A DNA stretch of 4,395 bases, taken from IMG/VR virus record IMGVR_UViG_2671180631_000010; one strand, 5' to 3'. Positions 1 through 4,395 of the stretch are shown here, piece by piece; within the stretch, counting starts at the first letter, position 1, and the number at the start of each line of letters is the position of its first letter. Below the pieces are notes generated by a model. The model was not told the origin of the DNA and did no database searches. It saw only the letters and a list, made by a program, of their open reading frames with translations. The position numbers were made by a program, and so were the translations under genes. Source of the stretch: a virus (taxonomy: Duplodnaviria > Heunggongvirae > Uroviricota > Caudoviricetes).

Positions 1-79
1 GCTTTGAACTCTTTAGAGTAACGTTGGGTTTTTCTGCTCATTATTAGCTCCTTCTGATGCCATTCTATTTCAGGAAGGA

Positions 80-343
80 GTGTCCGTTAAACTCAGGCTA
101 CCTCAGGTTATTCGCTTCTGGGCATGGGCGGATCAACAAATGATAGACGGTAATGCAGATTGTAACGCTCGCGGCGTTACAAAAAGTGCAATAGATCGCA
201 TCACTTTTATGTCTGGTTTTGCTGATGCGTTAATTCAGGTTGGATGGCTGGTCGAAAATGACGGAGGGCTTTCTCTACCTAACTTTGAACGTCATAACGG
301 AAAAAGCTCTAAAAAAAACGGGCGGTTACAAACGAGCGAGTAA
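80..343 (+). CDS. N-terminal fragment of a prophage replication initiator (putative origin-binding domain); likely one frameshifted gene with 447..782
   Basis: Frame-2 ORF from GTG 80 to TAA 341-343, preceded by purine-rich AGGAAGGAG at 72-80 (overlaps the GTG, so spacing is atypical; in-frame ATG at 140 is an alternative start). Frame has stops at 5-7 and 14-16, so it cannot begin further upstream. Ends inside an A8 run (311-318), after which the coding signal continues in frame 1. Confidence 0.6.
   Translation: MSVKLRLPQVIRFWAWADQQMIDGNADCNARGVTKSAIDRITFMSGFADALIQVGWLVENDGGLSLPNFERHNGKSSKKNGRLQTSE
162..180. repeat. 19-bp iteron-like palindrome GTAACGCTCGCGGCGTTAC (arms GTAACGC/GCGTTAC)
   Basis: Read directly; 16 of 19 positions identical to the second copy at 371-389. 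A GTAACG half-site also occurs at 18-23. Confidence 0.55.
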
Positions 344-370
344 CAAAAATACGCGAACTGAAACGAAAAG

Positions 371-389
371 GTAACGCTGCCAGCGTTAC
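371..389. repeat. 19-bp perfect palindrome GTAACGCTG-C-CAGCGTTAC (iteron-like), with half-sites at 322-330, 340-344 and 405-412
   Basis: Read directly; arms are exact reverse complements. Lies in the acidic-linker coding segment of the initiator next to A-rich tracts. Confidence 0.55.
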
Positions 390-446
390 ACAAACGGATC
401 AAAAAGCGTTACCAGAGGAAGAGGAAGAGGAAGATCTAAATACTGA

Positions 447-782
447 TCTCCCCCTCGCCAAAAACGAGCGTCTAAAAAATTCGAGCCGGAGGCTATTGAG
501 CTGCCCGATTGGTTGCCGGAAACACTCTGGCATGAGTGGGTCCGGTTCAGACAGGCATTGCGAAAACCGATTCGAACGGAGCAGGGCGCTAACGGGGCGA
601 TACGGGAACTGGAAAAATTCCGTCAGCAGGGTTTTACACCTGAGCAGGTGATTCGACACAGCATCGCCAATGAATACCAGGGCCTGTTCGCGCCGAAAGG
701 TGTTCGGCCTGAGACGTTGCTCCGACAGGTTAACACCGTCTCGTTGCCGGACAGTGCGATCCCGCCAGGCTTCAGGGGGTAA
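447..782 (+). CDS. C-terminal fragment of the replication initiator: DnaT-like C-terminal domain
   Basis: Frame 0 is open from 447 (after TGA 444-446) to TAA 780-782; the first canonical start in frame is TTG 513. The product ends ...NTVSLPDSAIPPGFRG, matching the C-terminal motif of E. coli primosomal protein DnaT (...NTVSEPDSQIPPGFRG) as recalled from memory. It sits 6 nt upstream of the DnaC-like gene, mirroring the chromosomal dnaT-dnaC arrangement. Confidence 0.65.
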   Translation, partial: SPPRQKRASKKFEPEAIELPDWLPETLWHEWVRFRQALRKPIRTEQGANGAIRELEKFRQQGFTPEQVIRHSIANEYQGLFAPKGVRPETLLRQVNTVSLPDSAIPPGFRG

Positions 783-788
783 CGGACC

Positions 789-1229
789 ATGAAAAATATT
801 GCGACAGGCGGCGTTCTGGAACGCATCCGCCGACTGACCCCGCCACATGTAACCGCCCCATTCAGAACGGTAGCGGAGTGGCGCGAGTGGCAACTTGCTG
901 AAGGCCAGAAACGTAGCGAGGAGATCAACCGCCTGAATCGCCAGTTGCGGGTGGAAAAAATTCTGAATCGCTCAGGCATCCAGCCGTTGCACCGTAAATG
1001 CTCGTTTGCGAATTACCAGGTGCAGAACGACGGCCAGCGATACGCGTTAAGCCAGGCGAAATCCATCGCCGATGAACTGATGACCGGGTGTACAAATTTT
1101 GCGTTCAGCGGAAAACCTGGTACCGGGAAGAATCACTTAGCGGCAGCTATCGGGAATCGCCTGCTGAAAGACGGTCAGACAGTGATTGTGGTTACCGTGG
1201 CTGATGTTATGAGCGCCCTGCACGCCAGC
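789..1229 (+). CDS. DnaC-like replicative helicase loader (AAA+), 3' end lost in N block
   Basis: ATG 789. The N-terminus and the Walker A region (FSGKPGTGKNHLAAAIG) align with E. coli DnaC as recalled (SGIRPLH..CSF.NY, FSGKPGTGKNHLAAAI, ITVADIMSA). The frame runs into Ns at 1230; the track ORF end at 1343 is a read-through artifact. Walker B and the true stop are not visible. Confidence 0.85.
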
Positions 1230-1287
1230 NNNNNNNNNNNNNNNNNNNNNNNNNNNNNNNNNNNNNNNNNNNNNNNNNNNNNNNNNN
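1230..1287. other. 58-nt block of undetermined bases (N) inside the DnaC-like gene
   Basis: Seen directly. Confidence 1.
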
Positions 1288-1303
1288 AGTTTCAGGAGGA
1301 TTT

Positions 1304-1726
1304 ATGGCGAAACCTTTTACTCCCGAACAGCGGGAAGAACTGAAGACGCGAATTGTGGAACTCGTGCATCAGGACGGTCGGGTCACGATTCGGCAGTTGT
1401 CAGATGAAACAGGTATCAGTCGTGCGTCTGTCGGTCGCTTATGCATAGAACTGGTCGCAAGTGGTGATGTATATAATTCTGGCTACGGCTTATTCCCGTC
1501 TGAACAGGCTCGCAAGGACTGGCAAAGCGCCCGCAAAAAACTCTCGAGAGTAAAGGTGAGGAAACCGGTTGTTGTTGATCCGGACCTTATCTGGTCATTA
1601 CCTGACGGAGAAATACGCCGCTACGACAGGCGCCTGAATATAATCTGTCGCGAGTGCCGGAAGAGCGAAGCTATGCAGCGTGTACTGGCTTTCTATCAGG
1701 GTAATTTTCAGGAGGCGATACTGTGA
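1304..1726 (+). CDS. Winged-helix (HTH) DNA-binding protein, function unknown
   Basis: ATG 1304 preceded by AGGAGG at 1294-1299; 140 codons. The N-terminal ~60 aa (RVTIRQLSDETGISRASVGRLCIELVASGDV) has a winged-HTH pattern. Confidence 0.75.
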   Translation: MAKPFTPEQREELKTRIVELVHQDGRVTIRQLSDETGISRASVGRLCIELVASGDVYNSGYGLFPSEQARKDWQSARKKLSRVKVRKPVVVDPDLIWSLPDGEIRRYDRRLNIICRECRKSEAMQRVLAFYQGNFQEAIL

Positions 1727-2140
1727 ATGAAATTAGCTATCAGGCTTCAATTACCGCTGGCATTCGCATCAAAGGAGAGGAGCATGGAAATAAAACCAGA
1801 AGATGAGTTAAGCAATATCGTTTTATTTCCGGTAAAAGAGGATGACCCTCGTAATCAGGTTAATTTTCTTTATGAGCCATCGGAAAGACCATATTGCCAT
1901 CACGCCTCTGTACGGGTTGACGAAAAAGAGCGTCAGGTCCGCTGTAAAATCTGCGGTGCGGTTGTGGAGCCGTTTGACTGGATGCTCTCTGTGGCAAAAA
2001 GAGAAACCAGACTGGCAGATGATGTAAGGCTATTGCGCCAGGAGGAACAGGAAAGGCGGAGAAATATAGAAAAGCTGATACAGATTGAGCGTAACGCGAA
2101 AGCGCGGATACGCAGGGCGACAAAATCCAGAACTGAATAA
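1727..2140 (+). CDS. Zn-ribbon (C-H-H...C-x2-C) protein with basic coiled-coil C-terminus, function unknown
   Basis: ATG 1727 overlaps the upstream stop (TGAATG), indicating translational coupling, with AGGAGG at 1710-1715. An alternative, possibly better start is ATG 1784 with GGAGAGGAG at 1774-1782. Stop TAA 2138-2140. Motif YCHH...RCKICG. Confidence 0.7.
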   Translation: MKLAIRLQLPLAFASKERSMEIKPEDELSNIVLFPVKEDDPRNQVNFLYEPSERPYCHHASVRVDEKERQVRCKICGAVVEPFDWMLSVAKRETRLADDVRLLRQEEQERRRNIEKLIQIERNAKARIRRATKSRTE

Positions 2141-2167
2141 TTAAATTTAGCACTGTTAAAAATTTAA
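2141..2167. promoter_or_regulatory. AT-rich palindrome TTAAATTT-N11-AAATTTAA just after the stop codon; possible operator or protein-binding site
   Basis: Arms 2141-2148 and 2160-2167 are exact reverse complements. AT-only stem, so unlikely to be a stable terminator. Confidence 0.3.
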
Positions 2168-2287
2168 TCCTTAACCGGAGGGATTTCTGCACCCTCAAAT
2201 CATCAGGAGACCACCCGAAAGGGCGGGGAGCAGTCACACATCTGTTTCCGATAGCCCCGTTCTAATGCTACACTCTTTGATATTTTT

Positions 2288-2974
2288 ATGACCCCAATAA
2301 ACATATTTATGACAGTTGCTGATTTCAAACGGCCCAAATTGGAGCTCCCAAACGGGGCAAACAAACTACTACTGCACTCTTGCTGTGCTCCATGTTCCGG
2401 TGAGGTGATGGAGGCGCTTCAGGCCTCGGGAATCGACTACACCATCTTTTTCTACAACCCGAACATTCATCCTCAGAAAGAGTATTTAATTCGTAAGGAT
2501 GAGAATATTCGCTTTGCTGAACAACACGGCGTGCCGTTTATTGATGCTGATTACGACACAGACAACTGGTTTGAACGAGCCAAAGGAATGGAATGGGAGC
2601 CCGAACGAGGGATCCGTTGCACCATGTGTTTTGACATGCGTTTTGAGCGGACAGCGCTGTACGCCGCTGAAAATGGTTTCAGTGTGATCAGCAGTTCACT
2701 GGGCATTTCACGCTGGAAAAATATGCAGCAGGTTAACGACTGTGGGCGGCGAGCCGTCGCGCATTATCCGGGCATGGTGTACTGGGATTATAACTGGCGC
2801 AAGCAGGGCGGCTCGTCCCGTATGATTGAAATCAGCAAGCGCGAAAAATTCTATCAGCAGGAATATTGTGGCTGTGTGTATTCTCTGCGCGATACCAATC
2901 TACACCGCAAATCTCAGGGACGCCCTCTTATCAAAATTGGTCAACTCCACTACGGTAAAGAAGAGAAGGAGTGA
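2288..2974 (+). CDS. queH: QueH-like protein (DUF208, epoxyqueuosine reductase family)
   Basis: 228-codon ORF, stop TGA 2972-2974. Cys motifs HSCCAPCS near the N-terminus, CTMCF mid-protein and YCGCVYS near the C-terminus match the QueH/DUF208 signature as I recall it. Start uncertain (ATG 2288 or 2309); no Shine-Dalgarno before either. Confidence 0.75.
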
Positions 2975-2995
2975 TTTTATGGGGCACCTTTCTGA

Positions 2996-3025
2996 TTGAT
3001 TTCATATTGGCGAGGTAAGTAGAAT
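2996..3025 (+). promoter_or_regulatory. Candidate sigma70 promoter: -35 TTGATT (2996-3001), 18-nt spacer, -10 TAGAAT (3020-3025)
   Basis: Hexamers read directly. Nearly identical to the motif at 3518-3545, including a GACT just downstream of the -10. Points into the N block. Confidence 0.35.
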
Positions 3026-3043
3026 GACTGCGGGTGCTTGAGG

Positions 3044-3080
3044 CTATCTGCTTCAGGCATGAACACCAAAAGGCAGATAG
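3044..3080. repeat. Inverted repeat CTATCTGC-N21-GCAGATAG
   Basis: 8-bp perfect arms at 3044-3051 and 3073-3080. Would lie in the 5' leader of a transcript from the 2996-3025 promoter; no U-tract follows, so not a terminator. Confidence 0.3.
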
Positions 3081-3133
3081 AGAAAAGCCCCAGTTAACAT
3101 TACGCGTCCGGCAAGACGCTTAACATTAATCTG

Positions 3134-3430
3134 NNNNNNNNNNNNNNNNNNNNNNNNNNNNNNNNNNNNNNNNNNNNNNNNNNNNNNNNNNNNNNNNNNN
3201 NNNNNNNNNNNNNNNNNNNNNNNNNNNNNNNNNNNNNNNNNNNNNNNNNNNNNNNNNNNNNNNNNNNNNNNNNNNNNNNNNNNNNNNNNNNNNNNNNNNN
3301 NNNNNNNNNNNNNNNNNNNNNNNNNNNNNNNNNNNNNNNNNNNNNNNNNNNNNNNNNNNNNNNNNNNNNNNNNNNNNNNNNNNNNNNNNNNNNNNNNNNN
3401 NNNNNNNNNNNNNNNNNNNNNNNNNNNNNN
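3134..3430. other. 297-nt block of undetermined bases (N)
   Basis: Seen directly. Flanked by a promoter-like motif upstream and a stop codon plus terminator downstream. Confidence 1.
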
Positions 3431-3454
3431 CATCCTCAACGCACCCGCACTTAA

Positions 3455-3497
3455 CCCGCCCATCGCTGTGATCTCTCAGCGTTTCGGCGGGTTTTTT
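3455..3497 (+). terminator. Rho-independent terminator
   Basis: GC stem CCCGCC (3455-3460) pairs with GGCGGG (3486-3491); inner stem CGCTG (3464-3468) pairs with CAGCG (3477-3481); followed by T6 (3492-3497). An in-frame TAA at 3452-3454 ends a + strand frame emerging from the N block immediately before the hairpin. Confidence 0.55.
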
Positions 3498-3517
3498 GTT
3501 GTTTATTTCCGGTGAAT

Positions 3518-3545
3518 TTGATTCGCGCACCTTCGCAGATAGAAT
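3518..3545 (+). promoter_or_regulatory. Candidate sigma70 promoter: -35 TTGATT (3518-3523), 16-nt spacer, -10 TAGAAT (3540-3545)
   Basis: Hexamers read directly, located just downstream of the terminator and about 80 nt upstream of the ATG at 3627. Confidence 0.4.
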
Positions 3546-3626
3546 CGACTCACTTAAGTAGCGCGCAGGGAGAAGAGGGATGGACCCCGAACAGGGGAGA
3601 GCTATTTATCTGGAAGGATTCTGAAG

Positions 3627-3914
3627 ATGAAAATCGAAGAATTGCGTGAAATTTTTAGTGAAAATGGCCTCTATGCTGTGCGCGTTGAGAATGGAGCGAT
3701 TGTCAGCCATTGCCGCATTAGATGTTTGCAATCTCAACAAAGGAAGAGCGGTGCTGTGTTATTTTATTTTTGTAATGGACTTCTGACGGACGGTTTTATT
3801 TTGCGTGAGGACGAATTTGTCACATCATTACGGGTTTTGAAAGAGATTGGTTTTAAGGCTGGTTTTCTGCTTTTGCTGAAGAATAAACTCATCTACAATC
3901 TTGAGCAGGATTGA
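3627..3914 (+). CDS. Hypothetical small protein (95 aa)
   Basis: ATG 3627 preceded by GGAAGGA at 3612-3618; stop TGA 3912-3914. Appears more AT-rich than neighbouring genes. No recognisable motif. Confidence 0.5.
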   Translation: MKIEELREIFSENGLYAVRVENGAIVSHCRIRCLQSQQRKSGAVLFYFCNGLLTDGFILREDEFVTSLRVLKEIGFKAGFLLLLKNKLIYNLEQD

Positions 3915-3952
3915 ACTCCTGCTGTGTAACACCGTGCCACCGGAGAAAGCCG

Positions 3953-4306
3953 ATGGCACATATACAACTGGTCAAACAAACCTCTTCCGGATTACTTCTC
4001 CCGGCGACGCCGGAGAGTTGCGATTTTCTGCATCAAATCAAAATAGGTGAGTGGATACACGCAGACTTTAAGCGTGTGTGTAACTACGCATTCCACAAGC
4101 GTTTTTTCAAACTCCTGCAACTGGGTTTCGATTACTGGACTCCGGTCGGTGGGGCGATCACGCCTCGCGAACGAAAACTGGTGTCCGGTTTCGTTGATTA
4201 CCTGTGTGAATCAGTAGGCCGGGAACATACGCCAGCTCTGAGCGAAGCCGCAGAGCAATTGAGGTGTACTGGCAATAGCGGACACTACCATTTGTTCTTT
4301 TTTTAA
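3953..4306 (+). CDS. Hypothetical protein, probably a lambdoid nin-region-type protein of unknown function; possibly truncated at a T7 run
   Basis: ATG 3953 preceded by GGAG at 3942-3945 (the track's TTG 3911 start is less likely). Stop TAA 4304-4306 lies at the end of a T7 run (4298-4304); the adjacent frame stays open to the window end. Confidence 0.6.
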   Translation: MAHIQLVKQTSSGLLLPATPESCDFLHQIKIGEWIHADFKRVCNYAFHKRFFKLLQLGFDYWTPVGGAITPRERKLVSGFVDYLCESVGREHTPALSEAAEQLRCTGNSGHYHLFFF

Positions 4307-4317
4307 GCAGCCATCTG

Positions 4318-4395
4318 ATGATATTTTTCCCTGAAGGCTGCCGGGGAGATATTCCCCAGACGAGAGTGACGACGCTGACGATTGTAGAAAATCTC
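4318..4395 (+). CDS. Partial ORF running off the window end (MIFFPEGCRGDIPQTRVTTL...); either a separate gene or the frameshifted continuation of 3953..4306
   Basis: Frame 1 is open from 4279 to the window end with ATG at 4318; no clear Shine-Dalgarno. Confidence 0.25.
   Translation, partial: MIFFPEGCRGDIPQTRVTTLTIVENL

Follow-up and report, generated by a model that had tools for sequence, protein, structure and literature searches.

An intragenic half-site array and purine tract as a candidate lambda-style replication origin in Rac-like prophages and their distant relatives

A DNA signal built on the half-site GTAACGC recurs within the initiator genes of phages and prophages from Escherichia coli to Planctomycetes, and it is most likely the replication origin of the phage. 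The stretch studied here (hereafter the window) comprises 4,395 nucleotides of IMG/VR record IMGVR_UViG_2671180631_000010, and it contains the palindrome GTAACGC-N5-GCGTTAC twice, at 162-180 (GTAACGCTCGCGGCGTTAC) and at 371-389 (GTAACGCTGCCAGCGTTAC), within a gene homologous to phage replication initiators. A motif conserved at the DNA level, its co-variation with the initiator subfamily, a phased layout adjoining a purine tract, and the location in a gene that holds the 'O' position together argue for a lambda-style intragenic origin, which is probably recognised by the winged-helix-like N-terminal domain (N-domain) of the initiator and uses the purine tract as its melting or loading site. 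A lambdoid-type origin inside the initiator gene had been judged plausible in the first-pass annotation of the window; conservation, codon choice, co-varying specificity, and the tract lend support to that proposal, and it is from these that we infer function.

Its sequence relationships identify the window as the replication module from a Rac-like lambdoid prophage of E. coli/Shigella. Positions 105-1229 are 98-99% identical to DNA in E. coli chromosomes (megablast), where the relatives are annotated as 'hypothetical protein / phage replication initiator YdaU family protein' followed by ydaV. Copies of IS600 bracket the window at both ends (Table 1); the left one reads MSRKTQRYSKEFKA on the minus strand, and the multicopy element that matches window positions 1-108 is present in 3060 E. 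coli genomes. The ydaV product matches PF01695 IstB_IS21 (E=1.7e-7), and the gene enters masked Ns at 1230. On the 3' side of ydaV the window carries DUF977, a hypothetical gene, QueH, two blocks of masked Ns, and DUF1367.

Table 1. Features of the window and their coordinates
Feature	Position	Strand	Remarks
IS600 (IS3-family) end	1-105	-	Window 1-108 100% identical to multicopy 'transposase' element
Initiator pseudogene, 5'-truncated, with two frameshifts	106-782	+	PHROG 2509; 'YdaU family' in one RefSeq record
Site 1: degenerate half-site GTAATGC (150-156) plus palindrome GTAACGC-TCGCG-GCGTTAC (162-180)	150-180		
A-rich, low-GC stretch, basic linker KSSKKRAVTNERVTKIRELKRK	280-370	+	GC 0.38-0.40, AT skew +0.44 to +0.68
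A8 run, +2 frameshift	311-318	+	A6 in intact relatives (alignment, ORF list)
Auxiliary half-sites GCGGTTAC (322-329) and GTAAC (340-344)	322-344		
Site 2 core palindrome GTAACGCTG-C-CAGCGTTAC	371-389		Perfect 9+1+9 palindrome
Terminal lone half-site GCGTTACC, adjoining the purine tract	406-413		AGCGTTACC at 405-413
All-purine tract AGAGGAAGAGGAAGAGGAAGA, 21 nt; candidate unwinding or helicase-entry element	414-434	+	Encodes EEEEEED
10-bp deletion junction, second frameshift, near 449	441-460	+	Between TCCCCCT direct repeats
ydaV, DnaC/IstB-like ATPase, helicase-loader partner gene	789-1229	+	Relatives' annotation ydaV 'ATP-binding protein'
Second IS600 end	4250/4260-4395		Annotated 'IS3-like element IS600 family transposase'

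Alignment with two intact relatives (L001 and L002) showed that homology to the 263-codon initiator gene begins at window position 105/106, corresponding to codon 35, the point at which IS600 cuts the gene. The two surplus adenines in the A8 run bring in a stop at 341-343, and the 87-amino-acid ORF at 80-343 is a chimera of IS and gene. Given the IS600 cut and the two frameshifts (+2 and -10), the initiator gene of the window is a pseudogene, and its earlier designation as an initiator gene has to be corrected accordingly. In intact relatives a third, non-coding palindrome, TGTAACGCTGCGAGCGTTACA, precedes the ATG by 13-32 bp; the window lacks it because IS600 has cut it off.

The protein is matched over its full length by PHROG 2509 'replication initiation protein' (E=1.2e-89, residues 1-262 against profile positions 1-277), and a profile search gathered 2648 clusters at 90% identity. 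Family members come from E. coli/Shigella Rac-like prophages, Salmonella epsilon15, Xanthomonas CP2, Pseudomonas PAN70, Akkermansia, and Planctomycetes. The order of domains is a putative winged-helix-like N-domain, a basic/acidic linker, and a C-terminal domain that is common with YdaU of the K-12 Rac prophage; across the family the C-terminal domains vary (PF17948 DnaT-like, PF09524). The N-domain has no Pfam match at E<=0.1 and no PDB relative by sequence comparison, and its predicted model bears some likeness to winged-helix DNA binders. In gene order the initiator stands at the 'O' position, before partner genes of the P, DnaB, or DnaC type (lambda P-like in L068, DnaB in L036, the DnaC/IstB-like ydaV in the window), and the genes on its 5' side differ between loci and are mutually unrelated (methylases, ParB-like, antirepressor, Toprim). 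As the sole constant companion of the sites, the initiator N-domain is the best candidate for the protein that binds them. Homologs occurred in only 2 of 72,556 plasmid records, and a plasmid-type replicon is thus unsupported.

Five of the six exact GTAACGC heptamers of the 4.4-kb window fall within 162-412; when one mismatch is allowed there are 21 matches, compared with 9.4 +/- 2.7 in shuffled sequences, and none of 200 shuffles reached 21. The two 19-bp elements had been described as sharing identical 8-bp arms, which holds for the left arms (8/8) but not quite for the right arms (7/8). The half-sites listed at the same time at 322-330, 340-344, and 405-412 are indeed present, with limits at 322-329, 340-344, and 405-413, and so are the A-rich tracts interspersed among them (GC 0.38-0.40, AT skew up to +0.68 over 280-430). 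The GTAACG at 18-23, which had been counted as a further member, lies inside the IS600 end and is unrelated to the cluster. Two elements were overlooked in that annotation: the third half-site at 150-156, which reads GTAACGC in relatives, and the all-purine tract. It had also placed the whole cluster in the linker-coding segment, but the first palindrome sits in the part of the gene that codes for the N-domain. Site 1 encodes G-N-A-D-C-N-A-R-G-V-T, a loop of that domain modelled with low confidence (pLDDT 56), and this peptide loop tolerates a 4-codon insertion. Several Enterobacterales loci in the sample also have half-sites at gene positions +321 and/or +336.

A scan of one genome per species yielded 74 loci with 31-98% identity, of which 71 non-redundant loci were used for counts; they are from Enterobacterales, Pseudomonadales/Pseudomonas, Burkholderiales, Planctomycetota, Verrucomicrobiota/Akkermansia, Ignavibacteria, Acidobacteriota, and others. 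The first-pass annotation had made its case depend in part on whether homologous initiator genes keep the repeats, and in most of the 71 loci, well outside the circle of close relatives, they are found at the same two positions: the 19-bp palindrome is at gene +148..160 and again at +335..391. Many Enterobacterales carry the third palindrome at -32..-44. Half-site density in the 71 loci peaks sharply in the intervals -100..-1, +100..199, and +300..449; per 50 bp, it rises from a background of ~0.02 to 0.2 just upstream of the gene, 0.7-1.3 at +100..199, and 0.5-1.9 at +300..399. Only three 19-bp palindromes of the GT[A/C]AC type were found in ~334 kb of flanking DNA, and they belong to the divergent loci L069 and L071. 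In the complete genome of the inducible phage vB_EcoS-673R7 (ON470616, 37.8 kb; initiator gene at 9059-9847), 8 of the 12 GTAACGC heptamers lie within 440 bp at the initiator gene. Among 58 distinct viral alleles of the E. coli type, site 1 is perfect in all 58, and site 2 and the upstream site are each perfect in 56. The IMG/VR scan provided only alleles that are >=96% identical and added no deep diversity; counts of presence per allele were preferred, per-position variability over 80 near-identical IMG/VR alleles being confounded by indels. The loci are of course related by descent, and the site counts are consequently not independent events. In a verrucomicrobial subgroup of homologs, both palindromes and the tract are absent, the two features having been lost together; the element is thus not obligatory for the protein family.

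The half-sites that flank the site 2 palindrome converge on it and are phased 11-12 bp apart, as in L043 (326> 337> 348> 359> 373< 384<) and L008 (367> 379> 391> 405< 428<). Directly 3' of the last half-site there is a conserved tract, CC(T)AGAGAAGAGAAGAG or CC(T)AGAGAAGAGAAG, which in context appears as ...GTTACC(T)AGAGAAGAGAAGAGAAGAG. In 53 of the 71 loci the last half-site is succeeded by at least 12 consecutive purines. Three different reading frames pass through the tract (26/24/3 loci), giving the translations ALPEKRREEK, ALPREEKRRE, and VTREEKRREE, and the window allele reads ALPEEEEEED (CCAGAGGAAGAGGAAGAGGAAGA, 412-434). The meta-profile over the loci has a dip in GC of -0.12 at +400..440 and a purine fraction of 0.69. 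We regard the tract as a candidate DNA-unwinding or helicase-entry element. Its length in E. coli alleles ranges from 15 to 45 nt and is mostly 15, 21, or 27; the tract of the E. coli allele, consisting of GAGGAA repeats, is only moderately AT-rich, and this counts against reading the region as an origin.

The allele in the window is not the one carried by the Rac prophage of K-12. Both prophages have the module ydaS/T - ydaU - ydaV, with ydaU in the same position, but only the C-terminal 119 amino acids of YdaU are common to K-12 and the window allele (85% identity). The K-12 N-domain is DUF1376 (PF07120, E=3e-26), whereas the window allele has no PF07120 match; hhalign of the window-type N-domain against DUF1376 also gave no match, and the linkers are likewise unrelated. 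Nucleotide homology to K-12 ydaU begins exactly at AAGATCTAAA (431-440), right after the purine tract. K-12 Rac ydaU contains no GTAACGC, but in the same place its linker-coding segment has repeats of its own, ATGTTCAAACA, with two direct copies 34 bp apart and one inverted copy. Since K-12 homology starts precisely after the tract, and since K-12 possesses its own repeats, the N-domain, repeats, and tract behave in this comparison as a single exchangeable cassette. Rac is reported, in PMC3945230 and by Potrykus 2000 as cited in PMC11014345, to have an active origin, oriJ. The repeats are not described in the literature covered on YdaU, oriJ, DUF1376, and Stx-phage 'Eru' replication, a scope that excluded the older oriJ mapping papers.

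The two sites inside the gene share the codon pattern xGT AAC GCx xxx xGC GTT ACx, and they could in principle merely reflect a conserved peptide repeat (N-A-x-S-V-T) and an acidic/basic linker, with no function at the DNA level. The peptide x-N-A-x-x-V-T is indeed specified by sites 1 and 2 alike, and charged residues by the tract. However, codons were counted at 104 sites from 72 proteins, and Asn AAC was paired with Val GTT at 91 of them; every one of these 91 Val codons is GTT, against a 26% share of GTT among the other Val codons of the same genes. His CAC was paired with Val GTG at seven sites (palindrome GTCACGC/GCGTGAC) and Cys TGC with Ala GCA at two (GTTGCGC/GCGCAAC, both sites of L040), pairings that preserve dyad symmetry. 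Although the position preceding Asn accepts several residues (G 62, C 13, S 12, R 5), GT closes its codon at 84 of the 104 sites; GC closes the fifth codon at 79, and Ser at the sites is nearly always AGC. Codons are thus fixed beyond the needs of the amino acids, which indicates that selection acts on the DNA motif, not on the peptide. With the tract kept in three reading frames and one palindrome being non-coding, we consider a mere peptide by-product extremely improbable. Almost as improbable are hairpins in RNA or single-stranded DNA that serve mRNA stability, attenuation, or minus-strand termination at site 2. Each palindrome could form a stem of 7-9 bp, the two arms co-vary, and the intact allele has a terminator-like match on the minus strand at site 2; such matches number 1 versus 0.9 in shuffles, which is chance, and the window has no Rfam match. 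It is the arm sequence itself, and not pairing alone, that is kept across sites and phyla. Variants switch jointly in both arms, at both sites, and in the lone half-sites of a given locus, and they do so in concert with the initiator subfamily. Beyond the His and Cys forms, other specificities include CTAACGC (L057), GTTACGC (L033), GTCCGC (L072, phage epsilon15), GTCCGG (L077), GTAGACGC (L076), and GTCGTC (L060), and the lone half-site before the tract elsewhere bears the variant of its own lineage (GCGTGACC, GCGCAACC, and GCGGACC). Because lone half-sites are unable to pair, whatever reads them must be a sequence-specific trans factor and not a hairpin.

Such a factor could also be a repressor, and the sites might then be only autoregulatory operators or transcriptional roadblocks, bound by dimers of the initiator or of another repressor, with the origin lying elsewhere. 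Dyad-symmetric sites are typical of dimeric repressors, the Enterobacterales palindrome 13-32 bp before the ATG is beside the ribosome-binding region, and initiators of iteron plasmids are known to autorepress at inverted repeats. Against this, a promoter scan around the upstream palindrome found no sigma-70-like promoter, and the universally conserved core is in the middle of the gene, where in the epsilon15-type lineage it is the sole cluster; nor does an operator need phased arrays or a purine tract that is independent of frame. We therefore think it unlikely that the sites are operators alone, but a dual role, as both origin and autoregulatory site, is possible. A different kind of cis site, used for packaging (pac), partition, or recombination, was also weighed, as clustered repeats inside genes mark pac sites in some phages. 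The cluster, however, is always found in the initiator gene of a replication module, beside loader or helicase genes, it and the initiator N-domain are exchanged together as one unit, and no terminase, partition, or recombinase gene consistently accompanies it; we rate this explanation as highly improbable. Host transcription-factor sites of the CRP, TyrR, and LacI types were rejected on spacing, orientation, and conservation across phyla.

The arrangement most closely recalls that of lambda ori. In both, a dyad-symmetric array of sites is located inside the initiator's own gene, between the parts coding for the N-domain and the partner-binding C-terminal domain (~+350..430 in both); a purine-rich, lower-GC tract lies directly 3' of the array, and the next gene encodes a helicase loader or helicase. 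In the lambda record, the four iterons span O +349..433 and are followed by ACAAAAGAAAAAAGAAAAGA. As in the lambdoid O genes, origin specificity here would be exchangeable together with the N-domain, with the C-terminal domain matched to its partner. The differences are nevertheless clear: lambda has four tandem iterons of 18-19 bp spaced ~20-24 bp apart, whereas here there is one 19-bp palindrome with half-sites phased at 11-12 bp; additional palindromes are present here at distances of ~200 and ~400 bp upstream, of which one falls within the region coding for the DNA-binding domain; and the half-site and (GAGAA)n tract are here conserved across phyla. The N-domain has no detectable homology to lambda O (no Pfam Phage_rep_O match at E<=0.1; hhalign probability 0.15%). 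Other initiators that bind repeats in their own genes include Bacillus phage SPP1 G38P (oriL), P22 gene 18, N15 repA, and P1 repL, but these differ from the present ones in both protein family and repeat sequence. Iteron plasmid origins (RepA, pi, TrfA) also set multiple phased initiator sites beside an easily melted tract, and inverted copies of the sites could there, as here, serve in autoregulation as well; their repeats are tandem direct repeats of 17-22 bp, in contrast to the palindrome-centred convergent half-sites described here.

If the array is an origin of the lambda style, initiation can be pictured as follows. Dimers of the N-domain would bind the GTAACGC-N5-GCGTTAC palindrome, and further protomers would fill the phased flanking half-sites along one face of the helix, yielding an O-some-like complex. 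This complex would destabilise the adjoining purine-rich, lower-GC tract, whereupon the C-terminal domain would recruit the loader (YdaV in the present case) with host DnaB. Site 1 and the palindrome before the ATG, ~200 and ~400 bp upstream, would be accessory; they may contact the core through DNA looping or dampen transcription of the gene. A more elaborate version, which we consider unlikely, would have the (GAGAA)n tract couple origin firing to expression of the initiator through an R-loop or transcriptional priming, with the DnaT-like C-terminal domains feeding primosome-type helicase loading, and all this as a single design in phages of at least five phyla, in which the binding site would also impose residues on the DNA-binding domain of the initiator. 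It draws on the coding strand of the tract being all purine: exactly where the initiator-bound array ends, the message of the gene would pair with its template as a purine-RNA:pyrimidine-DNA hybrid of unusual stability.

The proposal gives a concrete candidate origin to a large family of phage initiators that has no Pfam model, and it could help to locate origins when prophages and metagenomic phage contigs are annotated, and to design mini-replicons. It also offers an unusually clean case of a cis element overprinted on coding sequence: the protein that presumably reads the site has codons, and even amino acids (Asn/Val, His/Val, Cys/Ala), fixed by it, and the purine tract is retained while the reading frame over it changes. 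The same half-site might be used to predict replication compatibility, or cross-activation, of co-resident prophages that share it, and the element should help in reading degraded prophages. The window itself is of the latter kind. Its cis elements at 150-434 are intact, whereas the initiator has been destroyed; any origin in the window would thus be a relic, or fossil, unless an initiator of the same specificity is supplied in trans.

The epsilon15-type initiators (phage epsilon15, locus L160, 35179-35856; homologous locus L072) carry the linker cluster only, and their N-domain is without a site. The cluster consists of GTCCGC half-sites in a > > < < pattern with 11-bp phasing, plus a AGAGAAGAG tract; because these initiators have that cluster alone, it is suggested to be the minimal core of the putative origin. 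In the verrucomicrobial subgroup within this initiator family (loci L046-L051, L054, L059, L063-L065, and L067), single half-sites at most were found and the purine tract is absent; there the origin may have moved, or may have been altered past recognition. In the circular genome of Xanthomonas phage CP2 (L162, AB720064.1), the coordinate start chosen by the depositors lies inside the initiator gene (CDS 42178..231).

A 12-bp insertion in the Enterobacterales initiator alleles, adding four codons (NADC/NAKC), is a second copy of the left half-site of site 1; this extra copy is the degenerate GTAATGC in the window, whereas it reads GTAACGC in the inducible phage vB_EcoS-673R7. The purine tract (window 414-434) varies in length among E. 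coli-type alleles (L080-L159) that are otherwise 96-100% identical, most having 15, 21, or 27 nt and single alleles 18, 30, 39, or 45 nt, and the length of the poly-Glu run thus changes as well. A minus-strand reading of the site 2 palindrome, together with the CTTTTCGTTT after it, gives an intrinsic-terminator-like score (4265-4283 of the intact allele L001, corresponding to window 371-389). The number of terminator-like matches in L001 is what shuffles predict, and in other taxa the A-run upstream is not conserved.

In the part of alignment A3 that corresponds to residues 93-113 of the intact initiator lies its most conserved peptide, PNF[DE]RHNGxxxKxRA. Directly after this peptide, the lineages with GTCACGC sites differ (RKQKQR against RVxxHR), and because of this difference the residues at that point are possible specificity determinants. 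The ydaU gene of the E. coli K-12 Rac prophage differs in having linker-coding repeats of its own kind: two direct ATGTTCAAACA copies 34 bp apart, one inverted copy, and further weaker ones, which are candidate oriJ iterons for a DUF1376-type initiator.

Positions of the repeats, insertion sequences, and cargo
Feature	Coordinates	Orientation	Remark
Extra left half-site copy of site 1	window 150-161		
IS600 (IS3-family), left copy	window 1-105	same as right copy	initiator cut at codon 35
IS600 (IS3-family), right copy	window 4260-4395	same as left copy	DUF1367-like gene truncated
QueH (epoxyqueuosine reductase) gene	window 2288-2974		cargo, prophage early-right region
K-12 Rac ydaU linker-coding repeats	L003 (K-12 Rac) 2505-2580 = NC_000913.3 about 1421504-1421579		

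Both ends of the window are formed by like-oriented copies of IS600, an element typical of Shigella genomes. In relatives, hokD follows the QueH gene; the matching part of the window (3134-3430) consists of masked Ns.

Follow-up and report, generated by a model that had tools for sequence, protein, structure and literature searches.

Results

Organization of the locus

The window, which denotes the entire stretch of 4,395 nucleotides that was analysed (IMG/VR record IMGVR_UViG_2671180631_000010, assigned to the Caudoviricetes), starts with the left end of an IS600 element, followed by the remainder of a gene related to phage replication initiators and by the start of ydaV, which codes for a DnaC-like helicase loader (Table 1). 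Within the initiator region, the list of open reading frames and a three-frame translation recovered all three segments that had been described in the original prediction, with an open reading frame between 80 and 343 in frame 2, a second one starting at 313 in frame 1 that is open up to 651 and a third in frame 0 that is open between 447 and 782. The A8 and A6 runs at which the two frame switches had been located are both present, and translation of a sequence that was edited by the addition of a single A to each run returns the proposed open reading frame of 705 nucleotides and 234 codons together with the predicted junction peptides. A genuine coding signal is evident from the match of the segments to an intact homologue of 262 residues with 98.9% nucleotide identity, and at the protein level they are 100% identical to residues 36-105, 106-150 and 153-262 of this homologue.

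Table 1. Features of the initiator region, with positions referring to the window.
Feature	Position	Strand	Remarks
IS600 left end	1..105	-	Interrupts initiator gene; terminal inverted repeat TGAGGTAGCC... ends at 105
IS600 orfA start codon	41-39	-	Within IS600 left end
GGT, one copy of 3-bp IS600 target-site duplication	106..108	.	Locus L003 compared with intact gene
Pseudogene segment 1, frame 2	107..316	+	Codons 36-105 of intact 262-residue initiator; N-terminal, presumed origin-binding half
Lesion 1, A8 run, +2 frameshift	311..318	+	A6 in intact genes (alignment); in frame also an A_AAA_AAC heptamer
Pseudogene segment 2, frame 1	319..453	+	Codons 106-150; basic/acidic (Lys/Glu-rich) linker
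(GAGGAA)3 hexamer repeat, Glu6	415..432	+	Copy number differs between strains
Lesion 2, junction of 10-bp deletion, true second frame switch	449..455	+	TCCCCCTAAATCCCCCT in intact genes; single TCCCCCT in window
Pseudogene segment 3, frame 0	450..782	+	Codons 153-262 and TAA stop at 780-782; DnaT-like C-terminal domain from about 501
A6 run, no lesion	474..479	+	Lys-Lys in correct frame, as in intact genes
Start of ydaV, DnaC-like helicase-loader gene	789..1229	+	NCBIfam PRK12377, E 8.9e-87; remainder under N run 1230-1287

Several loci of S. sonnei (L003 and others) agree with the window at 100% identity outside of its N runs. In L003, the ydaV gene, which begins 7 bp past the stop codon of the initiator gene, is intact and encodes 248 residues, and a cro-like gene and ydaT are located upstream of the initiator gene in both L001 and L003. 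The two N runs (1230-1287 and 3134-3430) are masks whose lengths are not true and which represent neither real gaps nor deletions: in the identical loci, 304 bp of ydaV are found in place of the 58 N of the former, and 277 bp with a toxin gene of the hok family (Pfam HOK_GEF) in place of the 297 N of the latter. A real deletion as origin of the short ydaV in the window was ruled out, since the N runs do not preserve length. The window also contains an apparently intact gene for the epoxyqueuosine reductase QueH (2288-2974; Pfam E 1.9e-65), which places a gene for tRNA modification in a phage setting.

Intact homologues and predicted function

In a megablast search with positions 1-1230 of the window, 680 complete E. 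coli genomes cover at least 80% of the query. The best matches are labelled 'hypothetical protein' or 'phage replication initiator YdaU family protein', the latter being the PGAP label on one intact homologue, and are followed by ydaV. The intact gene comprises 789 bp and 262 codons, as exemplified by E. coli FDAARGOS_944 and COL60J, and intact orthologues of 262 residues, which are present in many E. coli genomes, served as reference for defining the lesions of the window as a gain of two bases, a loss of ten bases and the insertion of IS600. The alignment of the window with the 789-bp genes is characterized by A8 in place of A6, the 10-bp deletion and the lack of homology left of position 105.

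The assignment of the gene as replication initiator is well-founded, as the intact protein matches phrog_2509 ('replication initiation protein') over residues 1-262 with an E-value of 1.2e-89. Similarly, the proposed DnaT-like C-terminal domain is reflected in a match of residues 170-262 to the PDB entry 2RU8 (E 9.5e-5) and in a second match of the same region to the DnaT C-terminal domain in 9ZBT (E 3.2e-4). When the intact and the 'repaired' protein were searched against Pfam, no family, DUF1376 (PF07120) included, was identified at E <= 0.01, and the NCBIfam model of DnaT remained sub-threshold, with 16 bits compared to a cut-off of 201. Our literature search on ydaU/ydaV replication found no experimental paper on the function of this initiator family. 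The proteins O and P of phage lambda provide a model for origin binding and the recruitment of the helicase loader, and by analogy the N-terminal half of the initiator would bind the origin and its C-terminal half recruit the loader. A palindrome of 19-20 nucleotides (GTAACGC-N5-GCGTTAC) is found in three copies, at 162-180 and 371-389 of the window and at 3865-3884 of L001, with a spacing of 192 and 207 bp. One of the copies shortly precedes the start codon, another falls into the part that codes for the N-terminus and another into the linker. They are candidate sites for the initiator or a repressor, and they might constitute an origin within the gene as in lambda O.

Disruption of the 5' end by IS600

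The start of the open reading frame at position 80 is not the start of the gene. The region 80-105 is the terminal inverted repeat of IS600, so the GTG at position 80 and the first nine 'codons' are IS sequence, and codons 1-35 are located beyond the element. The removal of the start codon together with 35 codons by this insertion, which is the largest of the lesions, had been overlooked. In about 3,000 E. coli genomes, positions 1-105 match, with 100% identity, features that carry the annotation 'IS3-like element IS600 family transposase'. The boundary at 105 was set by comparing L003, which reads ...GGGAAGGT|IS600|GGTTATTCGC, with the intact gene, which reads GGGAAGGTTATTCGC. In L003, a full IS600 (orfA with 100 residues, orfB with 272 residues and terminal repeats TGAGGT...) resides between GGT repeats inside the gene, and in related loci the first 35 codons (MASNWIK...ALGK) are found beyond IS600, where they are called as an open reading frame of 41 residues. 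The event is a simple insertion of IS600 with a 3-bp target duplication at codon 35/36.

Several further observations concern the element and its surroundings. A match of 110/110 bases that places IS600 beside 'replication protein P' in E. coli O26 was considered as a candidate for the same insertion and rejected, as no E. coli match crosses position 105 into the gene. The match in O26-type genomes (e.g. 97-3250) covers five bases past the end of the IS (GGTTA), which may reflect chance or a target-site preference. A second copy of IS600 in the same orientation is found at 4260-4395, where it truncates a DUF1367 gene (3953-4306), resulting in a fusion product of 117 residues that is found on 531 contigs. 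The two copies flank a prophage fragment of 4.15 kb in an arrangement resembling a composite element. In the drafts of the loci L007, L010, L011 and L012, the region beyond IS600 contains a Rac-type ydaU (285 residues, DUF1376) and a truncated ydaV instead of the gene's own 5' fragment, and in L010 the junction between IS600 and the pseudogene is found twice, at 6010 and 10131, 4.1 kb apart. These layouts could be the result of an IS600-mediated rearrangement, of a duplication or of assembly chimeras formed via the repeat.

The A8 run and the 10-bp deletion

In the original prediction, both frame switches were ascribed to poly-A runs, an assignment that holds for the first site but not for the second. 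At the first site, A9 had been assumed as the intact state, whereas the common intact allele is A6, relative to which the window contains a gain of two bases. All ten fetched S. sonnei loci carry A8. In searches with a short query across the junction, A7, A8 and A9 were found in 0/132 complete E. coli genomes, where the best match (76/78) is an A6 allele. The distribution of A8 and A9 does not sort with a nearby linked SNP, which implies that the run has changed more than once by repeated slippage, or else recombination or some sequencing noise in the respective drafts.

The second switch is located about 20 bp upstream of the A6 run, which itself is wild type, at a repeat of the sequence TCCCCCT. 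In the alignment, intact genes read CTGATC-TCCCCCTAAA-TCCCCCT-CGCC, while the window contains one TCCCCCT, defining a loss between 7-bp direct repeats. The 10-bp deletion is found in 10/10 fetched S. sonnei loci and, with a short query across the junction, in 0/551 complete E. coli genomes, with a best match of 81/91. The A6 run corresponding to 474-479 is found at every fetched locus whose local pattern matched. As a consequence of the misplaced lesion, the LAKNERLKK stretch of the repaired protein is an out-of-frame translation of a region whose true sequence is LNPPRQKRASKK, and the repaired junction 'LPLAKNERLKKFEPE' is partly out of frame, the true protein being 'LPLNPPRQKRASKKFEPE'. The hexamer repeat in the same linker encodes between 4 and 16 Glu codons across the fetched loci. 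The values 6, 12, 14 and 16 are represented in the group formed by the loci with IS600 and by L003-L012, the S. sonnei loci that were fetched. The repeat might be used as a VNTR marker for typing. Many short-read contigs of S. sonnei terminate in or near (GAGGAA)n.

Recurrence of the lesions in S. sonnei assemblies

The exact product of 87 residues that is encoded by the open reading frame 80-343 is found on 492 contigs, the longest extending over 4.86 Mb, with sources named Shigella sonnei (e.g. FORC11_0721), and the index of the assembly collection lists it in 481 blocks. Complete chromosomes are represented among these contigs. On 73 further contigs, the same open reading frame is called from an internal start. 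The product of 87 residues can only arise where the IS600 junction occurs together with the A8 run. Look-ups of the hypothetical products of the IS-linked open reading frame with other run lengths returned three contigs for A7, one for A9 and none for A6. The combination of the IS junction, A8, the 10-bp deletion and A6 is found in 10/10 fetched loci, of which five belong to contigs with the size of a chromosome (about 4.8 Mb) and the rest originate from draft assemblies.

Survey of alleles

GTDB genomes, IMG/VR and metagenomes were scanned for a pattern that allows run lengths between A6 and A9. The scan identified A6 at 67 loci, most of them with open reading frames of 260-264 codons and five with an 11-bp deletion, and A7 without deletion at two (L025 and L073). 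The 10-bp deletion was found with A8 at two IS-free loci (L037 and L080), with A9 at two further IS-free loci (L048 and L076) and with A8 and IS600 at six loci. In the scanned viral contigs, each of the ten IMG/VR genomes with the 10-bp deletion contains one allele type only. A synonymous T-to-A change at position 264 of the window goes along with the insertion of IS600. Exact-sequence look-ups located the product of 113 residues expected of IS-free A8 alleles on 159 contigs, among which S. sonnei 53G is represented (SS53G_2911), and the product of the A7 allele on 84 contigs.

The 11-bp deletion is located within GGGCGCTAACGGGGCG and is found at L013 (S. flexneri SFBU1023), L014, L049, L055 and L057, with products of 210-216 residues, and a product of 212 residues of this allele is present on 423 S. 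flexneri contigs (Q7UD55_SHIFL). The two loci obtained from the GTDB scan, in S. flexneri SFBU1023 and E. coli ECMA0423, both carry A6 and this separate 11-bp deletion and lack the 10-bp deletion. The initiator gene was lost independently in S. sonnei and S. flexneri in a convergent manner.

Discussion

The features described in this study identify the region 106-782 of the window as the 3' remnant of a replication-initiator gene of a lambdoid, Rac-like prophage of S. sonnei and as a true pseudogene with three lesions, an interpretation to which we assign a probability of about 93%. The lesions are real, fixed and characteristic of S. sonnei; they are directly observed, as are their reproducibility in assemblies and the homology to intact genes. 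No functional initiator can be made from this locus, and the prophage remnant is unable to replicate autonomously. Of the two explanations that had been offered initially, the genuine decay of a prophage initiator is supported by the recurrence of the lesions across S. sonnei assemblies, whereas the under-calling of homopolymers is contradicted by the 492+73 contigs with A8 compared to three with A7 and one with A9. The concept of decay by slippage-type indels was in this respect correct, but its detail was wrong at one of the two sites and the IS insertion had been missed.

In a plausible sequence of events, the run in the linker would have expanded from A6 to A8, and the ten bases between the 7-bp direct repeats TCCCCCT would have been lost. 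A later insertion of IS600 at codon 35/36, within part of the species, would have cut off the promoter together with the 5' end of the gene, which comprises the start codon and the first 35 codons. This order is suggested by the presence of both indels on IS-free alleles, from which it follows on the simplest reading that the indels preceded IS600, assuming that the alleles represent one locus and not two prophage copies. We infer that the two indels are typical products of replication slippage in a stretch of low complexity. Since the three segments do not contain any amino-acid change, the decay is recent.

The proposal that the frame breaks are assembly artefacts, with homopolymers miscalled in a draft and the gene in fact intact, draws on the N runs of the window, which suggest a masked or imperfect record, and on the rare S. 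sonnei assemblies with A7 (three contigs) or A9 (one contig) at the IS-linked site. We consider it highly improbable, as A8 is found in many independent assemblies, several of them chromosome-sized, as the second break is a 10-bp deletion present at all ten fetched loci and not a homopolymer error, as the A6 run equals the wild type and as the start would be lost to IS600 regardless. An equally remote prospect is that of a slippage-controlled initiator, where transcriptional slippage or -1 ribosomal frameshifting at A_AAA_AAC (313-319) and A_AAA_AAT (474-480) would generate exactly the repaired protein of the original prediction, with KSSKKKRAVTNER and ERLKKFEPEAIELPDWLPETLWHEWVR as trans-frame peptides. 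Both runs are formal X_XXY_YYZ heptamers in the incoming frames, which is the wrong frame in case of the A6 run, and a -1 shift at A8 would give KSSKKKRAV as in natural A9 alleles. Runs of 8-9 A are known sites of transcriptional slippage, one of which is used by Shigella mxiE (PMC1088944). Slippery heptamers alone are, however, expected in an A-rich linker and the arrangement is not conserved, which justifies the doubt about programmed frameshifting that had been expressed at the outset: homologues are single open reading frames with A6 and without deletion, the frameshift junctions are found in 0/132 and 0/551 complete E. coli genomes, and most of the 77 viral and metagenome loci are single open reading frames of 260-264 codons. 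Moreover, recoding would require two consecutive events of low efficiency to obtain a product with nine wrong residues that lacks two others, and the start codon and 35 codons are severed by IS600.

A more serious alternative concerns the history of the same pseudogene. The ancestor could have been an in-frame A9 allele with one extra Lys, in which the loss of a single A caused the frameshift, as had been assumed initially. Slips of a single base are more common than slips of two bases, A9 alleles exist in related strains, which makes a one-base loss at this site possible, IS-free A9 alleles with the same 10-bp deletion occur (L048 and L076), and a partial protein containing KSSKKKRAV is recorded from S. 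sonnei (P0002). In contrast, A9 was observed only alongside the 10-bp deletion and thus in alleles that are already dead and that may equally derive from A8, the survey found no intact A9 allele, A7, A8 and A9 are absent from the 132 complete E. coli genomes, and the distribution of A8 and A9 is incongruent with the linked SNP. We thus regard descent from an in-frame A9 allele as possible but somewhat doubtful. As judged from the run lengths, a route from A6 via A9 to A8 would be as possible as a direct change from A6 to A8. Irrespective of the route, the reading as a three-lesion pseudogene is the one that we favour. That the linker, with its run of A6/A7/A8/A9, the (GAGGAA)n repeat and the direct repeats, all situated among palindromes, would be a slippage hot spot that acts as contingency locus appears very unlikely to us. 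If true, it would turn prophage replication off, IS-free alleles would perhaps be partly rescued by slippage of RNA polymerase or the ribosome, and the recurrent loss in S. sonnei, A7 strains and S. flexneri would reflect selection for the immobilisation of the prophage and not neutral decay.

For annotation, our results imply that the locus should be described as one YdaU-like pseudogene that is disrupted by IS600 and frameshifted, and not as 'hypothetical bacteriophage proteins' of 41, 87 and 89 residues. They also call for caution in the interpretation of sequence alone, as the addition of bases at nearby homopolymers can restore an open reading frame even if the true lesion is located elsewhere. 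For the study of Shigella genome decay and for strain typing, the independent loss in the two species and the variable copy number of the hexamer are of minor interest.

The relationship to known systems is closest for YdaU of the Rac prophage of E. coli K-12, a lambda O-like protein of the DUF1376 family, whose gene occupies the same site between the cI/cro/ydaT module and the DnaC-like ydaV, by which it is directly followed. Over the C-terminal 124 residues, both proteins are 81% identical, whereas the N-terminal half of the gene product investigated here shows no BLASTP similarity to Rac YdaU. Together with the absent Pfam match to DUF1376, this feature distinguishes the gene as a mosaic relative with another N-terminal module, and its copy in the window differs further from Rac ydaU as a pseudogene with three lesions. 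With DnaT (primosomal protein I; 2RU8 and 9ZBT), the protein has the C-terminal domain in common, including the terminal motif VNTVS-PDS-IPPGFRG, but the relationship is confined to this domain, as DnaT is a host protein for replication restart with a different N-terminus. The A8 run and the A_AAA_AAC heptamer at a frame junction resemble slippage-dependent genes such as Shigella mxiE, T. thermophilus dnaX and orfAB of the IS3 family, from which the locus differs by the lack of conservation of this junction among homologues, by a second junction that results from a deletion and by the missing start. All Shigella species show an expansion of five IS families that include IS600 (Hawkey et al. 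2020, PMC7373316), and in S. sonnei 50% of the pseudogenes were attributed directly to IS insertion, with a further 12% of the interrupted genes containing an IS and another inactivating mutation (PMC7373316). The locus belongs to the same class of pseudogenes carrying IS insertions and indels, although it concerns a prophage gene and not a metabolic one, and it is thus not novel but of an already known kind, an IS-disrupted and frameshifted Shigella pseudogene.

Follow-up and report, generated by a model that had tools for sequence, protein, structure and literature searches.

The question raised by this locus is whether a prophage-encoded helicase loader stops short of its catalytic half or only appears to do so. 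The window, by which we mean the whole stretch of 4,395 nt of Caudoviricetes DNA that was analysed, contains a forward frame that opens with ATG at position 789 and can be read directly to 1229 (441 nt, 147 codons). There it runs into a block of 58 N (1230–1287), flanked by ...CACGCCAGC on the left and AGTTTCAGGAGG on the right, and the sequence is readable again from 1288 as agtttcaggaggattt. The 16 resolved bases that follow (1288–1303) carry the AGGAGGA ribosome-binding site (1293–1299) of the next gene, whose ATG is at 1304, and 74 nt separate this position from the last resolved codon. The original prediction described the frame as a DnaC-like loader with too little room for a full AAA+ C-terminus and left two alternatives: either the N block under-represented the true gap, or the prophage carried a truncated loader. 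Its account of the layout (147 resolved codons, 74 nt to position 1304 with 58 of them N, and the ribosome-binding site) was confirmed by direct reading.

The assignment of the product as DnaC-like also held. The resolved 147 residues matched Pfam IstB_IS21 (E = 1.7e-7), the YdaV model NF009043 (290.8 bits, positions 1–147 of 248) and E. coli DnaC in PDB 6QEL. They cover the helicase-binding domain and Walker A, as had been proposed, and also the first AAA+ strand and helix. Walker A, GKPGTGKN, occupies residues 108–115 with the lysine at K114 (nt 1110–1133) and thus lies within the resolved part.

Megablast against complete E. coli genomes, together with the annotation of an uninterrupted E. 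coli prophage (L001), placed the locus in the early region of a Rac-type lambdoid prophage. The gene order in L001 is cI/cro-like regulators, ydaT, the replication initiator, ydaV, DUF977, a hypothetical gene, queH, hokD, a rem-like gene and DUF1367. Homology to L001 starts at window position 105; positions 1–104 and 4260–4395 had no match there. Either end of the window is the terminal part of an IS600 copy (IS3 family), both copies lying on the reverse strand and in the same orientation: 105 nt at 1–105, and 136 nt at 4260–4395 that truncate the DUF1367 gene and also match positions 4664–4799 of L002, a lineage-identical assembly. The element at L002 4663–5927 is 99.8% identical to elements annotated as 'IS3-like element IS600 family transposase'. 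On the forward strand, the first IS600 end is followed by the remnant of a ydaU-type replication initiator (105–782), ydaV and, beyond the N block, a gene for a YdaW-like winged-helix protein (1304–1726), which matches Pfam PF06163 over its full length (E = 1.1e-33) and is annotated 'DUF977 family protein' in L001. A second block of 297 N occupies 3134–3430. A tRNA search of the window found none. The window is most probably a short scaffold from a draft assembly of the Shigella sonnei lineage with IS600 copies at both ends, in which three contigs (1–1229, 1288–3133 and 3431–4395) are joined by N runs of estimated length.

Several features of this neighbourhood were recorded in their own right. 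The open reading frame at 1784–2140, between the DUF977 gene and queH, encodes 118–137 residues with a CxxC-like pair (CHH...CKIC) ahead of a long charged helix, and is only 'hypothetical' in all relatives. IS600 cuts DUF1367 at 4259/4260 and creates a fusion frame (3953–4306) for a protein of 117 aa. This exact protein was present in 521 collection blocks, of which 440 had it on contigs no longer than 2–5 kb; from these sizes it is evident that the flanking IS600 copies are where short-read assemblies usually break. The fusion could serve as a lineage marker. Farther out in the closed genomes, at L002 11546–20354, the remnant adjoins a fragment of a phage integrase as well as the modABC / modE-modF / galETK region, close to the classical lambda attachment region.

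Lineage-matched genomes were looked up with the exact IS600-truncated DUF1367 fusion frame (117 aa, window 3953–4303) as the query, and nine loci were returned. Seven assemblies (L002, L003 and L005–L009) carry the same two IS600 junctions and the same upstream-gene lesions as the window; one of them, L006, is the complete chromosome of Shigella sonnei 75/02 (CP019689). The three resolved segments of the window (1–1229, 1288–3133 and 3431–4395) are each 100% identical in all seven, with zero differences over 4,040 resolved bases; in L002 the first corresponds to 5823–7051 and the third to 9479–10443. The flanks of the first N block, likewise 100% identical, are separated by 304 nt in 7/7 assemblies, and these 304 nt are the same sequence in all seven and in L001. 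The distance from the ydaV start to the DUF977 start is 761 nt in L001 vs. 515 nt in the window. The second N block, too, differs from its counterpart: its place is taken by 277 nt in all nine lineage loci (window 3133 corresponds to L002 9201 and 3431 to L002 9479). It covers hokD, annotated in L001, and the rest of a sok element on the forward strand; Rfam sok (RF01794) matches L002 9100–9275, and the 3' part of sok and the hokD toxin gene lie under this block (window 3032–3430). The first N run is therefore 246 nt too short and the second 20 nt too long. Since the second run is off as well while 4,040 resolved bases are identical, the N lengths are not true distances. With both gaps restored, the true length of the window would be about 4,621 nt rather than 4,395. 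The idea that the N runs are length-preserving masks was considered separately and rejected, as 297 N stand against 277 real bases in identical genomes.

From these data we conclude, with a confidence close to certainty, that the apparent truncation of the loader is an assembly artefact and that the 58 N stand for 304 nt of an intact ydaV; the closure rests on identical relatives, not on the source isolate's own sequence. Of the two alternatives of the original prediction, the under-represented gap was thus upheld by the 304 nt of seven identical assemblies. The truncated loader is not supported: contrary evidence had been named for it, namely a closed gap of at least about 300 nt with a whole AAA+ C-terminal half in it, and the gap closed from relatives is of this size and encodes such a half. 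Three observations run against an artefact. The gap errors are uneven, with the second estimate off by 20 nt vs. 246 nt for the first; a literal length of 58 nt would retain the reading frame and the TAG stop; and the contig ends do not fall exactly on the repeat edges described below. More generally, the length of an N run in a draft scaffold is no measure of distance, and a gene that looks truncated beside N should be compared with closed genomes from its own lineage before biological conclusions are drawn.

The 304 nt translate as YDDGQSGEKFLRELCEVDLLVLDEIG...RVVK followed by the stop, that is, residues 148–248 and the T of TAG, which gives a whole protein of 248 aa. The AG of this stop is the first thing seen beyond the N block on the forward strand (1288–1289): position 1288 aligns with L001 4438, where the CDS ends at 4439, and with L002 7356, where it ends at 7357. 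The gene is ydaV; its resolved part corresponds to residues 1–147 of the 248-aa gene in L002, and the complete gene of 248 codons is present in the lineage-identical genomes. The hidden segment bears Walker B (D170/E171), sensor I (N204), the Arg coupler (R217), the Arg finger (R221) and sensor II (R238). The estimate of about 95 missing residues with Walker B, the sensors and the Arg finger was thus correct, as was the length of about 245 aa given for DnaC, which is 245 aa in PDB 6QEL. K112, E170, N203, R220 and R237 of DnaC are needed for ATPase activity according to mutagenesis, and R216 is the Arg coupler (PMC8213410). DnaC residues K112/E170/N203/R216/R220/R237 correspond to K114/E171/N204/R217/R221/R238 of YdaV, and all are conserved; D170 of Walker B corresponds to DnaC D169. 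Among these positions the Walker A lysine alone is visible in the window; the others are under the N run. The full protein from L002 scored 510.4 bits against NF009043 (positions 1–248 of 248; cut-off 389), and the resolved part falls below this cut-off only because the remainder is N. The full protein also matched PHROG 50, 'DnaC-like helicase loader'.

If the N run had its true length, either as a mask or as an accurate estimate, the source strain would carry a real in-frame deletion of 246 nt (82 codons). We regard this as very improbable. With 58 N taken literally, 'nag' at 1287–1289 falls into the frame that opens at 789 (501 nt, 167 codons), and the AG at 1288–1289 fits a TAG stop, so that a product of 166 aa is possible; a coincidence of frame has a chance of 1 in 3. 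Such a protein would retain the helicase-binding domain and Walker A and lack Walker B, sensor I, the Arg finger and sensor II. In its favour, the prophage is decaying already, the length of the window's other gap was estimated to within 20 nt, and deletion or fusion derivatives of ydaV (P0093, P0023 and P0024) are real in E. coli prophage remnants. However, seven assemblies identical to the window at 4,040 resolved bases have the full 304 nt, and the length of the second N run has been shown to be wrong. The anchors of the gap with a spacer of 43–73 nt gave no matches in three large collections (species-representative genomes, JGI metagenomes and IMG/VR), whereas the same anchors with a spacer of 290–318 nt matched 19 IMG/VR contigs, all with exactly 304 nt (match length 339 nt). 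When these collections were scanned for the DUF1367/IS600 junction, which is unique, only IMG/VR contigs without N matched. An X-containing ORF of 184 aa, as a gene caller would predict it through the N run, was absent from the records. The in-frame 166-aa form was absent among the 120 best YdaV clusters of the protein database, and the other short YdaV forms among the listed matches were partial proteins at contig ends, forms with frameshifts and fusion deletions of another kind. The segment contains no direct repeats 246 nt apart that could mediate the deletion. If the short form did exist, it might bind host DnaB and partly activate it, or be dominant-negative; partial activation is conceivable because the isolated helicase-binding domain of DnaC supports loading, at about half the wild-type level in vitro (PMC8213410).

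In the fusion deletions seen in E. coli prophage remnants, a YdaV N-terminus of about 121–135 aa is joined in frame to part of another protein. P0093 consists of YdaV 1–121 and the C-terminus of the DUF977 protein, P0023 carries a DUF1627 fragment instead, and P0024 a lysozyme fragment.

The artefact has a plausible origin in a second ydaV paralogue of S. sonnei, located in another Rac-like prophage (L004 12352–13098). The paralogue has exact runs of 62, 80 and 142 nt in common with this ydaV and is 96.4% identical to it over 281 of the 304 hidden nt; the 142-nt exact repeat (gene nt 484–625) lies inside the gap. The last base of contig 1 is gene nt 441, about 40 nt short of the long exact repeat, and the first of contig 2 is gene nt 746, about 24 nt past the last shared run. 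Both are near but not at the repeat edges, which are known from one paralogue only. The same region is disturbed in other drafts. In L008, a run of 37 N starts inside the 142-nt repeat and joins the ydaV paralogue straight to IS600 (L008 4440–4700), and the first ydaV of L004 (6611–7357) is chimeric, its 5' part coming from one paralogue and its 3' part from the other. A protein database search with the resolved 147 aa found 'partial' YdaV clusters that end at residues 138, 140, 141, 147, 149 (351 members), 172 and 181, and 'partial' YdaV fragments with ends at residues 138–181 number in the hundreds in public protein sets. Because so many partial clusters end there, this stretch of ydaV is a recurrent site of contig breaks. 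Most likely, the gap was caused by at least one other ydaV paralogue with long exact repeats, which breaks short-read assemblers. This also bears on the deletion reading: a unique segment of 58 nt would normally not break an assembly, while an exact paralogous repeat of 142 nt would.

The gap could also be mis-sized and hide something larger or different, for example a new IS that has entered the 3' half of ydaV, or a 3' end that the gene has received by recombination with the paralogous prophage. S. sonnei is rich in IS elements, two IS600 copies flank the fragment, and L010, a single strain, shows further IS-mediated loss of ydaV; the chimeric joins between paralogues in the drafts L004 and L008 would fit a recombinant end. 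A simple IS insertion, however, would leave contig ends that abut in the reference, and here 304 nt of the reference are missing between them; the seven closest genomes contain no insertion. We consider such a lesion slightly less probable still than a true-length deletion, and retain an intact ydaV beneath a mis-sized gap as the preferred reading.

In the lineage to which the window belongs, the intact loader gene has a dead neighbour. Alignment of the remnant at 105–782 with its intact counterpart in E. coli FDAARGOS_944, which encodes 262 aa, showed that IS600 had removed the 5' end of the initiator gene and that two frameshifts follow. The first is a run of A8 at 311–318 vs. A6 in the intact gene (+2), and the second, at about 449, is the loss of 10 nt between direct repeats of TCCCCCT. 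An ORF of 87 aa (80–343) begins inside the IS600 end. The intact 262-aa initiator matched phrog_2509, 'replication initiation protein' (E = 1.2e-89). The lesions are also present, 100% identical, in closed S. sonnei genomes.

By homology with DnaC, an intact YdaV would work like a DnaC-type loader, with DnaB binding, ATP hydrolysis and helicase loading. Its N-terminal domain would bind the host DnaB hexamer; its AAA+ domains would oligomerise via the Arg finger, in dependence on ATP and ssDNA, and crack the DnaB ring open; and the helicase would be loaded at the phage origin that the adjacent initiator marks. Because the initiator gene was destroyed by IS600 and two frameshifts, ydaV is here probably an orphan without a role in phage replication. 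An intact ydaV frame beside a destroyed initiator is mildly interesting; an intact loader with a dead partner is common in decaying Shigella prophages.

Three known systems were compared with the full-length protein. One is IstB, the helper ATPase of IS21 (PF01695), with which YdaV has the AAA+ core in common (Pfam IstB_IS21 domain, E = 1e-19; PDB 5BQ5, E = 3e-9 over residues 102–221). The score against the IstB model NF038214 was 82.2 bits, far below the cut-off of 200, and unlike IstB the N-terminal domain of YdaV is DnaC-like. The gene has no IstA partner here; it lies among phage genes for replication and regulation and copies of IS600, a member of the IS3 family.

E. coli DnaC (PDB 6QEL/6QEM) aligned with YdaV from end to end (residues 2–242 to 2–241 of 6QEL, E = 8e-75). 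The two proteins have the same two-domain layout, and the Walker A lysine, the Walker B DE, the sensor I asparagine, the Arg coupler, the Arg finger and sensor II are all kept. The helicase-binding domains (YdaV 2–103 vs. 6QEL 2–101) align without large gaps, entirely within the resolved part. The proteins differ in the ssDNA-binding 'tetrad': K143/F146/S177/Y179 of DnaC correspond to H145/Y148/T178/N180 of YdaV, and three of the four are designated as different. Against the equivalog model of host DnaC (NF005931), the full-length protein scored 306.1 bits, below the cut-off of 357, and YdaV is therefore a prophage paralogue rather than the host dnaC product.

The closest system is YdaV of Rac-type prophages (NF009043 / PRK12377, 'ATP-binding protein'), to which the protein belongs over its full length and with a score above the cut-off. 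A 99.6%-identical E. coli locus is annotated ydaV by RefSeq, and the ydaU-ydaV region of Escherichia phage Rac is 93.3% identical to the window at the DNA level. Common to both is the Rac-type neighbourhood of cI/cro-like genes, ydaT, the initiator, ydaV and DUF977. The locus departs from Rac-type YdaV in its surroundings and in the state of its sequence: IS600 and frameshifts have disabled the initiator in this lineage, and N takes up the 3' 40% of ydaV in the window. The protein itself is without differences from Rac-type YdaV, and the feature is an ordinary and already known one, an annotated prophage ydaV.

Follow-up and report, generated by a model that had tools for sequence, protein, structure and literature searches.

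A canonical QueH-family gene carried as mobile cargo by Rac/Qin-like prophages of Escherichia coli

Introduction

Queuosine is a tRNA modification whose last step in Escherichia coli needs vitamin B12, and E. coli has no de novo cobalamin synthesis. A stretch of 4,395 nucleotides from IMG/VR virus record IMGVR_UViG_2671180631_000010, which we refer to as the window, carries a reading frame with the cysteine signature of QueH, an enzyme for that same step, in the middle of phage genes. The locus raises the question of whether this frame encodes a genuine QueH and, if so, what a tRNA-modification gene is doing on a prophage. An earlier note on this DNA, drawn up from the letters of the window, had offered two possible roles: tuning of host tRNA for translation during phage growth, or participation in a 7-deazaguanine pathway that targets nucleic acid. 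The resident E. coli enzyme, QueG, is cobalamin-dependent (PMC4646009; PMC6461909), and QueH is a non-orthologous replacement of QueG for the same step (PMC5372724).

An intact member of the QueH family

The reading frame in question (positions 2288-2974, plus strand, 228 amino acids) is present in the six-frame ORF list and carries YCGCVYS, one of the cysteine motifs by which the earlier note had recognized a QueH (DUF208) homolog. That recognition was borne out by a profile search, in which Pfam family PF02677 (QueH, formerly DUF208) matched the ORF over almost its full profile (positions 1-174 of 175), with an E-value of 1.9e-65 and a score of 220.6 bits where 23.5 is the gathering cut-off. 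By sequence, the protein also matches Thermotoga maritima QueH (PDB 7lc5; E=5e-22) over residues 27-203. Structure prediction, which had been suggested as a further check, gave the same answer: the five best PDB fold matches of an AF2 model (pLDDT 72.5 and pTM 0.73, moderate confidence only, built on 19 sequences) are all QueH entries, with E-values of 3e-10 to 4e-9 and TM scores of 0.76-0.78 when normalised to target length, and the PP-loop folds of the TtuA/LarE type come well behind them in the ranking.

All seven ligand positions are intact in the window protein (C25, C26, C29, C104, C107, C187 and C189, numbered in the 221-residue form); the same cysteines occur in every one of 19 relatives and line up with the T. 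maritima motifs (Table 1). PDB entries of T. maritima QueH include C9S and D13N mutants, and the ligand roles of individual Cys and Asp residues are presumed here from the titles of such mutant entries. When 150 representatives of 50%-identity clusters were surveyed, the 113 diverse sequences containing the motif included 109 with CCxPC and three with CCAPD, so the window protein, with its C29, has the majority form of the family. Existing annotation resources differ in what they make of the gene. An NCBIfam search returned no QueH match for the window ORF and PGAP does name the gene, while the PHROGs family of phage QueH, phrog_3217, is labelled 'unknown function', and its profile does not cover the N-terminal 33 residues, where the CCAPC motif lies. 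The ORF is confirmed as an intact, canonical QueH family member, and the enzymatic identity of its product as QueH is strongly supported.

The true start codon is most probably the ATG at 2309. PGAP places the start there in the near-identical copy of E. coli FDAARGOS_944; E. coli A10 has ATT in place of the codon at 2288, followed by an in-frame TAA; two plasmid copies (L176 and L178) likewise have ATT at that codon; and chromosomal queH homologs are alignable only from 2309 onward. The span of 2288-2974 given in the earlier note is thus that of an existing reading frame, the beginning of which gives way to the conserved ATG. Its remark that the gene lacks a Shine-Dalgarno sequence applies to either candidate start, since a direct reading of 2270-2308 reveals none before them.

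Table 1. Positions of genes, motifs and predicted signals in and around queH within the window
Feature	Position	Strand	Basis and remarks
YdaV, DnaC-like helicase-loader gene	789..1289	+	NCBIfam PRK12377, E=9e-87; interrupted by an N run at 1230-1287
DUF977 winged-helix gene, last of the replication module	1304..1726	+	Pfam DUF977, E=1e-33; phrog_142, 'Ren-like exclusion protein'
Small ORF, possible Zn ribbon (one Cys/His pair and CxxC)	1784..2140	+	Variable insert; phrog_1621, 'unknown function'
Shared queH cassette, approximate extent	2238..2985	+	Homology between different prophage and plasmid carriers
Weak -35, TTCCGA	2246-2251	+	Paired with the putative extended -10
Putative extended -10, TGcTACACT	2266..2274	+	34 nt before the ATG; conservation
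AU-rich 5' leader of about 28 nt (predicted), without Shine-Dalgarno sequence	2281..2308	+	Direct reading; transcription start inferred
queH coding sequence, 221 aa and stop	2309..2974	+	Pfam, 7lc5 and PGAP start; the mechanical ORF begins 21 nt earlier (2288)
HSCCAPC motif (C25, C26, C29)	2375..2395	+	Equivalent to T. maritima C9, C10 and D13 by alignment
CTMC motif (C104, C107)	2618..2629	+	Invariant; aligned to the T. maritima CERC motif
CGC motif (C187, C189)	2867..2875	+	Invariant; aligned to the T. maritima YCGC motif
Start of hok/sok type I toxin-antitoxin	3032..3132	+	Rfam sok, 58.7 bits against a gathering score of 59, E=1e-11

Prophage context of queH

Over positions 1288-3133 (1846 nt) the window shows 3 mismatches, or 99.8% identity, to a prophage that E. 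coli FDAARGOS_944 carries beside ybhA. In gene order, this prophage has int, xis, gam, recE, rha, cI/cro, ydaT, an O-like gene, ydaV and DUF977, followed by a small hypothetical gene, queH, hokD, a Rem-like gene, DUF1367, DUF1364, DUF1133 and four tRNA genes, and then by lysis, terminase, head and tail genes; a nin/Q region is also present after hokD. The element that hosts queH is a Rac/Qin-like lambdoid prophage, and the gene does follow closely on a phage replication module, as the earlier note had said, this module consisting of an O/YdaU-like gene, the DnaC-like ydaV and DUF977. Replication-initiator fragments in the window match phrog_2509 and phrog_6451, and DUF1367 is matched as well. 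The O-like replication gene of the window is split over two frames and apparently broken, and an IS600 end breaks the DUF1367 gene at 4260; despite this decayed look of the prophage, queH is intact. The position of the hok ORF is covered in the window by a run of N (3134-3430), and hokD is annotated there in FDAARGOS_944. Base composition takes no step at the gene, with a GC content of 0.47-0.51 over queH and 0.43-0.59 in its flanks.

Between DUF977 and queH, the window has the small ORF that the earlier note had joined with the winged-helix gene into a coupled HTH/Zn-ribbon pair. Its match to the TFIIB Zn ribbon in Pfam is weak and sub-threshold. The start of this ORF is most likely at 1784, which is preceded by AGGAG, is the start chosen by PGAP and agrees with the phrog_1621 alignment; a start behind AGGAG argues against translational coupling to the DUF977 gene, and the notion of a coupled pair falls with it. 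Only 12 of the 80 queH-carrying viral contigs have the ORF at this place, which makes it another variable insert and not a partner of queH.

The gene content of the prophage bears on the suggestion that QueH belongs to a 7-deazaguanine pathway modifying phage or host DNA. Phages are known to borrow queuosine-pathway genes for that purpose, and yet a 2019 survey found QueA, QueG or QueH in none of 182 viruses with 7-deazaguanine genes (PMC6884629). The 52 features annotated in the near-identical FDAARGOS_944 prophage (L001 positions 8659-40993, 32 kb) include no DpdA/TGT-like gene and no folE, queD, queE or queC, and the ORFs of the window have no match to DpdA/TGT-like or preQ0-synthesis families in Pfam, NCBIfam or PHROGs. 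We also know of no epoxyqueuosine-type base in DNA, which counts against this explanation too. A nucleic-acid role of this kind therefore gains no support from the 32 kb annotation, and we regard it as extremely improbable.

queH as optional cargo at a variable site

Of 5426 complete E. coli genomes, 995 (about 18%) contain queH DNA, in 1014 chromosomal places at scattered coordinates and three places on plasmids, with at least 80% of the gene present in 985 of the 995 matching genomes. A query spanning DUF977, the spacer and queH was held over at least 80% of its length in 958 of the queH-positive genomes, and the junction between queH and sok is kept as in the window in 851 genomes. DUF977 itself occurs in 6146 places (4046 genomes), some 5000 of which are without queH. 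Given 6146 places with DUF977 and only 958 genomes with the DUF977-queH arrangement, queH is optional cargo, found at about 16%, or roughly one in six, of the DUF977-bearing prophage sites. The B12-dependent queG is present in 5426 of 5426. The linkage to both neighbours that the earlier note wished to see surveyed is hence confined to one of them: DUF977 is constantly upstream, though as part of the prophage backbone, and the Zn-ribbon gene is in a minority of viral contigs.

The gene order was compared over 87 loci, drawn from five RefSeq genomes, phage HannyBb, 80 IMG/VR contigs, which are viral by construction, and E. albertii. It is constant in all of them, with the replication module followed by DUF977, about 195 nt, queH and a variable downstream neighbour. 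This neighbour is hokD after about 240 nt, a Dcm and NgoMIV restriction-modification pair, or a KwaB-like pair and then hokD, so that queH is bounded by DUF977 on one side and by hok/sok, a restriction-modification pair or the nin region on the other. queH is a one-gene cargo at a variable prophage site and is polymorphic for presence and absence. The only isolated phage in GenBank with queH is HannyBb, a lambdoid phage isolated as a plaque, in which the gene (96.5% amino acid identity) is annotated as 'hypothetical protein'; the other 'phage' QueH records, which are either metagenome fragments lacking annotation or very large entries labelled prophage, were excluded as evidence.

The company kept at this cargo site (hok/sok, the Dcm and NgoMIV pair, the KwaB-like pair), together with one Klebsiella plasmid copy that lies amid ThiF/MPN, NACHT and dGTPase genes, might suggest that QueH acts in phage-host or bacteriocin conflict, where anticodon modification would alter sensitivity to a tRNA-targeting toxin or a superinfecting phage. 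However, PADLOC models match none of QueH, the Zn-ribbon ORF and the Rem-like ORF, such an action is without known mechanism, and the association is that of a general cargo hotspot, other copies lying by iron-uptake, IS or metabolic genes; we consider the idea very improbable. A wider proposal is that mobile queH is kept on prophages and plasmids, beyond housekeeping redundancy, because it may matter in conflict whether the anticodon bears epoxyqueuosine or queuosine, for instance for resistance to tRNA toxins, superinfection exclusion or survival after loss of BtuB. It would fit the recurrent hok/sok, restriction-modification, Kiwa-like and NACHT/dGTPase neighbours, and to us it seems very unlikely as well. 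BtuB is a receptor both for B12 and for phage and colicin.

Chromosomal and plasmid relatives

Identity within the QueH family is unusually high across Proteobacteria (75-92%). The closest proteins outside Escherichia are those of Scandinavium (92% amino acid identity), Kluyvera (91%) and Enterobacter (89-90%), whose genes neighbour SDR, metallo-beta-lactamase-fold, DeoR, GH28, DHDPS and hydrolase genes, and the QueH proteins of Providencia, Photorhabdus, Erwinia and Ewingella (80-86%) come from four further unrelated chromosomal neighbourhoods. Prophage markers were detected in none of 79 non-Escherichia species loci. On the plasmid side, PLSDB has 233 plasmids with a QueH homolog, 99 of them from Klebsiella (about 90-93%). 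Three plasmid contexts were inspected; all belong to IncF plasmids, but their make-up varies, queH having as neighbours fec genes, IS elements or a ThiF/MPN/NACHT/dGTPase island.

Homology between different carriers (A10, HannyBb and the plasmid copies) begins about 50-65 nt before the ATG at 2309 and ends about 10 nt past the stop codon, outlining the shared cassette of Table 1. Judged by these contexts and alignments, queH is a widely mobile single-gene unit for which the prophage is one of several vehicles. The earlier note had reasoned that close homologs found solely in chromosomal housekeeping contexts would speak against a phage-specific role. Half of that picture is what we see: the closest non-Escherichia relatives are chromosomal and related copies sit on plasmids, and for this reason queH is better read as generic mobile cargo than as a phage-specific function.

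A conserved upstream signal

The DNA immediately upstream of the gene contains a candidate extended -10 element with a weak -35 partner (Table 1). Among the 87 prophage copies of queH there are 10 distinct upstream variants, and ATGCTACAC is invariant in 10 of 10. TGcTACA(C/A)T stands at the same distance before the chromosomal queH of Scandinavium, Kluyvera and Enterobacter, in upstream DNA that is otherwise unalignable with that of the prophage copies, and the extended -10 element is also found upstream of plasmid queH copies. More widely, 18 of 80 species loci have TGnTAnnnT at 30-50 nt before the start; the background rate is about 1%. Because a strict sigma-70 consensus scan of 2000-3133 listed no plus-strand promoter upstream of queH, the argument for a promoter is one from conservation, by which positions 2266-2274 would be an extended -10 sigma-70 promoter of queH and its transcript would start near 2281. 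Folding of 2281-2350 is no better than that of shuffled sequence (z=+0.91), and when the entire window was scanned with Rfam by E-value, sok was the only match and neither a preQ1 nor a cobalamin riboswitch was detected.

An intrinsic-terminator scan of 2000-3133 found none, either between the upstream genes and queH or after queH, and the main source of queH transcript could be read-through from the phage early-right operon. Transcription with that operon is what a lytic-cycle function would call for, in which the queuosine status of host tRNA is adjusted for phage translation. The orientation of queH is that of the early-right genes, a terminator separating it from the upstream genes is not predicted, and a phage isolated from a plaque, HannyBb, carries it. 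Yet the same cassette and promoter motif are found on plasmids and chromosomes, and most DUF977-bearing prophage sites do without the gene. Nor is there a sign of translation being tuned: the tRNA genes of the prophage have the anticodons CAT, TCT, TGT and TCC, none of them GUN and none a queuosine substrate, and the NAU fraction of Asn, Asp, His and Tyr codons is 0.54 in 40 prophage genes and 0.57 in a small host sample of 15 genes (p=0.2). We know, moreover, of no decoding difference between epoxyqueuosine (oQ) and queuosine (Q). The tuning of translation for phage growth put forward in the earlier note is left without support, and a lytic-cycle function altogether seems to us unlikely.

Selection on queH

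The 87 copies of queH resolve into 21 nucleotide alleles and only 8 proteins. In comparisons with the window allele, dS reaches 0.18 and dN is at most 0.01, giving dN/dS values of 0.01-0.05, and the ORF is disrupted in none of the 87 sampled copies (0/87). queH is under purifying selection. Repeated capture from chromosomes, and not evolution within prophages, could account for some of the synonymous divergence between alleles. These values also bear on whether the gene is a neutral passenger that at present does nothing, as its redundancy with core queG and its patchy presence might be taken to indicate. With a dN/dS this low at such dS, every sampled ORF intact, nearly all matching genomes retaining at least 80% of the gene and a conserved promoter motif, we find neutrality hard to credit and give it a very low probability.

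Proposed role of the prophage gene

The explanation that we consider probable is that queH is self-expressed cargo, captured from an enterobacterial chromosome, whose product reduces host epoxyqueuosine-tRNA without cobalamin and in parallel with QueG. We infer that the protein is active, that its promoter is used, that it is expressed in lysogens and that it brings a B12-related benefit, in the following way. A cassette made up of a native promoter, a leader of about 28 nt without a Shine-Dalgarno sequence and the queH ORF would have been captured from an enterobacterial chromosome and would now reside at the variable cargo site of Rac/Qin-like prophages, between DUF977 and hok/sok plus the nin/Q region. 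Its own promoter would drive queH in the lysogen, and QueH would serve as a cobalamin-independent, iron- and [4Fe-4S]-dependent tRNA epoxyqueuosine(34) reductase, acting on the epoxyqueuosine that host Tgt and QueA place on tRNA-Asp, -Asn, -His and -Tyr. Running in parallel with the core B12-dependent QueG, it would free queuosine formation from imported cobalamin.

The E. coli oQ-tRNA substrate is made by Tgt and QueA (PMC5372724), and in Staphylococcus aureus, which has both QueG and QueH, the two reductases have been discussed as a response to cofactor availability (PMC13443448). Counting against this explanation, no growth effect was reported for a queG deletion, in one condition (PMC11841063). 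If the prophage enzyme is active, lysogeny or plasmid carriage would, under B12 scarcity, shift how the tRNAs of the host are modified.

Comparison with known systems

The structurally characterized QueH of T. maritima (7lc5, 7lc7 and 9deu) shares the Pfam family and the CCxP, CxxC and CxC motifs with the window protein, whose AF2 model superposes on it with TM scores of 0.77-0.78 (normalised to target length). The two differ in that identity is about 30-33%, Asp13 of the former corresponds to Cys29 of the latter, and the window protein has about 16 extra residues at the N-terminus and 20 at the C-terminus. QueG (E. coli yjeS) performs the same reaction as QueH, converting oQ-tRNA to Q-tRNA (PMC5372724; PMC4646009), in the same cells; in contrast, it has no homology to QueH, needs cobalamin and two [4Fe-4S] clusters, and is encoded by a core chromosomal gene.

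Much closer are the chromosomal QueH proteins of Enterobacterales (80-92% amino acid identity), which are of equal length and whose genes, like the window copy, have no Shine-Dalgarno sequence; the closest of these copies also share the extended -10 about 34 nt before the ATG. Chromosomal queH is a stand-alone gene among metabolic and housekeeping genes, in a neighbourhood that differs by genus, whereas the window copy is prophage cargo. The queH genes of IncF plasmids (Klebsiella and Salmonella; 90-97% amino acid identity to the window protein) are single-gene cargo likewise, and two of the three copies examined (L176 and L178) have the upstream module TTCCCGATAG...TGATGCTACACT...ATTT-ATG in common with the window. 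Their carriers are conjugative or mobilizable plasmids, and their IS, fec or NACHT/dGTPase-island neighbours are unlike those in the window.

Full-text literature searches, the coverage of which did not extend to the original QueH papers, returned no discussion of prophage- or plasmid-borne QueH. The genes themselves are already known, as RefSeq names them 'epoxyqueuosine reductase QueH', and the enzyme is an ordinary one; the case is that of a canonical QueH enzyme in a mobile context. A B12-independent enzyme for the last queuosine step is placed on a prophage in about one fifth of complete E. coli genomes, with a close relative on many Klebsiella plasmids. Phage-borne queuosine-pathway genes are also found in the clusters of phages 9g and CAjan (DpdA with FolE, QueD, QueE and QueC; PMC6884629). 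Those clusters combine early pathway steps with a DNA transglycosylase acting on DNA, whereas the prophage described here carries the last, tRNA-specific step only and no DpdA, and its QueH would be a phage-borne, queuosine-specific tailoring enzyme of the kind that was absent from the viruses surveyed in 2019 (PMC6884629).

Conservation of QueH and its phage protein family

Across the queH loci of species representatives (L095-L174), the QueH of Enterobacterales is 75-92% identical to that of Pseudomonas, Stenotrophomonas, Sphingomonas and Neisseriaceae, whereas it is only about 30-50% identical to the QueH of Firmicutes and Thermotoga, and the queH neighbourhood is a different one in each genus examined. 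High identity within Proteobacteria combined with changing neighbourhoods points, at the level of sequence comparison, to either extreme constraint on the proteobacterial protein or its recent horizontal spread within this group. The PHROGs family that contains the queH product, phrog_3217, is labelled ‘unknown function’. Since the first of its 188 profile positions aligns to residue 34 of the QueH protein, the underlying phage and prophage entries were apparently annotated with an internal Met as their start, without the CCAPC ligand motif.

Integrity of the window and comparison with a near-identical prophage

Both N runs differ in length from the matching stretches of L001, the near-identical prophage of E. 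coli FDAARGOS_944 (58 N versus 304 nt for the first run and 297 N versus 277 nt for the second), and distances should therefore not be taken from coordinates that span them. The sequence masked by the two runs comprises the 3′ portion of ydaV and the entire hokD ORF.

The O/YdaU-like replication-initiator gene is apparently in two pieces, which lie in different reading frames with stops between them; an assembly error might account for this, or the gene might be a pseudogene with a frameshift. To the left of approximately position 448 the window and L001 part ways, indicating a mosaic junction. At the other end, the two are colinear up to 4260, from where the window reads TGAGGTGTACTGGC... and encodes, on the reverse strand, the IS600 (IS3-family) transposase C-terminus (EIFYNRQRRHSRLGNISPAAFREKYHQMAA*); the interrupted DUF1367 ORF is thereby truncated to 131 aa, compared to 199 aa in full.

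Downstream of its Q-like antiterminator region, L001 carries four tRNA genes (23423-23733) with anticodons CAT, TCT, TGT and TCC. The first of these is called Met by ARAGORN but Ile by RefSeq, presumably because the latter takes it as a lysidine-modified tRNA.

Features of the window
Feature	Position	Strand	Basis
O/YdaU-like gene, whole	80-782		
ORF, first piece	80-343		match to N-terminal part of phrog_2509
ORF, second piece	513-782		match to C-terminal part of phrog_2509
First N run	1230-1287		
queH	2309-2974	+	
Promoter-like site (TTGATT, 18 nt, TAGAAT)	2996-3025		
hok/sok type I toxin-antitoxin locus, start	3032-3132, running on under N run	+	Rfam sok
Second N run	3134-3430		
IS600 end	4260-4395	- (transposase)	

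The slot downstream of queH

The hok/sok locus begins about 60 nt past the queH stop. Its sok match is truncated by the N run and for that reason scores 58.7 bits, barely short of the gathering score (59). Among carriers, the conflict genes in the slot directly downstream of queH vary (L003 5896-7535 and L004 5872-7882 in E. coli; L177 1-9119 in Klebsiella): there is a KwaB-like pair in one E. coli prophage and a Dcm and NgoMIV restriction-modification pair in O157:H7 Z1768, and on the Klebsiella IncFIA/IncR plasmid (L177) queH lies amid ThiF, MPN, NACHT and dGTPase genes.

What the first reader, a model, noticed from the sequence alone, without database searches (positions are those of the whole stretch)
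2996..3497. Hidden + strand transcription unit across the 297-nt N block
Upstream of the Ns is a promoter-like TTGATT-N18-TAGAAT (2996-3025). Immediately downstream, a + strand frame ends with TAA at 3452-3454 (visible tail ...HPQRTRT) and is followed at once by a strong intrinsic terminator (3455-3497). On the other strand, a frame emerging from the Ns ends at 3053 with a hydrophobic tail (...RVMLTGAFLYLPFGVHA). The block therefore most likely conceals a small + strand gene or sRNA, and possibly a divergent small membrane-protein gene. Given the adjacent tRNA-modification-type gene, tRNA genes are also conceivable but are not supported by the flanks.
Basis: inference. Interest (0 to 1): 0.5.

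Follow-up and report, generated by a model that had tools for sequence, protein, structure and literature searches.

The report
Prophage hok/sok toxin-antitoxin locus behind Ns
The run of Ns sits in the middle of an ordinary, well-known hok/mok/sok type I toxin-antitoxin locus of a decayed Rac-like prophage: a small membrane toxin gene on the + strand, kept silent by its own mRNA folding and by a short antisense RNA on the - strand.

Summary
Its main inference also holds: a + strand transcript runs from about 3032 to about 3497.

- **What it is.** The unit is a hokD-type hok/mok/sok type I toxin-antitoxin locus.
- **Left flank.** 3032-3133 matches the Rfam hok-leader model RF01794 (58.7 bits, E 1e-11, cut off by the Ns).
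- **Right flank.** 3434-3446 is the fold-back inhibitory (fbi) element. It pairs with the mRNA 5' end (tac, 3032-3043). A rho-independent terminator follows at 3453-3497.
- **What the Ns hide.** In the nearest relatives (flanks 99.6-100% identical) the flanks bracket 277 nt. These carry the mok start, the Sok promoter and a 51-aa Hok toxin (Pfam HOK_GEF, E 4e-23). All ten other loci recovered with these exact flank ends also hold a mok/hok core, of 270, 277 or 279 nt.
- **What was wrong.** The "...HPQRTRT" frame is untranslated 3' UTR, only 10 codons open once the gap is filled. The hydrophobic - strand frame is the antisense of the hok leader; the real - strand product is Sok RNA. No tRNA genes are present.
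- **N-run lengths.** They do not track real lengths (297 N for 277 nt; 58 N for 304 nt).

Verdict: already known and common in lambdoid prophages. Low interest.

The parts
2996..3025 (+). Predicted hok promoter: -35 TTGATT (2996-3001), 18-nt spacer, -10 TAGAAT (3020-3025)
   Evidence: Consensus scan, 9 of 12 matches. A -10-like hexamer sits at the same distance from the mRNA 5' end in all 14 hok loci compared, while the -35 region varies. The same site is found in L001.
3032..3133 (+). Visible 5' leader of the hok (mok-hok) mRNA. The predicted 5' end is G3032.
   Evidence: Rfam RF01794 matches model positions 1-83 of 157 at 58.7 bits, E 1.1e-11, cut off by the Ns. The same model matches full length at 117 bits in the 99.8%-identical relative and ends at the hokD ATG. 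The visible leader folds at -35.2 kcal/mol, z = -4.1.
3032..3043 (+). tac (translational activator) element, GGGTGCTTGAGG
   Evidence: It pairs with 3434-3446 in the minimum-free-energy fold of the reconstructed 446-nt mRNA. In 5' fragments it pairs instead with ucb at 3085-3091.
3085..3091 (+). ucb (upstream complementary box, anti-SD), AAGCCCC
   Evidence: It pairs with the mok SD (GAGG, starting at G3133) in the full-length fold, and with tac in the 5' fragment folds. These roles follow the R1 model in PMC9841398.
3093..3130 (+). Sok-target hairpin of the hok leader, carrying a 20-nt insertion that forms an extra stem relative to R1-type loci
   Evidence: Rfam alignment and folds. The insertion is seen in the alignment against R1-type loci L013 and L014.
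3134..3430 (+). N block. Inferred hidden content: rest of the mok SD, mok start, dcb, hok SD, the 51-aa hok ORF sharing its stop with a 70-aa mok ORF, and a 3' stem-loop. On the - strand: the Sok promoter and about the first 19 nt of Sok.
   Evidence: The nearest relatives L001, L004 and L005 (flanks 99.6-100% identical) hold 277 nt here. The encoded protein matches Pfam HOK_GEF at E 4.3e-23 and PHROG 251 at E 1e-32. mok and hok are annotated in frame with a shared stop in phage Rac-SA53. This is an inference for the window itself.
3079..3133 (-). Visible 3' part (about 55 nt) of the predicted Sok antisense antitoxin RNA. The predicted whole RNA is about 74 nt and ends in GGGGCUUUUCUCU.
   Evidence: A - strand promoter, TTGCCT-17 nt-TAACCT, is conserved across 12 loci including R1-type plasmids. 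The predicted RNA folds as an 8-nt 5' tail plus a long stem-loop at -30.2 kcal/mol. R1 Sok has a 5' tail plus stem-loop and is 64 nt (PMC1635323). The ends are predicted, not mapped.
3434..3446 (+). fbi (fold-back inhibitory) element, CCTCAACGCACCC
   Evidence: 12 base pairs and one bulge with tac. Duplex energy is -21.5 kcal/mol against -14.1 +/- 2.8 for shuffles, and 23 of 2000 shuffles reach it. A tac/fbi duplex is found in 13 of 14 loci. Both arms differ between hokD-type and R1-type loci yet stay complementary.
3453..3497 (+). Rho-independent terminator of the hok mRNA: interrupted hairpin 3453-3493 plus T6 at 3492-3497
   Evidence: -24.2 kcal/mol, z = -5.5, 0 of 200 shuffles fold as well. 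Other hokD-type alleles have a shorter hairpin at the same place.

Best explanation
**What it is.** The N block interrupts a hokD-type hok/mok/sok type I toxin-antitoxin locus. It lies between queH and a 95-aa ORF of unknown function, in a decayed Rac-like lambdoid prophage fragment bounded by IS600.

**How it works.** The steps below follow the plasmid R1 model (PMC9841398). The sequence elements are shown here, some directly in the window and some only in relatives; their activity is inferred.

1. A promoter at 2996-3025 makes a roughly 446-nt mRNA on the + strand, from about 3032 to about 3497.
2. In the full-length mRNA the 5' tac element (3032-3043) pairs with the 3' fbi element (3434-3446). 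The upstream box ucb (3085-3091) then sequesters the mok Shine-Dalgarno sequence. In this state the mRNA is neither translated nor bound by Sok.
3. Slow 3' trimming removes the terminator and fbi. The 5' end refolds into tac/ucb and SD/dcb stems, which exposes mok.
4. Hok translation is coupled to mok translation. Here mok is an in-frame start 57 nt upstream of hok.
5. A short unstable antisense RNA, Sok, is made from the - strand. Its promoter is hidden in the Ns and its body is visible at about 3133 down to 3079. Sok pairs with the mok initiation region and the duplex is cut by RNase III.
6. When Sok is no longer replenished, Hok (51 aa) is made, inserts into the inner membrane and kills or lyses the cell. 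Sok supply could stop on loss of the element, on transcription shut-off or on prophage induction.

**Likely role.** Stabilising the prophage, helping lysis and phage release as shown for hokW-sokW, or acting in phage exclusion.
For: **Direct, in the window.**
- The Rfam hok-leader model RF01794 matches 3032-3132 on the + strand at E 1.1e-11.
- tac and fbi, both visible in the window flanks, are complementary, and pair in the minimum-free-energy fold of the reconstructed mRNA.
- The terminator has z = -5.5.
- The promoter is at the expected distance from the mRNA 5' end.

**From relatives.**
- L001, L004 and L005 have flanks 99.6-100% identical to the window and hold a 277-nt mok/hok core.
- NCBI's annotation pipeline (PGAP, used for RefSeq records) names the gene hokD.
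- The encoded protein matches Pfam HOK_GEF at E 4e-23.
- RF01794 matches full length at 105-122 bits in 14 loci.
- mok and hok share a stop and are in frame.
- The Sok promoter is conserved across 12 loci.
- Folds of the reconstructed mRNA show both the closed state (tac/fbi, ucb/SD) and the alternative state (tac/ucb, SD/dcb).
- All ten other loci recovered with the exact flank ends hold a mok/hok core of 270, 277 or 279 nt.

**From the literature.**
- The regulatory model is described in PMC9841398.
- Sok architecture is described in PMC1635323.
- Function of a prophage hok locus is shown in PMC8621323.
- Enrichment of hok in prophages is reported in bioRxiv 10.1101/2025.08.07.668861.
Against: - The toxin ORF, the mok start and the Sok promoter cannot be seen in this window. 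They are inferred from relatives.
- The N run is 297 nt, but no allele of that length was found. Alleles of 270, 277 and 279 nt were found.
- The visible Rfam hit is 0.3 bits below the curated gathering score (58.7 against 59), because half of the model lies in the Ns.
- The minimum-free-energy fold of 3'-truncated versions of the reconstructed mRNA did not spontaneously give the 'open' tac/ucb form. It gave a local tac hairpin instead.
- The predicted Sok -10 (TAACCT) is a weak consensus match and was not picked up by the promoter scan.
- According to the bioRxiv survey, earlier work found that several chromosomal hok loci did not mediate post-segregational killing. Activity of this copy, which sits in a decaying prophage, is therefore unproven.
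Confidence: 0.9

Rival explanations
1. The locus is a dead remnant. The flanks are hok/sok-derived, but in this genome the hidden core is disrupted by a frameshift, deletion, insertion or IS element, so no functional toxin-antitoxin pair is made.
For: The surrounding prophage is clearly decaying. IS600 ends truncate it on both sides. The replication-initiator-like gene carries a +2 and a -10 nt frameshift. DUF1367 is cut at codon 102. The N run (297) does not equal any allele length found. Earlier work suggested that chromosomal hok loci are often inactive (bioRxiv 10.1101/2025.08.07.668861).
Against: All visible regulatory parts are intact and identical to relatives whose cores are intact: promoter, tac, ucb, Sok-target hairpin, fbi and terminator. 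N-run lengths are demonstrably unreliable in this window, since 58 N stand for 304 nt. An IS insertion would be far longer than 297 nt.
Confidence: 0.08
2. One reading: a different small + strand protein gene whose frame ends at TAA 3452-3454, plus a divergent - strand small membrane-protein gene ending at 3053.
For: Both frames are open where they emerge from the Ns.
Against: With the relatives' sequence the + frame is open for only 10 codons without a start, and the - frame for 29 codons without a start. The segment 3434-3446 is accounted for as fbi RNA structure. The segment 3053-3133 is accounted for as the hok leader and the sok gene.
Confidence: 0.01
3. tRNA genes or another structured sRNA are hidden in the gap, for example something linked to the adjacent queH.
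For: Lambdoid prophages do carry tRNA clusters. L001 has four tRNA genes about 2 kb downstream.
Against: ARAGORN finds no tRNA in the window or in the filled relative region. In the filled region the only credible Rfam hit is RF01794.
Confidence: 0.01

Closest known systems
hokD (relF)-type hok/sok loci of E. coli and Shigella lambdoid prophages, e.g. phage Rac-SA53 mok/hok and PGAP 'type I toxin-antitoxin system toxin HokD'
   Same: The leader, tac/fbi sequences, mok/hok arrangement and Sok promoter are the same. The flanks are 99.6-100% identical to E. coli FDAARGOS_944, E. coli ECMA0423 and S. flexneri SFBU1023. The position is also the same, in the nin-like region upstream of the DUF1367, DUF1364 and Q-like genes.
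   Different: The 277-nt allele of the nearest relatives encodes a C-terminal variant...VAVFVDYESRK, instead of ...VAVFTAYEPEE in the 270-nt alleles. The window's terminator hairpin has an inserted inner stem that the 270-nt alleles lack. From my own knowledge, not tested here: the K-12 hokD copy in Qin is reported to be rearranged behind relBE (Pedersen and Gerdes 1999), whereas this copy keeps its own promoter and leader.
hok/sok (parB) of plasmid R1, the reference system
   Same: Same architecture: tac/fbi 5'-3' pairing, ucb/mok-SD/dcb boxes, mok overlapping hok, an antisense Sok with a promoter inside mok, and a terminator after fbi (model in PMC9841398).
   Different: Sequence similarity to R1-type loci is confined to about 50-80 nt around dcb and the hok start. 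Both the tac and fbi arms differ in sequence: GGGUGCUU/AA-C-GCACCC here against GGCGCUU/AAGCGCC. The Sok and Sok-target hairpin is 20 nt longer, giving a predicted Sok of about 74 nt against 64 nt.
hokW-sokW of Stx2 prophage Sp5 (EHEC O157 Sakai)
   Same: A hok-family type I toxin-antitoxin system carried in a lambdoid prophage, with a 51-aa toxin. The relatives' Hok matches PHROG 251 'MokW-like host killing' at E 1e-32.
   Different: It is a different allele and prophage. The Stx phages matched only the downstream 95-aa ORF region at the DNA level. The role shown for hokW-sokW, assisting lysis and phage release after mitomycin C (PMC8621323), cannot apply to phage production from this IS-truncated remnant.

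Membership tests
[quoted passage not shown] | 5' leader of the hok mRNA with the conserved sequence and structure (tac stem, Sok-target hairpin) | tested here: met
   Window 3032-3132 on the + strand matches RF01794 positions 1-83 at 58.7 bits, E 1.1e-11. This is 0.3 bits under the gathering score only because the Ns cut the match. The match is full length at 117 bits in the 99.8%-identical relative.
[quoted passage not shown] | Long-range 5'-3' pairing: the tac element at the mRNA 5' end is complementary to an fbi element just upstream of the terminator | tested here: met
   Both arms are visible in the window, at 3032-3043 and 3434-3446. They form 12 bp plus one bulge at -21.5 kcal/mol, and 23 of 2000 shuffles reach that value. 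They pair in the minimum-free-energy fold of the reconstructed mRNA. The pairing is present in 13 of 14 loci, with both arms changed between subfamilies.
[quoted passage not shown] | Hok/Gef-family small hydrophobic toxin ORF of about 50 aa | not testable with these tools
   It is hidden by the Ns in the window. In the nearest relatives the 51-aa ORF matches PF01848 at 81 bits, E 4.3e-23, and the NCBIfam Hok subfamily at E 5.5e-15, which is below that model's cut-off. For the window this is an inference.
[quoted passage not shown] | A mok reading frame overlapping hok, with its SD sequestered by ucb and alternatively by dcb | tested here: inconclusive
   ucb (3085-3091) and the first G of the mok SD (3133) are visible. 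The mok ATG, dcb and the rest are hidden. In relatives mok starts 57 nt upstream of hok, in frame, with a shared stop. Folds show both ucb/SD and SD/dcb pairings.
[quoted passage not shown] | A cis-encoded antisense Sok RNA with its own promoter, complementary to the mok initiation region | tested here: inconclusive
   About 55 nt of the predicted Sok body lies in the visible flank (3133 down to 3079, - strand). The promoter TTGCCT-17 nt-TAACCT lies in the hidden part. It is conserved in 12 related loci including R1-type plasmids. The predicted fold has a 5' tail plus stem-loop, as in R1 Sok. No transcript data are available.
[quoted passage not shown] | Toxicity of Hok and neutralisation by Sok (killing after transcription shut-off or loss of the element) | not testable with these tools
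   This needs experiments. According to the bioRxiv survey, HokD and 42 of 45 tested homologues were toxic on overexpression.

The most novel reading that the evidence does not exclude
The true sequence behind the Ns might not be the standard 270-279-nt mok/hok core. It could be a roughly 20-nt longer or otherwise rearranged allele, for example a duplication in the mok/Sok-promoter region like the 9-nt duplication seen in L015. Such a change could alter the Sok-mok pairing or the coupling of mok and hok translation.
Probability: 0.05. Interest if true: 0.15.

Novelty: already known. Interest (0 to 1): 0.08.

Why it matters
It matters little beyond annotation. The result explains both flanks of the gap and shows that the apparent coding tails are RNA regulatory elements (fbi, the hok leader and sok). 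It also flags that the N runs in this record do not preserve length.

One practical lesson follows for automated scans. hok loci are short multi-copy repeats: three copies at about 89-91% identity occur in one S. flexneri genome. They may be prone to being gapped or masked. With half of the locus hidden, the Rfam hit falls just under the gathering threshold, so a default scan would miss it.

Tried and rejected
1. tRNA genes. ARAGORN found none in the window or in the filled relative region.

2. The + frame ending at TAA 3452-3454 and the - frame ending at 3053 as genes. Filled with the relatives' sequence they are open for only 10 and 29 codons, and neither has a start codon.

3. A 297-nt allele that would match the N-run length. 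A genome-contig scan allowing a 270-300 nt gap gave only 270 and 277 nt. A viral-contig scan allowing 278-305 nt gave one locus of 279 nt, with a 9-nt duplication. None was 297 nt.

4. Length preservation by the Ns. This was rejected: the other block, 1230-1287 (58 N), stands for 304 nt in L001 and L005.

5. An RNA feature behind the first N block. Rfam found nothing in L001 1600-2100.

6. Minimum-free-energy folding of 3'-truncated mRNAs, to reproduce the 'open' translatable conformation. The tac/ucb plus SD/dcb form appears only in 5' fragments of up to 140 nt. Truncated molecules of 360-382 nt folded tac into a local hairpin. I therefore do not claim that the switch is reproduced in silico.

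7. Formal pair counting on the MAFFT alignment A1. I did not run it, because MAFFT misaligned the 3' UTR of the R1-type loci. I used a per-locus duplex search instead.

8. The simple promoter scan for the Sok promoter. It did not detect it, because the site scores 7 of 12, below the tool's threshold. The site was identified instead by conserved position in the alignment.

Full report
**Context**

The 4395-nt window is a fragment of a Rac-like lambdoid prophage. It carries:
- a replication-initiator-like ORF;
- a ydaV/DnaC-like ATPase gene;
- a DUF977 (Ren-like) gene;
- a 118-aa ORF;
- queH (Pfam PF02677, E 2e-65);
- the N block;
- a 95-aa ORF (PHROG 340, unknown function);
- a truncated DUF1367 gene.

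Both ends of the window are IS600 termini, at 1-105 and 4260-4395. The closest relatives are:
- E. coli FDAARGOS_944 (L001), 99.8-99.9% identical over the flanks;
- E. coli ECMA0423 (L004);
- Shigella flexneri SFBU1023 (L005), 99.6-100% identical over the flanks. It also has IS600 in DUF1367, but inserted 61 nt further along.

**Observation check**

- Promoter. TTGATT-N18-TAGAAT at 2996-3025 is found by the scan. Such matches are as frequent as chance in this window, 4 against 3.7 expected. Its meaning comes from conservation: a -10-like hexamer lies at the same distance upstream of the mRNA 5' end in all 14 hok loci examined.
- Terminator. The hairpin at 3453-3493 plus T6 is strong: -24.2 kcal/mol, z = -5.5, and 0 of 200 shuffles fold as well.
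- The two open frames at the edges of the Ns exist in the sequence. The next section shows that they are not coding.

**What is there**

Left flank. An Rfam scan of the window gives a single hit. RF01794 (named 'sok') matches 3032-3132 on the + strand, model positions 1-83 of 157, at 58.7 bits and E 1.1e-11, and is cut off by the Ns. In L001 the same model matches full length at 117 bits and ends exactly at the annotated hokD ATG. The Rfam model therefore represents the sense strand of the hok mRNA leader, despite its name. Thirteen further loci score 105-122 bits.

Hidden core. In L001, L004 and L005 the window's flanks bracket 277 nt. That sequence carries:
- GAGG-N7-ATG, the mok SD and start;
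- 57 nt further on and in frame, the hok ATG;
- a 51-aa ORF, MKQQKAMLIALIVICLTVIVTALVTRKDLCEVRIRTGQTEVAVFVDYESRK.

This ORF matches Pfam HOK_GEF at E 4.3e-23 and PHROG 251 'MokW-like host killing' at E 1e-32. Phage Rac-SA53 annotates mok and hok with the same in-frame layout and a shared stop. All ten other loci found with the exact flank ends hold a mok/hok core of 270, 277 or 279 nt. They come from E. albertii, E. ruysiae, E. coli, S. flexneri (three copies), and one viral contig.

Right flank. CCTCAACGCACCC at 3434-3446 is complementary to the mRNA 5' end, GGGTGCTTGAGG at 3032-3043, forming 12 bp with one bulge.
- Duplex energy is -21.5 kcal/mol against -14.1 +/- 2.8 for shuffles; 23 of 2000 shuffles reach it.
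- The two segments pair in the minimum-free-energy structure of the reconstructed 446-nt transcript.
- This is the tac/fbi fold-back interaction that characterises hok mRNAs (PMC9841398).
- It is found in 13 of 14 loci. Between hokD-type and R1-type loci both arms differ (GGGUGCUU/AA-C-GCACCC against GGCGCUU/AAGCGCC) yet remain complementary.

The two frames. With the gap filled from L005, the + frame ending at TAA 3452-3454 is open for only 10 codons. The - frame ending at 3053 is open for only 29 codons. Neither has a start codon.

The - strand. An alignment of 12 loci shows a conserved promoter, TTGCCT-17 nt-TA(A/T)CCT, inside the mok region. It is therefore hidden in the window. From it I predict an antisense RNA of about 74 nt. 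Its first 19 nt or so are hidden. Its last 55 nt or so are visible at 3133 down to about 3079 and end in GGGGCUUUUCUCU. The predicted RNA folds as a short 5' tail plus a long stem-loop at -30.2 kcal/mol. R1 Sok, at 64 nt, has the same design (PMC1635323). Compared with R1-type loci, the hairpin carries a 20-nt insertion.

**Mechanism**

The elements are shown; the dynamics are inferred from the R1 model.

- The full-length fold shows tac/fbi pairing, and ucb (3085-3091) pairing with the mok SD. This is the closed, untranslatable state.
- 5' fragments fold with tac paired to ucb and the mok SD paired to dcb (CCUC). This is the alternative state.
- Minimum-free-energy folding of 3'-trimmed molecules did not reproduce the open state. 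I do not claim the switch has been demonstrated here.
- By homology, 3' trimming activates the mRNA and Sok binding followed by RNase III cleavage removes it. Hok is made only when Sok is depleted.
- In a lambdoid prophage, hokW-sokW has been shown to assist lysis and phage release after induction (PMC8621323).
- hok genes are four-fold enriched in prophages (bioRxiv 10.1101/2025.08.07.668861).

**The N runs**

The 297 Ns correspond to 277 nt in the nearest relatives. The other run, 58 Ns at 1230-1287, corresponds to 304 nt of the ydaV 3' end. N length is therefore not informative.

Both runs lie in segments that are repeated between paralogous prophages. The whole hok transcription unit recurs at 89-91% identity in two other places of the S. 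flexneri genome, and the region spanning the first block (L005 segment 916-2359, block at 1117-1420) matches a second prophage copy there. To the right of that block, window 1288-2226 is 99.5% identical to that copy. This fits assembly gaps or masking at repeats, but I could not decide between the two.

**Verdict**

This is a known, very common element. The hok mRNA query alone matched 1523 plasmid records, and the survey catalogues 44,248 Hok homologues. The proposed stop codon, the - strand membrane-protein gene and the tRNA alternative were not.

Noticed in passing
window 1-105 and 4260-4395: Both ends of the window are IS600 (IS3-family) termini in the same orientation. The 5' end of the replication-initiator-like gene is cut off at window 105, and DUF1367 is cut after codon 102. 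The window looks like a whole short contig bounded by IS copies. In S. flexneri SFBU1023 (L005) the IS600 junction in DUF1367 lies 61 nt further along, so the insertions are independent or the region was rearranged.
   Followed up: partly
window 1230-1287: This second N run (58 N) lies inside the ydaV/DnaC-like gene. In L001 and L005 the same flanks bracket 304 nt, so N-run lengths in this record do not preserve real length. No Rfam feature lies in the corresponding relative sequence.
   Followed up: yes
window 80-782: The replication-initiator-like gene (a 262-aa 'hypothetical protein' in L001) is a pseudogene here. It is truncated at the 5' end by IS600, has two extra A in a poly-A run at 311-312, and has a 10-nt deletion at 449. 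These changes split it into the 80-343 and 513-782 ORFs.
   Followed up: yes
window 3518-3545: A second promoter-like site, TTGATT-N16-TAGAAT, has the same two hexamers as the hok promoter. It lies just downstream of the hok terminator and about 80 nt upstream of the 95-aa ORF at 3627-3914 (PHROG 340, unknown function; no Pfam or NCBIfam hit).
   Followed up: partly
window 3032-3132; L001 3745-3920: Rfam RF01794 is named 'sok antitoxin', but it aligns to the sense strand of the hok mRNA leader, from the mRNA 5' end to the hok AUG. Strand calls taken from this family name would place Sok on the wrong strand.
   Followed up: yes
window 3461-3485: The hok terminator hairpin here and in L001 contains an inserted inner stem-loop (about 20-25 nt, including CGCTG...CAGCG). 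The 270-nt hokD-type alleles have instead a simple CCCGC-TTCG-GCGGG hairpin.
   Followed up: no
L001 about 4050-4056 (hidden part of the window): The Tyr47 codon of the relatives' hokD allele sits in a UACG context (GAC TAC GAA). The bioRxiv Hok survey says hokD mRNA, like hokB, undergoes TadA A-to-I editing that recodes Tyr to Cys. The match of this context to the TadA recognition motif comes from my own recall and was not tested.
   Followed up: no
L003 7669-7870 and L007 6470-6671: The paralogous prophage copies in E. coli ECMA0423 and S. flexneri carry isrK, C4 antisense RNA and c4-a1b1 Rfam hits about 3 kb downstream of their hok loci. The window ends before any equivalent region.
   Followed up: no

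Follow-up and report, generated by a model that had tools for sequence, protein, structure and literature searches.

Gene content of an IS600-bounded prophage remnant

The window, by which we mean the whole 4,395-nucleotide (nt) stretch of virus IMGVR_UViG_2671180631_000010 that was analysed, represents part of the nin region of a remnant lambdoid prophage that resembles Rac and Qin. It is 99.6–99.9% identical to prophages of E. coli FDAARGOS_944 (L003) and Shigella flexneri (L006), and comparison with these two placed IS600 ends at both of its boundaries (Table 1). Its genes lie in the order ydaV (dnaC-like and partly masked), DUF977, a zinc-ribbon ORF, QueH, a masked unit, a gene encoding a 95-amino-acid protein and DUF1367. 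A run of N at 3134–3430 masks part of the window, and we read the masked features in L003, the unmasked relative with 99.9% identity. The 95-amino-acid protein is a homologue of Rem of E. coli K-12. The last gene is interrupted by IS600; its intact copy in L003 matched Pfam DUF1367 with an E value of 2e-96, and the window version is 53% identical to the irsA homologue of the prophage Gifsy-1.

We found that the masked unit is a hok/Sok type I toxin–antitoxin cassette. The Rfam model RF01794 (sok/hok-leader) starts exactly at 3032 in the window, where it scored 58.7 bits, just below the gathering score (59), because the mask cut the match off at model position 83 of 157. In unmasked L003 the full model matched with 117 bits, and the 51-amino-acid Hok ORF matched Pfam HOK_GEF (PF01848) with an E value of 4e-23. 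When the 466-nt mRNA (L003 4253–4718) was folded, nucleotides 1–12 paired with CCUCAACGCACCC in both the minimum free energy and the centroid structures (z −8.7), reproducing the characteristic tac/fbi fold-back of hok mRNAs. According to established hok biology, the full-length RNA cannot be translated while tac at its 5′ end pairs with fbi at its 3′ end, and the antisense Sok RNA opposes the hok mRNA. Inspection of the L003 minus strand revealed a predicted Sok promoter, TTGCCT-N17-TAACCT, together with a predicted terminator made up of a hairpin and a T run; the 5′ part of Sok and its promoter are masked in the window. tRNA genes were also considered as the content of the mask, and none was found there.

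The mok/hok transcript ends in an intrinsic terminator whose stem (3453–3460 paired with 3486–3493) is followed by a T run, and whose long loop caused it to be missed by a simple terminator scan. The hok terminator of relatives is compact (CCCGC-TTCG-GCGGG-T5), whereas the loop in the window contains an extra inner hairpin. The cassette resembles known hok/Sok loci, such as parB of plasmid R1 and hokD of the Qin prophage: it has the Hok ORF, the RF01794 leader and the tac/fbi fold-back, as well as a Sok promoter and terminator, a −10 element at −12 to −7 and an intrinsic terminator. The K-12 hokD locus has lost its promoter and sok region to a relBE insertion, as reported previously (PMC6379469) and as also read from the sequence.

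Table 1 Features of the window. Coordinates are counted from its first nucleotide.
Feature	Position	Strand	Evidence and remarks
IS600 end, remnant boundary	1–109	.	99% identity to the IS600 copy in Shigella flexneri L006
−35 TTGATT of the predicted hok promoter, N18 to the −10	2996–3001	+	In register only through the 10-bp spacer deletion of this lineage
Vestigial ancestral −35 TTGGCG, 7 nt from the −10	3007–3012	+	TTGGCG lies 17 nt before the −10 in relatives
−10 TAGAAT of the predicted hok/mok mRNA promoter	3020–3025	+	TANNNT conserved in homologous copies
mok/hok mRNA: 5′ tac (~3032–3043), leader, masked mok/hok coding region (3134–3430), 3′ fbi (~3434–3446), terminator	3032–3499	+	Rfam RF01794, HOK_GEF, fold
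Sok antisense RNA, predicted, approximate	3078–3155	−	L003 minus-strand reading; coordinates carried over by an offset valid upstream of the mask
Intrinsic terminator of hok mRNA, with lineage-specific loop insertion	3453–3499	+	−25.1 kcal/mol, z −4.4
−35 TTGATT of the predicted rem promoter, N16	3518–3523	+	TTG invariant in 41 distinct rem loci
−10 TAGAAT of the predicted rem promoter	3540–3545	+	Kept in 106/106 loci
Predicted 75-nt rem leader	3552–3626	+	Start placed from the −10 position
Purine-rich block GCGCGCAGGGAGAAGAGGGATGG, strong Shine–Dalgarno (SD) sequence and AUG at 3580	3561–3583	+	Conservation 0.98
Micro-ORF MDPEQGRAIYLEGF, form of the window lineage	3580–3624	+	Stop TGA at 3622–3624, 2 nt before the ATG at 3627
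GC hairpin CCCC-GAACA-GGGG, right after the upstream AUG	3585–3597	+	RNAalifold consensus
rem-like gene, 95 amino acids, probable antirepressor; SD GGAAGGA at 3612–3618	3627–3914	+	67% identity to K-12 Rem; same PHROG (340)
irsA/DUF1367 gene cut by IS600	3953–4259	+	ORF continues to 4306, its last ~47 nt being IS sequence; similarity to L003 ends at 4259
IS600 end, other remnant boundary	4259–4395	.	Sequence comparison with L003 and L006

Two promoter motifs with identical hexamers

The preliminary description of this DNA had reported two near-identical promoter-like motifs, one heading the hidden unit and the other lying after its terminator and ahead of two genes. A promoter scan and an exact pattern search reproduced both on the plus strand, as TTGATT-N18-TAGAAT at 2996–3025 and TTGATT-N16-TAGAAT at 3518–3545, and reading of the sequence bore out their placement. 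Each motif matches the consensus at 9 of 12 positions, with its hexamers spaced within the 16–18 bp of sigma-70 promoters. Both had been described as carrying GACT just after the −10. This is literally so at the first motif, where GACT (3026–3029) adjoins the hexamer; at the second, an extra C intervenes (TAGAAT-C-GACT, with GACT at 3547–3550), which shifts the register by 1 nt. The hexamers alone are weak evidence for promoters, because generic promoter-like sites show no enrichment in the window (4, against 3.7 expected) and TAGAAT alone shows only a mild excess (4, against 1.7 expected). A random model does, however, make it unlikely that both motifs would carry identical hexamer pairs: the exact composite pattern was observed twice, against 0.00 expected from 200 shuffles.

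At motif 1, G3032 corresponds to position 1 of the Rfam hok-leader model and takes part in the pairing with fbi. If G3032 is taken as +1, TAGAAT spans −12 to −7, its last base lying 7 nt ahead of the start. The −10 of plasmid R1 hok also lies at −12 to −7, although it reads TATGAT rather than TAGAAT, and mutations in it abolish transcription (PMC9841398). In addition, TANNNT stands 6 nt ahead of GGGTGCTTGAGGC in 104 of 104 hok copies, which represent 45 distinct upstream sequences, and in most of them it is TAGAAT. Given the start of the leader model, the R1-like position of the −10 and the conserved TANNNT, we assign motif 1 as the predicted promoter of the mok/hok mRNA, P_hok. It would start the toxin transcript at G3032, and this transcript would end at the terminator described above.

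The −35 of the hok promoter has a different history. In the closest relatives, among them E. coli 042, phage HannyBb, Rac-SA53 and the majority of IMG/VR loci, it reads TTGGCG, TTGGCA or TTTGCG at N17, and TTGATT lies farther upstream, 28 bp from the −10. The window lineage (6 of the 104 hok copies), and only this lineage, lacks 10 bp of the spacer, the missing sequence being GTAACGGTAG-like. As a result, TTGGCG now lies 7 bp and TTGATT 18 bp from the −10, and TTGATT-N18 has replaced TTGGCG-N17. The −35 varies among the 104 copies, yet one is present at N16–18 in most of them. The P_hok of the window lineage, in its form after the deletion, is a predicted promoter.

For motif 2, TAGAAT lies 21–22 nt upstream of the leader block in all 106 loci that were found via the leader sequence, and TTGnnn is located 16 or 18 bp upstream of this −10, except in one class that has TTAACT instead. 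The −35 of other lineages reads TTGAAG at N18 (K-12 Qin) or TTGAGG, TTGCCT or TTGATA at N16. The same arrangement was seen in 79 loci found via the Rem protein, together with further upstream classes (for example, TTGCTT-N16), and it occurs in at least 10 unrelated upstream contexts. A scan of genome contigs with Rem yielded only 3 loci, and the diversity analysed here came instead from scans of IMG/VR. Across 41 distinct sequences, column conservation reached 1.0 in the −10 and 0.94 in the −35, whereas it was 0.57 in the spacer and 0.70 in the stretch from the −10 to the start. As the related loci, for both promoters, are mostly freely recombining E. coli and Shigella prophages, part of the conservation may reflect recent shared ancestry rather than selection. 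Because conserved hexamers flank a variable spacer of fixed length, and because they do so in many unrelated upstream contexts, motif 2 appears to be a real promoter. We regard it as the predicted, conserved sigma-70 promoter of the rem-like gene and irsA/DUF1367, P_rem, positioned after the hok terminator. Judging from the position of the −10, rem transcription would start at ~A3552; the equivalent position in K-12 is ~1,644,973–1,644,976 on the minus strand of NC_000913.3. We found no earlier description of P_rem, which is conventional in kind.

An alternative is that motif 2 is inactive. Transcription of rem and irsA would then depend entirely on read-through, originating in hok or in the early right operon, and the hexamers would be conserved for some other reason, for example as a recombination junction or a protein site. 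Deletion of rem had no effect under laboratory conditions (Ragunathan et al., PMC10448788), which would agree with such a silent site, as would a consensus match of only 9 of 12. However, conserved hexamers with a spacer fixed at 16 or 18 bp in many unrelated contexts form a classic promoter footprint, and a terminator lies directly upstream of the motif. Moreover, an antirepressor that relied on the repressed early operon would be unable to start induction, and the counterpart of this operon in the Gifsy prophages has its own promoter. We therefore consider inactivity of motif 2 unlikely, and it is very probable that each of the two motifs is a genuine sigma-70 promoter.

We then compared the two promoters with each other and with their relatives. 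The preliminary description took the shared sequence to suggest common regulation, for example by one repressor or activator acting on a TTGATT … TAGAAT + GACT element, and the unexpected recurrence of the exact composite pattern, together with the presence of TAGAAT across both promoter families, speaks in favour of this idea. Both −10 hexamers are kept in ~100 related loci, but the shared −35 is not, and the TTGATT identity is specific to the window lineage at both sites. At P_hok it was made by the 10-bp deletion. The GACT is likewise variable, in addition to its different register: the corresponding position reads TGCT, GGCT or GCCT at other hok promoters and AAAA, GAGG or GATT at other rem promoters. 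Thus, of the TAGAAT-GACT element that was expected to be conserved in related prophages, TAGAAT is kept (in 106 of 106 rem loci and most hok loci) and GACT is kept at neither promoter. Local alignment of the promoter-plus-leader regions of five loci gave P values of 0.06–0.35 against shuffled sequences, which is not significant. Beyond the hexamers, the similarity between the two regions is no better than that of shuffles, and we rejected paralogy of the two promoters; the proposed common regulation is not supported.

An 8-mer, TTAAGTAG, is found close to both starts and might in principle be a common binding site, but relative to the hok start it occupies −17 to −10 and relative to the rem start +3 to +10, and we regard its sharing as chance. 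Co-regulation through a shared element is thus very improbable in our view. The resemblance of the motifs is most likely a coincidence of the window lineage: TAGAAT, a −10 with one mismatch, would have been conserved independently by each family, and the shared TTGATT at P_hok would exist only through the deletion that replaced the ancestral TTGGCG-N17. We are fairly confident that P_hok and P_rem are separate, unrelated sigma-70 promoters that happen to lie in the same IS600-bounded prophage remnant.

The rem–irsA operon and its Gifsy counterparts

Experiments have established Rem of K-12 as an antirepressor of DicA, and the condition that induces it was stated to be unknown (Ragunathan et al. 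2023, PMC10448788). The rem locus of the K-12 Qin prophage resembles that of the window in its homologous protein (67% identity), leader block, −10 and place after the hokD terminator. It differs in its promoter (TTGAAG-N18-TAGAAT) and in an upstream ORF of 3 codons (MVP), and the gene downstream of rem is followed in K-12 by DUF968 (ydfU), not DUF1367. The Rem allele of the window has a different C terminus from K-12 Rem; by homology, it probably also acts as an antirepressor. [quoted passage not shown] The antirepressor would have to be made while the prophage repressor silences the early promoters. Because the early promoters are repressed at the very time when the antirepressor is required, rem would need a promoter of its own behind the terminator.

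A similar arrangement has been described for the induction operon of the Gifsy prophages, which consists of a terminator, a LexA-box promoter, dinI, an antirepressor gene and irsA (Lemire et al. 2011, PMC3121763). We found this order in the Gifsy-1 sequence, where the terminator is almost identical to the K-12 hokD terminator. [quoted passage not shown] They also share the order of a sigma-70 promoter, a small antirepressor gene and irsA/DUF1367, at 53% identity for the last. By contrast, the window lacks dinI, and the 75-nt leader, which carries the upstream AUG and the hairpin, is all that lies between the promoter and rem. Rem also has no detectable sequence similarity to the protein in the antirepressor position of Gifsy-1 (LT2), which according to the published work is a copy of gftA.

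A further difference concerns LexA. Where the LexA box would read CTG-N10-CAG, the window leader has CTT-N10-CAG. A search for CTGT-N8-ACAG near either window promoter found no box, even when one mismatch was allowed, and CTG-N10-CAG was present in 0 of 106 rem loci. The same search recovered the Gifsy-1 box at 37253–37268, which served as a positive control. Given the absence of the box from the window and from the 106 loci, with the control found, we rejected LexA control. We interpret rem–irsA as the E. coli and Shigella counterpart of the LexA-controlled induction operon of Gifsy, without the LexA box.

These comparisons also bear on the proposal that the two downstream genes form a promoter–genes unit typical of phage morons, that is, an autonomous accessory cassette unrelated to phage development. 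Such a unit would be expected to have its own promoter behind a terminator, as this one does, and GC content shows a small dip, to 0.42–0.43 over rem from ~0.50 in the flanks. However, the K-12 homologue of the first gene is a prophage antirepressor, and the gene order is shared with the Gifsy dinI-gfoA-irsA operon, so that the pair belongs to a phage induction circuit. Furthermore, L003 has no terminator after DUF1367; the next gene (DUF1364) abuts it, and Q follows. In L003, rem–irsA thus does not combine a promoter and a terminator of its own with accessory genes unrelated to development. The hok/Sok cassette upstream, which has both a promoter and a terminator of its own, fits the description of a moron better. 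A moron identity for rem–irsA is improbable, and we retain its assignment as an antirepressor operon.

The rem leader

The part of the rem region that stands out in the comparison is the predicted leader. Conservation of the purine-rich GCGCGCAGGGAGAAGAGGGATGG block, which contains the strong SD sequence and the upstream AUG, was 0.98, compared with 0.57 for the promoter spacer and 0.93 for the rem coding sequence; for this value, rem loci were chosen by protein similarity and not by their leader. Rac and Rac-SA53, whose flanks differ, carry the block as well. Moreover, the same promoter–leader cassette precedes a different gene, which encodes a 55-amino-acid protein (MNDKELIAALS...) that is probably another antirepressor allele.

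The hairpin that follows the upstream AUG, with its 4 GC base pairs, is the sole helix in the RNAalifold consensus, and it has 0 compensatory pairs. In 29 variants the stem is kept (with G-U pairs in a few), whereas the loop of 3–5 nt varies freely. The rem leader showed no hairpins that could serve as an alternative terminator or antiterminator. No Rfam family matched the leader in the window or in L003, where sok was the only match, and a search for a trans-acting antisense partner of the leader within the 9-kb relative returned only its own opposite strand and a few chance 9-mers.

The upstream AUG opens a reading frame that had been noted as a 14-codon micro-ORF able to couple or attenuate translation of the next gene. 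Its position and its stop 2 nt before the ATG of rem stand as described, but the arrangement that would allow coupling exists only in some lineages. Among the related loci the upstream ORF has 3 (MVP, the commonest form and that of K-12), 8, 11, 14, 15, 18 or 22 codons. The upstream AUG lies 43–48 nt from the rem AUG, in all three frames, and in some loci it is in frame with rem, yielding an N-terminally extended Rem. A stop abutting the rem start, as in the window, is found in roughly one-third of loci. Because length, frame and stop position vary, the peptide is not a selected feature, and coupling of stop and start is not general. In the window and this third of its relatives, the leader resembles known control by upstream ORFs or leader peptides, such as UGAUG termination–reinitiation, in that a strong SD precedes a short ORF whose stop falls at or beside the main start codon; unlike in those systems, the peptide, its length, its frame and its stop position are not conserved across rem loci. 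The compared loci conserve neither of the features expected of a leader-peptide or upstream-ORF attenuator, a peptide or a stop position. A Ribo-RET small-ORF supplement contains no entry for the K-12 upstream AUG at 1,644,945.

We suspect that the rem leader controls the synthesis of Rem after transcription. One possible explanation for its conservation is that the invariant leader, and not the hexamers, is what matters, and that the SD–AUG at 3580, the hairpin and the GGA-rich run to the rem SD together form a post-transcriptional off-switch. Such a switch might operate through ribosome capture at the upstream AUG, with or without coupling, or through an RNA-binding protein such as CsrA or Hfq; the leader contains GAGGGAUGG, which we take to resemble the CsrA SELEX motif. 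We put this explanation forward tentatively, as a minority possibility that would extend the two-promoter interpretation rather than exclude it. Consistent with a switch, the block is conserved above both the spacer and the coding sequence, it is kept in front of the different gene for a 55-amino-acid protein, and the hairpin keeps its stem while its loop varies. The need for tight control points in the same direction: the LexA core is absent from 106 loci, yet an antirepressor has to be tightly controlled, and control by the leader would fit the need to silence the antirepressor without LexA.

On the other side, the hairpin lacks covariation, the leader belongs to no Rfam family, the peptide and stop position are not conserved, and the sequences compared are closely related. 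The accessible parts of the CsrA CLIP and RNA-seq supplements contain no rem entry. Alternatively, the block may simply have served an ancestral, longer form of Rem as its ribosome-binding site. A more specific version, in which the 23-nt block, the hairpin and the GGA-rich stretch form a dedicated post-transcriptional gate on antirepressor synthesis that replaces the LexA box in Rac/Qin-type prophages, seems to us slightly less probable again, and we offer it as a conjecture.

The practical outcome of this analysis is annotation: the masked unit is a hok/Sok cassette, and the operon that follows it is a rem–irsA antirepressor operon. The rem leader is the single part that we consider worth following, the rest being ordinary promoters. 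If the leader does act as a gate, it would link induction of the prophage to a signal different from DNA damage, the one that Ragunathan et al. (2023) call unknown. The predicted P_rem and its 75-nt leader therefore provide a concrete target for the question of which signal induces Rem.

Ends and contents of the prophage remnant

IS600 sequence lies at both ends of the window, the DUF1367 (irsA) gene is truncated where the second copy begins (at about 4259), and the upstream prophage immunity region, which occupies positions 1-900 in L003, the intact relative from E. coli FDAARGOS_944, is absent. The window is therefore a Shigella-type prophage remnant bounded by IS elements. The irsA gene matched PHROG 319 (E 2e-68), a family annotated as 'NinB/Orf homologous recombination mediator'. 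Directly 5' of the hok promoter is a prophage-borne queH, a tRNA-modification gene in the nin region.

The two runs of N are not length-true when compared with relatives, and therefore the positions of features beneath the masks are approximate. The first holds 58 N in place of the roughly 305 nt of ydaV seen in the relative; the second holds 297 N, as against 277 nt in L003 and in L006, a Shigella flexneri locus.

Coordinates of features in the window
Feature	Window	Detail
IS600 ends	1-109 and 4259-4395	both window ends
N runs	1230-1287 and 3134-3430	
QueH, epoxyqueuosine reductase	2288-2974	PF02677, E 2e-65
Site of deletion in hok promoter spacer	3007-3019	10 bp
hok terminator with loop insertion	3453-3499	insertion of about 24 nt; inner hairpin CGCTG...CAGCG
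Purine-rich SD-AUG block and GC hairpin, rem leader	3561-3597	block of 23 nt
DUF1367/irsA	3953-4259	L003 5154-5750

A search also returned PP818812.1 (Actinobacillus phage vB_Apl-pPE4), in which the DNA from hok to irsA is 94% identical to the E. coli/Shigella prophage region. Such a match is unexpected in a Pasteurellaceae phage; the record could stem from contamination or represent a phage derived from E. coli.

hok promoter, terminator and mok frame

Compared with the related loci L004 and L013, the spacer of the hok promoter carries a deletion that we found only in the window lineage. The deletion swapped the -35 element, replacing the ancestral TTGGCG-N17 arrangement with TTGATT at N18; this TTGATT was already present before the deletion occurred. 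The hok terminator also differs from that of K-12 and most relatives, which is compact (CCCGC-TTCG-GCGGG), whereas the window form carries the loop insertion. A near-identical compact terminator precedes the LexA-box promoter of phage Gifsy-1.

The upstream ATG to which mok is conventionally assigned shares its frame with hok in the window lineage, forming a 70-codon open reading frame (L003 4366-4578). By contrast, the annotated mok frame differs in the Rac 442/2 record.

The rem leader and the genes behind it

The SD-AUG block and GC hairpin of the rem leader were also found in about 100 related loci, and their conservation exceeds that of both the promoter spacer and the coding sequence of rem. 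They matched no Rfam family, and we found no description of them in the literature. The same block and hairpin stand before a second, different gene of 55 aa (phrog_34610), which lies behind the same promoter-leader cassette in five IMG/VR loci (L044, L097, L118, L036 and L111). The next gene there encodes a DUF968 protein, where the window has DUF1367. This 55-aa gene may be an antirepressor allele of different specificity.
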